Positions 1 to 64,000 of a DNA stretch of 64,000 nt are shown piece after piece. Source of the stretch: an uncultured Phycisphaerales bacterium (GTDB lineage: Bacteria; Planctomycetota; Phycisphaerae; Tepidisphaerales; Tepidisphaeraceae); assembly GCA_963755915.1 (NCBI GenBank), contig CAVWLP010000002.1:2368001-2432000 (forward strand), in the 5' to 3' direction. The position numbers and the translations under genes were made by a program. How positions within the stretch are numbered: position 1 is the first letter of the stretch; each line of letters starts with the position of its first letter. Under the pieces are notes generated by a model. It had not been told where the DNA came from and did not search any database. It saw only the letters and a program-made list of their open reading frames with translations.

Positions 1-217
1 GACGCGGGCGGATCCGGTGGCGATGTGCAAGAATCCACCGGCGACGTATGCGCAGCTCGATTATTCATTTTTTCATCCGCTGTCGAGGCAGGGGCCGCTG
101 CGGACGCCGGAGGAGTGGAAGGGGATTATTGAGAATGCGGGGGCGAAGCTGGTGGAGAGGATCGGGGGGTTTGGGACGATTCCGGGGTGGATATCGTTGT
201 TTGTGATTGAGCTGTAA
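1..217 (+). CDS. Partial CDS (3' end), possibly the C-terminus of a SAM-dependent O-methyltransferase
   Basis: Open frame running in from the window edge, ending ...GPLRTPEEWKGIIENAGAKLV..., which resembles the RT..EW..L..AG tail of O-methyltransferases. Confidence 0.4.
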   Translation, partial: TRADPVAMCKNPPATYAQLDYSFFHPLSRQGPLRTPEEWKGIIENAGAKLVERIGGFGTIPGWISLFVIEL

Positions 218-223
218 AGACAG

Positions 224-256
224 GTGTGAAGGTAAGAAGGTGAGAAGGTGTGAAGG
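224..256. repeat. Octamer tandem repeat (GTGTGAAG-like x4)
   Basis: gtgtgaag gtaagaag gtgagaag gtgtgaag directly before the SDR start codon. Confidence 0.7.
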
Positions 257-981
257 ATGTCTAAGACGGCGGTGATTACGGGAGCTTCGGGGGGGATTGG
301 GCGCGCGGTGTGTAAGACGCTGGCGGGGATGGGGTTCGGGGTTGTGATGGTGGGGAGGGATCGGGAGAAATTGGAGCGGGCGCGGAGGGAGATGGAGATT
401 TCCGAAGGCGCGGCGAGGATCTTTGTTTGTGATGTGACGGATCGTGGGGCGGTGAAGGGGATGGTGGAGGAGGTGGGACAGGTTGATGTGCTGGTGTGTG
501 CGGCGGGGATCAATATTGCGCAGAGGAGTTTGCGGTCGCTGGATCCGGGGGAGTGGGACCGGGTGATCGATGTCAATCTGAACGGGGCGTTTAATGTGAT
601 TCATTTTGTGCTGCCGGGGATGCGGGCGCGGGGGGATGGGATCATCATTCAGATTGGATCGGTTTCGGGGTTGCGGGCGAATGTGCTGGCGGGGCCGGCG
701 TATTCGGCGTCGAAGTTTGCGCAGATGGCGCTGGGGGTTTGTATTGGGAGGGAGGAGCGGGGGAGGGGAATACGATCTACGGTGATTTGTCCGGGGGAAG
801 TGAATACGCCGTTTTTGGATCAGCGGGCGGGAAGGCCGGGGGGGACGGATGGGGCTGGGCGGAGGGAGCTGATTTTGCAGCCGGAGGATGTGGCGGCGGC
901 GGTGAAGTTTGTGGTGGAGCTGCCGGCGCGGCGCATGTGCCGGAGCTGGTGATTAAGCCTACGATTGATGATTTTTCATGA
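257..981 (+). CDS. Short-chain dehydrogenase/reductase (frameshift near 925)
   Basis: TGASGGIG Rossmann motif and YSASK catalytic motif; the typical C-terminus HVPELVIKPT continues in another frame to 981. Confidence 0.9.
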
Positions 982-1005
982 TGCGACTTGGAAGGGCGAA
1001 GACAC

Positions 1006-1025
1006 CTGCCGACTAAAGTCGGCAG
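1006..1025. repeat. Perfect hairpin (REP-like or terminator-like)
   Basis: ctgccgact-aa-agtcggcag downstream of the SDR. Confidence 0.5.
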
Positions 1026-1107
1026 ACCGGGTGGGTCATTCATAGGGATTAGGTGGCGATGCGGGCGACGCAGATAGCGAAACGATTTGAGCGGGCGATA
1101 AAGCGTC

Positions 1108-1896
1108 GTGGAATACTGGGCGCGCTTGCGGTGGCGCCGCGCGGGATGGGCTTCGCTTCGGCCGATCCTGCCCGGATCGGCGCGGCGCGGCAAAAAGCAG
1201 CTTGAGATGGAGCAGCAGTGGGACCTGGAACATGGAGTGGAAACGGAGGGTGTCGTTCATCCTGCAAATCTGGATGCATGCACTGAGAATTGGGTGCATG
1301 GGGTTCAGTATCAGCCGAGTGCTCCGGTGGAATTTCATCGGGTGATTTCGTCGGTGTCACTGGAGTTCGAGCGATTTATTTTCGTGGATGTGGGCTCGGG
1401 GAAGGGGCGCGGACTGGTACTGGCCGCCCAGTATCCGTTTTGCAAAATCATCGGGGTGGAGTTTTCCAGGGGACTTCATGCGGTGGCGCAACGGAATGTC
1501 ATCCGGGCGGGGTTGAACGGGCGCGTAGAGCTGGTTTGTGCGGATATTCTGGATTGGCCGCTGCCGTTCGTTAGAGGGTCACACTTGGAGGGACGCGCTG
1601 CTCTTGATGGGTCGACGCTGCGCCGCGGAGTCGCGGGCAAACGGGGGGAGGAAGTTGCTGATGCGTTGGGTCTGGCGATTTATCTTTATAACCCGTTCGA
1701 TATGGTGGTGATGCGGGGGTTTGTCGCGAGGGTGGAGCGATCGCTGCGGGAGAATTGGCGGCCGACGTGGGTTTTCTATTCGAATCCAAGGGAGGCGCGG
1801 GCGTGGGATGAATCTTCGTCGTTCCGGCGGGCGGCGGAGGGACGGGATGGAGATGGGTACGTGGTTTGGCGGAGCGTGGAGCAGGAGAAGAAATGA
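1108..1896 (+). CDS. Class I SAM-dependent methyltransferase
   Basis: FVDVGSGKGR motif I, IIGVEFS and YLYNPF motifs; carries an apparent ~30 aa in-frame insertion before YLYNPF. Confidence 0.85.
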   Translation: MEYWARLRWRRAGWASLRPILPGSARRGKKQLEMEQQWDLEHGVETEGVVHPANLDACTENWVHGVQYQPSAPVEFHRVISSVSLEFERFIFVDVGSGKGRGLVLAAQYPFCKIIGVEFSRGLHAVAQRNVIRAGLNGRVELVCADILDWPLPFVRGSHLEGRAALDGSTLRRGVAGKRGEEVADALGLAIYLYNPFDMVVMRGFVARVERSLRENWRPTWVFYSNPREARAWDESSSFRRAAEGRDGDGYVVWRSVEQEKK

Positions 1897-3091
1897 GCGG
1901 TTTGCCAGTGAGCGTTGGAACGGAGGTGAAGGAGGGGGATCGCGGCGCGGAGCCTACGCGAGAGAAGAGCGCGGCAATTCGGCGCTACGCGGGTGCGGAA
2001 TGTTTGGAATTGATCGCCAATTGCCGTGAAGAATGGATGAAGGCGCTGAGAAGGGGTGCGGGGGGTGCGGTGGACTTGCACGCGGATTTATTAGATTCCG
2101 CATGGGGGGAACGGGCGGTGGTTTTATTCAGCGAGGCGGATGATGAGGGGGAAGGCGCGCGGTTCGCTGCTTTGGCGGGCCAGCCGATCATTTTGCGAAT
2201 GCTGGCGAAACCAAGGGTGCGGGTGCGCCTGTCCGGCCATCGGCTGATCGGCAGCGAGATCGTGGGATGCGCGACGGCGCGGGAGCGCCGTCCGTTCATC
2301 GAGGGGATGTTCGATCTCGTGGCTGGGCGGGAGACCGAATGCGTTATGGTGGACGACCTGGAGGTTGGCTCGGCGATGCAGGAGGCGCTGGCGTCGCAGG
2401 CCGGATCGGATCGGCGCATCATGCTGCATCAGCCGGCGGCATCGCAAGCGAGATGGTGGATTGAGTTTGGGGGAGATCCCGGGCGATATTGGGAGAAATT
2501 TTCGAAAAAAACCCGGGAGACGCTGCGAAGCAAGGTGCGGAAACTGGGGCACGAACTGGTGAAATTCACATCGGTTGACGAGGCGCTGGAATTCTTGAAG
2601 TTGGCGGAAGAGATTTGCGCACGAGCTGGCAGAGCAAGCAGATGGGCTTGCGCATCTCGGATAGCGCGGGATCACGGGAATATTGGCGGAAGGTGGCGGG
2701 AATCGGAGCGTTTCGATCTTATGTTCTGCGGCAGGGGGAGCGACCGATTGCGTTCATGGTTGGACGGCAGTGGGAAGGGAAATTTTATTATGAGGAGGCG
2801 GGATACGATCTGGCGTTGGCCAAGCAATCGCCGGGGACGGTGCTGCAGGTGCGAGTGATTGAGGATTTGATCGAACACGACACGCCGCGTTTATTCGATT
2901 TCAGCTTTGGCGATGGAGAGCACAAACGGTTTTTCGGGAATCGACAGACGAGCAGCGCGGCGGTTTTGGTGCTGCGGAGGTCGTGGAGAAACCTGGCGAT
3001 TTCGGGACTTCAGCGGGCCAGTGCCTCGGCGGTGGCGAGTCTTCGTTCATCGAGGTTGTACAAGCGACTGCGCCGGGCGCAGCGGGCGTGA
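1893..3091 (+). CDS. GNAT family N-acetyltransferase, CelD/BcsL-like (frameshift near 2620)
   Basis: YWEKFSKKTRETLRSKVRKL, then in the next frame GYDLALAKQSPGTVL and FDFSFGDGEHKRFF; ATGA overlap with the upstream gene. Confidence 0.8.
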
Positions 3092-3097
3092 ATCAGG

Positions 3098-4075
3098 ATG
3101 AATCGAAGGGCGTATATTCTGGTTCTGATGGTGGCGGCGCTGGCGGGGACGATGTGGGTGATCTCGCCACAGGCTGACGTGGCGGACACTACGGCGGGGG
3201 CGAGTACGCAGCCGGATCTGGGGGTGGGGGCGAGTTTGCACGGCCGGCGGATGTTTCCGGCGGATAACTGGTGGAACCGGGATATATCGAACGATCCGGT
3301 AGATGCGGATTCAGATGCGATTGTGGCGGGGATCGGGGTGGGGAAGTCGCTGCATCCGGATTTTGGGACGGGGCAGAACGGGGCGGCGTATGGGATTCCG
3401 TATATGGTGGTGAGCGGGGACCAGGCGAAGGTTCCGGTGAGGTTTTCGACGAATGATGAGAGTGATGCGGGGCCGTATCCAATTCCGCCGGACGCGCCGG
3501 TGGAGGGGGGAGCGAACAGCGACGGCGATCGGCATGTGATCGTGCTGGATCGGGACCACTGGATGTTGTACGAGATTTTTGCGGCGCGGCAGAATCCGGA
3601 TGGGTCGGGATGGAGCGGGTATTCGGGGGCGATTTTTGATCTGAATTCGAATCGGCTCAGGCCCAGCGGGTGGACGAGCGCGGACGCGGCGGGGTTGCCG
3701 ATATTGCCGGGGCTGGTGAGATATGACGAGGTGGTGGAGCAGGGGCATATCGATCATGCGCTGCGGTTTACGTGCCGGCGGACACGGCGGGCGTTTATCG
3801 CGCCGGCGACGCATTTTGCGGCGCATTCGGACAGTGCGGATTTGCCGCCGATGGGCATGCGGGTGAGGCTGAAGGCGTCGGTGGATATTGACGGGTTTCC
3901 CCCGACGGCGCAGGTGGTGCTAAAGGCGTTGAAGCAGTATGGGATGATATTGGCGGATAATGGGGGGAGTTGGTTTATCAGCGGGGCGCCTGATCCGCGG
4001 TGGAACGATGCGGAGATCGAGACGCTGAAGCGGGTTCATGGGGGGGATTTTGAGGTGGTGCAGATGGAGCAGTAG
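3098..4075 (+). CDS. Conserved hypothetical secreted protein
   Basis: N-terminal hydrophobic signal; motifs WNRDIS, GDRH, WTSADAAGLP, RYDEV..G.I.HALRFT, YGMILADNG. Confidence 0.75.
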   Translation: MNRRAYILVLMVAALAGTMWVISPQADVADTTAGASTQPDLGVGASLHGRRMFPADNWWNRDISNDPVDADSDAIVAGIGVGKSLHPDFGTGQNGAAYGIPYMVVSGDQAKVPVRFSTNDESDAGPYPIPPDAPVEGGANSDGDRHVIVLDRDHWMLYEIFAARQNPDGSGWSGYSGAIFDLNSNRLRPSGWTSADAAGLPILPGLVRYDEVVEQGHIDHALRFTCRRTRRAFIAPATHFAAHSDSADLPPMGMRVRLKASVDIDGFPPTAQVVLKALKQYGMILADNGGSWFISGAPDPRWNDAEIETLKRVHGGDFEVVQMEQ

Positions 4076-4112
4076 ATTCGATTGCCGAATGCCGATTGCC
4101 AAATGCCGAATG
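4076..4112. repeat. Heptamer tandem repeat (ATTGCCG/AATGCCG)
   Basis: attgccg aatgccg attgcca aatgccg aatg. Confidence 0.75.
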
Positions 4113-4192
4113 AAAGGCGCGTAGGGCGTGCCTTTTGTTCGGCATTTGTCGTTTGGGGGGAAAGGGAACTGAGGAGCGTTGGCGGATTTTGC

Positions 4193-4233
4193 TTGACGGA
4201 AGGAGAAACCGCTGTAGCATAGTAACCGTTTAC
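4193..4233 (+). promoter_or_regulatory. Candidate sigma70 promoter with a LacI-type operator upstream of the GH10 gene
   Basis: TTGACG (4193) -16 nt- TAGCAT (4215), followed by the near-palindrome GTAACCGTTTAC (4222-4233); GGAGG RBS at 4281. Confidence 0.4.
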
Positions 4234-4294
4234 TCTGAAGATTTCCGAGCGTTTTAGAGGTTGCCGAGCAATTTGTTTGCGGAGGACTCGGTCA

Positions 4295-7252
4295 ATGAAA
4301 TCGTTGAAGCGTTGCCTGGCGGCGGCGGTGTGGGGAGTTCCTGCGTTTGGCTGGGGGCAGACGGTAATAAACGGGGACAACATGGCGCTGCTATCGAGCG
4401 GCGCGGCCAGCGGGAGCGGCTGGACATTGAGCAGCGATGGGTATGTGGGGAGCTACATCACCCTGGGGACCGCGGAACCGGTGACGTTTACACTGAATGC
4501 AAGCGGTGTTGCGTCGAACGGGCTGAATCCGGACATGTCGCTGTCGATCGCGGACAGCACGGATTCGTTCAGCGTGACGCCGGGGAGCTCGAATAATTAT
4601 ACGTATACGACGCCCACGCTGCCGGCGGGGACGTATCTGGTGCGGACGCAACTGGACAACCAGAATGCGACGCAGACGCCGAGTTTGACGGTGAATTCGA
4701 TGACGGTTTCGGGGGCGGGGATCTCGGTTTTGCAGGGGTCGGCGAACAACAGCAGCACCAATGCGATGGCGGCGGCGACGACATATGCGCAGAATTTCCG
4801 GTCGGGTTCGGCGACGATTTCGCTGACGAATGGAAATGGGCTGCAGCTTGGGGCGGGGACACAGGTGCAGGTGAAGCTGATCAGCAATGCGTTTACGTTT
4901 GCGGGGGCGGTGTATGGGTTCGATCCGTACTATGAGCCGGCGCAGTGGTTAAACGGAGGGGTTTCCACGCCGGTGAGCTCGGCGCCGAACACGACGGAGG
5001 AGATCAGTTATCAGAACGCGATTCTGTCGAATTTCAACGCGATTGTGCCGTCGAATGCGGGGAAATGGGGGAACAACGAGAACACGCAGGGAAGCGTGAA
5101 CATGAATACGGTTGACGCGATGACGGATTTCGCGGTGCAGCATGGGCTGGCGGTGCGGATGCATAACGGTTTTTGGGGGGCGACGGAGCAGCCGGGGTTC
5201 GTCAATACCTGGTTCAGCGCGATCGACAGCGGGTCACCGAACGCGGCGGCAGATCTCGCGTCCCTCAAGAGCGCGATGACGAGCCGGGTGAATTATTATT
5301 TGTCGGGAAACAACGGGGCGCTGGGGACGCCGCGGACGGACAGTTACCAGGAAGTGGATCTTTTTAACGAGCTTTGGCATACGCAGGCGGATTCGGACAA
5401 TTACCTCGGGGTGCTGGGGTATCAGGGGGTGGCGAATTATTACGCGCAAGCGGCGACGGATATTAAGAATGCGGGGGCGAATACGCGGCTGTACACGAAT
5501 GAGTACAACGTGCTTCAGTTTTCGCCGGCGACGATAAGCAGCAGCGGCGCGGCGAGCGGGTCGGACCCATATGCGAACTGGTATTTGAAGGGGATTCAGA
5601 CGATTCAGAACGATGGGGGGCCGATTTCGGGGGTGGGGATGGAACTGTACGTCGATACGAACGACGCGGTGAACGCGGCGCAGATGGAAGATGCGATGCA
5701 GAATTTGTCGGTGGACAAGACGGCCAGCGGAGCGGCGGCGGCGTTGTCGCTGACGGAATTCGGGGTTGGGACGGGGGATTCACCGTCGAACAGCACGTAC
5801 GATACGGATTTGACGACGGCGCTGACGATGATTTACGGGACGCCGCAGGCGACGACGTTTGGGTATTGGGCGGGAATTGGGGGACCGAACGACAACACTC
5901 CCTACTCGCTTTACAACAGCAGCTATCAGCTCACGTCGGCGGGGCAGACGTTTGAGAACTGGATGAGCCAATGGCAGACGAACGATACGCTGACGACGAA
6001 TTCCAGCGGGCAGGTTTCGTTTAACGGGACGTATGGCCTGTACGACGTGATCGTGGACGGAGTGACGTATGAGCTGGACCTGGTGAAGGGGACGACGAAT
6101 TACGGGATGATGACGCCAATCAGCGGGGCGACGTGGACTGGGGGTGGCGCGGATAATAATTGGAATACGGCTGGGAACTGGGGGAGCACGGCGCTGACGG
6201 CGAATGCGCCGCTGGTTTTTGCGGGGAATGCGAATCTTTCGCCGAACAATAACTCGGCGGCGAATACGGCTTATTCGGGGATTACGTTCAATCCGGGGGC
6301 GGCAGCGTTTTCGATCGGGGGGAATGCGATTGAACTCTCTGGGAACATCGTGAACAACAGCAGCAATTCGCAGGCGATCAACCTGAACATCGCGCTGGAA
6401 GCGAACGCGACGCTGAATACGGCAAGCGGGAACCTGGCGATCGGGGGGAATATCAGCGGGGCGTTTTCGATCACCAAAACCGGGGCAAATATCCTGACGC
6501 TTTCGGGGACGAACAGTTACAGCGGTGCGACGACGGTTAGCACGGGCGGGCTGGTGGTGGGGTCGGCGGGGGCGCTGCCGGCGATGACGAGCCTGGCGAT
6601 TGGGAACGCGACGTCGGTGCAGCTAAGCACCGGCGTCGGGCAGGTGACGGTGGCGGGGCTGTCGATCGCGGGGACAGGGGTGCTGGATATCACGAACAAT
6701 CACATGATCATCACCTACGGGTCGAGCGATCCGATCGGGACGATCGAGGGGTATCTTGCCAGCGGGTTTAACAATGGGGAGTGGAATGGGCCGGGGATTA
6801 TTTCTTCGGCGGCGCAGACGCTGAATAATGGGCTGGAGTATGGGGTCGGATTCGCGGACGGGGCGGATGGGGTGGTGGCGGGGTTGAGTTCGGGGCAGAT
6901 TGAATTGAAATACACCCTGCTGGGAGATGCGAATCTGGATGGGACGGTGAACGGGTCGGACTTCAGCATCCTGGCGTCGAACTTTGGAACCGGGGCGACG
7001 AACTGGGACCAGGGGAATTTTCTGTTCAGCAGCTCAGTGAATGGGTCGGATTTCTCGGCGCTGGCGGCAAACTTTGGGCAGGGAGACAACGGGGCGGATA
7101 ATGAGGTGACGCCGGCGGACGTGGCGGCGCTGGATGCGTTTGCGGCGGCGAATGGATTGCTGGCGGATGTTCCGGAGCCGGGGTGCGCGGCGCTGGCGGG
7201 GATTGGGGTGCTAATCGCGGCGCGACGGCGTGTGCGGCGCGTGGGGAAATAA
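4295..7252 (+). CDS. GH10 endo-1,4-beta-xylanase-like protein with autotransporter-associated beta-strand repeat, dockerin-like module and PEP-CTERM anchor
   Basis: Signal peptide; NAGKW, VRMHNGFW, DLFNE (acid/base Glu), LYTNEYN, LTEFG (nucleophile Glu); TKTGANILTLSGTNSYSGATTV; GDANLDGTVNGSDF; VPEP + TM + RRR. Confidence 0.85.
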   Translation: MKSLKRCLAAAVWGVPAFGWGQTVINGDNMALLSSGAASGSGWTLSSDGYVGSYITLGTAEPVTFTLNASGVASNGLNPDMSLSIADSTDSFSVTPGSSNNYTYTTPTLPAGTYLVRTQLDNQNATQTPSLTVNSMTVSGAGISVLQGSANNSSTNAMAAATTYAQNFRSGSATISLTNGNGLQLGAGTQVQVKLISNAFTFAGAVYGFDPYYEPAQWLNGGVSTPVSSAPNTTEEISYQNAILSNFNAIVPSNAGKWGNNENTQGSVNMNTVDAMTDFAVQHGLAVRMHNGFWGATEQPGFVNTWFSAIDSGSPNAAADLASLKSAMTSRVNYYLSGNNGALGTPRTDSYQEVDLFNELWHTQADSDNYLGVLGYQGVANYYAQAATDIKNAGANTRLYTNEYNVLQFSPATISSSGAASGSDPYANWYLKGIQTIQNDGGPISGVGMELYVDTNDAVNAAQMEDAMQNLSVDKTASGAAAALSLTEFGVGTGDSPSNSTYDTDLTTALTMIYGTPQATTFGYWAGIGGPNDNTPYSLYNSSYQLTSAGQTFENWMSQWQTNDTLTTNSSGQVSFNGTYGLYDVIVDGVTYELDLVKGTTNYGMMTPISGATWTGGGADNNWNTAGNWGSTALTANAPLVFAGNANLSPNNNSAANTAYSGITFNPGAAAFSIGGNAIELSGNIVNNSSNSQAINLNIALEANATLNTASGNLAIGGNISGAFSITKTGANILTLSGTNSYSGATTVSTGGLVVGSAGALPAMTSLAIGNATSVQLSTGVGQVTVAGLSIAGTGVLDITNNHMIITYGSSDPIGTIEGYLASGFNNGEWNGPGIISSAAQTLNNGLEYGVGFADGADGVVAGLSSGQIELKYTLLGDANLDGTVNGSDFSILASNFGTGATNWDQGNFLFSSSVNGSDFSALAANFGQGDNGADNEVTPADVAALDAFAAANGLLADVPEPGCAALAGIGVLIAARRRVRRVGK

Positions 7253-7278
7253 AAAAGGCCCGCTCACAAGAGCGGGCC
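7251..7278. terminator. Rho-independent terminator between convergent genes
   Basis: aaaaaa ggcccgctc acaa gagcgggcc; the T-tract lies on the minus strand. Confidence 0.8.
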
Positions 7279-7301
7279 GATGTGATTTTAGCATTAGACA
7301 A

Positions 7302-7949
7302 CTAAATCGCAGTTGAGCCGTCAATCAGGCGACGGTTTTGCGCCCGGCGACCGAGCAGAGCTGCGCTGGTCAATCCCATAATAGCGAGAGTGGTGGGCTC
7401 CGGGACGTACGGAGTGGTGATGGTGTTGACCACTTTTTGGTTGCCGGTTTCGGTGTCCTCGGCACCAGAGGCGCCGTAGGTGTTGACGCCTGTATTGAGG
7501 TCGGTGGTCCAGAGGGTCAGAATTCCGCTTGCGCCTGCGCCGGGTTCGGAGTAGCTGGAGCCGTTGTAGGCGAAGCTTAGATTCTCAATGCTGGGATTGT
7601 CTACGTGTCCCAACGAGGCCATCTGGGTATTGAGAGCGGGATCGATGGCATTTCCGGTTAGTTGCTGGGTGAGATTGAGGTTGGCGGTACCGAAGCCAGT
7701 GATTCCGGTGAGGGACCATGCGTCGGGGCCAGTAGTGATAAGGTCGGGGAAGTCGTAGATGACAAATCCCTGGCCTGTATTGACGGTCCCGTTACTGGCG
7801 GCGACGAATGATATTGAATACTGATATTCGCCCGTCGCCGGGTTGGATGAGGAGTTGCCGATACTGAAGGTTGCCCTTGCGGCTTGGGTGCCGAAGAGCA
7901 AGACAGCGACAGTGAGACTGCCCAAAAGCGATAGATTCTTTCCGATCAT
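7302..7949 (-). CDS. PEP-CTERM sorting domain surface protein
   Basis: GGAGG RBS before the ATG at 7949, signal peptide (AARA), C-terminal VPEPTTLAIMGLTSAALLGRR. Confidence 0.85.
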   Translation of the reverse strand: MIGKNLSLLGSLTVAVLLFGTQAARATFSIGNSSSNPATGEYQYSISFVAASNGTVNTGQGFVIYDFPDLITTGPDAWSLTGITGFGTANLNLTQQLTGNAIDPALNTQMASLGHVDNPSIENLSFAYNGSSYSEPGAGASGILTLWTTDLNTGVNTYGASGAEDTETGNQKVVNTITTPYVPEPTTLAIMGLTSAALLGRRAQNRRLIDGSTAI

Positions 7950-8093
7950 AAGGCCCCTCCGGGGTTGCCGAATGTTTGTGCCAAAAAGCGACATACAATC
8001 CTTTAAACGCGACAGATAAGTTGCAAAAAAAATCACTTCCGAACAAAACTTCAACTGATTATTCGACCACGACTGCCTTCGCCTGAAGAGGAA

Positions 8094-8759
8094 TTAATTC
8101 AAAGCCTCCGGTGGCAAGCGGAGTTTTTTCGCGAGCCCCGCACAAAGGAGCAGGGACATTAAGACGCCGCCGCCCCAGAACGACGCGGGGAGAGCGACGG
8201 GTATACTTCCAAATGTCGGGCTTCCGGGAACATAGACGGTGCTGTTGTCGAGCGCCGCTACTATCGAAAGATTCGACGGGGGTTGTCGTATATCCGCTGG
8301 TGGGAAGCGCGGTAATGGTCAAGATTCCCGTGTAAGTGGAGTTAGTGATTTCGGGGCCGGTATAGGAGTAGCTCAGATTGGTAAAGCCGTTGGTGCCACT
8401 AGTGCCGGCGTTATTGTCCAACAAGTTGTTGGTGAGGGTGACCGTAGAGGCAGGGAACATCACGGGCCCGGAAGATGAGGAGATGGCGTTGAAGAAGGTG
8501 CTGGTGGTCGGGGAGAAGGTTCCGGGCAGGCCGGGGATGGTGAGGCTCGAACCTGTAAATCCGGCGATGTTGTAAATGACGAATCCATTGCCGTTGGTGA
8601 CGTCGGCAAGAGGATCGATAGAAATATTGTAGGTATAAACGCCGGCGCCAGGATTGACCGAAAAAGAGGTGACGCTGATGGTGTCGGCACCGGCGAATCG
8701 GCAAATGGACAGAAGGCAGCCGAGAGCGACGACGGACAGGATGGTGGATCGTGGCGCAT
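8094..8759 (-). CDS. Secreted surface protein paralogous to 7302-7949, with a variant (VPLPA-like) C-terminal sorting signal (two frameshifts)
   Basis: Manual translation across frames gives ILSVVALGCLLSICRFAGA/DTISV...YTYNISID...GNGFVIYN...NLSYSYTG...GILT...IPVALPASFWGGGVLMSLLLCAGLAKKLR. Confidence 0.7.
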
Positions 8760-9280
8760 AATTGCATCCCCTTTCCGTGCACGATGGATTTTTACGGCTT
8801 TATGCATTTTCTCCGACCTCGCCGTAAGTATGGACTTGTCTGAAGGCAGTACACCCGAAACCTGACTTCAGCCAATAAAGTAACGGTACAGGCCGCAAGT
8901 GTCAATCAAATTAACATTATTTAACGGTTCCTGCGATTGGGGAGCAAACGGTTGCATAAAGCCAAGGGCTGTCGCAATCGACGCATCCATAAATCGCCGT
9001 ATGTTATTTATTTGAAATAATTTAGCATACGATTAGGAAACGATGGATTTTATTTGTTGGATTGGAAGGGTGGCGTGCGTTATATCCTAACATTATACGA
9101 ACTAAAGATTCTCCGCATTTTTTGCGCGAGTTTGCGTGCATATGTTCGCCGAACTGGGGGCGATTGGGATTGCCGACCTGAATACTTTGAGCGGAGTGGT
9201 GCGGGCTCATCAGGGGGCGAAGGAAGCGGGGCGCCGGCTTTGCGTGGGTGCGCAATGCGGTGGGTGGTAATCGAAAGACG

Positions 9281-9307
9281 CGCCCCACAAGTGGGGCGGC
9301 TACACGG
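9281..9307 (-). repeat. GTAG-type REP element
   Basis: Minus strand reads GTAG-CCGCCCCAC-TT-GTGGGGCG; near-identical copies at 36940 and 55426. Confidence 0.75.
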
Positions 9308-9339
9308 AAGAGGATGCTCTGGGATCGCGCCTGTTCTTT

Positions 9340-9804
9340 TCAGGTGCGATGCTGTCCCGGCTGGTATTGACCCGCGACGGTGCGGAAGGCGACGCTGAGG
9401 CGGTTCCAGCCGTTGATGGTGACGATGGCCATTGTGAGCTTGACGAGTTCTTCCTCGCCGAAATGGGCGCGGACGCGGTCGTAGACGTCGTCGGGGACGA
9501 AGCCGTCGGTGAGAAGGGTGACGGATTCGGTCCATTCGAAGGCGGCGCGTTCGCGGTCGGTGTAGTAGGGGTTTTCGCGCCAGGCGGTGAGGCCATAGAG
9601 GCGCTGTTCGGTTTCGCCGGCGGCGCGGAGGTCCTTCCAGTGCATGTCGATGCAGAAGGCGCACTGGTTGATCTGGGAGGCGCGGAGTTTGACGAGCTCG
9701 ACGAGCCGTTGGTCGATGCCGCTGGAGCGGACATAGCGTTCCACGGTTGCCTGGGCTTTGTATGCGTCGGGAACCAACTCGTGCCAGTTGATTCTTTCTT
9801 TCAT
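9340..9804 (-). CDS. Carboxymuconolactone decarboxylase / AhpD-like protein
   Basis: ELVKLRASQINQCAFCIDMH and INGWNRL motifs. Confidence 0.9.
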   Translation of the reverse strand: MKERINWHELVPDAYKAQATVERYVRSSGIDQRLVELVKLRASQINQCAFCIDMHWKDLRAAGETEQRLYGLTAWRENPYYTDRERAAFEWTESVTLLTDGFVPDDVYDRVRAHFGEEELVKLTMAIVTINGWNRLSVAFRTVAGQYQPGQHRT

Positions 9805-9825
9805 TTTTGGGGGCTCCGAGTTTTT

Positions 9826-10170
9826 TTAATGGGCGGGGGCGCGCAGATGGATGATCGTGGGGGCGCCCGTCGCGGGTTCGATGCGGAGGTGGACGTCGCC
9901 GTTGTGGTCGGTTACCTCGCGGATGTTGAGGGGCAGGTGGATCATGTGATCGAGGTGAGGATTGTCTATACCGCCGGCGCTGATTTGCACGGTGGAGGGG
10001 CGTGTGCCCTTGGTGTCGAAGCTGATGCCGTGGAAGGCGAGGCAGGCGGCGAGGCTTTTCTCGCCGAAGCTTTCCTGGATTTCGATGTTGGCGGTCCAGC
10101 CCTCGTGATCGCGGCTGAACTGAGAGAAGAATGCGGACCACTGTTCGGGCGGGATGGTTTGGTTCTGCAT
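9826..10170 (-). CDS. DUF5335-like small protein
   Basis: MQNQTIPPEQWSAFFSQFSRDHEGW...FHGISFD...LDHMI pattern; it is the C-terminal part of a longer spurious ORF. Confidence 0.6.
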   Translation of the reverse strand: MQNQTIPPEQWSAFFSQFSRDHEGWTANIEIQESFGEKSLAACLAFHGISFDTKGTRPSTVQISAGGIDNPHLDHMIHLPLNIREVTDHNGDVHLRIEPATGAPTIIHLRAPAH

Positions 10171-10287
10171 GATGCGCCTCTGAAAATACCGTAGCGCGCG
10201 AGAGGATGAAGACGAGGGAAAAATCGGGGATGGTGGGAAAAAATGTCGCATTCGGTGCGCAAGTAGTTGGCGTATATGATCCGCCAC

Positions 10288-11643
10288 ATGAAATCGCAGG
10301 GCGACCATATTGAAGTGATGGCGGGGATCGCGTCGGACGAGGACCGGCTTCCGAATCGGCCGCTGCAATGGCTGGCGCTGATGGTGATCGCGGCGTTTGT
10401 GGGGGCGGTGACGGGGCTGGTGGGGGTGGCGTTTCGGATATCGCTGATGTGGGCGGATTATCGGCGCAATCAGATGATCGCGTTTGCACATGCGCATTTT
10501 CCAGGATGGATCGGGTGGGTTTTGCCGGTGGGTTGCTGCGCGGTGGGGGCGGGATTGGCTTTGTGGCTGACGCAGCGGCTGGCGCCGCAGACGGCAGGGA
10601 GCGGGATTCCGCGGGTGGAGTCGGTGGTGCGGAATCATTTGAAGCCGGCGAACCTGGAGATTCTGCCGGTGAAATTTTTCGGCGGGATCCTGGGGATTGG
10701 AAGCGGGCTGGCGCTGGGGCGCGAGGGGCCGACGGTGCAGATGGGGGGGACGGTCGGGCGATTGACGGCGGATGGGCTGAAGAAGATTGTGCCGGAGCCC
10801 TGGACGTTTATCGCGGCGGGGGCGGGTGCGGGATTGGCGGTGGCGTTTAACGCGCCGCTGGCGGCGGTGCTGTTTGTGGTGGAGGAGCTGCTGCATCGGT
10901 TTTCGACGCGGGTTTTCAGCGCGACGCTGGTGGCGTGCGTGACGGGGACGGTGGTGCTGCGGCATTTTCTGGGGAACGTGACGGATTTTGGGGCGCCGGT
11001 GATGGGCGAGATGCCCTCGAGAGTTTTGCCGCAGTATCTGCTGCTGGGGCTTGTGGCGGGGTTGGTGGGCGTTGCGTACAACCGCGGGCTGCTGCTGTCG
11101 ATGGATATTTTGGGCGGCGCGCAATTGGCCGCGCGGCACGAAGGCGGCGGTGGTGGGGGCGGGGGCGGGGCTGCTGGGTATTTTTCGCCGGGGTTGGTGG
11201 GTGGGGGGGAGAATATTGGGGAGCTTGCGATCACGGGGCACATTTTTCTCTGGACGGCCATCTGGATTTTTGCGGTGCGGTTTGTGCTGGCAATGTTTTC
11301 ATATGGGTCGGGGGCGCCGGGCGGGGTTTTCGCGCCGCTGCTGGCGATAGGGGCGGTCTTGGGGCATATTTTTGTTGGGGGTTGGGTTTTGATGGGCGGG
11401 AAAATTGGGGAGCCGGCGGCGTTTGCGATTGTTTCGATGGCGGCGCTTTTCACGGCGACGATTCGCTCGCCGCTGACGGGAGTGGTGTTGCTCCTGGAGA
11501 TGACGGGGAGCTGGACGCTGATTCTGCCGATGATGGCGGCGTGTTTGCCTGCGTATGCGGTGCCGGAGCTGCTGGGAAATCTGCCGCTTTATGATTCGCT
11601 GCGGGAGCGGGATGAGAAAGTGGAGGGCGCGGAGCGGCAGTGA
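10288..11643 (+). CDS. clcA: ClC family H+/Cl- antiporter
   Basis: GSGIP, GREGP (gating Glu), FNAPL, VEEL and GGVFAP signature motifs. Confidence 0.9.
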   Translation: MKSQGDHIEVMAGIASDEDRLPNRPLQWLALMVIAAFVGAVTGLVGVAFRISLMWADYRRNQMIAFAHAHFPGWIGWVLPVGCCAVGAGLALWLTQRLAPQTAGSGIPRVESVVRNHLKPANLEILPVKFFGGILGIGSGLALGREGPTVQMGGTVGRLTADGLKKIVPEPWTFIAAGAGAGLAVAFNAPLAAVLFVVEELLHRFSTRVFSATLVACVTGTVVLRHFLGNVTDFGAPVMGEMPSRVLPQYLLLGLVAGLVGVAYNRGLLLSMDILGGAQLAARHEGGGGGGGGGAAGYFSPGLVGGGENIGELAITGHIFLWTAIWIFAVRFVLAMFSYGSGAPGGVFAPLLAIGAVLGHIFVGGWVLMGGKIGEPAAFAIVSMAALFTATIRSPLTGVVLLLEMTGSWTLILPMMAACLPAYAVPELLGNLPLYDSLRERDEKVEGAERQ

Positions 11644-11649
11644 GGGGAA

Positions 11650-12418
11650 TTATTCGGAGGCGGAGATGGGGATGGGCGTTCCCTGGGGTTGGGGTTGGCG
11701 GGAGTCGGAATCTGTCGAGAGGTTTCGGGGGTGCCACTCGAGACTTTCGGTGCCGGGGTTTGCGGCGAGTTGCGCGACGAAGTCGGGAGGGTGGGTTTCG
11801 GTGGGGAGTTGGTGGCGCTGGACCTCAGCAATGATTTTACGGCGGCCGGTGGGATTGAAATAGGTGATTCCCCAGGAGATGACGCGGCAATGGGATTGGG
11901 CGATGGAGTCGCGCAGTTGCTGGTCGGTGGGACCGGTTTTGGAGAGCGTGATTGTGAGGGTTGCGCGTCTCTTCTTTTAAGGCCTGCTCGAAATGTTTGA
12001 GACCCCAGAGAGTGGCCAAACCCAGGGTGAGGGCGGCGATGCCGAGGGCGATCTGGCCACCGCCGAAACAAAGGCCCATGACGGTGGTGAACCAGAGTGT
12101 GGCGGCGGTGGTGATGCCGAGGACAAGGGTGCCTTTGCGGAGGATGGCGCCGGCGCCGATGAACCCCATGCCGGAGAGGATGCCGAGGGGGAGGCGCATG
12201 AGGTCGAGAACGACGAAGGAGTTGGAGGTTTTGCCGACAGAATTCATGAGGAGGTTGGCCTGGATCATGGAGATGGAGGCGGCGAGGCAGACGAGGAGAG
12301 TGGTTCGCATGCCGGCGGGGCGACCGTGCTCTCCGCGGTTGAAGCCGATGATAAGCCCGGCGATGACCGTGAGAAGCAATCGGAGGGAGACCTGTTGCCA
12401 GGAAAGGGTTACGGGCAT
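11650..12418 (-). CDS. MgtC/SapB family membrane protein (frameshift near 11965)
   Basis: PAGMRTTLLV, GILSGMGFIGAGAI and GITTAATLW motifs; 3' end approximate. Confidence 0.85.
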
Positions 12419-12511
12419 AGAGCAGGGTCGAATATATCAGCGAGCTGTGCGGGTGGGAGGGCGGGAAATTCTCAGTTGTTTGGGGATGTGGAGGGGTACT
12501 ACGATTCAAGC

Positions 12512-13660
12512 ATGTTTGGAAAATCTTATCGCTTGCCGGGTACGTTGCTGGGAATTCCGGTTTATGTGGATCTATCGTTCATCCTGATTTTGCCGCTGCT
12601 GGCGTGGATCATTGGGAGCCAGGTGGGGTATTTCGCGAAGATGTTTGGGATATCGATGGATGCGTCGCTGACGAGCGGGGCGATGCCGTATGTGCTGGGG
12701 CTGGTGGCGGCGTTGGGATTGTTTGTAAGCGTGGTGGTTCACGAGTTGGGACATGCGGTGACGGCGCGGGGGTATGACGTGAAGGTGACGCGGATCACGC
12801 TGTGGTTTCTGGGGGGCGTGGCGCAGTTTGAAGAGATGCCGAAGCAGCGCGGGGCGGAGGCGGTGGTGGCGATTGTGGGGCCGATGGTGAGCCTGGCGAT
12901 CGCGGTGGTTTGCTGGGGGATTTTGCGGGCGACGGCCGGCGCGGGGGCGGGGGTGCATTTTGTGCTGGCGTATCTGGTGTACATGAACGTGGTGCTGGCG
13001 ATATTCAATCTGATACCGGCGTTGCCGCTGGATGGGGGGAGGGTTTTGCGGTCGGTGCTGGCTCTGGGGATGCCGCAGGCGCGGGCGACGGAGATCACGG
13101 CGGGGATCAGCAAATTTCTGGCGATTCTGATGGGGGTATTCGGGTTGTTCAGCCTGAACTTTTTTCTGCTGCTGGTCGCGATATTTATTTATATGGCGGT
13201 GAGCGCAGAGACGCGGACGGGGCAGTTGGAAGATTTGTTGCGCGGGGCGCTGGTGAAGGACCTCATGAATCCGGACGTGCATACGGTTCCACCGGACCTG
13301 AATGTTTCGGAGCTTGAGCAGCGGATGTTTCGGGAGCATCACCTGGGGTTTCCGGTGATCGATGCCGGCGGGAATTTGCTGGGGATGGTGACGCTACACG
13401 ATGTGGAGGGGAGGGATCCGACGACGCTGGTGAGGGAGGTGATGACGCCGGACCCGCCGACGTTGCCGGAGAAGGCGACGGCGGTGGAGGCGCTGCATTT
13501 GATGAGCCGAAACGGGTTTGGAAAAGTGATCGCGACGCGAGAGGGGGGGAGGATGAGCGGGATAATTACGAAGAAGGATTTGATGCGATTGATTCAGCTT
13601 CGGCTGGCGGGGTGGGGCATTTCGCAGCCACCGGCGTATGCGGGAGCTGATCGCCTATAA
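12512..13660 (+). CDS. Site-2 protease (M50) with C-terminal CBS pair
   Basis: HELGH and NLIPALPLDGG motifs; CBS repeats VKDLM...GFPV...VREVM. Confidence 0.92.
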   Translation: MFGKSYRLPGTLLGIPVYVDLSFILILPLLAWIIGSQVGYFAKMFGISMDASLTSGAMPYVLGLVAALGLFVSVVVHELGHAVTARGYDVKVTRITLWFLGGVAQFEEMPKQRGAEAVVAIVGPMVSLAIAVVCWGILRATAGAGAGVHFVLAYLVYMNVVLAIFNLIPALPLDGGRVLRSVLALGMPQARATEITAGISKFLAILMGVFGLFSLNFFLLLVAIFIYMAVSAETRTGQLEDLLRGALVKDLMNPDVHTVPPDLNVSELEQRMFREHHLGFPVIDAGGNLLGMVTLHDVEGRDPTTLVREVMTPDPPTLPEKATAVEALHLMSRNGFGKVIATREGGRMSGIITKKDLMRLIQLRLAGWGISQPPAYAGADRL

Positions 13661-13700
13661 TCGGGATTGATCGCGCTACGTGCGATTGTGGTCAATCACG

Positions 13701-14714
13701 ATGGCATCTGATCCACTCATCATAAACACCGCATCGGGGCTTTATTGTCCGGTCGGGGATTTTTATATCGATGCCTGGCGTCCGGTGGGGAAGACGATCG
13801 TAACGCATGCGCATTCGGATCATGTGCGCATCGGGTCGGAGAAATATCTGACGGTCATTGATGGGGTGAATGTGCTGCGAAGGCGGCTGGGGGAAGGGGC
13901 GGTCATTGATTCGGTGGAGTATGGAGAAACTCTCGAGATCGGCGGGGTGCGGGTTTCGCTGCATCCGGCGGGGCATGTGCTGGGGTCGGCGCAGGTGAGG
14001 CTGGAATATGGCGGGGAGGTTTGGGTTTTTACGGGGGATTACAAGCGGCAGAGCGATCCGACTTGCCGGGGGTTTGAAGTTGTCCGGTGCGACACGCTGA
14101 TCACGGAGTGCACGTTTGGGCTGCCGATTTTTCGGTGGGGGGATGCGGGAGCCGTTATCGGCGAGATCAATCAGTGGTGGCGGGAGAATCAGGAACTGGG
14201 GCGAACGAGTGTTCTCATTGCATATTGCCTGGGGAAGGCGCAGCGGGTTTTGGCGCAATTGAATCCGGAAATCGGGCCGATTTTGCTGCATGGGGCGATG
14301 CTGGGGATGGTGGAGGCGTACCGGGAGTCGGGGGTTTTGCTGCCGGCGACGGAACATGCCTCGGCGGAGAATGCCAAGAAATTCAAAGGGAAGGCGATGG
14401 TGCTGGCGCCGCAATCGGCGCTGAGCACGACCTGGGTTCGGAAGTTTGCGCCGTTTTCGGATGGGATCGCGTCGGGGTGGATGCAGGTGCGAGGGTTTCG
14501 AAGGCGCAGGAGCGCGGATCGGGGGTTTGTGCTTTCGGATCATGTTGATTGGCCAGGGTTGATGCAGACGATTGAAGAGACGGGAGCAAAGCGGGTGATC
14601 GCGACGCATGGATACACGGGGCCGGTGGTGAGGTATTTGAACGAGCGGGGAATGGATGCCGCCGCATTTGAAACGCGATTCAGGGACGAGGGCGAGGAAG
14701 AAGAAGCGGTTTAG
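13701..14714 (+). CDS. Ligase-associated DNA damage response exonuclease (MBL/beta-CASP)
   Basis: THAHSDH, AGHVLGSAQ, TGDYK, ECTFGLP and LSDHVDW motifs; gene context. Confidence 0.92.
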   Translation: MASDPLIINTASGLYCPVGDFYIDAWRPVGKTIVTHAHSDHVRIGSEKYLTVIDGVNVLRRRLGEGAVIDSVEYGETLEIGGVRVSLHPAGHVLGSAQVRLEYGGEVWVFTGDYKRQSDPTCRGFEVVRCDTLITECTFGLPIFRWGDAGAVIGEINQWWRENQELGRTSVLIAYCLGKAQRVLAQLNPEIGPILLHGAMLGMVEAYRESGVLLPATEHASAENAKKFKGKAMVLAPQSALSTTWVRKFAPFSDGIASGWMQVRGFRRRRSADRGFVLSDHVDWPGLMQTIEETGAKRVIATHGYTGPVVRYLNERGMDAAAFETRFRDEGEEEEAV

Positions 14715-14719
14715 GGCAC

Positions 14720-16350
14720 ATGCGGCGGTTTACGGAATTGTTTTTGGAGCTGGATCGGACGACGCGCACGAGCGAGAAGCTGGCGGCGCTGCGGCGGTAT
14801 TTTCTTGAAGCGCCGCCGGCGGATGCGGTGTGGGCGGTTTATCTGATGACGGGAAGGAAAATCGGGCGGACGGTTTCGTTTCGGCTGCTGCGGGACTGGG
14901 TGGCGGAAATTTCGGGGTATCCGAAATGGCTGGTGGATGAGTGTTATACGCTGGTGGGAGATCTTTCGGAGACGCTGTCGCTGCTGCTGGCGGGGAGATC
15001 GGATGGGGCGGAAGCGCCGGGGCTGCATGAACTGATCGAGGGGACGCTGAAGCCGCTGGGGATGATGAGCATTTCACAGCAGCGGGAGGCGATTGTGCGG
15101 ACTTGGGGAAGATTGAACGGTGCGCAGACGCTGGTGTTTCATAAGCTTTTGAGCCGGGAGTTTCGGATTGGAGTTTCGCGGCAACTGGTGGTTCGGGCGA
15201 TGGCGGATGCAGCGGGGGTGGATGCACAAGTGATGGCGCATCGGCTGGCGGGAAACTGGACGCCGGATGAGGCGACGATGCGGAAGCTGCTTGCGCCACA
15301 AACCGAGGATTCGCGGGAAAAGCGCGAGGGGACTTTGCCATATCCGTTTATGCTGGCGCAGCCGCTGGGGGAAGAGGTTTCGACGCTGGGGGAGATCGGC
15401 GAGTGGATGCTGGAATGGAAGTGGGACGGGATTCGGGGCAGATCGTCCGGCGGGATGGGCAGACGGCGATCTGGTCGCGCGGGGATGAGCTGGTGAGCGG
15501 GGCGTTTCCGGATATCGTGCATGAGGCTGCGGCGCTGGCGGAGGGGACGGTGCTGGATGGGGAGATCGTGGCGTTTGACGAGTCGGCGGGAAGGCCGATG
15601 GCGTTTGCGAAATTGCAGCCGCGGATTAATCGGAAGAATGTGGAGATGAGTTTTTGGCCGGAAGTGCCGGTTGTGTTTATTGCGTTCGATCTTTTGGAAA
15701 TTGAGGGGCGGGATGTTCGGGGGGAAACGCTGGAGAGTCGGAGGGGGCGATTGGTCGAGGTGATAGGGAGATTCGCGGCCGGGTCGATTGTTCGGATTTC
15801 GGAGCCGGTGAATTGTGCGAGCTGGGAAGATGCCCGGCAGTCGCTTGGGCAATCGCGCGAGCGCGGGGTTGAGGGATTGATGATCAAGCGGCGGTCGTCG
15901 GTGTATCAGGCGGGGCGGCCGACGGGTTTGTGGTGGAAGCTGAAGGTTCAGCCGTACACGGTGGATTGCGTGCTGATCGCGGCGCAGTCGGGGCATGGAA
16001 GGCGTGCGGGGCTGCTGACGGATTATACGTTTGGGGTTTGGGATGAGGGGGGGAAAGAGTTGGTGCCGGTGGCGAAGGCTTATTCGGGGTTGACCGATGA
16101 GGAGATCGCGGAAGTGGACCGGTGGGTGAGGCGGCACACGATCGAGCGATATGGGCCGGTGCATGTGGTGCAGCCGCTGCGGGTTTTTGAGCTGGGGTTT
16201 GAGGCGATTCAGGCTTCGGGGCGGCATAAATCGGGGATTGCGGTGAGGTTTCCGCGAATGCTGCGGGAGCGGACGGATAAGAAGGTGGCGGATGCGGATA
16301 CGTTGCAGTCGCTTCGGCAACTTCTGGCGAAGACCAAGGCGCGATCGTGA
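14720..16350 (+). CDS. ATP-dependent DNA ligase (frameshift near 15435)
   Basis: EWKWDGIR adenylation motif, LDGEI, EGLMIK, WWKLK, KAYSG and AVRFPR across two frames. Confidence 0.92.
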
Positions 16351-18927
16351 AACAGTCGGCGGGACGAGAGCGCGTGGAGAAATGGTTTGCGGGGAAGGGG
16401 ATTGAGCCGTTTGCGTTTCAGGCGCGGCTTGGGAGGCATATGTGGCGGGGAAGAATGGGTTGATTAAGGCGCCGACGGGGATGGGGAAGACGCTGGCGGG
16501 GGGGTTGGGGATGGTGATTGAGCATTTTGACCTTAGCGAGCGACGGCCCCCTCCCCAACCCTCCCCCGGAGTACCGGGAGCGGGGGAAAAAAAAGAGGGG
16601 GAAAGAGGGGCAAAGAAGGCGCGGGGGCGGGGGTTGCGGATGATTTGGATTACGCCGTTGCGGGCGCTGGCGGCGGATACTGTGAAATCTTTAACCAGCG
16701 CGTTTGAGGAATTGGAATTGAACTGGAGCGTGGAGCTGCGGACATCCGATACGAGCGCGGCGATGCGGAAGAAGCAGAGGGAGCGGCTGCCGACTGTGCT
16801 GGTGACGACGCCGGAGAGTATGTCGGTGTTGCTGTCGTATCCGGATTCGGACGAGCGGTTTGATTTGCTCGAAGCGGTGGTGGTGGATGAGTGGCACGAA
16901 TTGCTGGGGAGCAAGCGCGGGGTGCAGACGGAATTGGTGGTGGCGAGACTGCGGGGAATTCGGCCGGGGATTCGGGTTTGGGGAATTGGGGCGACGCTGG
17001 GGAATATCGAGCAGGCGTGTGCGGCGCTGGTGGGGCCCGAGGGTGTGGGGGGCATGGAGATTGTGCGGGGGCCGGATGAGAAGAGGATTTCGCTGGTGAG
17101 CGCACTGCCGGAAACGGTGGAGCGGTTTCCGTGGGCGAGGCACCTGGGGCTGAAGATGACGGAGGCGGTGGCGCGGCGAATTGAGGTGGCCGGGACGACG
17201 CTGGTCTTTACCAACACGCGGTCGCAGACGGAGCTTTGGTTTCGGGCGCTGCTGGAGATTCGGCCGAAATGGATCGGGAATATTGCGGTGCATCATGGGT
17301 CGATCGACCGGAAAATCCGGGGGCGCATCGAGCAGATGCTGCGAGAGGGGACGCTGCAATGTGTGGTGTGTACGTCGAGCCTGGATTTGGGGGTGGATTT
17401 TTGGCCGGTGGATCAGGTGATTCAGATCGGCAGCCCCAAGAGCATTGCGCGGACGATTCAGCGGGCGGGGAGGTCGGGGCATCGGCCGGGGGCGGAGAGC
17501 AGGATCGTCTGCGTGCCGACGCAGGCGATTGAGATTGTGGAATTTTCCGCGGCGCGCTATGCGATCGAGCGGAGGCAGATCGAGCCGAGGGAGCCGGTGA
17601 CGATGGCGCTGGATGTGCTGGCGCAGCATTTGGTGACGATCGCGGCGGGGAATGGATTTGATGAGGCGCAGATGCTTCGCGAAGTGCGGGCGACGAATGC
17701 GTTTGCGGGGATGACGGACGAGAATTGGCAATGGGTGATGGATTTCGTGAAGCGCGGCGGGCCGAGCCTGACGGCTTATCCGCGGTTTGCGCGGGTGGTG
17801 CAGGGTGAGGGGGGAAATGGGTGGCGGCTTCTGAGTCGCTGGCGCGGATGCACCGGATGAATATCGGGACGATCGCATCGGATGGGGCGGTGATTGTGCA
17901 GTTTGTTGGCGGGAAGAGGTTGGGGGCTGTCGAAGAATCGTTTGCGGCAAAGCTGAAGGCGGGGGATGTGTTTACGTTCGCGGGGAGGTCGCTGGAGTTT
18001 GTGCGGATGCACGAGATGACGGCGCAGGTGCGGACGGCGAAGAAAAAGAAGAGCATGGTGCCGAGGTGGATGGGGGCACGGCTGCCGATGTCGAGCAGCC
18101 TGGCGGAGGCGATGCGATTGAGGCTCGACGAAGCGGCCCAGGGGATTTTTGCGGATGAGGAGATGCAGCGGGTGCGGGCGGTGCTGGAACTTCAGGGACG
18201 TTGGTCGCGGCTTCCGCGGCTGGGGGAAGTGGTGATCGAAAATACGAAGATGCGCGGGAACCATCACGAATACCTCTTTTTCTTTCAGGGCCGGCTGGTG
18301 CATGAGGGGATCGCCGCGGTGGTTTCGTACCCGCTGGCGCGGCGGGGGATTTCGCCGGTGACGGCGACGTTTAACGATTATGGAATCGAGCTGATGTCGC
18401 CGATGGCGATGGCCGGGGATGAGAAGACTTGGCGGGAGCTGCTGACGACGGAGAATCTGATCGAGGATGTGTTGGCGTGCGTGAACGGCAGCGAACTGGC
18501 GCGGCGGCATTTTCGGGAGATCGCGCATATCGCGGGGCTGCTGAATCCGGCGCGGCCGGGCGGAAAACGCGGGGTGCGGCAGCTTCAGGCGTCGAGTGCC
18601 TTGTTTTACGACGTCTTTGTGGAGTTCGATCCGGGGAACCTTTTGCTCGATCAGGCGCGGCGGGAGGTGCTGGCGCAGCAACTGGAATTTGCCCGGCTGC
18701 GAGCGGCGCTGGAGCATTTGGCGGAGCAGAAGATTGTGATGGTGCACACGGAGAGGCTCTCGCCGCTGGCGTTTCCGCTCTGGGCGGAGGGGATTGGGTC
18801 GCAGCAATTGAGATATGAGAAGAATGTCGATCGGATCGAGCGATTGGCGCGGCAACTGGAAGAGGCGGCGGCGAAGGAGAATTTTTCGTCCAATCCCGCG
18901 GCAAATGATAAAATCGAGGCGCGATGA
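16347..18927 (+). CDS. Ligase-associated Lhr-like DEXH box helicase (frameshifts near 16400-16430 and 17815)
   Basis: APTGMGKT, DEWH, HHGSI, SSLDLGVD and QRAGRSGH; C-terminal half in the 17821-18927 frame. Confidence 0.9.
16547..16587. repeat. CCCTCCCC..GGGGAGGG repeat inserted in frame in the helicase
   Basis: ccccctccccaaccctcccccggagtaccgggagcgggg matches the intergenic copies at 44813 and 45971. Confidence 0.7.
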
Positions 18928-19523
18928 GGTGGATGCTGGCGATCATTTGCTTGCCGTTTCTGATTATCTCGGGGGCGCTGCTGGCGCTGAGTTTCCGGAG
19001 CATTATGTACATGGATGTGATTTCCCGGCATGAGAATCAACTCCTGCCGCCAAGGCTGGTGGAGAAGGTCGCGACACTGGAATCGATGGACCGCGAGTTT
19101 TATTTCGCGATTAGGGTCTGGCAATATCCGTCCACGCTGATGAACGCGCCGGGGATGCAAGGTGTGATCGTGCCGCAGACCTACTGGAGATACTTTAGCG
19201 AGTCGCAATCGACACTTCCCGGGTTGCGAAAGAATCGCGGGGCTTGGGATTTCTCGTTTTCGTACCGGGGGGGGAATCCGGTGAGTTCCTGGGATGGACG
19301 ATTTCCGCAGTGGCTGCCGATCGTTTTGACGGGGTTGCCGCCGATGGTGTGGGTTTTTATAATCGGCGATTTATCCGCCAGCGGTGGCGGGCGCTGCGGG
19401 GAATGTGCGAAGTGTGCGGATACGATTTGCGCGACGCCGGATCAGTGCCCGGAATGCGGGACGGTGGGGGCGAAGGAGAATGTTTCGTCCGGTCCCAAGA
19501 CAAATGATAAAATCGAGGCGTGA
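18924..19523 (+). CDS. Membrane protein with C-terminal CxxCGYDLRATPxxCPECG zinc ribbon, copy 1 (frameshifted)
   Basis: Two TM segments; GMCEVCGYDLR and ATPDQCPECG lie in adjacent frames. Confidence 0.8.
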   Translation: MRWMLAIICLPFLIISGALLALSFRSIMYMDVISRHENQLLPPRLVEKVATLESMDREFYFAIRVWQYPSTLMNAPGMQGVIVPQTYWRYFSESQSTLPGLRKNRGAWDFSFSYRGGNPVSSWDGRFPQWLPIVLTGLPPMVWVFIIGDLSASGGGRCGECAKCADTICATPDQCPECGTVGAKENVSSGPKTNDKIEA

Positions 19524-20091
19524 TGAGGTGGATCCTGGCGATCATTTGCTTGCCGTTTCTGATTGTTTCGGGGGCGCTGCTGGCGCTGAGTTTCCGAAGC
19601 ATCATGTACAGTGATGTGATTTACAGGCATCAGAATCTACTCCAGCCGCCGAGGCTGATGGAGAAGGTCGCGCAACTGGAATCGATGGACCGCGAGTTTT
19701 ATTTCACGATTGAGGTCTGGCAATATCCGCCCGCGCTGATGAACGCGCCGGGGATGCAAAGTGCCGCGGCGCAGCAGACCTTCTGGCGATACTTTGGCGA
19801 GTCGCATTCATATGCTCCCGGTTGGCGAAGGAATCGCGGGGCTTTGGATTTCTCGTTCTCTTACCGCGGAAATCCGGTGAGTTCATGGGAGGTACGATTT
19901 CCGCAGTGGCTGCCGATCGTTTTGACGGGCCTGCCGCCGATGGTCTGGATTTTTTACAATCGGCGATATCTTCGCCGGCAATGGCGGGTGATGCGGGGGC
20001 AGTGGCGGAATGCGGATACGATTTGCGGGCGACGCCGGAGCGGTGTCCGGAATGTGGGACGGTGGCGAGGAAGGAAGCTGTCTCAAGTTGA
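19523..20091 (+). CDS. Membrane protein with C-terminal zinc ribbon, copy 2 (tandem paralogue, frameshifted)
   Basis: Highly similar to copy 1 at an offset of 599 nt; ECGYDLRATPERCPECG in the frame ending at 20091. Confidence 0.8.
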
Positions 20092-20113
20092 AAGACGCGG
20101 TGAAGGTTTCCGG

Positions 20114-20758
20114 GTGCTGGCGATTGATTTCGGCGGGGAGCGGCTGCATCTGCTGCCGCAGCGGGCGGTGTGGTGGGAAGCGCGGCGAACGCTGCTGCTG
20201 GCGGATGTGCATTTTGGAAAGAGCGCCGCGTTCCGCGCGCTGGGTGTGCCGGTGCCGGGAGGGAGCACGGCGCGGGATTTGGCGCGGATCGGGGAATTGA
20301 TCGCAATCACCGGTGCGCGGCGGCTGATTATTCTGGGAGACCTCGTGCATGGACCGGTGGGCGAGAATCTGGAAATGGTGAAGGCGGTTTCCGCCTGGCG
20401 CAAGGAACAGGGGGAGTTGAAGATAATGCTGGTGCGGGGAAATCATGACCGGGCAGTTGGGCCGGCGGTGGATGAGTGGCGGATGGAGGAGGTTGGAGAG
20501 GAGTTCGAGGAGGAGGGGTTTCGGTTTTGTCATGTGCCACCGGAGGGGTGTGAGGGGCCGACGTTTGCCGGGCACGTGCATCCGACGGCGCAGCTTCGGG
20601 ATTTTGATGGATCGGTGGTTTGGGCGCCTTGTTTTGTGGTGGAGGGAAATTGCCTGATCGTGCCGTCGTTTGGGACGTTTACGGGCGGATATCCGGTTTA
20701 TTTAGAGGAATCGCGTCAAATTTTTGTCGTTTCCCGGACGAGGGTCGTAAAAGCTTGA
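20114..20758 (+). CDS. pdeM: Ligase-associated DNA damage response endonuclease (metallophosphoesterase)
   Basis: ADVHFGK, GDLVH, GNHD, GHVHP and PSFGTFTGG motifs; start approximate. Confidence 0.88.
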   Translation: MLAIDFGGERLHLLPQRAVWWEARRTLLLADVHFGKSAAFRALGVPVPGGSTARDLARIGELIAITGARRLIILGDLVHGPVGENLEMVKAVSAWRKEQGELKIMLVRGNHDRAVGPAVDEWRMEEVGEEFEEEGFRFCHVPPEGCEGPTFAGHVHPTAQLRDFDGSVVWAPCFVVEGNCLIVPSFGTFTGGYPVYLEESRQIFVVSRTRVVKA

Positions 20759-20792
20759 ACGGCGCGGGGGTTGTGCTTTAAGTTGGATTAAT

Positions 20793-21626
20793 ATGAGCAA
20801 ATTCGGCGGATTTCTGGCGGTTGTATTTGCGGTGTTGGCGATGCAGATTGGGGCGGTTCGGGGGGATGATGCCACGACGCGGGGATCGTACGCGGTGCGG
20901 ATCGTTCTGGCGGGCGATTCAACCACGGCGGTGGGGAGCGGCTGGGGGCCGGGGTTTATGAAATGCCTCGGCGATGACGTGCAGTGCATCAACATGGCCC
21001 GAGGCGGACGAAGCAGCCGGAGCTTTATTGCCGAGGGAAGGTGGAAGCAATGCCTGGATCTGAAGCCGGACTACGTGCTGATTCAGTTTGGGCATAACGA
21101 TCAGCCGGGGCATGGTGCGGCGCGGGAGTCGGATCCGGACGTGGCGTACCGGAAATTCATCAACCAGTATGTGGACGACGCGCGGGCTGCCGGCATTAAG
21201 CCGATTCTGATCACGCCCATGAGCCGGCGGCAGTGGGGGTCGGATGGGAAAATTCATTCGACTCTGGAGCCATATGCGAAAGTCGTGCGCGAGATCGCGG
21301 CCCAGAAAAATGTTCCGCTGATCGATCTTCATGCAATGGCGATTGAGTTGTACGAGCGGCTGGGGAAAACGGAGACGAACACGCTGGCGCCGCTGAAGGA
21401 TATCGTGCCTAAAGGGGCGAAAGCGCCGGCGAATGCGGATGATCTGGTTGCGGCAACACAGATGAGCCAGGGGCAAACCAGCACGACGCAGCCTTCGCCG
21501 GGCAAGACGTTTGACGGGACGCATCTGAATCCGAAGGGTTCGGCCCTGGTAGGGGCAATGGTGGCGGGGCAATTGGCGAAGGTCGTGCCGGACTTGGCAC
21601 CGTATATTCATGTGCCTGCGCAGTGA
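20793..21626 (+). CDS. SGNH/GDSL rhamnogalacturonan acetylesterase-like (CE12) secreted esterase
   Basis: AGDST, ARGGRSSRSF, QFGHND and DGTHLN motifs; signal peptide. Confidence 0.88.
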   Translation: MSKFGGFLAVVFAVLAMQIGAVRGDDATTRGSYAVRIVLAGDSTTAVGSGWGPGFMKCLGDDVQCINMARGGRSSRSFIAEGRWKQCLDLKPDYVLIQFGHNDQPGHGAARESDPDVAYRKFINQYVDDARAAGIKPILITPMSRRQWGSDGKIHSTLEPYAKVVREIAAQKNVPLIDLHAMAIELYERLGKTETNTLAPLKDIVPKGAKAPANADDLVAATQMSQGQTSTTQPSPGKTFDGTHLNPKGSALVGAMVAGQLAKVVPDLAPYIHVPAQ

Positions 21627-21660
21627 GCCCTGGGGGGGCGGAAGCACTGCGATCGGGGCA

Positions 21661-22623
21661 TCAGGGGGTGAACGTCAATATCAAGATAATCAGTGCATAC
21701 GCAATCGGATATGCGTAAAGGGAAATCTTGTCGATGCGAGCGGAGTGATGCGCCTTGCCTTCGTGGAAAAATCGCAGCGAGAGGCTCGACTGAAGGAGCG
21801 AGAGGAAAATCACAAACAGGCTGAAAAGGTGGATCTTATCGACAAGAGTGAGGTAGGGCATCTCCGGCAGGTTGCTGGTGGCGACGATTTCGGAACTGAC
21901 CGCGGCGAAGATCGCAGCGACGCCGACGGCAAATCGCGAATCGACGTCGCCCGGCTTGAAGAGGAAGGAGATGAAAGAGATGCCGACGGCGATGAAGATT
22001 CCTAAAAATGTCTTCACGTAGATCGAGGCGCTGTGGCGGGAAATGTCGATCGAGCAGATCAGACGGGAATAGGTTGAGTGGCCGCCAGCCGACTCGCTGG
22101 GGAGGCCGAAATTGGTGTGATATTCATGATCGACGACCTGGAACTGCGGCTGGGCACAGGTCCATCCGCTGAGGGAGAGCGGGCGAAGGTTCTGCATGTT
22201 GTCGCCGTCGATGATGTATTTCAGTTGACCCGATTCGTAGAAGCCGTCTTCCATTTCGAGCACTAACTGGTGATCGTCGAGGGGATAGCGGTGGTAGTCG
22301 AAGGCGATGTGAAAGACGCCGCGGCAGTGATAGGAGAGGTAGTGGTATCCGCCGACGGCTGGCGGACTGTATGGGTGTTCCTTTAACTGGAGCTCGGCGT
22401 TGAGAAATTCAAAGTTGCTGGGGTCGACATTTCCCCGCCAGCGGAACCAGATGTAGAAATCGACTGTGTAAGTGGAGCTTTTCAGGTCGAGGCCGTGGAT
22501 GTCGTTGATGTAGATTCCGACGTAGGTCGGTTGCGGGGCGTCGGATTGGGCGAACGCCGCCGGGGCGGCGAAGAGGGGGAAGAGAACCGCAAATAGCAAG
22601 AGGAGCCCGGATCGCGAATCCAT
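21661..22623 (-). CDS. Prokaryotic pentameric ligand-gated ion channel (Pro-loop receptor) homologue
   Basis: Signal peptide; VGIYINDI..LDLKSSTYTVDFYIWFRW; Pro-loop FDYHRYPLDDHQL; four C-terminal TM helices with LPEMPYLTLVD in the M2-M3 loop. Confidence 0.8.
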   Translation of the reverse strand: MDSRSGLLLLFAVLFPLFAAPAAFAQSDAPQPTYVGIYINDIHGLDLKSSTYTVDFYIWFRWRGNVDPSNFEFLNAELQLKEHPYSPPAVGGYHYLSYHCRGVFHIAFDYHRYPLDDHQLVLEMEDGFYESGQLKYIIDGDNMQNLRPLSLSGWTCAQPQFQVVDHEYHTNFGLPSESAGGHSTYSRLICSIDISRHSASIYVKTFLGIFIAVGISFISFLFKPGDVDSRFAVGVAAIFAAVSSEIVATSNLPEMPYLTLVDKIHLFSLFVIFLSLLQSSLSLRFFHEGKAHHSARIDKISLYAYPIAYALIILILTFTP

Positions 22624-22683
22624 GCCGGGGAGTTTACAGAAAAGCGAGCGGAATTGCCGGATGCGATGGCGCATCCGCCAGTG

Positions 22684-24141
22684 CTACTCCCACCCCCCGC
22701 CCAGCGCCTTGTAGACTGCCACCAGGTCGATCGTTACCTGCTCCTCGCTTTGTGCCATTTCGTCTTCGGCGGCGAAGAGGCTGCGCTGGGCGTCCAGGAC
22801 GTACAGAAAATCGGTGCTGCCTTTTTCGTAAAGCTCGGTGGAGAGATCGACGGCCTTCTGGTTGGCGGTGACGGCGCCTCGCAACGCTTCGAGACGGACC
22901 TGCTCGCGGTTGAAGGAGACCAGCGAGTCATCCACATCGCTGATGCTCTGGAGGACGACCTTGCGGTAAGCCTCCAGCGCCTCGGCCTGGCGGGCGTTTT
23001 GCACGTCGATGTTGGAGGAGACCTTACCGGCGTTGAAGATGTCCCAGGAGACGCCGGGAACGATCTCATACGTTCGGCTGGTCCAGTCAAAAATACTTTT
23101 GAGAGACTCGGATTCATCGCCAAGGGCGCCGGTGATGGAGAACTTGGGGAAGAGGTCGGCGGTGGCGACGCCAATGTTGGCGGTCGTCTCGGCAAGCTGG
23201 CGCTCGGCGCGGCGGACATCGGGCCGGCGGCGAAGCAGATCGCCCGGCACGCCGGGCGGAACATAGGATGGGCCGACGGGAATCGGGCCGACGGGATCCA
23301 ATTCCGCCTGAAGTGAGCCGGGAAACTGGCCGAGCAGTGTGCCCAGATGGTGCATGTTCAGGCGGATTTGCGCCTGGAAGCTGGGGATGGTCGACGCGGT
23401 GCTGTCAACCTGCGCTTCCTGCTGGGCGACGTCGAGATAGGGAACCAGCCCGCCCTCGGCCTTTCGGCGGGTGAGGTCGAGCGTCTGCTCCTGGCTGTGA
23501 AGATTGTCCTGGGCGATCTGCAGTTCGCGCTGGGCGGCGCGAAGCTCGATATAGTTGGCGGCGACATCGGACATGAGCGAGATGAGGACATCGCGCTTAT
23601 CCCACCATGCGGCCTGATACCCGTAATTCGCCGATTCGATCTGGCGGCGATTTTGACCGAAGACGTCGATTTCCCAGTTCATGTCGAAGCCGGCCTGCCA
23701 GGTGTCCGATTCGATTCCCGGGAAGGAGCCTCCGCTGCCGCTGGTGGAAGAAAATTCCTGTATCGCGGCGAGGTTCTGGCTGACGCGTTCGTGGGTGTAA
23801 CTGCCGTCGGCGCCGATATCGGGGAAGAGTCCGGCGACGTAGATGCCGCGGTTGGCGCGGGCTTCGCGGATGCGCGCCTCGGCGGCGATGATGTCGGGAT
23901 TGTTGACCACCGTGCGCTGGATCAGCGAATTGAGGATTGGGTCGTCCATCGTTTCCCACCAGCACTGGTAGTCGGGCTGCGTGGTGGCGCGGGCGGAAGG
24001 CTCGGAGGTCGGCTGGGTGGCGGATTCGATCTCGTTGAACTGCGCCGGCATTGCCGTATTGGGCGTTTTATAGTTCGGCCCAACCGCGCAGCTGCAGAGG
24101 ATCAGCACCAGGACTACGGACAGTGCGGTAATTCGATACAT
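22684..24141 (-). CDS. Outer membrane efflux lipoprotein (NodT/OprM family)
   Basis: Lipobox LCSC-AVGPNY, WEIDVFG, LLRRRPDVRRAE and YKALGGGW. Confidence 0.93.
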   Translation of the reverse strand: MYRITALSVVLVLILCSCAVGPNYKTPNTAMPAQFNEIESATQPTSEPSARATTQPDYQCWWETMDDPILNSLIQRTVVNNPDIIAAEARIREARANRGIYVAGLFPDIGADGSYTHERVSQNLAAIQEFSSTSGSGGSFPGIESDTWQAGFDMNWEIDVFGQNRRQIESANYGYQAAWWDKRDVLISLMSDVAANYIELRAAQRELQIAQDNLHSQEQTLDLTRRKAEGGLVPYLDVAQQEAQVDSTASTIPSFQAQIRLNMHHLGTLLGQFPGSLQAELDPVGPIPVGPSYVPPGVPGDLLRRRPDVRRAERQLAETTANIGVATADLFPKFSITGALGDESESLKSIFDWTSRTYEIVPGVSWDIFNAGKVSSNIDVQNARQAEALEAYRKVVLQSISDVDDSLVSFNREQVRLEALRGAVTANQKAVDLSTELYEKGSTDFLYVLDAQRSLFAAEDEMAQSEEQVTIDLVAVYKALGGGWE

Positions 24142-24146
24142 GCATT

Positions 24147-24179
24147 AATCCTTGAAATTCGTCAATCCTTGAAATTCGT
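24147..24179. repeat. 16-bp direct repeat in the HlyD-OMF intergenic region
   Basis: aatccttgaaattcgt occurs twice (24147, 24164). Confidence 0.6.
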
Positions 24180-24228
24180 TTGGGGCGTTTCGATAAAAAC
24201 GTCCATTTGTTGCCCCACATAGATCGGC

Positions 24229-25276
24229 TTATCGCCGACGTCGAAAGTATATAGTACCTGGAGCACGCGCGTGTCCACTCGCTCGGTGCTGTCGCCGGTG
24301 AGGGACTTCTTGGGGATGACGTACGGCTCGATCCGATAAAACTTGAGGTCGCAGCCTATATCGCGGTTCCCGCGAAGTATGCGACAGCGCGAAGCCCGCC
24401 ATCCGGATGCCGGGGCACCCGCCAGGCGTCGTTTTCGTCCACATCGGTGCGGACGACGAGCTTATCAAGATTTCCGATGAGCATGAGCGGATTTTGAAGC
24501 TCGCCGGCCGGAGCGTATTCGCCGAGATGGATTTTCACCTGCAAAATCTGCCCGTCGATCGGGGCAGTCACCGTCAGGCGGTCGATCAGGGTCTGGTCGT
24601 TTTGCACCTGCGCCTGGGCGGCGGCGAGGCTGGCCTTGGCGCTCTCAATGTCGGCCCGGGCGACTTTCAAATCTTCGTTCCAGGAACCGTCCTTGAGCAG
24701 CTCCAGATCGGCCTGGGATTCAGCGAGGTGAGCCTTGGCGATATCGACGGCGTGGGTGCGGCGATCGAGATCGTCCTGGCTGAAGGCCCTGGGATCAGAA
24801 ACACTTTTCAGGGTTCGGAGCTGGTCCTGAGCGTCCTCGAGGCTGTGCAGGTCGGCATCGACGCGGGCCTGGGCCGGCGGAATTTCTTCCGGACGCGGCA
24901 TCTGCTTGAGCCGATCAAATTTTGCCTGCACGGAGTCCAGCATGGATTGCTGCACCGCCACGTCGGCATATTTGGTCGCCAGATCTGCCCGGAGATCGCG
25001 ATCGTCGATGAGCCACAGCGGCTGGCCTTTGGTCACGTGATCGCCGACTTTCACGTAGATCTTCGTCACCACGCCCGGCACGACGGAGCCGACCTGGATG
25101 TTTTCGCTGAGGGGCTCGACGATGCCCGCACCGGCGACGTAATTGTCGAACGGCGCCTGGCTCGGCTCGGCCGCGGGGGGGGCGATGGGCGACGGGCGGC
25201 TGCCGGCGACGACCGTGTAGACGGCGAAGATGACGCCGACAACTGCGAGAAACGGCAGAAAAATTTTGCGGATCAT
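24229..25276 (-). CDS. HlyD family efflux periplasmic adaptor (frameshift near 24360)
   Basis: VAGAGIVEP, VKVGDHV, APIDGQIL, VRTDVDE; tail IEPYVIPKKSLTGDSTERVDTRVLQV in another frame. Confidence 0.9.
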
Positions 25277-25301
25277 GACGGACTCCGATGGTTTGGTGCT
25301 T

Positions 25302-26049
25302 TCAGTTTTGCAAATCTTCCGGGGAATCAACGACGCGCTGGATGATGCCGTCGTCCATCTGGGCGATACGGTCAGCAAATTCGAAAATGCGGGCGTCGTG
25401 CGTGACGATGACAAGCGATCGGCCGCTGCTCATGGCGGTGGAGCGCAAAAGCTCCATGATCTGATGCCCGGTTTCGTGATCGAGGGCGCTGGTCGGCTCG
25501 TCGCAGACGATGATCTTGGGATCGTGGACCAGGGCGCGTGCGATGGCGACCCGCTGCTGCTGTCCGCCGGAAAGCTGGCGGGGCAGCGATGCGTGGCGGG
25601 GGCCCAGGCCGACGTGCTCGAGCATTTCCCGAGCACGGGCGATGGCCCGCGGGCGCGGGGTTTTGTTGATGAGCAGGGGAATCGCCACGTTCTCGGCTGC
25701 GGTGAGCGTGGGGAGAAGGTTGAACGATTGGAAAACGAAGCCGATCGTTTGTCCGCGCAGGCGGGTCTTTTCGCGCCGGCATCGATTTGAAATCGTGGCC
25801 GAAGACGCTGCACTGGCCCTCATCGTGATTGAGGATGCCGGCGATGCAGCTAATGAGCGTGGTCTTTCCGCAGCCGGAGGGGCCGACGAGCATGAGCAGC
25901 TCGCCGCTGCGCACGTCGAGGTCGATTCCGCGCAATGCGGCCACTTTGGAATTGCCCTGGCCATAAGACTTGGTGACCCCCTGGCAGGAGACAGCCAGTT
26001 CCGGCGCCCTGGGCACGATCGACTGATATTCGGGAACGATCGAGGTCAT
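25302..26049 (-). CDS. ABC transporter ATP-binding protein (LolD/DevA-like; frameshift near 25775)
   Basis: GPSGCGKTT Walker A, LSGGQQQR, CDEPT and VTHD. Confidence 0.93.
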
Positions 26050-26053
26050 TACA

Positions 26054-27204
26054 TCACCCTTTAAAAACAATCGCGGGATCGACGCGAAGCACGCGAATGA
26101 TGCTGAAGCCGGCTGCCCCGACGCAGCAGAAAAGAATCGCCACGGCGCCCAGGACCGGGATTTGCCAGGGCATTTCAAAGGCGACGCCGATTTTGGAGAA
26201 GACAAATCCGGTAAGCGCCGCGCCGCCGACGCCCAGCCCGTAGCCGATTCCACCGGCCCACGTGGCCTGAAGTGCGACCATCTGAATGATCTTCAAATTT
26301 CCCGCGCCCATCGCCTTGATGGCGGCGAAATGGCGGATGTTGTCGAGCATAAAGGTGTAGAGCGTCTGCCCGCTCACCAAAACGCCGATGAGAAAACCCA
26401 GGCCGATGGTGATGCCGAAATTCACCAGGATTCCGGTTTTCTTCAGCACGTAATCCATCGTGATCGCGGCAAACTGGTTTGGCGTGACCGCCTTGAGGCC
26501 GGGAAGCTGATCGATGCGGCTCTGCACATCGGCGATCTCGAAACCGAGGCGGACTTTGACCAGGACGTAGCTGGTCATTCGTCGTTCCGACGGGGCCATC
26601 GTCAGGGCGCGGGTGTAGGTCGTGTAGATGACCGGGTCCCAGAAGAATTCGGGGGTCGCTCGGTAGGTGCCGGCCACGACAGCCTCGTGATCGTTGATAT
26701 CGATGCTGTCGCCGACGCGCAGCGGCGCGGGGGATTGGCGCGATTGAGCTTGAGAATGTCCTTCGCCTGATCGACGTTGATGAAGACGGCGCGGTCCTGG
26801 CGGAGGTCGTCGATTTTTCCCTCGACCATCCGGGCTGGAGCGCCGGTGAGAGTGGCGTCATCGACGCCGATCACGCGGACTGACACTTGCGTGCCGTCCG
26901 GCAGGCGCGATTTGAGATAGCTGCGCGACATCGGCACGGCCCAGAGCACGCCGCTGATGCCGCGGACGCGGTCGAGATTGGAGTCGAGAATCGGCTTGTT
27001 GGCTTCCGTGAAGTCGGCCTGATCGTTCATCACCCACAGATCGCAGCAGCGCTCGTCGTGAATCCACGAGCCGGTGCGGAGGGCGTAGCCGCAGAAGATC
27101 GACGCCTGCTGAGTCACCAGCAGCGCGGCAAAGGCGAGGCCGGCCACGAGGCTGATGTATTTCAGCCGATCACCGACGAGCATTTTCATGGCGAGAAAAT
27201 TCAT
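26054..27204 (-). CDS. ABC transporter permease (DevC/FtsX-like) 2 (frameshift near 26725)
   Basis: MLVGDRLKY...QQASIF; GQTLYTF..DN..HFAAIKAMGA; RVDPAIVFK. Confidence 0.9.
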
Positions 27205-27827
27205 CGCAGCATCCCGTGAAAAAGGCTATCGAGCATGAGCTTCATGCGCTGATCAAACGGCCGCCACTCCAGCCAGGCATCTTTGGCCTTGGTGACCTGC
27301 AGAGAGACCAGGCCATGCACGCCGGCCCAGAGGACCTGGGAAATCAGGTGCGCGTCGGTTAAGCCGTCGCGGAATTTTTTCGCTTCGATCGCCTGGCCGA
27401 CGGTGTAATGCAGGAACGCGTAGGCGTCTTCATCCGGGTTGCCCTTGCGGCACTCGTCCGATTCGTCTTCGCGGACGCCGTGGTAGGGGGTCATGAACAT
27501 CAGGCGATAGTGATTGGGATACGCCAGGCCGAACCGGCCATAGGTGACTCCGATTTCGTAAATGCGCTTCAGGGGGTCTTCGATCTTGGCCAGCTCCTGA
27601 AACGTCTCCGCCAAAGTCGCGAAATCCTCGGAGCAGATTTCGTGCAGGAGGGCCTCCTTGTCGGCGAAGTATTGGTAGATGACGGTGGGGGAGTATTCGA
27701 CGACGTCGGCGATCTTGCGCATCGAAACCGATTCCACACCTTCGGTGACGAATAGGTCTCGGGCGGCGTTGATGATCTTCGCCTTCACATCATCCCGTTG
27801 ACGTTGTCTTCGTTCTTTGGATCCCAT
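27201..27827 (-). CDS. TetR/AcrR family transcriptional regulator
   Basis: AARDLF..EGVESVSMRKIA...YSPTVIYQYFADKEAL HTH; WAGVHG C-terminal motif. Confidence 0.93.
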   Translation of the reverse strand: MGSKERRQRQRDDVKAKIINAARDLFVTEGVESVSMRKIADVVEYSPTVIYQYFADKEALLHEICSEDFATLAETFQELAKIEDPLKRIYEIGVTYGRFGLAYPNHYRLMFMTPYHGVREDESDECRKGNPDEDAYAFLHYTVGQAIEAKKFRDGLTDAHLISQVLWAGVHGLVSLQVTKAKDAWLEWRPFDQRMKLMLDSLFHGMLR

Positions 27828-27844
27828 AACGTCGTTAATATAGT

Positions 27845-27872
27845 TAACAGTGTTATATTTGTCAACAGTGTT
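27845..27872. promoter_or_regulatory. Tandem palindromic operator (AACAGTGTT x2) upstream of the internal TetR
   Basis: TAACAGTGTTA at 27845-27855 and AACAGTGTT at 27864-27872 in an AT-rich 50-bp gap. Confidence 0.65.
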
Positions 27873-27877
27873 TTAAA

Positions 27878-29053
27878 TTATGTCTTGAATACGATCGCCG
27901 GTTCGAGACGAAGCACGTTGTAAATGCTTATAAGCGATGAGATTATGCAGATGAAAAGAACCGCAACGGCGCTGATGGCCAGCAGTTGCCAGGGCATCCA
28001 GAAGGCGAGCTCGGTTTTCTGGGTGAAGACGCCAAAGACGCTGGCGAGGCCCACCCCCAAGCCATAGCCGATGGCGCCGACGAGAACGGCCTGGACGAGA
28101 ATCATTCGCAGAAGGATTGCCGAGTCAGCTCCCATCGCCTTGAGTGCGCCGAAATGTTTCAGGTTGTCGAGGGTGAAATTGTAGAACGTCTGACCGGCAA
28201 TGATGGTGCCAACGAAAAAGCCCAGGGCCACGGAGATGCCGAAGTTGATCGGGATGCCGGTGTTGGCCATGAAGTAGTCGACGGTTTTCCAGACGAATTG
28301 CGAGCGAGTGAATGCGCCCAGTCCCGTGGCGGCGGTGATGCGCTTGCACAGCTCGGCCGGATCGACGCCGCCCTGGGCTTTGACGAGAACGAAGCTGAGC
28401 AGCTTCCGCTCCTGCGGCGCGAATGTCGTGGCGCGGTTGTATGTCGTGTAAACGACCGGCTGGCTTTGGAACGTGCGCGAGACCTGGCAGAGCCCGACGA
28501 CGATGGCGCGGTGATCGTTGAGTTCCAGTGCGTCGCCGACTTTCAGAGAGATCGGCGCGCCGCCGTTATCGGGGATCTTCGCGAGCTTATCGTCCGCGCC
28601 GACTTTATCGACGATGACCGCCTCCGAGCGGCGGAGGTCTTCGATGCGGCCGATTTTTCCGGTCGAATCGGGAACCATTTTCGGCGGGCCGCCGATCAGC
28701 GTGGCGTCGTCGAGGCCGATGACGTTGCAGGTCTGGAAGTTGCCGTTCTCCAGGCGGGCACGGATGAGGCCCTTGTAAAGCGGCACCGCCCACTCGACGC
28801 CGGTGACGCCGCGAACGCGGTAAAGCTGCGTGTCCTGCATCGGTTTGATGTCGTCGATGAACTGGACTTTCTTGTCCATCACCCAGATATCGGGCTGGCC
28901 CAGATCGGTGATGGCGCCGAAGGTGCGGGTCATCAGTCCGCAGAAGATGGCGGTTTGCTGGGTGATCAGCAGGGAGGCGAAGGTGAGGCCGATGAGAATG
29001 CCGATGTACTTCGCCCGGTCTCCGACGAGCATTTTGATGGCGATGAAATTCAT
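27878..29053 (-). CDS. ABC transporter permease (DevC/FtsX-like) 1
   Basis: MNFIAIKMLVGDRAKY...GQTFYNFTLDNLKHFGALKAMGA...RLEPAIVFK; paralogue of 26054-27204. Confidence 0.92.
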   Translation of the reverse strand: MNFIAIKMLVGDRAKYIGILIGLTFASLLITQQTAIFCGLMTRTFGAITDLGQPDIWVMDKKVQFIDDIKPMQDTQLYRVRGVTGVEWAVPLYKGLIRARLENGNFQTCNVIGLDDATLIGGPPKMVPDSTGKIGRIEDLRRSEAVIVDKVGADDKLAKIPDNGGAPISLKVGDALELNDHRAIVVGLCQVSRTFQSQPVVYTTYNRATTFAPQERKLLSFVLVKAQGGVDPAELCKRITAATGLGAFTRSQFVWKTVDYFMANTGIPINFGISVALGFFVGTIIAGQTFYNFTLDNLKHFGALKAMGADSAILLRMILVQAVLVGAIGYGLGVGLASVFGVFTQKTELAFWMPWQLLAISAVAVLFICIISSLISIYNVLRLEPAIVFKT

Positions 29054-29691
29054 GACGGCCTCTGGTATCGCGCGGCGATTTCGCGGATGCCTCCCAGCGA
29101 AAAGCGCGTGATGTGATCGGCCAGTTCTTCGACGTGCTGGTCGAGATCGGCGTAGATGGGGCTGAGCCGCTTGAGGACCGGGCGGGCGAAGTGGTAGTGG
29201 AGCATCTGGCCGACAACGCTGACGGTGCATTTGGCGATGACGCGCGGCGGGAGGTCGCCGAGCAGGTCGTGAACGATTTCCTGGAGAACCGTCTGGTTTG
29301 GCCGGACGTGCTCGTCGACGAAGGAGTCGAGGGCGCCGGATGGTTCGGTCATTTCACGGGCGAGGAGCCGGGTGAACCAGGACGGACGGCCGGGGTCGAG
29401 CAGGTGGCGAAGGAATTGGCGGATGAATTCGCGGAGACGTTGCTCGGGAGAGAGTTTCGGTGAGGGGGCCGGGTCGCCATCCGCATGCAAGCGGCAATCT
29501 GCAAAGACGGCGAGATAAAGCTTCTGCTTGTCGCCAAAGTGGTAGTTGACGGCCGCGATGTTGGCTCCGGCCTTTTTGCAGATCTCGCGAACGGTGCTGT
29601 TCGCGAAGCCCTTCTCGGCGAAGACCTCGCCGGCAGAGTCCAATAATCGGCGGCGGGTTTCGAGGGAATTATCAGTGGTAATGTCAGTCAT
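29050..29691 (-). CDS. TetR family regulator (CecR/YbiH-like C-terminus)
   Basis: AGEVFAEKGF...TVREIC..AGANIAAVNYHFGDKQKLY; REMTEPS; FSLGGI. Confidence 0.9.
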   Translation of the reverse strand: MTDITTDNSLETRRRLLDSAGEVFAEKGFANSTVREICKKAGANIAAVNYHFGDKQKLYLAVFADCRLHADGDPAPSPKLSPEQRLREFIRQFLRHLLDPGRPSWFTRLLAREMTEPSGALDSFVDEHVRPNQTVLQEIVHDLLGDLPPRVIAKCTVSVVGQMLHYHFARPVLKRLSPIYADLDQHVEELADHITRFSLGGIREIAARYQRPS

Positions 29692-29709
29692 TTGTTTCAA
29701 TCTATTATT

Positions 29710-29725
29710 TCAAACATATGTTTGA
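29710..29725. promoter_or_regulatory. Perfect 16-bp palindrome, likely TetR operator
   Basis: TCAAACATATGTTTGA about 20 nt upstream of the TetR start. Confidence 0.7.
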
Positions 29726-29781
29726 GATCAAGTAAAAAAAGGAATTGGATCAGGCGAATTATATAACTTAATGTTAGTAAA

Positions 29782-30216
29782 TCAGTTAGCTTTCGCTGGC
29801 GGATTTGAATATCCGATGCGATAGTTTCCGTCGAGGATTGCTCCAGCGCCTACCGCCAGCGACGGGGCCAGCACATCGCCCTTGATTTCGGCTTCTGGGC
29901 CGACCAGGACCGGGCCGTGGCTTGTGACTGTGGCTTTGACCTTTCCCTTCACCACGAGCCCACCGCAGAGAACCCGATCGGCGACGATGTTCCCCTTCTT
30001 CTCCACGCTGACGATGCCGCAGGTTTCGAAGCTGCGGCGGGCCTGATAGTCTTTTACGCGTAAATCTTCCAGCCGCAGTGACTTGTGGCAGAACTTGCAG
30101 ACCACCGACAGGGCCTTGCGGGAGACCGGCTGCGATTGGCCGCAGTGAAGGCAGACGATGTTTGGCCCATCGTCGCCAGTGGGAGAATTTTGGATCGGCT
30201 CTAGCGGGATCGCCAT
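29782..30216 (-). CDS. Bactofilin-like protein with an N-terminal zinc finger
   Basis: CLHC...CKFC followed by beta-helix repeats (LVVKGKVKA, VLVGPEAEIKGDV, LAVGAGAILDG). Confidence 0.75.
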   Translation of the reverse strand: MAIPLEPIQNSPTGDDGPNIVCLHCGQSQPVSRKALSVVCKFCHKSLRLEDLRVKDYQARRSFETCGIVSVEKKGNIVADRVLCGGLVVKGKVKATVTSHGPVLVGPEAEIKGDVLAPSLAVGAGAILDGNYRIGYSNPPAKAN

Positions 30217-30258
30217 GTGCAAGTCACCCGGTAGCCTCAATCGGCAAGCGGGGTGATT

Positions 30259-30687
30259 TTACCCCACTTTAGCCGGTAGCGGGGCGGGCGAACTCGAAAT
30301 GCGGGGATTGACCTGCACCGAAACGCGCGGTGTGCCGCCGGTCTTCACGGCGTCTGGACCCACACTGACATGCCCACTGAAAACGGCGCCTTCCTCGACG
30401 ATGAGCTTGTTGGCCCGCATATCGCCTTCGTATCGGGCGCTGCTTTTGAGCTCGATCCGGTCAGACGCTGCAAGATTGCCGTGAATCTCTCCCTCGACAA
30501 GAAGCGAACCCGCTTCGATGTCGGCCTGGACCTTCGCCTCCTTGGCGACGTGAACCCGGCCGGCAGTGTTGACCTTGCCTTCGAGGCGGCCATGTATCCG
30601 CATGCCCTTCTCGAACGACAGCTCGCCCTTGAAGCTGGCGTCCGGCCCAATGACAGTCGGGAAATCCTGCGGTGATGAATCCGCCAT
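30259..30687 (-). CDS. Bactofilin (polymer-forming cytoskeletal protein)
   Basis: TVIGPDASFKGELSF..MRIHGRLEG...LIVEEGAVFSG; GGAGG RBS. Confidence 0.92.
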   Translation of the reverse strand: MADSSPQDFPTVIGPDASFKGELSFEKGMRIHGRLEGKVNTAGRVHVAKEAKVQADIEAGSLLVEGEIHGNLAASDRIELKSSARYEGDMRANKLIVEEGAVFSGHVSVGPDAVKTGGTPRVSVQVNPRISSSPAPLPAKVG

Positions 30688-30845
30688 TTGGAATCCTCCA
30701 AAAGTTGACATTTTTGCCGGCCATCCAAGCCGGTCATTCTTTCTTTGCGCGATTATAACGAGAGAATCCGCGGTAACCAGAGCTTACGCGCAGATTTTGC
30801 GCAAAAGAAAAAGGGGTGGTCTGTTTGGACTCCATGTCGAAATAC

Positions 30846-30875
30846 GAATTCCCCACGGCGGCGCCGTGGGCGTTC
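30846..30875. repeat. 30-bp palindromic repeat, identical to the copy at 42597-42626
   Basis: gaattccccacggcggcgccgtgggcgttc. Confidence 0.8.
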
Positions 30876-30898
30876 TGGGAGTGAACGACCCAGTAATG

Positions 30899-30930
30899 AA
30901 AAAGGCCCCGACTTTTTCGAAGTCGGGGCC
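30899..30930 (-). terminator. Rho-independent terminator downstream of degP
   Basis: ggccccgactt-tttcg-aagtcggggcc preceded by an A-run on the plus strand (T-tract on minus). Confidence 0.75.
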
Positions 30931-30959
30931 GTCAAGCGCGGTTGCACGGGCAGCGTTTC

Positions 30960-32551
<1,592 letters not shown>

Positions 32552-32631
32552 GGATAACTCCTTTAATTCGCTATTGCCAATGGGTAAGAATACGATCAAA
32601 CCCGATTGGCGAAAACTGGGCAACGGCAAAT

Positions 32632-33473
32632 CTATTTATCGGCCAAACGCTCATAGTTGTGTTCGGCCGCGGGATATTTTCCTTCGGCGACGAGGCGAAC
32701 ATACTGCTTGAAAGCGGCGAGCATCGGCGTTGCCAGGTCGCCGAGGCTGGGCGCGAATTTCGGTTTATGCTGCGTGAGGCCAAGCGCGTCGTGGGTCACG
32801 AACACAAATCCGTGACAGGCCGGCCCCGCGCCGCAACCAATAACGGGGATGGCCACCTTTTCGACGACCGCGGCGGAAACTTCGGGCGGCACCGCTTCGA
32901 GAAGCAGGGCAGCCGCGCCGCGCGCTGGAGGCGGGACGCCAGTTCAACGATACGCTCCGCCTCAGCCGTGGTTCGGCCCTGGGTCTTAAATCCCCCCAGC
33001 AATCCGATGGTTTGGGGCCGGAGGCCAACATGGGCCATAATGGCCACCCCGGCGTCCGCGAGCCTGCGCACCAGCCGCAGATGCCCTTGGGCCGCCTCTA
33101 TTTTCACACAGTCGCATCCGGAAAGTTGCACCATCCTTAACACGTTTTTGACGCCTTGGGCGACCGAAGCCTGGTATGAACCAAACGGCATATCCGCGAT
33201 AACCAGGCATCGCGGCGCCCCCCGGCGGACTGCCGCCGTGAGGTCTCGCATAAAAGACAGCGAAACCGGCAGGGTGGTTGGGTGGCCCAGAATGACGCTG
33301 GCGGCTGAATCACCCACCAGCAGCGCCGGCACCCCAGCCTCCTGCATAAGGCTGGCGGTCGTATAGTCATAGCAGGTTAATATCGGCACTTTCCGGCCTG
33401 CTTCGCGGGCAAGGCGGAGATCGGCCATAGTGAATTTGCGGGGCTTTTCGGTGGATGGCTTATCGCTGGACAT
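32632..33473 (-). CDS. panB: 3-methyl-2-oxobutanoate hydroxymethyltransferase (frameshift near 32910)
   Basis: TCYDY, LLVGDS, ADMPFGSY, VKIE, AHVGLRPQ, IGCGAG and HDALG. Confidence 0.93.
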
Positions 33474-33558
33474 ATCACGAAATTATAGTCGGCCACCGAG
33501 GGGTTAACGATAGGGCCAGGAATTACCCGAATTGTTATAATACCGGCTGGAGTACGCA

Positions 33559-34149
33559 ATGTTATTGACCGAACCCCAAGTTCGCCGTTGGAACCTGCGG
33601 GAATATTACCGAATGAGTGAGATCGGCTTCTTCCGGGATCAGCGGGTCGAACTGATCGATGGGGAGGTACTTGAAATGGCCCTCCGGGAAAGTACTCATT
33701 TGGGGAGTGCTCATTTTGCATGTGTCTGCCTGTGCGCTGAATCCATGCGGGCGCTGTTTGGCGCCGGCCATGTGGTGCGGGTTCAAGGTCCGCTGGCGAT
33801 CGACGAGGAGTCGGAGCCTGAGCCTGACGTTGCGATCGTTGGGGGCAATCCGCGGGACTTCGTCGGCAAGCCGCATCCTTCCTCCGCGCTACTGGTTGTC
33901 GAGGTAAGCGATACCAGTTTGGATTTCGATCGGGGCGACAAGGCCAACCTCTATGCGAAGGCAGGGATAGGGGATTATTGGATCGTGAATCTCGTCGATC
34001 GCTGAGTTGAGGTTTATCGCGAAGCCGTCGCGGATAAATCAGCTCGATTTGGGTTCACTTATTCACAGCGCCAGACCTACCGCACAAGCGATACGATCAA
34101 GCCGATGGCTGCACAAGGGAGCATTGCGGTTGCTGAATTGTTGCCCTGA
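33559..34149 (+). pseudogene. Uma2 family endonuclease with an internal TGA at 34003
   Basis: RVELIDGE, EPEPDV, LVVEVSDTS, DRGDKANLYAKAGIGDYWIVNL; the frame continues VEVYRE...ELLP to a TGA at 34149. Confidence 0.75.
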
Positions 34150-34218
34150 TCGCTCCACATTTCCATTCCGCCTTTGCTAAAATCCGGTCGATACTTATTT
34201 GGCTGAAAGGAAGCATCT

Positions 34219-35201
34219 TTGGGCTGGCAGGATCGTGATTATTATCGAGGCGGCGGGGCGGGGGATTATCTCAGCAATCCTGCGGCCATCCTGGGTTTGT
34301 CGGTGCCGTTTGGGACGTGGGTGGGGGTTCGGGTTCGCCTGCATTTCTGGCTGCTCGTCTCGGCCGCGATTTGCCTGGCGAGCGTTTTTGACGGCGTGTC
34401 AATCGTCGTCGCGGGGTTTTACCTGCTGCTCCTGCTGGTGGCGCTGATGTTGCACGACTTTGGGCATCGATTGTTTGCGCAATGGGCCGGGGGGCAATTG
34501 GATGAGTTCATGCTTTGGCCCGCAGGGGGGCTGATTTTTCCTTCGATGCCGTCGGGCGCCAGGCCGATGTTCATCGGGCATATCGGCGGGATCGTGGTGA
34601 ACGCTCTGCTGGCGGCGGGGAGCATTGGATTGCTGTGGGTTCATGGATATCGCTATTTTCCGAACTTGAACCCGCTGGCTGCGCTTGGCACGCCGATGAT
34701 TCCCATGGGGCCGATGGAATCGCTCTTTATCGCCGCCTTATTCATTTTGCGCGGATCAATTCGATGCTGGTCATGGTGAACCTTCTGCCCTATTACTGGT
34801 TCGATGGCGGATATCTCTTGCAATCGATTTTCTGGCCGTTTCTGGGTGGAAATTCGGCGCTGAATGTGACCTGTATCATCGGGATGATCCTGGCGGTGCC
34901 GATGTTTGTGCTTGCGCTGGCCTCCGGGTCGCTGCTGGGAATGGTGATGTGGGTCCTGCTCTTCAGCAGCTCTTACAATGCCCGCAGCACGATGCAGGTG
35001 GTTGAAGATTATTCGGCGAGCGAGGGCGTGCCGCGGCACCGGTGGCAGAGTAATCGCAACGCAAACAAAGAAATCGCCCGGCGGCGGCGGGAAGAGGCGA
35101 AGATCGACGCGATCCTCGCAAAGGTCAGTGCACAGGGAATGCACTCGCTGACGTGGTGGGAGAAACGCACCCTGCGCAAAGGTTCACAGCGGAAAACCTG
35201 A
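34219..35201 (+). CDS. M50-like membrane protein with a DUF6576-like C-terminus (frameshift near 34745)
   Basis: MGWQDRDYYR start, degenerate HDFGH, NLLPYYWFDGG, IDAILAKVSAQGMHSLTWWEK. Confidence 0.75.
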
Positions 35202-35206
35202 AATCA

Positions 35207-36924
35207 ATGCGCGAATTCATTCCCGTCCGTCTTCTGACAATCGCAGCAGCAGCGGTTGTCGTTTCGTTTTCCTGGATCGGATCGGCGTTTTCGGCGCCGG
35301 CGCCGCGGCCTAATGTTGTGCTCATCCTTGCCGATGACATGGGGTTTTCGGATCTGGGATGTTACGGCGGCGAGATTCACACGCCGCACATCGATGGGAT
35401 GGCCCAACAGGGGGTTCGCTTCGCGCAGTTTTACAACATGGCGCGTTGCTGCCCGACGCGGGCTTCGCTGCTGACGGGGCTTTATCCGCACCAGGCGGGA
35501 ATCGGGGCGATGAATCAGGCCATCGACCATAAGCCGGCCTACCAGGGGGAGCTGAATGATAAGTGCGTGACCATTGCCGAAGTTCTTCGAACTGCCGGTT
35601 ATCACACGGCAATGGTGGGGAAGTGGCATTTGTGTCATCTGACGATCGCCCATGTGCCGGAGGCACAGGCCAAGGCGCTGCTCGATTTTCACCTGGACGG
35701 CGCGATCTCCCAATCCATGGCGAATTGGCCGTGCAACCGCGGATTTGAAGAGCACTGGGGCACGATTCCCGGCGTGGAGAGTTATTACGATCCGTACGGG
35801 CTGGTTCACAATGAAACGCCCATCCATCCCGATAGGCCCGATTTTTATTACACGGATTTCATCACCGATCACGCGGTGAAAATGGTTGATGATTATGCGG
35901 CGCAGCCGGCGCCGTTTTTTTTGTATGTGGCGTATACGGCGCCGCACTGGCCGCTGCAGGCGAGGGAGTCGGATATCGAACATTACGCATCGACCTACAG
36001 CGTCGGTTGGGATGCGATTCGACTTGCCAGGTTTCAGCGGCAGATTGCCATGGGTTTGGTGGACAAGGACTGGGGGCTTTCGCCGCGGGCTTCGAATCCG
36101 GCGCTCAATGATGGCGAGAGCCGGGTGGGGCCGTGGAAGGATGCGCCGGCGAAGGCGTGGCAGGCCATGCGGATGGCGGTTTATGCGGCGCAGATTGAAG
36201 ACATGGATCGGGGGGTGGGGAAAATTCTTGATGAGATCTCCGCCCGCGGGATCGAGCAGAATACGCTGGTGATTTTTTTGTCGGATAACGGGGCTTGCCA
36301 GGAGCAGGTGCAGCCGGATTGGTATGACGTGCCGAATGAGATGCGCGATGGGAGGGCGATCGCGGTGGGGAATAAGTCTTCGCAGATGCCGGGGCCGGAG
36401 GATGTGTTTCAGAGCTATGGGCCGGCGTGGGCGAACGCTTCGAATACGCCGTTCAGGAAGTTCAAACATTTCACCGAAGAGGGGGGGATTGCGACGCCGT
36501 TCGTCGTGCGGTGGCCGGCGGCGGTGAAACAGGTTGGGCAGATTGAAACTGGGCAGGTGGGCGATGTGATTGATCTGATGCCCACGGTGCTCGATCTGGC
36601 GGGGGCACAGTATCCGGGAACATTTAAGAACAACGCAATCGTTCCCGAGGAAGGGATCGATTTGGCGCCGGTGATTGAAGGAGGGGCGGCGATTCCGCGC
36701 GGGCGCTGTGCTGGGAGCATGAGGGGAACCGGGCGGTGAGGATTGGGAATTGGAAGCTGGTCGCGCCACATGGGGAGAGGTGGCAGCTCTTCGATATGGT
36801 TAATGATCGGACGGAGCTTCATGATGTTTCGGGGCAGCATCCGGAAATCGTTGCGGAGTTGCATCGGGCTTATGACGCGTGGGTGAAGAGGTGCGGGGTG
36901 GAGGAGTGGCCGATTCCGGATTGA
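35207..36924 (+). CDS. Arylsulfatase, Cys-type (frameshift near 36700)
   Basis: PNVVLILADDMG, CCPTRASLLTG, GKWHL and SDNG; tail WEHEGNRAVRIGNWKLV in the next frame. Confidence 0.93.
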
Positions 36925-36939
36925 GGGGGAATCGGAAAG

Positions 36940-36966
36940 CGCCCGACAAGTGGGGCGGCTACACGG
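36940..36966 (-). repeat. GTAG-type REP element
   Basis: cgcccgacaagtggggcggctacacgg, matching the 9281 copy. Confidence 0.75.
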
Positions 36967-37003
36967 GGAGAATTGGATCGTGGTTTGTGAAGCGTGTGGT
37001 TTG

Positions 37004-38107
37004 ATGAAACGATTTCTGGTGATTTTCTGGTTTTTGTTCGCGGCAAGCGCGAATGCGCAATCAACGCTTCCTTCGTGTTGTGCGGCGTTGCCGCGGCGCG
37101 TTTCGTCGAGTGCTGCGACGATGCCGAGCGGGAAGGATTCGGTTCCGCGTGGTGCGCCGGCGGACATGGTGTGGATTCCCGGCGGTGAGTTTGTCATGGG
37201 GGCGGCGGATTGCGATCAAGATGCGCGGAGTGATGAGCGTCCGACTCACCGCGTCAAACTCGACGGGTTTTGGATCGATCGGACGCTGGTCACGAACGCC
37301 GAGTTTCGTAAGTTTGCCCTGGCGACGGGTTACGTGACGACGGCGGAGCGGGCGCCGGCGCTGGCCGACATCATGAAGCAGTTGCCGGCGGGGTCGGCGG
37401 CGCCCCCGGCGGAGGCGCTGGTGGCGGCTTCGCTGGTGTTTCATCCTACGGAGGGGCCTGTGCCGCTGGATAATCCGGGGCGGTGGTGGTCGTGGACGCC
37501 CGGGGCGAACTGGCGGCATCCTGAGGGGCCGGGGAGCAGCGTTGATGGGCAGGATAATTATCCTGTCGTGCAGGTTTCGTGGGATGATGCTTGTGCGTAT
37601 GCAAAGTGGGCGAAGAAGAGTTTGCCGACGGAGGCGCAGTGGGAATATGCGGCGCGAGGGGGATTGGCGGGGAAGAAATATTTCTGGGGGAATGAGGAGC
37701 CGACGGCAAGCAATCCACGCTGCAATTTCTGGCAGGGGCATTTTCCGGATGTGAATACGGCTGAGGATGGGTATGTGCTTCGAAGTCCGGTGAATGCATT
37801 TGCGCCCAATGGGTATGGGCTCTATGACATGGCCGGGAATGTGTGGGAGTGGTGCGGCGACTGGTATCGGGCTGATTATTATTCGGCGGCGGGTAACGGA
37901 AATAATCCGCAGGGGCCGGCCGAAAGCTTCGATCCCGATGAGCCAACGGCGCCCAAGCGCGTTTTGCGCGGCGGGTCATTTTTGTGCAACGAGGCGTATT
38001 GTTTCAGCTATCGGGTCGCAGCCCGAATGAAAAACTCTCCGGATACGTCCGCGGATCATATTGGATTTCGGTGCGTGACGACTGCAAAGTTGTGGGGAGC
38101 GAAATAG
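37004..38107 (+). CDS. Formylglycine-generating enzyme (SUMF1/FGE-sulfatase family), secreted
   Basis: Signal peptide, LPTEAQWEYAARGG, DMAGNVWEW, RGGSFLCNEAYCFSYRVAAR and GFRC. Confidence 0.9.
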   Translation: MKRFLVIFWFLFAASANAQSTLPSCCAALPRRVSSSAATMPSGKDSVPRGAPADMVWIPGGEFVMGAADCDQDARSDERPTHRVKLDGFWIDRTLVTNAEFRKFALATGYVTTAERAPALADIMKQLPAGSAAPPAEALVAASLVFHPTEGPVPLDNPGRWWSWTPGANWRHPEGPGSSVDGQDNYPVVQVSWDDACAYAKWAKKSLPTEAQWEYAARGGLAGKKYFWGNEEPTASNPRCNFWQGHFPDVNTAEDGYVLRSPVNAFAPNGYGLYDMAGNVWEWCGDWYRADYYSAAGNGNNPQGPAESFDPDEPTAPKRVLRGGSFLCNEAYCFSYRVAARMKNSPDTSADHIGFRCVTTAKLWGAK

Positions 38108-38235
38108 GCAGTGCATGCTTGCCTGTTAACAGGCCCAAACCCTAGCTGTTGATCGAGCCGTCGTTCTTGGTAATTCTGCAACAAACCCTATACGATAAGC
38201 TGTCATTTTTTGTTCACGTTTGAAGGTAGCTCCGC

Positions 38236-38673
38236 ATGGCCAAGAAACAGTCCAATCGGCCGCTGACCCGCTCGGAAATTGCGCGGATACTGGCTGAAGC
38301 TGCCGGGATCACAAAAAAACAGGTGTCGCTTTTTTTCCAAGAGCAAGCGGAATTGGCCTATCGAAACGCAAGAAATACGTTCAGCCTCCCGGGGCTAGGC
38401 AAATTGAAGCTTGTGGATCGGCCGGCCCGCAAGATGATCGCACGCTTTGGCCCCTACGCCGGCCGCGAAATCCACGTACCGAAAAGGCGGGGAGTCCAGT
38501 TTCGCGTTTCCGGGGCCGCCAAGATTGCGATGTTAGGCGGATTGCCGCCGGGTACTGATCGACCTCCGCCGCGACCGAAGTTACTCCCGAGCGAAGAATC
38601 GCATCCGGATGCGCCGAAAAAGAAGAGGGGATCATCTTCCAGCGGCGAATCAGCGTCAGAAGCATCTGCTTAA
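38236..38673 (+). CDS. Divergent HU-family DNA-binding protein with a Pro/Ser-rich tail
   Basis: LTRSEIARILAEAAGITKKQV...FSLPGLGKLKLVDRPARK...EIHVPKRRGVQFRVS. Confidence 0.8.
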   Translation: MAKKQSNRPLTRSEIARILAEAAGITKKQVSLFFQEQAELAYRNARNTFSLPGLGKLKLVDRPARKMIARFGPYAGREIHVPKRRGVQFRVSGAAKIAMLGGLPPGTDRPPPRPKLLPSEESHPDAPKKKRGSSSSGESASEASA

Positions 38674-38724
38674 AAAGAGGATGGGTGAATCGCAGAAAAG
38701 ACCTGTTCAATTGATGGCTTTCCA

Positions 38725-39671
38725 ATGTTTGGTAGCTTAAGCACACTTTTGGATCGCAACTCGGTTCTCGGATTCATCCTTCCGACGCTTTTATTTTTCG
38801 TGAACGCTATTTGGATTATCGACCGGTTTCAGATCAAACAACCTTACTTAACTTTTACCTCCTCCGACTTACTGAAAGACGGGACCGTTCTGGCAGTAGC
38901 GTGTGTTGTGGCATCCGTAATTCTCATGTTATTAAACAATGTGTTCTACCGATTTCTGGAGGGATACCGGGGCGAAGGATTTTACCAAAAGCTCTACAAA
39001 TGGCTCGGTAGTTCCAAGCGGCGTGATTGGCTCGAACCGCAGTCAAGGCGTTATCGTCGCCACAGCGAACGGCTTGCCTCGATCGATGCCAAAGAAGAGA
39101 AGAGCCCCGGAGAGGAAGCCGATGGTCGGCAATTGGCGCATGAACTGGCGTTCGATTTTCCCGGTAAAGATTTGCTTTTGCCGACCCAGCTTGGAAACAC
39201 GATTCGTTCGGCGGAGGACTATCCGTCGAGAATGTATTGCTTCCCCGGCGTGGAGGGATGGGCGAGATTGACGGCTGTGATACCAAAGGATTTCGCCGCG
39301 AACATTGACGGCGAGGCGCGGGCATGGATTTTTGGGTAAACCTGTCGTTTTTGGCGGGATCTTCAGTGGCGGGCTATTTTGCGCTTGTGGCAATTGCGGG
39401 TCGATATTCGGTTGTGTGGTACCCGTTTGTTGCCGCCGCGGTCGCCCACATCGCCTACCGGATGGCCTGCAAGCAGGCCCGAACCTGGGGGATATGGCTT
39501 CGATCAGCATATGACCTGTATTTAGGTGACCTGGCGAAGCAGATGGGCTTCGCCTATCCGAAAGAGATCCGCGATCAGCGCGCGTTGTGGAGTAAATGGT
39601 GGCAGGCGGCCTATTACGTTAATTCAGATACGCTTGCAGAACTGGACTATTTCCGCGTCGCCGGGAAATGA
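38725..39671 (+). CDS. Uncharacterised membrane protein (frameshift near 39320)
   Basis: Two N-terminal and two C-terminal TM segments around LLPTQLGNTIRSAEDYP..Y....W.RL; visibly more AT-rich than the flanks. Confidence 0.7.
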
Positions 39672-39692
39672 GGATTTGTTTTTGAGCAAATC

Positions 39693-40907
39693 CTATTTCG
39701 GTCCAAGCGTGACGACCGTCATCGGCTCAAAGGGGAAATCGCGCATCAGAGCCCGCAGCGAATCGGGCGTAATGCTTAGGAGCGTTTTCATGTCCATTTC
39801 CAGGGAGCGATAATCTTTGTTGTAGAGCCAGTTGCCGGCGAGGGCGCGGAGGCGGCCCATGGGGACTTCGCCTTCTAACACGATGCCGCTGGCGATTTTG
39901 TTTTTGGCTCGGTCGACTTCGGCATCCGTGAGATCGGTTTTGATCCGCTGGAGCTCGGCTTTGGCGATCTTCAGGGCTTCGGCGCTGCGGTCGGGGTTGG
40001 TGGTTAGGGAGATGTAGAAGCTGCCGAAGCCGTCGTGGGGGTAGAAGCCGAAGTCGGCGTCGTCGGCGATGGCGTTGTCGACGAGTGCCCAGTAGAAGCG
40101 GCTGCCTTCGGCTTCGCCGATGACATCCGCGAGGACTCTGGCGGCGAAGCGGCGCTCGTCCTGGGCGCTGGGGCCGGGGGTGAGGGCCATGGTGTAGCGG
40201 CGATTGAGCTTGGAGTCGGTGACGGATTTCTTTTGGGATTTGATTTTGGGGGCGCGCTGGTTGCGCGGGGCGGATGCTGCGGGCCAGTGGCCGCAGTATT
40301 TTTTGGCGAGGGAGACGATTGTCTGGAAATCGAGTTTTCCGGCGGCGGCGAGGATAGTGTTGCCGGGGCCGTAGCGGCGGTGGAAATAGTCTTCCATTTG
40401 TTTTCGCTTCAGGTGGCCGACGGATTCGGCGGAGCCGAGGACGCTTCGGCTGAGGGGGTGGCCGGCGAAATGGGTTTCCATGAGGGTTTCGTAGATGCGG
40501 TGGCCGGGGTCGTCGAGGTACATGGCGATCTCTTCGAGGATGACCTTTTTTTCGGTGTCGAAATCGGTTTGGCGGATGGCGGGGCGCATGAGTTGGGAGA
40601 GGTGCTGGATGGTGCGCTCGGTGAATTCGGGGAGGACGTTGGCGAAATAGGCGGTGTTTTCCTGGCTGGTGTAGGCGTTGTAGTTGGCGCCCATCTCGTC
40701 GAAGATGCGGTTGACGTCTTCCCAGGAGTATTTTTCGGAGCCTTTGAACATCATGTGCTCGAGGAAGTGGGAGACGCCGTTGATGGAGGGGGATTCGTCG
40801 CGGCTGCCGGTGTTGACGTAAAAGCCGGCGGCGAAGGAGTGGGCGTCGGGGTTGGACTCGGCGATGATTTGAAGGCCGTTGGGGAGGGTGGCGGAATGGA
40901 ATTTCAT
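39693..40907 (-). CDS. M16 (pitrilysin) family zinc peptidase, catalytic subunit
   Basis: GSRDE...GVSHFLEHMMFKGS (HXXEH) and NAYTS. Confidence 0.93.
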   Translation of the reverse strand: MKFHSATLPNGLQIIAESNPDAHSFAAGFYVNTGSRDESPSINGVSHFLEHMMFKGSEKYSWEDVNRIFDEMGANYNAYTSQENTAYFANVLPEFTERTIQHLSQLMRPAIRQTDFDTEKKVILEEIAMYLDDPGHRIYETLMETHFAGHPLSRSVLGSAESVGHLKRKQMEDYFHRRYGPGNTILAAAGKLDFQTIVSLAKKYCGHWPAASAPRNQRAPKIKSQKKSVTDSKLNRRYTMALTPGPSAQDERRFAARVLADVIGEAEGSRFYWALVDNAIADDADFGFYPHDGFGSFYISLTTNPDRSAEALKIAKAELQRIKTDLTDAEVDRAKNKIASGIVLEGEVPMGRLRALAGNWLYNKDYRSLEMDMKTLLSITPDSLRALMRDFPFEPMTVVTLGPK

Positions 40908-41205
40908 GCGGCCTCGATAGTTTTGGGAATCGCTTCAATGATAAGTGGCTGAATGCTGGGAGGCCTAGTTGAGTTCGGAGAACTATCGGCCAGCTTTTTT
41001 AAAGGCAAATGCAATGCAGGAGGGGCGGGGACAAACCATGCGAGGAGAGTCGCAAAGGGGCCCCAAAAGTTTTTTCCCCGCCCCTCCCGCACCCTCCCCA
41101 CCCCTTTTCCTTTTCCCCTCAACACTGGGGGGGAATACGAATGGGGGGCCGACTCGTGGTCGCGGCTGGCCATGGCGTGCTGGCGAAAATCATGTCGTTG
41201 GGTGG

Positions 41206-42445
41206 TCATTGGGTTTTGTGATCTTTGAGGGGTTTGGGGCCCACCGTTACGATGGTGAAGGGGCCGGGGTTGTGGGAGCGGAGCCAGGCGTTGGCGCGGT
41301 CGAGGGTGATGGCGTCGATTTCGCGGTCGATCTCGTCGAGGGTGCGGAGTCGGCCGCGGGTGAACCAGTCGTGTGCGATGGCGCCGCAGCGGGCGGAGGT
41401 GGCTTCGCCCTGGAGGATGGTGCCGGCTTTGAGGCCGATCTTGGCGCGGTCTAGTTCGGGCTGGGTGATGCCGGCCTGGAGGCGGTGGATTTCGGAGAGG
41501 ATGCAGTCGAGGGTGGCCTGGGCGCGGTCGTTGCTGGAGCCGGCGTAGATGAGGATGGCGCCGAGGGGATTGATCCCGGTGTAGCCGGCCCAGACGCTGT
41601 AGCAGAGGGCGCGTTTTTCGCGGACTTCGGTGAAGAGTCGGCTGCTCATGCCGCCGCCGAAGGCTTCCATGATGGCGCGGAGGACGTAGTAGTTGGGATC
41701 GGTTTCGGGGGGAGCGTTGTAGGCGATGCCGATGTGGGTCTGCTCGCTTTTTTGTTTCAGGTGATGGCTGCGATGGGTGGGGGGGATGAGATTGAACTTC
41801 TCGGTTGCGGCGGGGGAGAGATTGCCGAAATGTCTGGCGGTTTCGTCCTTGATGCGGGCGAAGTCGATGTTGCCGGCGAAGGCGATGATCGCGCCGCGGG
41901 AGTGGAAGAGCCGCTTCCAGTGGTCCTGGCAGGACTGGAGGGTGAGTTTTTTCAGGTCGGCGGCGCGGCCCATGGGGTTTCTGCCGAGGGGGTCGGGGAG
42001 GAATTGCTTGCGGAGCTCGACGAGCAATTTTTGGCGTGGGTCGTCTTCCAGGCCTTTGAGGGATTGGAGGGCGAGCTCGCGCGGGCTTGAAGTCTTTGGC
42101 CGGGAGGCGGGGGCGGAGGACGATGTCGGAATAGGCGGCGAGGGATTCCATGACGCGGTCGGCGACGGCGGCGCAGGAGAAGCGGGTGTGGTGGGTGCTG
42201 ACGCTGGCGGCGCGCTGGAGGCCGAGGCTGTCGAGATAGTCGGTGAGCTGTCGGCTGTCGCGGTTGCCGGCGCCGCGGAGGACGAGCTCGGAGAGGACGG
42301 TGGCGGAGCCGGAGAGGTTGGGGGGATCATAGGCGGAGCCGGCGGGGAGCATTAGGGTCATGGCGGCGGATTGGACGGCGGACATTTTTTCGCCGAGGAG
42401 GGTGAGGCCGCTGGGGAAGGTGTGTTGGAAGAAGTCTTGCGGCAA
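41206..42445 (-). CDS. M16 family peptidase, non-catalytic partner (frameshift near 42075)
   Basis: Lacks HXXEH; has GGGMSSRLFTEVREKRALCYSV; TTG start with RBS. Confidence 0.88.
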
Positions 42446-42596
42446 GGATGGGCTCCCTTTGTGATAGGCGGGGGATTATAGGGATATGGGGGTGCGGGGG
42501 AAGCGGGGGCTTCGGGAGAGTAGTTAGGCTGCCAGAATATCTCACTTTTTCCCAAAATTGGGGAAATGTGGTTTGGGATTGACGATCGGACTGCGA

Positions 42597-42626
42597 GAAT
42601 TCCCCACGGCGGCGCCGTGGGCGTTC
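42597..42626. repeat. 30-bp palindromic repeat, identical to 30846-30875
   Basis: Exact sequence match by eye. Confidence 0.8.
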
Positions 42627-42773
42627 CCAGATCAATATGGATTCGTTGGACAGGGTTGACCTCGCGGCTCGGAGACTTCGCGAAATTTCCCCATTTCCGT
42701 GGATGTTGGGGAAATGTCCGAAGATGTCCGGTTTTGCCCGGGATTTATCGGTGAGATTTCTCCCGGGCGTGGG

Positions 42774-42802
42774 GATTTGAGATTTGAGATTTCAGATTTG
42801 AG
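42774..42802. repeat. Heptamer tandem repeat (GATTTGA)x4
   Basis: gatttga gatttga gatttca gatttga. Confidence 0.8.
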
Positions 42803-43010
42803 AGGGGTGGACATAGAGACTCCGAGAAAAAACATTGCAGCTCTATATACAGGTCCAAGAGGTGTACGTTTTGTACCTATTTTTGAAAAATCCTCGGATT
42901 TTTAGGGGTGGGATTGTTGAGAATGCAAAGAATTTGATAGGCGAAGAAAGCGCACCCCTGGATGAGTTGGCGCTGCGCTTTGGGGGGTTGCGGCTAAACA
43001 ATTGAGGGGA

Positions 43011-44318
43011 TTACTTTAGGGGGTAGAGGACCATTCCGGTGGCGAGCTTGGGGTAGAAGAAGGTGCTTTTGGGGGGCATCACCTCGTTGGTTTTTCCGAG
43101 CTCCTCTAGCGCGTGGAGGGGGGTGGATTTTAGGAGGAGGGCGATTTGGTATTTTTTTCCATCCGTCATGGGGGCTACTTCGGTGGAGTAGGCGGTGTAG
43201 CCGCGGCCGGGGTCATTCCCACCGGCGAATTTGGGTTTGAGAATTTGATCCAGGAGGTAGTGCTGGACGATGGCTACGTCGAGCTGACGCCAGGCGGGGG
43301 AATGTTTGGGCTCGGTGGTGCTTAATACGTCGCGGTTGGTGAAGGTGATTTGGTAGGTTTTGCGGGTTTGGCCGTCGAAGAGGCCGAAGGTGTTGGCGGG
43401 TTGGCGGGGGAGGAGGTCGTCGATGTAGTGAGGTAATTGGGACTCGGTGATATCTACCGGGGTGACGGTGGCTACGTTGGTGAGGGCGGATTTGAGGGCT
43501 TCCGCGCTGAAGTCTTTTAGGCCGGAGATGAGGCGGTGGGTGGGGAGGATGAGGAGGCCGTCGTCCTGCATGCCGACGAGGTTGAACATGCAGAAGTTGG
43601 CGGGGTGGGCGGGGGGGAGCTTTCCGCCGTTGGCGATGGCGGCTTCGGCTTGATATTGGAGGGCCATGGTGTAGCGGTGGTGGCCGTCGGCAATGTAGAT
43701 GGGGCGGGCGCCCATCAGGTCGATCACGGCATTTTCGGCTTCGCTGTCGATGACCGTCCAGAGGTCGTTGGTTACGCCGTTAAAGGTGGCGGTGATTTCG
43801 GGCTTGCTGAGATTTTTGTAGAGGGTGCTGGTGACCTGTGATTTGGGGTCGGAGAAGAGGCCGAAGACGGGGGAGAGTTGCATGTTGGTGGCGCGGGTGA
43901 GCTTGAGGCGGTCCTGGATGGCGTCGGGGTAGGTTTTTTCGTGGGGGACGACGTGGCCTTCGCCGAAGGGGCTGAGCTTGACGAGGACGATCATTCCGCG
44001 GCGGTGGAAGTGGCGGTCGGCGTGGGCATAGGTTTGGGAGTAGGCGTAAATCGCGGGCTTGGAATCCTTTTGCAGAACGCCGGCGGCGAGCCAGGATTGG
44101 AGGGTGTCGTTGGCCATGGCGTAGGCGGAGTCGGGGCCGACGGTTTTGGCGGGGAGATGGGGAAGATCGACGGTGACGATGTTTTGGGGGTGGGTGGATT
44201 GGAGGTTTCGTTTGCCGGCTTCGTCGAGGACGTCGTAGGGGGGTGCGATGAGATTGGAGAAGTCGGAACCGTTTTTGCGGGAATAGCGGACGCCGGCGAA
44301 GGGGCGGATTTGAGCCAC
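43011..44318 (-). CDS. DUF1015 family protein
   Basis: IRPFAG, APPYDV, PHEKT, IADGHHRY, ILPTHR and MPPKSTFFYPKL; GTG start after CAGGAG. Confidence 0.92.
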   Translation of the reverse strand: MAQIRPFAGVRYSRKNGSDFSNLIAPPYDVLDEAGKRNLQSTHPQNIVTVDLPHLPAKTVGPDSAYAMANDTLQSWLAAGVLQKDSKPAIYAYSQTYAHADRHFHRRGMIVLVKLSPFGEGHVVPHEKTYPDAIQDRLKLTRATNMQLSPVFGLFSDPKSQVTSTLYKNLSKPEITATFNGVTNDLWTVIDSEAENAVIDLMGARPIYIADGHHRYTMALQYQAEAAIANGGKLPPAHPANFCMFNLVGMQDDGLLILPTHRLISGLKDFSAEALKSALTNVATVTPVDITESQLPHYIDDLLPRQPANTFGLFDGQTRKTYQITFTNRDVLSTTEPKHSPAWRQLDVAIVQHYLLDQILKPKFAGGNDPGRGYTAYSTEVAPMTDGKKYQIALLLKSTPLHALEELGKTNEVMPPKSTFFYPKLATGMVLYPLK

Positions 44319-44434
44319 GAAATACTCCTGTTGAATGGAGGGCAAGATACGGAATCTGGGATAAATTGTCATCTGGATTATCAGGGCGTCTATCGCGGCG
44401 AATATTGAGGACCGGTGGCCAAGTTTCTGATAGG

Positions 44435-44737
44435 ATGCAGGTCATGCATTTTTTGAGCTTCTTCCCATCTCTGCTCAGCCTGATATGCGTCATCGTGGCG
44501 CGCCGGTATGGATCACTTGAGTTTTTCCGACCCGTAGCGGTGATTCTTGGCATGTTGGCAGGGACAGGAGCTGTGATCTCGGCGGTGCTCGCGATTGGCC
44601 AAGACCATCTTCTGGTCGCTGGCGAATGGGGAAACCACGGTCTTCGCGAGCTGACGTTGTCGATCGCGTGCCTGGTTTTGGGTTTGATTATGCTTTGCGC
44701 GGGTGCTGCGGGGATATTCACGCGCCGAAGCGTCTGA
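44435..44737 (+). CDS. Small hypothetical membrane protein (3 TM)
   Basis: Hydrophobic ORF in an intergenic gap; start uncertain. Confidence 0.5.
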   Translation: MQVMHFLSFFPSLLSLICVIVARRYGSLEFFRPVAVILGMLAGTGAVISAVLAIGQDHLLVAGEWGNHGLRELTLSIACLVLGLIMLCAGAAGIFTRRSV

Positions 44738-44812
44738 TTGCGATCGTTTATAACGCATGGCGATCAGGTTGTTTACCAGTGCAATCGCACATGGCTTGAA
44801 AAAATGGTGAAG

Positions 44813-44853
44813 ACCCCCACCCTGGCCCTCCCCCGGAGTACCAGGGGAGGGGA
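44813..44853. repeat. CCCTCCCC..GGGGAGGG palindromic repeat
   Basis: acccccaccctggccctcccccggagtaccaggggagggg. Confidence 0.75.
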
Positions 44854-44933
44854 GGATGGGGGAAATGCGATTGCCCTGGGTGGTTGACGCTACTTTTCAC
44901 AATCCTCGGCTTCCGATACCATTGCGAACCGAT

Positions 44934-45872
44934 ATGAAAATCATTCTTGCGAATCCGCGTGGTTTTTGTGCGGGCGTGAACATGGCCATCGAGACCGTTG
45001 ACAAGGTTTTGGCCATGAAGGGGCCGCCGGTTTATGTGTATCACGAAATCGTGCATAACCGGCACGTGGTGGATGGGTTCAGGAAGCGGGGGGTGACGTT
45101 TGTGGATGATATTGAGGAGGTGCCGGTGGGGGGGCTGGTGGTTTATAGCGCGCATGGGATTTCGCCGGAGGTGAGGCGGAAGTCGAAAGAGAGGCGGCTG
45201 GTGGAGGTGGATGCGACGTGTCCGCTGGTGACGAAGGTGCACATGGAAGTGCTGCGGTATGTGAGAGATGGATACACGATTATTTTCATCGGGCATCGAA
45301 AACATGATGAGGCGATCGGGACGGTGGGGGAGGCGCCGCATTCGATTATCGTGGTGGAGACGCCGGAGGAAGTGGCGAATTTGCAGGTGAAGCCTGGGGC
45401 GAAGCTGGCGTATGTGACGCAGACGACGCTGAGCGTTTCGGATGCGCAGCGGGTGATCGACGTGCTGAAGGCGCGGTTTCCGAATATTCGATATCCGGCC
45501 AAGGACGATATCTGCTATGCGACGACGAATCGCCAGAACGCGGTGACGGTGATGAGTCCGGACGTGGATCTGGTGCTGGTGATCGGGAGCAAGAACAGCT
45601 CGAACAGCCAGCGGCTGGTGGAGCGGGCGATCGAGGCGGGGAAGCCGGCGCATCTGATTGATGATGAGTCGGAGCTGGATCCGGCGTGGTTTGACGGGAA
45701 GAACGCGGTGCTGGTGACGGCGGGGGCTTCGGCGCCGGAGCATCTGGTGAGTGAGCTGGTGCACCGGCTGACGCGGGATTTTGGCGGAGAGATTGAGACG
45801 AGGACGCTGCTGGAAGAGGGGATATCGTTTGAGCTGCCGAAGTCGGTGAGGAGCCTGGCGGTAGTGGGGTGA
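44934..45872 (+). CDS. ispH: 4-hydroxy-3-methylbut-2-enyl diphosphate reductase
   Basis: PRGFCAGV, EIVHN, SAHG, DATCPLV, DICYATTNRQ, SSNS and TAGASAPE. Confidence 0.97.
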   Translation: MKIILANPRGFCAGVNMAIETVDKVLAMKGPPVYVYHEIVHNRHVVDGFRKRGVTFVDDIEEVPVGGLVVYSAHGISPEVRRKSKERRLVEVDATCPLVTKVHMEVLRYVRDGYTIIFIGHRKHDEAIGTVGEAPHSIIVVETPEEVANLQVKPGAKLAYVTQTTLSVSDAQRVIDVLKARFPNIRYPAKDDICYATTNRQNAVTVMSPDVDLVLVIGSKNSSNSQRLVERAIEAGKPAHLIDDESELDPAWFDGKNAVLVTAGASAPEHLVSELVHRLTRDFGGEIETRTLLEEGISFELPKSVRSLAVVG

Positions 45873-45879
45873 TGAGCGA

Positions 45880-45937
45880 GAAATCCGAAACCCGAAATCC
45901 GAATGACGAATCAAATCCGAATGACGAAATCAGAATG
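45880..45937. repeat. Heptamer-based tandem repeat (GAAATCC/GAATGAC)
   Basis: gaaatcc gaaaccc gaaatcc gaatgac gaatc aaatcc gaatgac gaaatca gaatg. Confidence 0.75.
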
Positions 45938-45970
45938 GGTGTGCTGGAATCTCAACCGATAACAATTCGG

Positions 45971-46040
45971 CCCCCACCCTAACCCTCCCCTCTTCGAGCC
46001 TGAGCCTCAGAGCCGAAGGCCGGAGTACAAGGGGAGGGGA
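45971..46040. repeat. CCCTCCCC..GGGGAGGG repeat with a nested ~29-bp insertion
   Basis: cccccaccctaaccctcccc[tcttcgagcctgagcctcagagccgaagg]ccggagtacaaggggagggg. Confidence 0.7.
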
Positions 46041-46080
46041 TAAAGAGGGAGAGCTTGCAGTTGTTTTTTCAGAGGTTTTC

Positions 46081-46818
46081 ATGAAGGGCGTTATTCTTGC
46101 GGGTGGGACGGGTTCACGTCTTTTTCCGCTTACCAAGGTCACCAATAAGCATCTGCTGCCGGTTTATGACAAGCCGATGATTTATTATCCGCTGGAGTGT
46201 ATGGCCAAGGCGGGGATTGAAGAGGTGCTGCTGGTTACCGGGGGGAATAACAGCGGGGATTTTATTCGGCTGCTGGGGAATGGGCGGGATTTTGGGTTGA
46301 AGGATTTGAATTATACGTACCAGGAGGGAGCCGGCGGGATCGCCCAGGCGCTGGGGCTGGCAGAGCACTTTGCGGGGGGGGATAGCATGTGCCTGATTTT
46401 GGGGGATAACATTCTCGAATATACGATTCGGGAGGCTTGCGCGAAATTTGCGGAGCAGAAGGAGGGGGCGAAGATATTGCTGTCGCGGGTGGAAAATCCG
46501 CGGGCTTACGGCGTGGCGGAGATGGAGGGGGAGCGGGTGGTGCGGATCGTGGAGAAGCCGAGAGAGCCTAAGAGCGACTGGGCGGTGATCGGGATTTATT
46601 TCTACGACAAGAATGTGTTCGACATCGTGCGGAAATTGAAGCCTTCGGCGCGGAATGAGCTTGAGATTACCGATGTGAATAATGCGTATATTGAGCATGG
46701 GCATATGACGGCGGACAAGGTGCATGGGTTCTGGGCGGATGCGGGGGAGAACATCGATTTTTATCTAAAGGCGTGTAATACGGTGTCGAAGTGTGGGGCG
46801 AATAAGGAAGCGAAATAG
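46081..46818 (+). CDS. rfbA: Glucose-1-phosphate thymidylyltransferase-like sugar nucleotidyltransferase
   Basis: GVILAGGTGSRLFPLT, KHLLPVYDKPMIYYP, LGDN, EKP and SARNELEITD. Confidence 0.85.
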   Translation: MKGVILAGGTGSRLFPLTKVTNKHLLPVYDKPMIYYPLECMAKAGIEEVLLVTGGNNSGDFIRLLGNGRDFGLKDLNYTYQEGAGGIAQALGLAEHFAGGDSMCLILGDNILEYTIREACAKFAEQKEGAKILLSRVENPRAYGVAEMEGERVVRIVEKPREPKSDWAVIGIYFYDKNVFDIVRKLKPSARNELEITDVNNAYIEHGHMTADKVHGFWADAGENIDFYLKACNTVSKCGANKEAK

Positions 46819-46824
46819 CTTCCG

Positions 46825-47196
46825 ATGCGAGTTGTTGGGGTTCATCACGCGCAGATTACGGTTCCAAAAGTGAAAGAGGCGGAGGCGCGGGAATTTTATT
46901 GCGGGGTGATGGGGCTAAGTGAGATTGAGAAGCCGGCGTCGCTGGAAGGGCGCGGGGGGCTGTGGCTGGAAGTGGGGGATCGGCAATTGCATATCGGGGT
47001 GGAAGAGGGGGTGGAGCGGGGGGCGACGAAGGCGCATATTGCGTATGAGGTGGATGACGTGGGGGCGTGGAGGGAAACGCTTACCGGGCGGGGGGTGAAG
47101 ATTTTGGATTCGGTTGCGATACCGGGGTTTGAGCGGTTTGAGTTTCGGGATCCGTTTGGGAATCGGGTGGAGTTAATCCAGCGGGTATGTATTTGA
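46825..47196 (+). CDS. VOC/glyoxalase family protein
   Basis: HHAQI, REFYCGVMG, QLHIG, HIAYEV and RDPFGNRVE. Confidence 0.9.
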   Translation: MRVVGVHHAQITVPKVKEAEAREFYCGVMGLSEIEKPASLEGRGGLWLEVGDRQLHIGVEEGVERGATKAHIAYEVDDVGAWRETLTGRGVKILDSVAIPGFERFEFRDPFGNRVELIQRVCI

Positions 47197-47220
47197 AGCG
47201 ATGTATCTGGGGCGGGGGAC

Positions 47221-47250
47221 GCGCACCCCTGCGGGGTTGCGGCTAAACGG
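47221..47250 (-). repeat. REP-like element (TTAG variant)
   Basis: gcgcacccctgcggggttgcggctaaacgg; related copy with an internal insertion at 42951-42998. Confidence 0.65.
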
Positions 47251-47313
47251 GGTGATTTACTGTAATATAGTTTTCACCGCGGAGAACGCGGAGAACGCTG
47301 AGATTTAAGAATA

Positions 47314-48336
47314 ATGCAAACCATTCTCGTGACCGGCGCGGCCGGGTTTATTGGGTGTAATTTTGTGAGGCTGCTGGCGCAGAAACGCGAGCCGGTGAAG
47401 ATTGTTGCGCTGGATAAGCTTACGTACTGCGGAAATTTGGCGAATCTTCAGGGCGTGCTCGGCGAGCAGGCGGTGTTTTTTCGCGGGGATATTTGCGATC
47501 CGGATTTGCTGGGGGCTATTCATGACGAGCATAAGTTTACGCAGATCGTGAATTTTGCGGCGGAGACGCATGTGGATCGGTCGATTCTGGGGTCGGGGCC
47601 GTTTGTGCAGGCGAATGTGGTGGGGACGCAGGTGCTGCTGGATTTTGCGCAGGCGCGGGGGATTGAGAAGCTTTTGCAGGTGGGGACCGATGAAGTTTAT
47701 GGAACACTGCCGGAGGATCGGCCGGAGATCAAGTTTACGGAGGAGACGGCGCTGCAGCCGAACAGTCCGTATAGCGCGAGCAAGGCGGCGGGGGATTGTC
47801 TGGTGCGGGCGTATTTTCATACGTTTAAATTGCCGGTGCTGATTACGCGGTGCAGTAATAATTATGGGCCGTATCAGTTTCCGGAAAAAGTCATTCCGCT
47901 GTTTGTCACGAATCTGATGGAGGGGAAGAAAGTGCCGTTGTATGGGGATGGGCTGAACATTCGCGACTGGCTGCACGTGGAGGATCATTGCGAGGCGATC
48001 TGGGCCGTTTTGTCCAAGGGGAAGTTTGGGGAAGTTTACAACGTGGGGGGTAATAATGAGATTACCAATCGGAAGATTACCGAGACGATTCTCAAGGAGA
48101 TGGGGAAGAATTGGGACGAGAGCGTGCAGTATGTGAAGGATCGGCCGGGGCACGATCGGCGGTATGCGATCGACGCGGGGAAGATTAAGCGCACGCTGGG
48201 GTGGGAACCGAAGCACCGGTTTGAGCAGTCGATCAAGACGACGATCCAGTGGTATAAGGATCATCGGGACTGGTGGGGGGCGATCAAGAGCGGGGAATAT
48301 CTGAAGTATTATGAGCAGCAATATGCGGGGCGATGA
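47314..48336 (+). CDS. rfbB: dTDP-glucose 4,6-dehydratase
   Basis: TGAAGFIG, AAETHVDRSI, TDEVYG, PYSASK, NNYGPYQFPEK and DRPGHDRRY. Confidence 0.96.
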   Translation: MQTILVTGAAGFIGCNFVRLLAQKREPVKIVALDKLTYCGNLANLQGVLGEQAVFFRGDICDPDLLGAIHDEHKFTQIVNFAAETHVDRSILGSGPFVQANVVGTQVLLDFAQARGIEKLLQVGTDEVYGTLPEDRPEIKFTEETALQPNSPYSASKAAGDCLVRAYFHTFKLPVLITRCSNNYGPYQFPEKVIPLFVTNLMEGKKVPLYGDGLNIRDWLHVEDHCEAIWAVLSKGKFGEVYNVGGNNEITNRKITETILKEMGKNWDESVQYVKDRPGHDRRYAIDAGKIKRTLGWEPKHRFEQSIKTTIQWYKDHRDWWGAIKSGEYLKYYEQQYAGR

Positions 48337-48339
48337 AGA

Positions 48340-48373
48340 GATTGCCGATTGCCAATTGCCTATTGCCGATTGG
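48340..48373. repeat. Heptamer tandem repeat (ATTGCCN)
   Basis: gattgcc gattgcc aattgcc tattgcc gattgg. Confidence 0.8.
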
Positions 48374-48384
48374 AAAGTGATGTC

Positions 48385-48879
48385 ATGAGCGCGGGATCTG
48401 GAATTACTATCGACGCGGCGGTTCCATCCGATATACCGACTATTTTTGAATTCATCCGCGGGCTTGCCAAGTACGAAAATCTCTTGCACGAGATGGAGGC
48501 AACGGAGGCACTGCTGGAAGAGCATTTGTTCGGGGCTAGGCCGGCGGCGGAGGCAATTCTGGCGAGAACCGGGGGGACGGCGGTTGGATTTGCGCTTTAT
48601 TTCACGACCTATTCGACGTTCACGGGGAGGCCGGGGATCTGGCTGGAGGATTTGTATGTGCTGAGCGAGTATCGGCATCGGGGGATAGGGCGGGTGCTGC
48701 TGCGGGCTGTTGCGAAGATTGCGGTGGAGCGGAAGTGCGGGCGATTGGAGTGGTCGGTTCTGGATTGGAATGCGCCGGCACTTCGGGTATATCGCAAAAT
48801 CGGCGCGGTGCCGATGAGCGATTGGACGACGCAGCGGATGACGGGAGAGGCGCTTCAGCGGCTGGCGAGTAAAGGATGA
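48385..48879 (+). CDS. GNAT family N-acetyltransferase (diamine acetyltransferase-like)
   Basis: IRGLAKYE, YSTFTG, LEDLYV, RHRGIG and EWSVLDWN. Confidence 0.9.
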   Translation: MSAGSGITIDAAVPSDIPTIFEFIRGLAKYENLLHEMEATEALLEEHLFGARPAAEAILARTGGTAVGFALYFTTYSTFTGRPGIWLEDLYVLSEYRHRGIGRVLLRAVAKIAVERKCGRLEWSVLDWNAPALRVYRKIGAVPMSDWTTQRMTGEALQRLASKG

Positions 48880-49756
48880 GCGTTTACGACTCGGTTCATA
48901 TCGTCGGGGGGAAAGGGATGCTGGGGCATGCTCTGGCGGATCAACTTAACGCGCGGTCGCGGCGGTTTCTTACTCCGGATTTGCCGGAGATTGATATTAC
49001 GGATCCGCAGTCTTTGAAGAAGTATTTCGGGGAGCATAAGCCGACGCTGATTCTCAATTGTGCGGCGCATACGAAGGTGGATCAGTGTGAGCAGGAGAAG
49101 GAGAAGGCGGATGCGATCAATGGGCATGCGGTGGGGTATCTGGCATCGCTTTGCAAATTGGTGGGGGCGGTGCTGGTTCACATCAGCACGGATTTTGTAT
49201 TTGACGGTTCGCAGCGCCAGTCGTATCGGGTGGACGCGAAGCCAAATCCGCTTAGCGCCTATGGGAAGTCAAAACTGCTGGGAGAGATCGAATTGCAGAA
49301 GCATGCCCCGGCGCGATGGCTGATTGTGCGGACGGCGTGGTTGTATGGGCGTCATGGGCCTAATTTTCCGCGGACGATCGTGCAGGCGGGGCAGGCTGGA
49401 AAGCCGCTGACCGTGGTGAACGATCAGATGGGGTCGCCGACGTATACGGTCGATCTTGCCGGGGCGATCCTGGATTTGGTCGACAGCGGCGCCGGCGGGA
49501 TATTCCATGCGACCAATTCGGGGCAGACGACGTGGTTTGAATTTGCGAAAGCTGCGCTGGAGGATTTTGGGGTTCGGGCGGAAATTTCGCCGATTTCCAG
49601 CGCGGATTGGCGCAAAAACGGCCGGCGGCGGCGGTGCGGCCGGGGTATAGCGTGCTGGACATCGAGCCGCTGGAGCGTCAGATTGGGCGGCCGATGCGGC
49701 CTTGGCGGGAGGGGCTTAAGGATTATCGCGCGGCGGTGCAACGGGATGGTTTTTAG
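48876..49756 (+). CDS. rfbD: dTDP-4-dehydrorhamnose reductase (frameshift near 49618)
   Basis: GGKGMLG, NCAAHTKVD, HISTDFVFDG, YGKSKLLGE, DQMGSPT; tail AVRPGYSVLD...WREGL in the next frame. Confidence 0.92.
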
Positions 49757-49793
49757 ACGAGTCGAGGCTCGGCTGATATACTTTGGCGCTCAG

Positions 49794-50218
49794 ATGAATC
49801 GTTCGGCCTGGTTGAGTTGGCATATTGCGTTTGGCCTTGCGGCGGTACTCCCAATCGTTGGCTGTCACGGGAATTCCGCGCCCTTGGAAGGGGTGGGGGA
49901 CGCGGCGGGGGCGCAGTTTGTCGTGAGCGGGGGGGTTGCGCATCCGGGGCGCGCGAGCTTCTCACGGGGGACAGCGTGGCAGTGATCGTCGCGGATGAAC
50001 TTACCGTTCCGCCGGGGAAGCCGACCACGATTGTGCTGATCCGGCAAGCGCCCGAGGGAAAGACGCGCGAGCTGATCCAGCTTGACGCGGATGGGCACCT
50101 GATGGATCCGAAGCAGGATTGGGCGTTGCGCAATGGGGATGAATTGGTTTTTCCGGGGGGAGCGGGGTCGGATTCTCTGCGGAATCCAACGGGGCCGCCA
50201 GCGCAGAGCGCGGATTGA
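49794..50218 (+). CDS. Putative lipoprotein with an SLBB-like beta-grasp domain (frameshift near 49945)
   Basis: Lipobox IVG-C; VVSGGVAHPG...IVLIRQ...LRNGDELVF. Confidence 0.5.
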
Positions 50219-50229
50219 GATTCGCATTT

Positions 50230-52969
50230 CTATGCAGCGCCGAGGCGGCGGAGCGGGCTTGTCTGGCGGGCGGTTAGAAACTCATCAACTTGCGCGGCTG
50301 TCATGGGGCGGGCGTATATATATCCTTGGGCAACGGGGCAACCCAGCGACTGCAAAGTATCGGCCTGGTCGCCGGTTTCCACGCCTTCGGCGATGACGGG
50401 GATCTTGAGATTATTCGCCAGAGTGATGATGGCGCCGACCATGTCCTTGAAAGACTGGCCGCGACTCATGTTGGCGACAAAGGAGCGATCGATTTTGAGC
50501 ACGTCGATCGGTAATTGCTGGAGGCTGGCGAGTGATGAGACGCCAGTGCCGAAATCGTCCATGTCGATTTTGAAGCCCATGGCCTTGATCTTGCGAAGGG
50601 CGGGGCTGGTGAGATCGGCATCGGTCATGACGGTGCTTTCGGTGATCTCAAGATGAACGGCGGCGGGATGCACGCCGGCGGCGTGGGCGATGTTGTACAG
50701 GCGCTGCGCCAGGTCGGGGACGCTCAATTGCAGTCGCGAGAGGTTTACGCTGATCGAGGGGATGGCATCGCGGCCACGGGTTTTTTGCCAGGCGCCAAGC
50801 TGGGCACAGGCTTGGCGGAACGTCCATTCGCCGAGGGGGACGATGAGATGGGTTTCCTCGGCGATGGGGATGAATTCGGCCGGGGCGATCATGCCGAGGG
50901 AGGGGTGTTGCCAGCGAAGCAGGGCTTCGATTCCTTCGATGCGGCCGGTTTGAATCGAGACAATGGGCTGGAAGTGAAGGAGAAACTGCCCGGCGTCGAG
51001 GGCCTTGCGAAGGCCATTTTCCAATTCCAATTTGCGCTGGATGCGCGCGTGCGCATGGTCTCGTCAAAGACAGCGGCGCAGGCGCGGCCAGCATTTTTCG
51101 CTTCGTACATGGCGGTGTCGGCGTCGCGCAAAATATCTTCGGCGCACTCGTAATCAAACTCGCTGGTGACGATTCCGATGCTGGCGGTGCTGACGATCTC
51201 CTGCCCGGCGAGGCTAAAGGGGTTGCTGAGCGACTCAAGGATTCGCTGGGCGACGACGAGGGCGTCATCGGGCTTCTGGAGGAGGTCGAGAAGGATGACA
51301 AATTCATCGCCACCGAGGCGGCTGACGGTGTGCTCGCAACCGGCGCGGCCGATCAGGTCGACCGCGCGAACCGCGTGCTGGAGACGGGAGGAGATCTCGC
51401 GCAACAACTGGTCGCCGACGATGTGGCCGAAGTTGTCGTTCACCATCTTGAAGCGGTCGAAGTCGATGAAGAGGACGGCGAAGTTCATTTCCTTGAACCG
51501 TTTGTGGCGCTCGATGGCGTATTGGAGGCGGTCGAGGAGCATGGCGCGGTTGGGGAGAGTGGTGAGGCCGTCGCGGAGGGCGGCGGCGCGAAGCTGCTCT
51601 TCCATGGCCTTGCTCTGGGTGATGTCGCGGAAGCGCCAGATTCGACCGTAATATTCACCCCCCTTGCCGACAACGGGGGAGGAAAATCGCTCGAGGATAG
51701 TGCCGTCAACCAGTTCGATTTCGTCCTGGCTGGTTTCGCGGGGATGGTGGTAGAGATACTGGACCCGCTCGGCGAATTTCTGGGGGTTTTTGACGCGGCT
51801 GATGACAAAGTTCAACTGCCGGCTGTCGTCGATGTCGTCGGCATATTCCTGGGGGATTTTCCAGAGGCTGACGCAGGCCTTGTTCTGGTGGACTTTTCTG
51901 CCTTCGCTGTCGATGACGAGCAGGCCGTCGGCGGAGGAATCGGCCTGGGCTTCGAAGAATGCGGTTCGCCAGCGCAGTGCGTCTTCGGCGGATTTGTGCT
52001 CGATGGCGATGGAGGCGAACTGGCGGGGCGGGGTAATGATGGAGAGGTCGTCGGCGTTGAAGGAATGGGGGCGGCGTTTGTACATGGCGAAGGTTCCCAG
52101 GACGCGGCCGTCGCTGCCGACGATGGGATCGGACCAGCAGGCGCCCGATCCGGCGCGGGCGGCGAGTTCTTTGAATTTTGCCCACTTGGGATCGGTCTGG
52201 AGGTTCTGGCAGACGACGCGTTTTCCGGACCAGGCGGCGGTGCCGCAGGAGCCGACGTCGGGGCCGATCAGGATGCCGTTGATGGCTTCGTTGTAAAACG
52301 CGGGAAGGCTGGGGGCGCTGCCGTTCATCAATCTGGTTCCGGTTTTGTCGAGCAGGAGGATCGAGCAGAGCATTTTTGGATTTTCTGCTTCGATGCCGCG
52401 GACGATGGTTTCCAGAATCGCCGGCAGGGGGGTGCCTCCGGCGATGAGGGCGAGGGTTCGCGCAGGGCGGTTTCGCGGGCCTCGGCGACCTTGTAATCAT
52501 GAATGTCGACGAGGGACCCCGCGACGCGAACCGGGTTCCAGACGGCGTCGCGCTGCGCGGCGCCCTGCACGCGGAACCATCGGAACCCGGCCAGGACGGT
52601 TCGGAGCCTGAATTCAAAATCGAGTTGACAGGAGGTTGCCAGGTGCCGATTGAACGCGTCGATGGTGCGGCGGAGGTCGCGGGGATGAATCCGGCGGACC
52701 AATTGGTAAAGGGTCAGCGGGGGGGCGTCGTCATTTTCCGGGAGGTCCAGAAGCTCGCGGAATCTGCCGGTCGTCCAGATGCGGTCGTCGCCGACTTTCC
52801 AATCCCAGAGCCCGTCACCGCTGCCGCTGATGATAGCGTTAAAGCGGTCGGTGGAATCGCGGGCGCTGCGTCGGCTGAGGCCGGTTTGAGGGGGGAATTT
52901 TCGAAAGGAGTCATCCAGCTCCGCCGCTTTAGCGCCCGGTCGCGAATCGTGGGGCCATGACGTGATCAT
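50230..52969 (-). CDS. PAS-GAF-PAS-GGDEF-EAL c-di-GMP signalling protein (frameshifts near 52455 and 51040)
   Basis: DGLWDW PAS, GSCGTAA GAF, RLGGDEF, IEALLRW and DDFGTG. Confidence 0.9.
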
Positions 52970-53111
52970 GGGACGGAACCCCAGCGGTCGCCCACGTTTG
53001 TAGTATCGGCCGGCCAAAGAGCGTTATTAGTTTGTGTGATTGAAATGACAGCCGGCGGCGAAGGTCCGATAATTCGATGTCCGGGAGCAGGTGAAGCAAT
53101 CGTCACATTTA

Positions 53112-53288
53112 TCAAACGCTTGCGCCCCGGCCCAGAACCAGATACAGGATCGGCCCAAGCAGAGGAAGGAGCAGGACGAGAATCACCCAGATGAGCTTCA
53201 TGCCCGTATCGAGCGAGCTGGTGACGATGAGATAGATGACGTAGATGTCGAGGATGAAAATGAGCAGAGCGGCCAAGCCATAGAACAT
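53112..53288 (-). CDS. PLDc N-terminal-domain small membrane protein (58 aa, below the ORF track cutoff)
   Basis: MFYGLAALLIFILDIYVIYLIVTS...KLIWVILVLLLPLLGPILYLVLGR; GGAG RBS. Confidence 0.75.
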   Translation of the reverse strand: MFYGLAALLIFILDIYVIYLIVTSSLDTGMKLIWVILVLLLPLLGPILYLVLGRGASV

Positions 53289-53461
53289 GCGGTTCTCCGT
53301 CTTGAGAGAGGGGATTATAGCGGAGGAACGGCGCGGGCGGGCGTTAATATTTGCGGCAATTTATTTTTGTGCGGGGCAGGAGGGCGCGAATGGGTCTGGT
53401 GATATCGGAATCAGGGGACGACTGCTTGGCGTTGTGGGGGATCAATTTTATCATTCCATCC

Positions 53462-55415
53462 GTGGAATCGTCGTTGCGCGAGACTCTCAAGATCGCCAAA
53501 TCGCACCACAGCGCCGGGCGGCTGGCGGAAGCGGAGGAGTTGTACCGCGAAATTTTGATGGGCAGCCCGGAGGATGCCGAAACGCTTCAGATGCTCGGCA
53601 CGCTGCTTTCGCAGAAGGGGGAGCACGAAGATGGGCGGGCGCTGGTTGAGCGGGCGATCCGAATTGAGCCGGAGGTGGCGGCTTACCACGCCAACCGGGG
53701 GCTGATTCTGCTGAACCTGGGTTATCTGGAACTGGCGGTGGATGCGCTGCGCCGGGCGCTGGAGCTTGAGCCGAAGTTTCCCGAGGCGCTTTACAACCTG
53801 GGCAACGCGCTGCTGCGGCGGGGGCAGGTGAATGAGGCGATTGAGTGTTATCAGCGGGCGCTGGCGCTGCGGTCGGATGATGCGACGGCGCTTTGCAATC
53901 TGGGGGCGGCTTTGATCGAGGCCGAGCGGTATTCGGAGGCCGTGGGGGTTCTTCGGAGGGCGGTCGATTATCGGCTCGATTATGCCGAGGCGATGAGCAA
54001 TCTGGCGACGGCGCTGGTGCACGAGAATCTTGACGAGGCGATTGAGCTTTATGCGAAGGCGTCGGCGTTGCGGCCTGGGGCGATGGAGATCGTGGCTTAT
54101 CACGCGGGGGCGCTGAAAGAAGCGGGGCGTTTGGATGAAGCCATCGCGGTGTATCGGAAAGCGATCGAGAGTTCTCCGGACAGTGCCCTTCACAGCGGGC
54201 TGCTTTATGCCCTGGAATTTCATCCCGACTGTGATCCCCGCGCTGTGGCGGCGGAGCTTTCGCGGTGGAATGGGATTCATGGGCGGCCGCTGGCGAAGTT
54301 TATTCAGAAACATTTGAATCACACGGACGGGGATCGTCGGATGAAGGTGGGGTACGTTTCGCCGAACTTTTTCCGGCAGGCGGAGGCGCATTTCGTGTTG
54401 CCGCTTCTGGCGGGGCACGATCGGCAGCAGGTGGAAGTGCATTGTTTCTCTGACGTGCGACGGCCGGATGAGCTGACGGAATTGCACCGGCAGGTGTGCG
54501 ACGTGTGGCACGATGTGGCGCGGGATGATGATGACAAGCTGACGAAGCGAATCCGGGAAGCCGGGATCGATATCCTGGTCGATCTGACCATGCACATGCG
54601 AGAGAATCGGCTGCTGGTCTTTGCCCGCAAGCCGGCGCCGGTGCAGTTGACCTGGCTGGCGTATCCGGGGAACACGGGGCTGGAGACGATGGATGGGCGG
54701 CTGACGGATGGGTGCATCGATCCGTTGGGCGGGGAGGAATCGATTTACAGCGAGAAAACGATTCGCCTGCCGGGGTGCTGGTGCTGTTACGATCCGCTGA
54801 GCGATGCGATGGCCCGGCCGGCGGAGCAAAAGGGGGCAATTACGTTTGGGTCGCTGGGCAATCCGTGCAAGCTAAATCCGCGGACGCTGCGGCTGTGGGC
54901 GCAGGTGATGCGGAAGGCGCCCGATTCACGGATGGTGATTTTGTGCAACTCGGAGCGGCAACGCGAGCAGATTCGCCGGGTGTTCGAGGCGGCGGAGGTG
55001 AAGTCGCATCGGGTGCAGTTCGTGGGGACGTGCCGGCGGGAGGAATATCTGCGGCTGTATGATCGGATCGATATTGTGCTGGATTCACAGCCGTTTAATG
55101 GGATCACGACTACTTGCGACGCGCTGTGGATGGGGGTGCCGGTTGTGACGTTGATGGGGGTGCAGCCGCAGGCGCGGGCGGGGGGGAGCATTTTGAGGAC
55201 GGTGGGGTTGGAGAATCTTGTGGTGCGGGCGCCGGAGGAATTCGTCGCGATGGCGGTGAAGCTGGCGGGGGATATTCCCAGGCTGGTGGGGCTTCGGGGG
55301 AGTTTGAGGCAGAAGCTGCTGGAATCGCCGATGGTGGATGCGCGGATTCGCGGCGGGTGTGGAGGGGGTTTATCGGGAGCTATGGCGCGGATGGTGCGCG
55401 CAGTTTGGGGGGTAA
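53462..55415 (+). CDS. TPR-containing O-GlcNAc transferase/SPINDLY-like (GT41) protein (frameshift near 55345)
   Basis: TPR array; KVGYVSP, IDILVDL, RKPAPVQ.TWLAYPG.TGL and TTTCDALWMGVPVV; start approximate. Confidence 0.88.
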
Positions 55416-55425
55416 ATAGGGAACG

Positions 55426-55453
55426 CGCCCCGCGAGCGGGGGCGGCTACACGG
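55426..55453 (-). repeat. GTAG-type REP element
   Basis: cgccccgcgagcgggggcggctacacgg. Confidence 0.7.
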
Positions 55454-55573
55454 GAGAGGGAAAGACACTAAACCAGCCGGACGTTTCTCTCGATCGTCTT
55501 GATCACCGAATCCATCCTGCCCTGAAGCATTTGCCTACCCTTCGACAGCGCACGGTTATGCGCGTAGTCATCC

Positions 55574-56626
55574 TCACGCGGCGGAATATTGATCGACTTC
55601 GACGACCGCATCGGCAAATGCCTGGGGGGCTTCCTGGGGCACGTTGTGGCCGATGCCGTCGAGGATACGGTGGGCGTATTTTGCGGAGAACTGCTTGCGA
55701 TAGCCCATGCCATCCTTCGCGGGGCCGTCGAAATCGCTGGCGATGGTGACCGTGGGGACGGAGATCACGGGATACTGCTGGAGCTTGTTTTCGAGATCGT
55801 CGTATTTCGGTTCGCCGGGCGCGACGCTGATGCGCCAGCGGTAATTGTGGATCACGATGGCCACGTGGTCGGGGTTCTGGAAGGAAGCGGCGGTGCGATC
55901 GAACGTGGCATCGTCGAAATTCCATTTCGGGGAGCAGTTGTGCCAGATGAGCCTGTTGAAGGCGTCGCGGTTCTGGTCGTAGCCGATCTGGCCGCGCTCC
56001 GTCGAGAAATAGTATTGGTACCACCAGGCCAGCTCGGCTGCGGGGGGGAGGGGCTTTTTGTTGGCCTCGAGGTTGGTGATCAGGTAGCCGCTGACGGCGA
56101 CGAGGGCCTTGCATCGGTCGGGCCAAAGGGCGGCCATGATGTCGGCGGTGCGTGCGCCCCAATCGAACCCGCCGATGATCGCGCTTTGGATCTTCAGCGC
56201 GTCCATCAATGCGATAATATCGAGGGCAACCACCGACTGCTGGCCGTTGCGGAAGGTATCGCCGGAAAGAAAAGTGGTCGAGCCGTAGCCGCGGAGGTAG
56301 GGGACGATAACCCGGTATCCCTTGGCGGCCAGGAGCGGGGCGACGTCGACGTAGCTGTGGATGTCGTAGGGCCAGCCGTGGAGAAGAATCACCGGGGTTC
56401 CATCGGGAGGGCCGTCTTCGGCATATCCGACATTCAGCAGGCCGGCATCGACTTGTTTCATCGATGCAAAAGAGGTGTTGGTGCCGGCTGTGGGGGTGAG
56501 CGTCGTCTCATCAGGCGAAGCGGCGTCCTTTGATTCCGAGCATCCTAAAAGGCTCAGTTGGGTGGCGGCAAAGGTCAACGCGGCCGTGCCGAGGAAACGC
56601 CGCCGGTTGCGGTTGAAATCCTGCAT
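55574..56626 (-). CDS. Alpha/beta hydrolase (epoxide-hydrolase-like) with a twin-arginine signal
   Basis: NRRRFL Tat motif, LLHGWP, LRGYG, GFDWGA and GHNVPQE. Confidence 0.9.
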   Translation of the reverse strand: MQDFNRNRRRFLGTAALTFAATQLSLLGCSESKDAASPDETTLTPTAGTNTSFASMKQVDAGLLNVGYAEDGPPDGTPVILLHGWPYDIHSYVDVAPLLAAKGYRVIVPYLRGYGSTTFLSGDTFRNGQQSVVALDIIALMDALKIQSAIIGGFDWGARTADIMAALWPDRCKALVAVSGYLITNLEANKKPLPPAAELAWWYQYYFSTERGQIGYDQNRDAFNRLIWHNCSPKWNFDDATFDRTAASFQNPDHVAIVIHNYRWRISVAPGEPKYDDLENKLQQYPVISVPTVTIASDFDGPAKDGMGYRKQFSAKYAHRILDGIGHNVPQEAPQAFADAVVEVDQYSAA

Positions 56627-56662
56627 AGCAGTCCTCCCTGTATTTGATTGTTGGCAGACGAT

Positions 56663-57079
56663 TCAGACGATCTTGAGGGCAACGTCGACATTTCCACGCG
56701 TGGCCCGGGAATAGGGGCAGACCTGGTGGGCGGATTCGACGAGTTGATGGGCGATCTCGGGATCGATGCCGGGCAGGCTGACGTTCAGACGGGCGGCGAG
56801 TCCGAAGTTGCCCCCGGCGGTGCCGAGGTCGACTTCAATGTCGATGGAAGCGGTGGCGGGGACGGGGATTTTCTTTAATCCGGCGACGTGCTGGATGGCG
56901 CTGAGGAAGCAGGCGGACCAACCGGCCGCGAAGAGTTGTTCGGGATTTGTGCCGGTGCCTGAGCCGCCGGGACGGGAGAACTTTACGTCGACCCGTCCGT
57001 CGTCGCTGCGGGCAGCGCCTTCGCGGCCGCCGGTAGTGTGGACTTTCGCCGTGTACAGGACTTTTTCGAACTTGGCCAT
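56663..57079 (-). CDS. ohr: Organic hydroperoxide resistance protein
   Basis: GGREG, TNPEQLFAAGWSACF and AHQVCPYSRATRGN. Confidence 0.95.
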   Translation of the reverse strand: MAKFEKVLYTAKVHTTGGREGAARSDDGRVDVKFSRPGGSGTGTNPEQLFAAGWSACFLSAIQHVAGLKKIPVPATASIDIEVDLGTAGGNFGLAARLNVSLPGIDPEIAHQLVESAHQVCPYSRATRGNVDVALKIV

Positions 57080-57537
57080 GATTGATGTCTCCTTCGCTGT
57101 GTGGTTTGTCGAATGGACAGTCTATGCGCAAGCCACCTCATCTGTCGCGTTGAGCGCAAAAAAAAGCCGACCCGGGCAAGGTCGGCCTCGAATGGGGCTG
57201 ATGAAGGGTGTCCCGGGTTGGAAACGGGAACGCCCCTTCACATCGGGGAAAGAATGGGCTAAGTTTTCAATGTCACCTGCCGACTTTCGTCGCGGCGACG
57301 GGTGATTGATAACGCAATGATCGTGCCGATTCTCAAATTGGGCCGCCCCATTTGGCCGCGTGGTTTTTATATTAGTGAAATGTGGATAAATAGTTGCGAA
57401 ATCGACGGCGTCTTCAAAGCAGACGCGAGGCGGGAGAATTTTTTTTATTCGCTCCGCCAAGTTGGCATTTTTTGCCGCGACAGCAATGCGAGAATGACAG
57501 GGGAAATATTGAGATTGTGTGAACACTGGAGACGTGC

Positions 57538-58455
57538 GTGAGGATTCTGGTTACCGGCGGAGCCGGATTCATCGGGTCGAACTTGGCCATCGAACTTGCT
57601 TCGGCTGGCCATGAGGTTGCAATCGCGGACGATTTCTCGTCGGCCTATTGGAAAAATCTGATCGATTTTCGGGGAGAGGTCGTAGCCGCTGATATCGCGG
57701 CCGACGCAACGCCGCTTACTCGTCTCGATCCCTGCCAGGTCATATATCATCAGGCCTCCATTACTGACACGACCGTCACGGATCAGCGCAAGATGACGTT
57801 CAACAACGTTGAAGGGTTCCGAAACATCCTGGAACTGAGCAAGCAGTGGCAGAGCCAGGTGATCTGGGCGGGAAGCGCCAGCGTTTATGGCAGAACGCCG
57901 GCGCCAACGAAGGAGTCGGTAAAATCCGATCCGCTCAATGTCTACGCTTACTCGAAGCTGGCGATGGAGCATCTGGCGGATCGATATCGATCCAAGCTCC
58001 AGCGCGACATTGTCGGATTGAGATATTTCAATGTGTATGGGCCAGGGGAGGATCACAAGGGGAAATTCGCCAGCATGATTCATCAGCTCGCCAAACAGAT
58101 GCGAGCCGGCAAGCGTCCGCGAATTTTTACGGCCGGGCAGCAACGCCGGGATTTCGTGTACGTGGCGGACGTGGTGCAGGCGAATATTTCGGCGATCAAA
58201 TCGACCCGCGGCGGAGTGTTCAACATCGGCAGCGGGGCGTCGTGGTCATTCAATGAGGTGGTCGTCCAGCTCAACCGGGTGCTGGAAACAAAATTGGAGC
58301 CGGATTATTTCGAAAATCCCTACAGTTTCACGCAGGATTGGACCGAAGCGGATTTAACGGAATCGAAGCGGTGCCTGGGCTATGAGCCGCGGTATGATCT
58401 TGCCAAAGGGATCGACGCCTACCTGAAAAGCGGGCAACTGGGAGTTGGCCGATGA
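57538..58455 (+). CDS. hldD: ADP-L-glycero-D-manno-heptose 6-epimerase-like NAD-dependent epimerase
   Basis: TGGAGFIGSN, HQASITDTT, PLNVYAYSK, LRYFNVYGPGEDHKG and RDFVYV. Confidence 0.8.
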   Translation: MRILVTGGAGFIGSNLAIELASAGHEVAIADDFSSAYWKNLIDFRGEVVAADIAADATPLTRLDPCQVIYHQASITDTTVTDQRKMTFNNVEGFRNILELSKQWQSQVIWAGSASVYGRTPAPTKESVKSDPLNVYAYSKLAMEHLADRYRSKLQRDIVGLRYFNVYGPGEDHKGKFASMIHQLAKQMRAGKRPRIFTAGQQRRDFVYVADVVQANISAIKSTRGGVFNIGSGASWSFNEVVVQLNRVLETKLEPDYFENPYSFTQDWTEADLTESKRCLGYEPRYDLAKGIDAYLKSGQLGVGR

Positions 58456-59300
58456 GCGAATTGATCTGGATCAACGGGGAAATCATGCCGCTGAATGAAG
58501 CGCGCATCGGCGTCGAGGATCGGGGGTTTCAGTTTGCTGATGGGGTCTACGAAGTCGTCCGGATTTACAACGGCAAACTGTTTGCGCTCGACGCCCACCT
58601 TCAGCGATTGGTGAAATCTGCGGAAGGGATCGAGCTGAAGCTGCCGGTTGCGGCGGGGCAGTTGCGCGGGGAGATTGGGAAATTCGTCGCGCGGAATCCA
58701 CTTGCGGATGGGATGATCTATCTTCAGCTCACCCGCGGGGCGGCGCCGCGGAATCACGCGTTTCCGGATTGCGGGCCGACCCTGCTGTTTTATGCGCGGG
58801 AGCTGGATCCGCTGGGCGAGCCTGCCAAGTCGCAGGGGATTCGGTTGATAACTGTCGCGGATGAGCGATGGAAGCGGTGCTGGATCAAGTCGATCGCGCT
58901 GCTTCCGAATGTGCTGGCGAAGAATAAGGCGCTGGCCGCCGGCGCGGATGAAGCGGTGTTCATCGACAACGGCGTGGTGACGGAATGCTCGGCGAGCAAC
59001 GTGTTCATCGTGCGCGGGCGGCGGCTTCTGACTCATGCCGTTGGGCCCAAGGTGCTTCCGGGAATCACCCGGGCGATTCTTCTGGAGCTTGCACCCACGG
59101 TTGGCCTGAGCGTGGGCGAAGAGGCGTTCAGCGAAGATGAAGCGATCCATGCGGATGAGGTTTTCATCACCAGCACGACGCGGGAGATTTCGTGGGTTTT
59201 GCGGTGGAATCAGACGCAGATCGGGTCGGGGAAGTGCGGGCCGCATACGCTGGCGCTGCATGAGGCGCTTCGCAAACGCGTCGCCGGCGAGACGGCGTAA
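58452..59300 (+). CDS. Class IV aminotransferase (D-amino-acid transaminase-like)
   Basis: EDRGFQFADGVYEV, IKSIALLPNVL, ECSASNVF, LPGITR and ADEVFITST. Confidence 0.9.
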   Translation: MSELIWINGEIMPLNEARIGVEDRGFQFADGVYEVVRIYNGKLFALDAHLQRLVKSAEGIELKLPVAAGQLRGEIGKFVARNPLADGMIYLQLTRGAAPRNHAFPDCGPTLLFYARELDPLGEPAKSQGIRLITVADERWKRCWIKSIALLPNVLAKNKALAAGADEAVFIDNGVVTECSASNVFIVRGRRLLTHAVGPKVLPGITRAILLELAPTVGLSVGEEAFSEDEAIHADEVFITSTTREISWVLRWNQTQIGSGKCGPHTLALHEALRKRVAGETA

Positions 59301-59360
59301 GGATTTTCAGCCCTGCTCAGTTGACGATTTTTAGCCAAATTTCTGGCACTTTGCAACAGG

Positions 59361-59381
59361 TGTGGGCGCTGATGTGGGCGC
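59361..59381. repeat. Arm-type direct repeat pair TGTGGGCGC (12-nt period), left end
   Basis: tgtgggcgc tga tgtgggcgc. Confidence 0.75.
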
Positions 59382-59601
59382 GTGAATGCGGGTATGCCTA
59401 CAGCGTAATCAGCATTGTCTGAGATGAAACCGAAAAGGAGGCCAAGACCAATTCGAAAAACGACCGCCTCAGTTTCATCCAATACCCGTTCACCTTTCGA
59501 TGTTTCCCACATTCAAATATGATCGGTTAATTACGTGAAATAGCATTATGTGATTAGGTTCTCGGATGACGCCTTGGGGCCAGCCTTCAGGCCTTCGCGC
59601 T

Positions 59602-60033
59602 TCACTGAAAGAAGAGGCCGTGGTTCAGACCAAAGAATCCGGCCACGTTCGCGATGGCTGACTTGCTCCACTCTCGCTTGCCGCTCAACATGTCCGACAG
59701 GGCGCTCTGGGAAATGCCACGTTGCTTGGCAAAGGCATTCACACTCAGGCCGCGTTCGCCGAGCAGGTGTCGCACGACATCCGCCGCCGAAATGCCCGAC
59801 GTGTCCAACTGAAGATTCTGCTCACGCTCGTACGTCTCGATAAGGCCGACCAGAACCTTCTTGTAGTCGAGCACGTCCTTTCGCTTATCCCCAACGAGGC
59901 TACGAAGAGCCTGCTTGGATTGTCGGTGTTCCTCGGCGTTGTGGATGGGCCGGAGCGGATAGAGATTCACGATCAGGTTGAGGTAGGGGTCGAGGCCCGT
60001 TGACGCGCCCGAGTTCTTGGTTTTTGTTGTCAT
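59602..60033 (-). CDS. higA: HigA-type antitoxin (XRE HTH)
   Basis: PLRPIHNAEEH...LIETYE...LLGERGLSV..A...GISQSALSDMLSGKR. Confidence 0.85.
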   Translation of the reverse strand: MTTKTKNSGASTGLDPYLNLIVNLYPLRPIHNAEEHRQSKQALRSLVGDKRKDVLDYKKVLVGLIETYEREQNLQLDTSGISAADVVRHLLGERGLSVNAFAKQRGISQSALSDMLSGKREWSKSAIANVAGFFGLNHGLFFQ

Positions 60034-60034
60034 C

Positions 60035-60343
60035 TCAGTATCTCTCTTTCCACAAGTTCTTGTCGTACTCGGCGTGCGTAGGAACTTCTAACACCTCAAC
60101 GAATTGAGCGTCGTAGTCAATGACGGTCAGGAGGCGGTAATTGCCGCCCTTGGTGTTGAACACTGTCACGACAGTCTTGCTTTTCAGCGTTACGCCATCG
60201 GCCGAGGAATATGTCTTCCTCACGTTCTGCAAGCTGTGCCACTCCGACTCATCAACGGCCTTGGCCCACACGTCAAGCCATGTTTTGAGCGGCTTGTTCT
60301 TTTTGCCCACCGCTGTCAGCACGTCCTGCCCGATCAGCGTCAT
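60035..60343 (-). CDS. higB: HigB-type toxin (RelE-like mRNA interferase)
   Basis: W...V....W.SLQNVRKTYSSAD...VFNTKGGNYRLL..IDY...THAEYDK. Confidence 0.88.
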   Translation of the reverse strand: MTLIGQDVLTAVGKKNKPLKTWLDVWAKAVDESEWHSLQNVRKTYSSADGVTLKSKTVVTVFNTKGGNYRLLTVIDYDAQFVEVLEVPTHAEYDKNLWKERY

Positions 60344-60349
60344 TATCAC

Positions 60350-60395
60350 ATTATGCGATAGATCGGCCGAAAAGTCAAGAAACATTAGCCGATCT
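60350..60395 (-). promoter_or_regulatory. higBA sigma70 promoter with an overlapping inverted repeat (likely HigA operator)
   Basis: Minus strand TTGACT (60378-60373) -17 nt- CATAAT (60355-60350), 6 nt before the ATG; AGATCGGC (60360) / GCCGATCT (60388) inverted repeat. Confidence 0.7.
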
Positions 60396-60788
60396 GGCGT
60401 GCGTTCCGAGCAAGTTTTACGCCCCCCTCAGTCACCGGCTCGAAATGATTCCTGATCTCGACCCTGATGACCTCCCGACGCCAAGAACTGATACCCCAGA
60501 CCGCAACGGCTGCTCCCAAAATCGTCGCCGCACTTGCCGCTACGCTCACCCATCCCCGCAAATCCGATGGCATGAAAGTCCCCATTCTCCCACAATAGCC
60601 CATCACAGATACTGGGGAATGCGACCGATACGCAGCATTTGGTTATGACGATCCGGTTCGATAAGGAGAGTCATTTCTGGCCGCGCCGAGGTGGGACTTG
60701 CCCGAGGCACAAAGTACGAAACCGTCACAGAAATGACCCACAGATCGATTAAGGCACGACGGAGAGGCTGGACGTTTCACCCTATCCA

Positions 60789-60809
60789 TGTGGGCGCGTA
60801 TGTGGGCGC
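60789..60809. repeat. Arm-type direct repeat pair TGTGGGCGC (12-nt period), right end
   Basis: tgtgggcgc gta tgtgggcgc. Confidence 0.75.
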
Positions 60810-60931
60810 GACAGCTAATAAATCGTGCTCGTATTGCGTCAAATGCACCATTTTTTTGAATTGCAGAAGTGCGCAGCAGAAAACTCCGGTTATGGCCGGA
60901 GTTTGTGCAGTTTTAGCTGCCTTCTGGTCAA

Positions 60932-60965
60932 TGGGCGGAGCCGGAATTGAACCGGCGACACATGG
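60932..60965 (-). pseudogene. tRNA 3' half (Phe-like), att-site fragment
   Basis: CCAT-GTGTC-GCCGG-TTCAATT-CCGGC-TCCGCCC-A: 3' anticodon stem, variable loop, T-arm and acceptor strand; no D-arm or 5' half; followed by a hairpin at 60874-60908. Confidence 0.8.
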
Positions 60966-60969
60966 TTTT

Positions 60970-61164
60970 TTACATCCTGGGGTCGCCGGGTGTTTCAATG
61001 TCGGGGTCGTCGCCCTTCAAATCGTTCAAAAGATCGACGTAATCGGCATCGTCTAATTCGAACCAATCGGGGATTGCGGCGACGGCGCAGCCGCGGCGCT
61101 CGGCGAGGGCTTCGAGGATCCGTTGGCGGAGGTCGGGATCGGTTATTTCGCGGATGCGGATCAT
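60970..61164 (-). CDS. Small acidic hypothetical protein
   Basis: 64-aa ORF directly downstream of the PIN gene; its stop codon abuts the att fragment. Confidence 0.55.
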   Translation of the reverse strand: MIRIREITDPDLRQRILEALAERRGCAVAAIPDWFELDDADYVDLLNDLKGDDPDIETPGDPRM

Positions 61165-61174
61165 AACTAACGGT

Positions 61175-61525
61175 TCAGGGTGTACGGATGCGCATGACTG
61201 CCGGTGATATGACTATGAATGCACGTTCAAGCCGGGAAGCGTGTTCGCGAACGGCATCGCGGACTAATTTCGCCTTGGTGTCGCTGGACAAACCCGACAA
61301 ACGCAGAAGCACCACGCCGGAATGAACTTTTTTTTGGCGGTAAACGAGCAGTCCAAAATCCTTGTCATCAGTCAGTAGCATTGACTGCGTTTTATTCGCC
61401 AGTTCAAGGACGCGGTCGTCATCCATGCCACGGCCGATTTCTTTGATGGACTGAACGCTATGGCCGTCGGCGCGCAAAGCGTCGATTATCGAGGCATCGA
61501 CGTTTTCGTCAGCAAGAAAATTCAC
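61175..61525 (-). CDS. DUF5615 PIN-like putative toxin
   Basis: FLADENV, GHSV, DDRVL, LLTDDKDFG and GVVLLRL. Confidence 0.88.
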   Translation of the reverse strand: MNFLADENVDASIIDALRADGHSVQSIKEIGRGMDDDRVLELANKTQSMLLTDDKDFGLLVYRQKKVHSGVVLLRLSGLSSDTKAKLVRDAVREHASRLERAFIVISPAVMRIRTP

Positions 61526-61758
61526 ACGGCCGTTCCACGAATCGGATAAACGACATCCGACCCCAGTGATTTAGCCGCGAAATCGAGCGCCGCGCGAATT
61601 GCCGGTTCTGTCAAATGCGGAAAGGCTTCGAGAATCTGTTCGACTGTTTCACCCGCGGCGAGTCTTTCGAGGATCAACTCCACAGTGATTCTGGTGCCTG
61701 CGATGACCGGTTTGCCCATCATGATGCGAGGATTGGCTTCAATAACTGGTTCTGCCAT
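61522..61758 (-). CDS. DUF433 putative antitoxin
   Basis: IEANPRIMMGKPVIAGTRITVELIL..LAAG....IL..FPHL; 4-nt overlap with the PIN gene. Confidence 0.92.
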   Translation of the reverse strand: MAEPVIEANPRIMMGKPVIAGTRITVELILERLAAGETVEQILEAFPHLTEPAIRAALDFAAKSLGSDVVYPIRGTAV

Positions 61759-61831
61759 ATAGGGTCCGTATATTGGGGCTTATTATACCCGCCGAGATGG
61801 AACTAGCACGAGGCAGCGACATCCATTTGAT

Positions 61832-61876
61832 AAACCTAACCCCGCCGCCGCATTCCCCAGAGTTCAGGGGAGGGGG
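61832..61876. repeat. Degenerate CCCTCCCC..GGGGAGGG repeat
   Basis: aacctaaccccgccgccgcattccccagagttcaggggaggggg. Confidence 0.5.
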
Positions 61877-61893
61877 TAAGAGGGGGAAGACAT

Positions 61894-63457
61894 TTATAGT
61901 CCATATTCCTTCCACCGCCGCTCGATCAACTCTCGGGTTTTCTGATCCACCTCCAGCTCCTTCGGCCAGGTCCGCACCTTCCCCTCGGCGGGCCATTTCA
62001 CGGTGGCATCGAAACCGATTTTGCTCCCCGCCCCCAATTCCGGGCTGGCGTGGTCGAGAATGTCGACCGGGCCATGAACGATTTCGCTGTCGCGCTGGGG
62101 ATCGCAATTGGAGAAGAGGTGGAAGAGGACATCCTGCTCGTCGTGAACATTCACGTTCTCGTCCACCACGATGATGAATTTCGTGAACGACATCTGGCCC
62201 GCTCCCCAGATCGCGTGCATGACCCGGCGAGCCTGCCAGGGATATTCCTTGCGAATCTTGATGAAGGCGCAGTTATGGAACACGCCGCTGATCGGCAGGC
62301 TGTAATCGACGATGTCGGGAACGATGGTGCGCAGCAGGGGCAGGAAAATCCGTTCGGTGGCCTTGCCGAGGAAATAATCTTCCATCGGCGGCTTGCCGAC
62401 GATCGTCGTCGGATAGATCGGATTTTTTCGGTGAGTGATGGCGGTGATGTGATAAGCCGGATACCAGTCGGCAAGGCTGTAGAATCCGGTGTGATCGCCG
62501 AACGGGCCTTCCATGAGCTTTTCGCTGGGGTCGACGAATCCTTCGATGACGATTTCGGCGTTGGCCGGGACTTCAAGGGGGATCGTCCGGCAGGGGACGA
62601 GTCTGGATCCCGCCGTCGTTGAGGAATCCGGCAAAGAGCAGCTCTTCAATGCCAGGCGGCAGTGGGGCGGTGGCGGCGTAGGGCAAAACGCTTTCGCCGC
62701 CGAGCACGATTGCCAGGGGCATTTTCTCGCCGCGCTTTTGATACATGCGGAAATGGCGGGCGCCGTCGTGGTGCATGTGCCAGTGCATGGCGCATTTGCG
62801 CGGGCCGAACTGCTGGACGCGGTACATGCCGATGTTGCGGTCGCCGGTCTCGGGGTTCTGGGTGAAGATTCCGCCGAAGGTGATATAGCGGCCGGTGCCT
62901 TTTTCGGTGAGCTTTTCGCAGGCGGCGGGATCGAAGACCTGGCCGCTGTCGACAAATCGCCATCGAGGGGCCAGCATTGAATGAGCGGCAGACGATTCAA
63001 ATCGGCCTTTTCGCCTTCGAGCAGGACCTGCTGGCAAATTCCGGTTGCGGACGGATTTTGGGGGAAAACTGCCGAGCTTCAGAAGATCCGGCAGCTTCTT
63101 CATTTTCTCGAGCAGCGTCGTGGGAATTTCCGGTTTCACAAGGGCCTGGACGCGTTCGGCAAGCTCGGCCAGCGAATTCGTTCCCAGCGCCTTGTTGACG
63201 CGCCAGTAGGATCCAAAGGTGTTGATGGCGACGGGAATGTCTGAGCCCGCGACATTTTCGAAGAGCAGTGCCTTGCCCCCGAGTTTCGAGGCGGCGGACT
63301 GGTCGAGCTCCTGATGGCCGTGCGGGGCGGGTGTTCGGGACATGCGGCCGGCGATGGCGGCGATTTCCAGCTTCGGATCGACTGTCGCCGGTACTTTGGC
63401 GAGTTCGCCTTCGCGCTCCAGAAGGGCCAAAAAGTCGGAAAGGGTTTCGGTGGACAT
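61894..63457 (-). CDS. UbiD family decarboxylase (menaquinone/futalosine-pathway type; several frameshifts)
   Basis: VDPKLEI, ALLFEN, QCWPLDG, RNIGMYR, MHWHMHHDGA, EGPFGDHTG, GKPPMED and LDHAS. Confidence 0.9.
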
Positions 63458-63478
63458 GGGGGGGTAGGTTAAGTCCGC

Positions 63479-63540
63479 CGATTGCCTATTTCCAATTGCC
63501 TATTTCCAATTTGAAAATTGGCAATAGGAAATAGGCAATC
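63479..63540. repeat. Heptamer repeats arranged as a long inverted repeat
   Basis: gattgcctatttccaattgcctatttccaat ttgaaa attggcaataggaaataggcaatc. Confidence 0.75.
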
Positions 63541-63670
63541 TCATTTGACTCTCAATTTTTTAATGGCATGATATTTAGCGCATATATTCCGGTCACGGAT
63601 GACCGGCGGCCGCAACGGGTTCCCGGCCGAAAATCATGGGAACTTTTTGGGATTTCCCGCATCTAAATCA

Positions 63671-64000
63671 ATGTCAAGCCTGGGCGGCGCCAATTACGAG
63701 GCTGAGGTTTCGTCGGCCGGTGAATCGGCGGAAGGCGCGGGCTCGTCGGGCGCGGTCGGTGGAGGTGGTATGCCGAAAGGCCAGGCCGTGGCGACACCTT
63801 CGCTGCACGGATCCGACAAAAATGGCTCTGACAAGAGCGGCTCTGACAAAGCTGGGAAGCTCATCGCCGCCGCTCGCGACGGCGACCGCTCGGCGTATGG
63901 TCAAATCGTTACGCTTTACCAGGACCGCCTCTTCAACGCCCTGCTGAGGATGGTCGGTGAAACCGAAGAGGCCCGCGAGCTGACGCAGGAGACGTTTACT
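63671..64000 (+). CDS. ECF sigma-70 factor, partial (runs off the window)
   Basis: Manual translation: LIAAARDGDRSAYGQIVTLYQDRLFNALLRMVGETEEARELTQETF (region 2); N-terminal GSDK x3 repeat. Confidence 0.85.
   Translation, partial: MSSLGGANYEAEVSSAGESAEGAGSSGAVGGGGMPKGQAVATPSLHGSDKNGSDKSGSDKAGKLIAAARDGDRSAYGQIVTLYQDRLFNALLRMVGETEEARELTQETFT

Follow-up and report, generated by a model that had tools for sequence, protein, structure and literature searches.

An integrase-less higBA segment bounded by permuted tRNA-Phe pieces in an uncultured Tepidisphaeraceae bacterium, a likely remnant of a small tRNA-Phe element at a secondary site

A 1.66-kb segment (59301-60969 of the 64,000-nt window, that is, of the whole stretch of DNA analysed here) separates two convergent open reading frames at their stop codons. 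We read it, with a probability of roughly 0.6, as the decayed, integrase-less and CIME-like remnant of a small tyrosine-integrase element, one that would normally target the anticodon-loop region of tRNA-Phe and that here occupies a secondary site. The sequence-only reading of this DNA had proposed a non-autonomous, integrase-free element with attP-derived tRNA-Phe halves, arm-type repeats and HigBA at a site that is not a tRNA gene. That proposal is supported by a match to the host tRNA-Phe, by relatives at the same locus, by junctions bridged in short-read contigs and by the islands of two relatives, G007 and G073. Coordinates are collected in Table 1; the host genome is called G000 and that of its sister species G001.

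Table 1. Features of the segment and its flanks (window coordinates)
Feature	Position	Strand	Description
Left flank, class IV aminotransferase gene	58452..59300	+	Stop TAA at 59298-59300; PF01063, E 5.9e-50; syntenic in relatives
attR-like junction	59301..59318	-	GAGCAGGG then CTGAAAATCC; GAGCAGGG is an imperfect, element-derived copy of the tRNA-Phe D-stem/anticodon-stem 5' side
Left core copy	59301..59307		GGATTTT (tRNA sense AAAATCC), read directly; presumed crossover/overlap region
P-arm tandem pair of 9-mer TGTGGGCGC	59361..59381		12-nt period; 59 and 71 nt before the core (tRNA sense); putative arm-type integrase sites
HigA-like antitoxin	59602..60033	-	143 aa; C-terminal XRE-type HTH; PF01381 (HTH_3), 23.3 bits (cut-off 23)
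HigB toxin (RelE-like)	60035..60385	-	PF09907, 69.5 bits (cut-off 27)
Predicted higBA promoter, sigma-70-like	60350..60378	-	TTGACT, 17 nt, CATAAT; 10/12 positions match; kept in G001
ORF73	60385..60606	-	73 aa; may not be a gene; lost by deletion in G001
P'-arm tandem pair of TGTGGGCGC	60789..60809		12-nt period; 124 and 136 nt past the tRNA 3' end (tRNA sense)
9-bp hairpin	60881..60904	-	About 30-50 nt past the tRNA 3' end; terminator position, weak T run; inverted repeat I12
attL-like junction, tRNA-Phe 3' part	60932..60965	-	tRNA positions about 40-73; element-derived; one acceptor-stem difference from the host gene
Right core copy	60964..60969		GGTTTT in G000, 6/7 bases; full GGATTTT in G001
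Right flank, conserved 64-aa gene	60970..61164	-	Stop at 60970-60972; homologues in relatives

Comparison with relatives shows that the segment is an insertion. The same two convergent genes lie 7 nt apart, stop to stop, in G003 and overlap by 35 nt in G011, and rebuilding the empty site of G000 likewise gives a stop, 7 nt and a stop. Both flanking frames are whole in G000. Convergent genes meeting the segment at their stop codons had been recognised on both sides from the letters alone, in agreement with the list of open reading frames and with profile matches; the 64-aa gene on the right gave 0 Pfam or NCBIfam matches. Relatives without HigBA, checked at the same place, lack the boundary sequences and have the site either empty or otherwise filled, and a search of the order's other 140 genomes did not find the arms of the element. 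Within the segment neither a tRNA gene nor an Rfam family was called, Rfam matches at E up to 10 being noise only. The site lies between two protein-coding genes and has no regenerated tRNA gene with a displaced 3' fragment, the arrangement of a genomic island in the Islander sense.

Misassembly, which had been named beforehand as a possible source of the pattern, was checked at both junctions. Short-read contigs bridge the left junction (X2 record 8 and X4 record 22) and the right junction (X1 record 4 and X3 record 20) with 0 differences, so that each is covered by contigs from two runs; these four runs belong to one study, may include the source sample and are not independent of the assembly. 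Joints expected of a circular form or of an empty site were absent from the Logan contigs of 4 runs, at a depth of about 3-5 and in contigs that drop rare variants.

The right end of the segment, read on the minus strand from 60965 to 60932, is a 34-nt tRNA 3' part made up of the variable loop, the T arm, the acceptor 3' strand and the discriminator A. BLAST extends this piece to 60932-60970, where 37 of 39 positions are identical to the host tRNA-Phe(GAA) (E 2.8e-9), whose gene lies at G000:C2:1338880-1338952, 1.09 Mb from the segment. When the piece was compared with all 83 ARAGORN tRNAs of G000, tRNA-Phe scored 30 and the next-best tRNA 17. The tRNA-Phe 3' half that had been read at this end is thus borne out by a genome-wide ARAGORN search and by BLAST, a check set out beforehand. 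One mismatch falls in the acceptor strand, which reads TCCGCCC in the element and TCTGCCC in the host tRNA-Phe.

At the left end, positions 59301-59310 read CTGAAAATCC on the opposite strand, a 10-mer that the anticodon loop and stem of the host tRNA-Phe contain without mismatch, and the earlier recognition of a Phe-type anticodon loop at this end was therefore correct. The 10-mer occurs 60 times in the 6,626,754 bases of G000, counting both strands, and the chance of its falling right on an independently defined boundary, in the correct orientation, is roughly 1e-4. Moreover, the two tRNA pieces are contiguous in tRNA numbering, with the join exactly at insertion boundaries that were defined independently. 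Joining the two ends of the element does regenerate part of a tRNA, as had been suggested, provided that the shared core is counted once; the suggestion that this part runs through CCA did not hold, since CCA is not encoded and the fragment stops at the discriminator A, as the host gene does.

The sequence AAAATCC is both the spacer of the rebuilt empty site and the stretch at about 35-41 of the tRNA, and so makes up a core common to the secondary and the primary site. Its reverse complement GGATTTT is also present at the right junction of G001; the right core of G000, one base short, reads GGTTTT in short-read contigs as well. The 7-mer is common, with 2,313 occurrences in the G000 genome. 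The idea that the site mimics an anticodon arm is borne out in part: the rebuilt site has the 7-nt core of the tRNA, with a 5-bp inverted repeat around it, but when the two are aligned in register beyond the core, the tRNA is matched at 0 of 8 bases on the left and 2 of 5 on the right. In G000 the tRNA-Phe gene, the primary site, is intact and carries no insertion, with no displaced fragment within about 10 kb downstream.

Repeats of the kind expected for arm-type integrase sites stand at both ends. The 9-mer TGTGGGCGC occurs 58 times in G000 on both strands, and copies no more than 40 nt apart form just two pairs in the 6.6-Mb genome, both of them inside the segment ends (59361/59373 and 60789/60801). 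Repeat pairs with a 12-nt period had been noted at both ends, and they prove to be the only two such pairs in G000. Taken singly and with up to 1 mismatch, the 9-mer shows no enrichment, the window having 20 copies against 31 expected, and the signal is therefore one of pairing and placement. The segment has an attP-type architecture, with a core between two arms that each carry repeated putative arm-type sites (P -71/-59, P' +124/+136). A terminator scan made no call on the hairpin at 60881-60904.

Integrase-bearing islands of 3.7-4.2 kb with the same attP layout (repeat pairs in both arms, matching distances, a hairpin and the tRNA sublocation) sit at real tRNA-Phe genes in G007, of the same genus (L015 2034-5760), and in G073 (L180, about 2188-6396). 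The G007 island carries a PF00589 integrase, an HTH_17 excisionase-like gene and a Rep ORF2/G2P gene; the integrase of the G073 island is 43% identical to that of G007 over 426 aa, while Pfam calls for excisionase-like and Rep genes were obtained in G007 only. The repeat pairs of G007 map to P -82/-71 and P' +120/+131, and the repeats of G073 to P -81/-70 and P' +123, with a further one-mismatch copy near +112. The P-arm repeats of the element and of the two islands can be aligned in register, GCGCC being common to all, and a hairpin follows the tRNA end in all three. At the same time, the islands repeat (T/C)GCAGCGC(C) every 11 nt and the element GCGCCCACA every 12 nt, and the arm sequences are otherwise not confidently alignable. 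The islands hold an integrase, with no higBA noted in them; the element holds higBA and no integrase.

The tRNA identity starts at the anticodon stem or loop in five cases among relatives, counting both tRNA-Phe islands and displaced fragments, which agrees with the limits of the pieces described here; the repeat of G015, for example, corresponds to tRNA positions 29-73. Among the 4 complete islands examined, 2 have repeats in both arms and 3 have them in the P arm. The G010 island has a repeat pair in the P arm only (-78/-68), the G015 island has no arm repeat at the thresholds used, and an integrase of the G007 type was found in neither of these two islands.

The reading frames of the segment are higB, higA and the orphan ORF73 only, with higB followed by higA on the minus strand after a 1-nt gap. 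Considering that G001 has ATA at the upstream ATG, the real start of HigB is probably the Met at about 60343. The antitoxin scores 15.9 bits against TIGR02607 (HigA), below the cut-off of 47.7, and its frame is intact in G001 with 3 aa differences. The closest HigB relatives in metagenomes are 75%, 66%, 62% and 60% identical, none of them accompanied by the arms, and none was found in viral contigs. ORF73 has no Pfam match and no homologue among proteins of 40-128 aa.

No PF00589 or other integrase match was obtained on the scanned open reading frames of 59210-61056. A tblastn search of 60390-60935 with the G007 integrase and all frames of at least 200 aa from 13 loci returned only the 7-residue match TCRYAHP/TARYAHP (E 0.2-0.6) and, on the opposite strand, 19 residues of ORF73 that align with two G000 integrases (E 0.12-0.29); we attribute both to chance. 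With the G007 integrase, tblastn otherwise picks up nothing but the tRNA-derived tail. It had also been proposed to look for an integrase flanked by TGTGGGCGC pairs, and none was found in G000 (a metagenome-derived genome, 81% complete and with 8% contamination by marker genes), in 141 genomes of the order, among the genome_contigs matches listed, or in metagenome or viral contigs. The repeat pair alone, used as a probe for a parent element in genome_contigs, gave at least 121 stretches, and among the matches listed none shares more than the pattern. The repeat pair combined with the tRNA end gave 0 matches in metagenome_contigs and 0 in viral_contigs, exact matches being required, so that diverged relatives would be missed. 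Across the order, with up to 1 mismatch, the pattern was matched in 7 of 140 other genomes, no more commonly than a reversed-pattern control, and none of these matches has a tRNA or an integrase nearby. Neither G000, nor G001, nor the 141 genomes of the order were found to contain a second copy of the element. The best integrases of G000 and G001 are 34% and 35% identical, respectively, to the G007 integrase.

On the remnant reading, the sister species holds the next decay stage of the element. G001 keeps higBA, its promoter and the right junction with 16 nt of the tRNA piece, and lacks the counterparts of window 59298-59597 and 60395-60949; homology ends at 60394, and both arms are gone. The right junction (16 nt of tRNA piece, T run and stop codon) is the same in G000 and G001 except for one base. 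The two genomes are 98% identical in the higBA region and 88–93% identical in seven syntenic blocks of the same 20 kb, and by count of positions 17 of 797 differ in higBA and 75 of 846 in the flanks (Fisher p 1e-9). Divergence resumes within about 20-25 nt of the junctions. A higB allele of the G001 type occurs in the same sequencing run as G000.

To account for this anatomy we infer a crossover, an integrase formerly present inside the element, and addiction. The attP of the circular form would have comprised an imperfect 5' side of the anticodon stem, the core AAAATCC and the complete 3' part of the tRNA, with tandem repeats in both arms and a hairpin past the tRNA end. The integrase would have crossed over within the 7-nt core, its partner being not tRNA-Phe but the spacer between the convergent stops, which by chance reads AAAATCC. 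Such an event would break the tRNA copy carried by attP in two and permute its pieces, so that the 3' part comes to lie at the upstream junction and the loop piece at the downstream one; the flanking frames would stay whole. The integrase and any excision or replication genes would have been deleted later, while higBA, with its own promoter, would have stayed, probably because its loss is toxic; retention by addiction would fit the loss by G001 of everything but higBA, the promoter and the 16-nt tRNA piece. The relevant passages of PMC3715440 describe ICEBs1, whose target is a tRNA gene, as able to integrate at secondary sites, with impaired excision and with harm from replication without excision. 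Harm of this type would favour the loss of mobility genes, and the G007 sibling does have a Rep gene. A deletion at this locus is seen in G001, while neither an integrase remnant nor a full-length parent was found in the searches made; with no significant integrase trace left, deletion is a possible rather than a demonstrated route of its loss.

Several observations weigh against the remnant reading. Among them are the missing integrase trace, the lack of any integrase-bearing element with TGTGGGCGC pairs in the searches above, and the absence of circular or empty-site forms from the low-depth contigs. The primary tRNA-Phe site is intact and empty in G000, so the use of a secondary site needs explaining; and the site is barely tRNA-like outside the core, which makes it odd that G000 and G001 share it with a higBA far more alike than the flanks. 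Alternatively, the 1.66-kb unit may never have held an integrase and may be a miniature attP cassette (arms, core and higBA) that was moved in trans by a helper of the G007/G073 type and reached G000 and G001 separately. The completeness of both arms with their repeat pairs, of the core and of the hairpin would agree with this, as would the lack of any integrase remnant in the segment, and the excess of higBA identity over that of the syntenic blocks, ending near the junctions, fits recent, separate, site-specific arrivals in hosts that can meet, given the G001-type higB allele in the run of G000. We nevertheless hold this explanation to be unlikely, as a helper whose arm repeats match was found in neither G000 nor G001, G000 has no other TGTGGGCGC pair, a second copy is missing from both genomes and from the 141 of the order, a circle of 1.66 kb has no visible way to replicate or to pass from cell to cell, and the shortened right core of G000 should hinder excision. 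Distinctly unlikely, in our estimate, is a bolder form in which the 7-nt spacer is a genuine alternative attB, struck separately in each of two species, and the unit is a self-standing 'att cassette' (a toxin-antitoxin pair plus a complete attP) that exploits integrases encoded by small tRNA-Phe elements and so spreads among soil bacteria that live together. If that were true, a toxin-antitoxin module would in itself be a minimal integrative mobile element.

G000 and G001 could instead have inherited one old insertion from their common ancestor, with the high higBA identity due to a later homologous exchange confined to the element's interior. The right junction, alike in both genomes but for one base, is in keeping with such a history, and two independent strikes on one of the 2,313 such 7-mers would be improbable at a site so weakly tRNA-like. 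This history requires additional recombination, whose two crossovers would both have to fall within about 300-550 nt of arms no longer present in G001, and G001 retains no arm sequence for comparison; we regard it as rather improbable. It concerns history only and leaves the identity of the element unchanged. It is barely credible, finally, that the tRNA-like pieces and repeats are due to chance or to an assembly artefact, and that higBA is an ordinary intergenic insertion. The left piece is just 10 nt long and the assembly is metagenome-derived with marker-gene contamination, but the right piece matches at 37 of 39 positions, the pieces abut in tRNA numbering at the insertion boundaries, the sole two repeat pairs in 6.6 Mb stand at positions also seen in integrase-bearing islands, and each junction is bridged by contigs from two runs.

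Read as the remnant of a tRNA-Phe element, the locus displays two stages of decay in sister species, one with attL, attR, arm sites and higBA (G000) and one with higBA plus 16 nt of the tRNA piece (G001), and the toxin-antitoxin pair is the last survivor. The permuted pair of tRNA fragments marks integration at a site that is not a tRNA gene, a signature that would be missed by tools seeking a tRNA with a displaced fragment. The comparison also points to a family of 3.7-4.2 kb tyrosine-integrase elements at tRNA-Phe in this order, with putative arm-type sites that can be read from sequence. The segment is a familiar kind of decayed mobile DNA that leaves current models unchanged, and its value is descriptive, with use in annotation.

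Integration at secondary sites is known from other systems, including the secondary attachment sites of lambda. Williams (2002) is said to have distinguished anticodon-loop crossover classes among tRNA-gene islands. In the ICEBs1 case (PMC3715440), too, the primary target is a tRNA gene, and a secondary site shares a short core only; here, unlike there, the primary site is empty, the integrase is gone, and a sister species has a further-decayed copy at the same secondary site. Islander (PMC4383910) maps genomic islands in tRNA genes. Like such islands, the element carries a replacement 3' part of a tRNA, and the repeats of its sibling islands begin at the anticodon stem or loop; it differs from them in having no regenerated tRNA or displaced fragment, because its partner site is not a tRNA gene.

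The likeness to a CIME, which PMC5704250 in its definition describes as a decayed element that keeps attL and attR, is that the segment retains attL-like and attR-like junctions and arm repeats, has no integrase or transfer genes and has kept a toxin-antitoxin maintenance module. It differs in lying at a secondary, non-tRNA site, with junctions that carry permuted tRNA parts rather than a long direct repeat, just 7 nt being repeated (6/7 in G000). Moreover, its siblings are tiny integrase/Rep elements and not conjugative ones, and an incoming element would target tRNA-Phe and not this site. The stabilisation of a genomic island by a toxin-antitoxin system is named as the subject of PMC8978831. 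The antitoxin of the segment falls below the NCBIfam cut-off for HigA. Its gene pair resembles the HigBA modules of mobile elements in having the toxin gene first, an HTH antitoxin second and a promoter of its own, and it would be the last part to survive decay.

The two genes flanking the element (window 59301–60969) are adjacent in several genomes of the genus: in one relative (G003) their stop codons lie seven nt apart, in another (G011) the ORFs overlap by 35 nt, and in three more (G010, G012 and G004) other, unrelated inserts occupy the same place. Counting one GGATTTT copy as the target, the rebuilt site in the present genome reads stop codon, seven nt, stop codon, the same spacing as in G003, which bears out the claim of the sequence-only reading that the empty site lay between the stops of two convergent genes. 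A search of 140 further genomes of the order found the non-coding arms (59311–59600 and 60395–60930) in none of them. The misassembly named there as a possible refutation was not seen, both junctions being spanned without differences by short-read contigs of four sequencing runs, all from a single study that may include the source sample of the assembly. Because AAAATCC (tRNA sense) stands at the right junction of the sister species (G001) and at the left junction here, the presumed crossover core could be narrowed to these seven nt; the right core copy here is one base short, in agreement with the short-read contigs. As for the claimed anticodon-arm mimic, the core is common to site and tRNA, but beyond it the site is a poor tRNA copy. 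The intergenic site is an insertion hot spot. In G004 (L009, about 2350–3130) it holds a ~780-nt insert with a 143-aa membrane-protein ORF between 15-nt direct repeats (GTTCACATCCGCGGA), which duplicate the 3' end of the 64-aa gene, and there is a palindromic insert of ~200 nt in G010 and one of about 130 nt in G012. Further right in the window, two long overlapping ORFs look like halves of one gene split by a frameshift, presumably of decarboxylase type.

A whole-genome ARAGORN search of the assembly (three contigs, 6,626,754 bases, with the window at C2:2368001–2432000) gave 83 tRNA genes; within the segment ARAGORN found none and Rfam yielded noise only. Read on the minus strand from 60965 to 60932, the right end comprises a tRNA variable loop, T arm and acceptor 3' strand, with the discriminator A last, confirming the proposed 3' half. 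Aligned with the host tRNA-Phe(GAA) at C2:1338880–1338952, window 60932–60970 is identical at 37 of 39 positions (E 2.8e-9), one of the two mismatches falling in the acceptor strand, and this tRNA scored 30 against 17 for the second-best in the genome. The Phe-type anticodon-loop piece proposed for the left end proved to be an exact 10-mer of the host tRNA-Phe anticodon loop and stem (59301–59310, the reverse complement of CTGAAAATCC); ahead of it in the tRNA sense stands GAGCAGGG, which copies the D-stem/anticodon-stem side imperfectly. The whole genome, both strands counted, has 60 copies of CTGAAAATCC, so chance does not explain why one falls precisely on the boundary. Elsewhere in this genome, 26 tRNA genes within 3 kb (C2:3699152–3702079, outside the window), including a second, atypical tRNA-Phe(GAA), may be part of a mobile element; the tRNA-Cys(GCA) called in the window is unusually long, perhaps because the call is wrong or the gene interrupted.

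The arm repeats were likewise found as described. The genome contains 58 copies of the motif TGTGGGCGC, which singly is not enriched within the window, while the only two pairs spaced ≤40 nt, both with a 12-nt period, lie inside the segment, near its two ends; the signal is thus pairing and placement rather than the single motif. Islands at real tRNA-Phe genes are numerous in relatives, and the displaced tRNA copy starts at the anticodon stem/loop and reaches the 3' end in G015 (tRNA positions 29–73), G010, G007, G073 and several single fragments; therefore, elements that cross over there and carry a replacement 3' part are common in the order. The G007 and G073 islands are both small and complete, with an integrase ORF heading towards and into the tRNA end and tandem repeat pairs on both arms. 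When the P arms of these islands and of the window element were aligned, the repeats fell in register, with GCGCC common to all three, and all three have a hairpin shortly past the tRNA end. Judged by this shared layout, each segment end is one half of an attP of this family that was opened at its core. At 60965 host sequence is followed by the P' side, and at 59301 the P side by host sequence, as expected if an attP of this kind integrates at a non-tRNA site; this accounts for tRNA pieces that are permuted and overlap in the core alone. Five tyrosine integrase genes in the present genome are distantly related to that of G007 (23–34% identity); all five have a tRNA gene next to them, which in no case is tRNA-Phe.

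Features of the locus, sibling islands and related genes (window positions unless a contig is named; P, arm before the core, in nt from the core; P', arm after the tRNA 3' end, in nt from that end)
Feature	Location	Strand	Remarks
Class IV aminotransferase gene, left flank	58452–59300	+	
HTH antitoxin gene	59602–60033	−	PF01381 at cut-off; below NCBIfam HigA cut-off
higB	60035–60385	−	PF09907, 69.5 bits; start probably at about 60343
Promoter-like site	60378–60350		Predicted
73-aa ORF	60385–60606		No Pfam match, no homologue of similar length
Conserved 64-aa gene, right flank	60970–61164	−	
DUF5615/PIN-like gene	61175–61525	−	
DUF433 gene	61522–61758	−	
Overlapping ORFs (61894–63457)	62573–63457; 61894–63000	−	
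tRNA-Cys(GCA)	10556–10649		ARAGORN; 94 nt, anticodon at position 32
Window element repeats	P −71/−59; P' +124/+136		Unit GCGCCCACA (tRNA sense)
G007 repeats	P −82/−71; P' +120/+131		Unit TGCAGCGC
G073 repeats	P −81/−70; P' +123		Unit GCAGCGCC; one-mismatch copy near P' +112
G007 island	L015 2034–5760		Same genus; tyrosine integrase PF00589, HTH_17 excisionase-like protein, Rep ORF2/G2P protein
G073 island	L180		Integrase 43% identical to that of G007 over 426 residues
Integrase gene	C3:160413–161461		At tRNA-Met; matched by G007 integrase in three pieces
Integrase gene	C2:2213631–2214479		At tRNA-Cys
Integrase gene	C2:3918345–3919397		At tRNA-Gly
Integrase gene	C2:3029717–3030793		At tRNA-Val
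Integrase gene	C2:3565522–3566517		At tRNA-Val

By toxin domain and gene order, the cargo would be a HigBA pair, and as the sequence-only reading had it, none of the segment's ORFs is an integrase; the only hits that a search for remnants turned up were matches of 7 and 19 residues, on opposite strands and not significant. Homologues of this higBA, with 66–67% DNA identity, lie less than 200 nt from a complete tRNA-Phe gene on two unrelated contigs with differing arrangements (L164 2277–3244, from a metagenome, and L013 7597–8582, from G015), and a tRNA gene lies within about 700 nt at 5 of 23 HigB-homologue loci (Phe 2, Arg(TCG) 2, Thr 1). It seems that tRNA-targeting elements regularly carry members of this higBA clade or leave them behind. 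A second toxin-antitoxin-like pair (DUF5615/DUF433) adjoins the locus, and for window 61165–61889, which spans it, no match was reported in the sister species.

The sister species also has higBA at this site; window 59298–59597 and 60395–60949 are missing from it, which leaves higA and higB (both ORFs intact), their promoter, the junction and 16 nt of the tRNA piece, and nothing else. Between the two species, higBA shows 17 differences in 797 positions (98% identity), compared with 75/846 in the aminotransferase gene (Fisher p about 1e-9) and 27/216 in the 64-aa gene, and seven syntenic blocks of the surrounding 20 kb are 88–93% identical; divergence returns within about 20–25 nt outside the junctions. 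This difference indicates that higBA, or the whole element, reached the two lineages, or passed between them, well after their split. A G001-type higB allele was found in one run that also holds the present genome, so the hosts co-occur. In the sister species the left deletion also took away the aminotransferase stop codon (L002, about 2290–2300), and the reading frame is predicted to continue for ~24 more codons, antisense to the 3' end of higA.

We consider secondary-site integration followed by loss of the mobility genes the best explanation (probability roughly 0.6). The element's attP would have been joined, by a tyrosine integrase like those of G007 and G073, to a site sharing the 7-nt core alone, the mobility genes would then have been deleted, and higBA would have been kept because its loss would be toxic. 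PMC3715440 reports that an element with a tRNA gene as its target is able to insert at secondary sites, that excision from these is impaired, and that unexcised rolling-circle replication is harmful; this offers a reason for decay, and the G007 sibling does carry a Rep gene. Against this reading stand the missing integrase trace, the poor tRNA resemblance outside the core, a primary site (tRNA-Phe) that is free in this genome, and the lack of a full-length parent in this genome, 141 genomes of the order, metagenome and viral contigs, or among the genome-contig matches listed.

A cassette that had no integrase from the outset and moved in trans seems unlikely to us, and so does the boldest reading, in which a toxin-antitoxin pair owning only an attP would borrow the integrases of other elements to reach one non-tRNA site again and again. 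Site-specific insertion may have happened twice, or a single old insertion may have been followed by an internal exchange; a single ancestral insertion of the latter kind, which concerns the history only, we hold to be improbable. Chance resemblance or artefact at the ends is very hard to credit, being contradicted by the tRNA match, the insertion boundaries, the repeat positions and the short-read contigs over the junctions.

The observation behind the sequence-only reading is confirmed, and the main lines of its interpretation (an integrase-free element, tRNA-Phe att halves, arm repeats and a non-tRNA site) are supported by the host match, the relatives and the sibling islands. Lacking a tyrosine integrase of its own and not being integrated in a tRNA gene, two defining features that were tested, the locus is not a member of the integrase-bearing tRNA islands, but works as a remnant of one. 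It fits the description of a CIME, a decayed element keeping attL and attR, in PMC5704250, and differs from it in lying at a secondary site, in having a 7-nt repeat only, and in deriving from tiny integrase/Rep elements.
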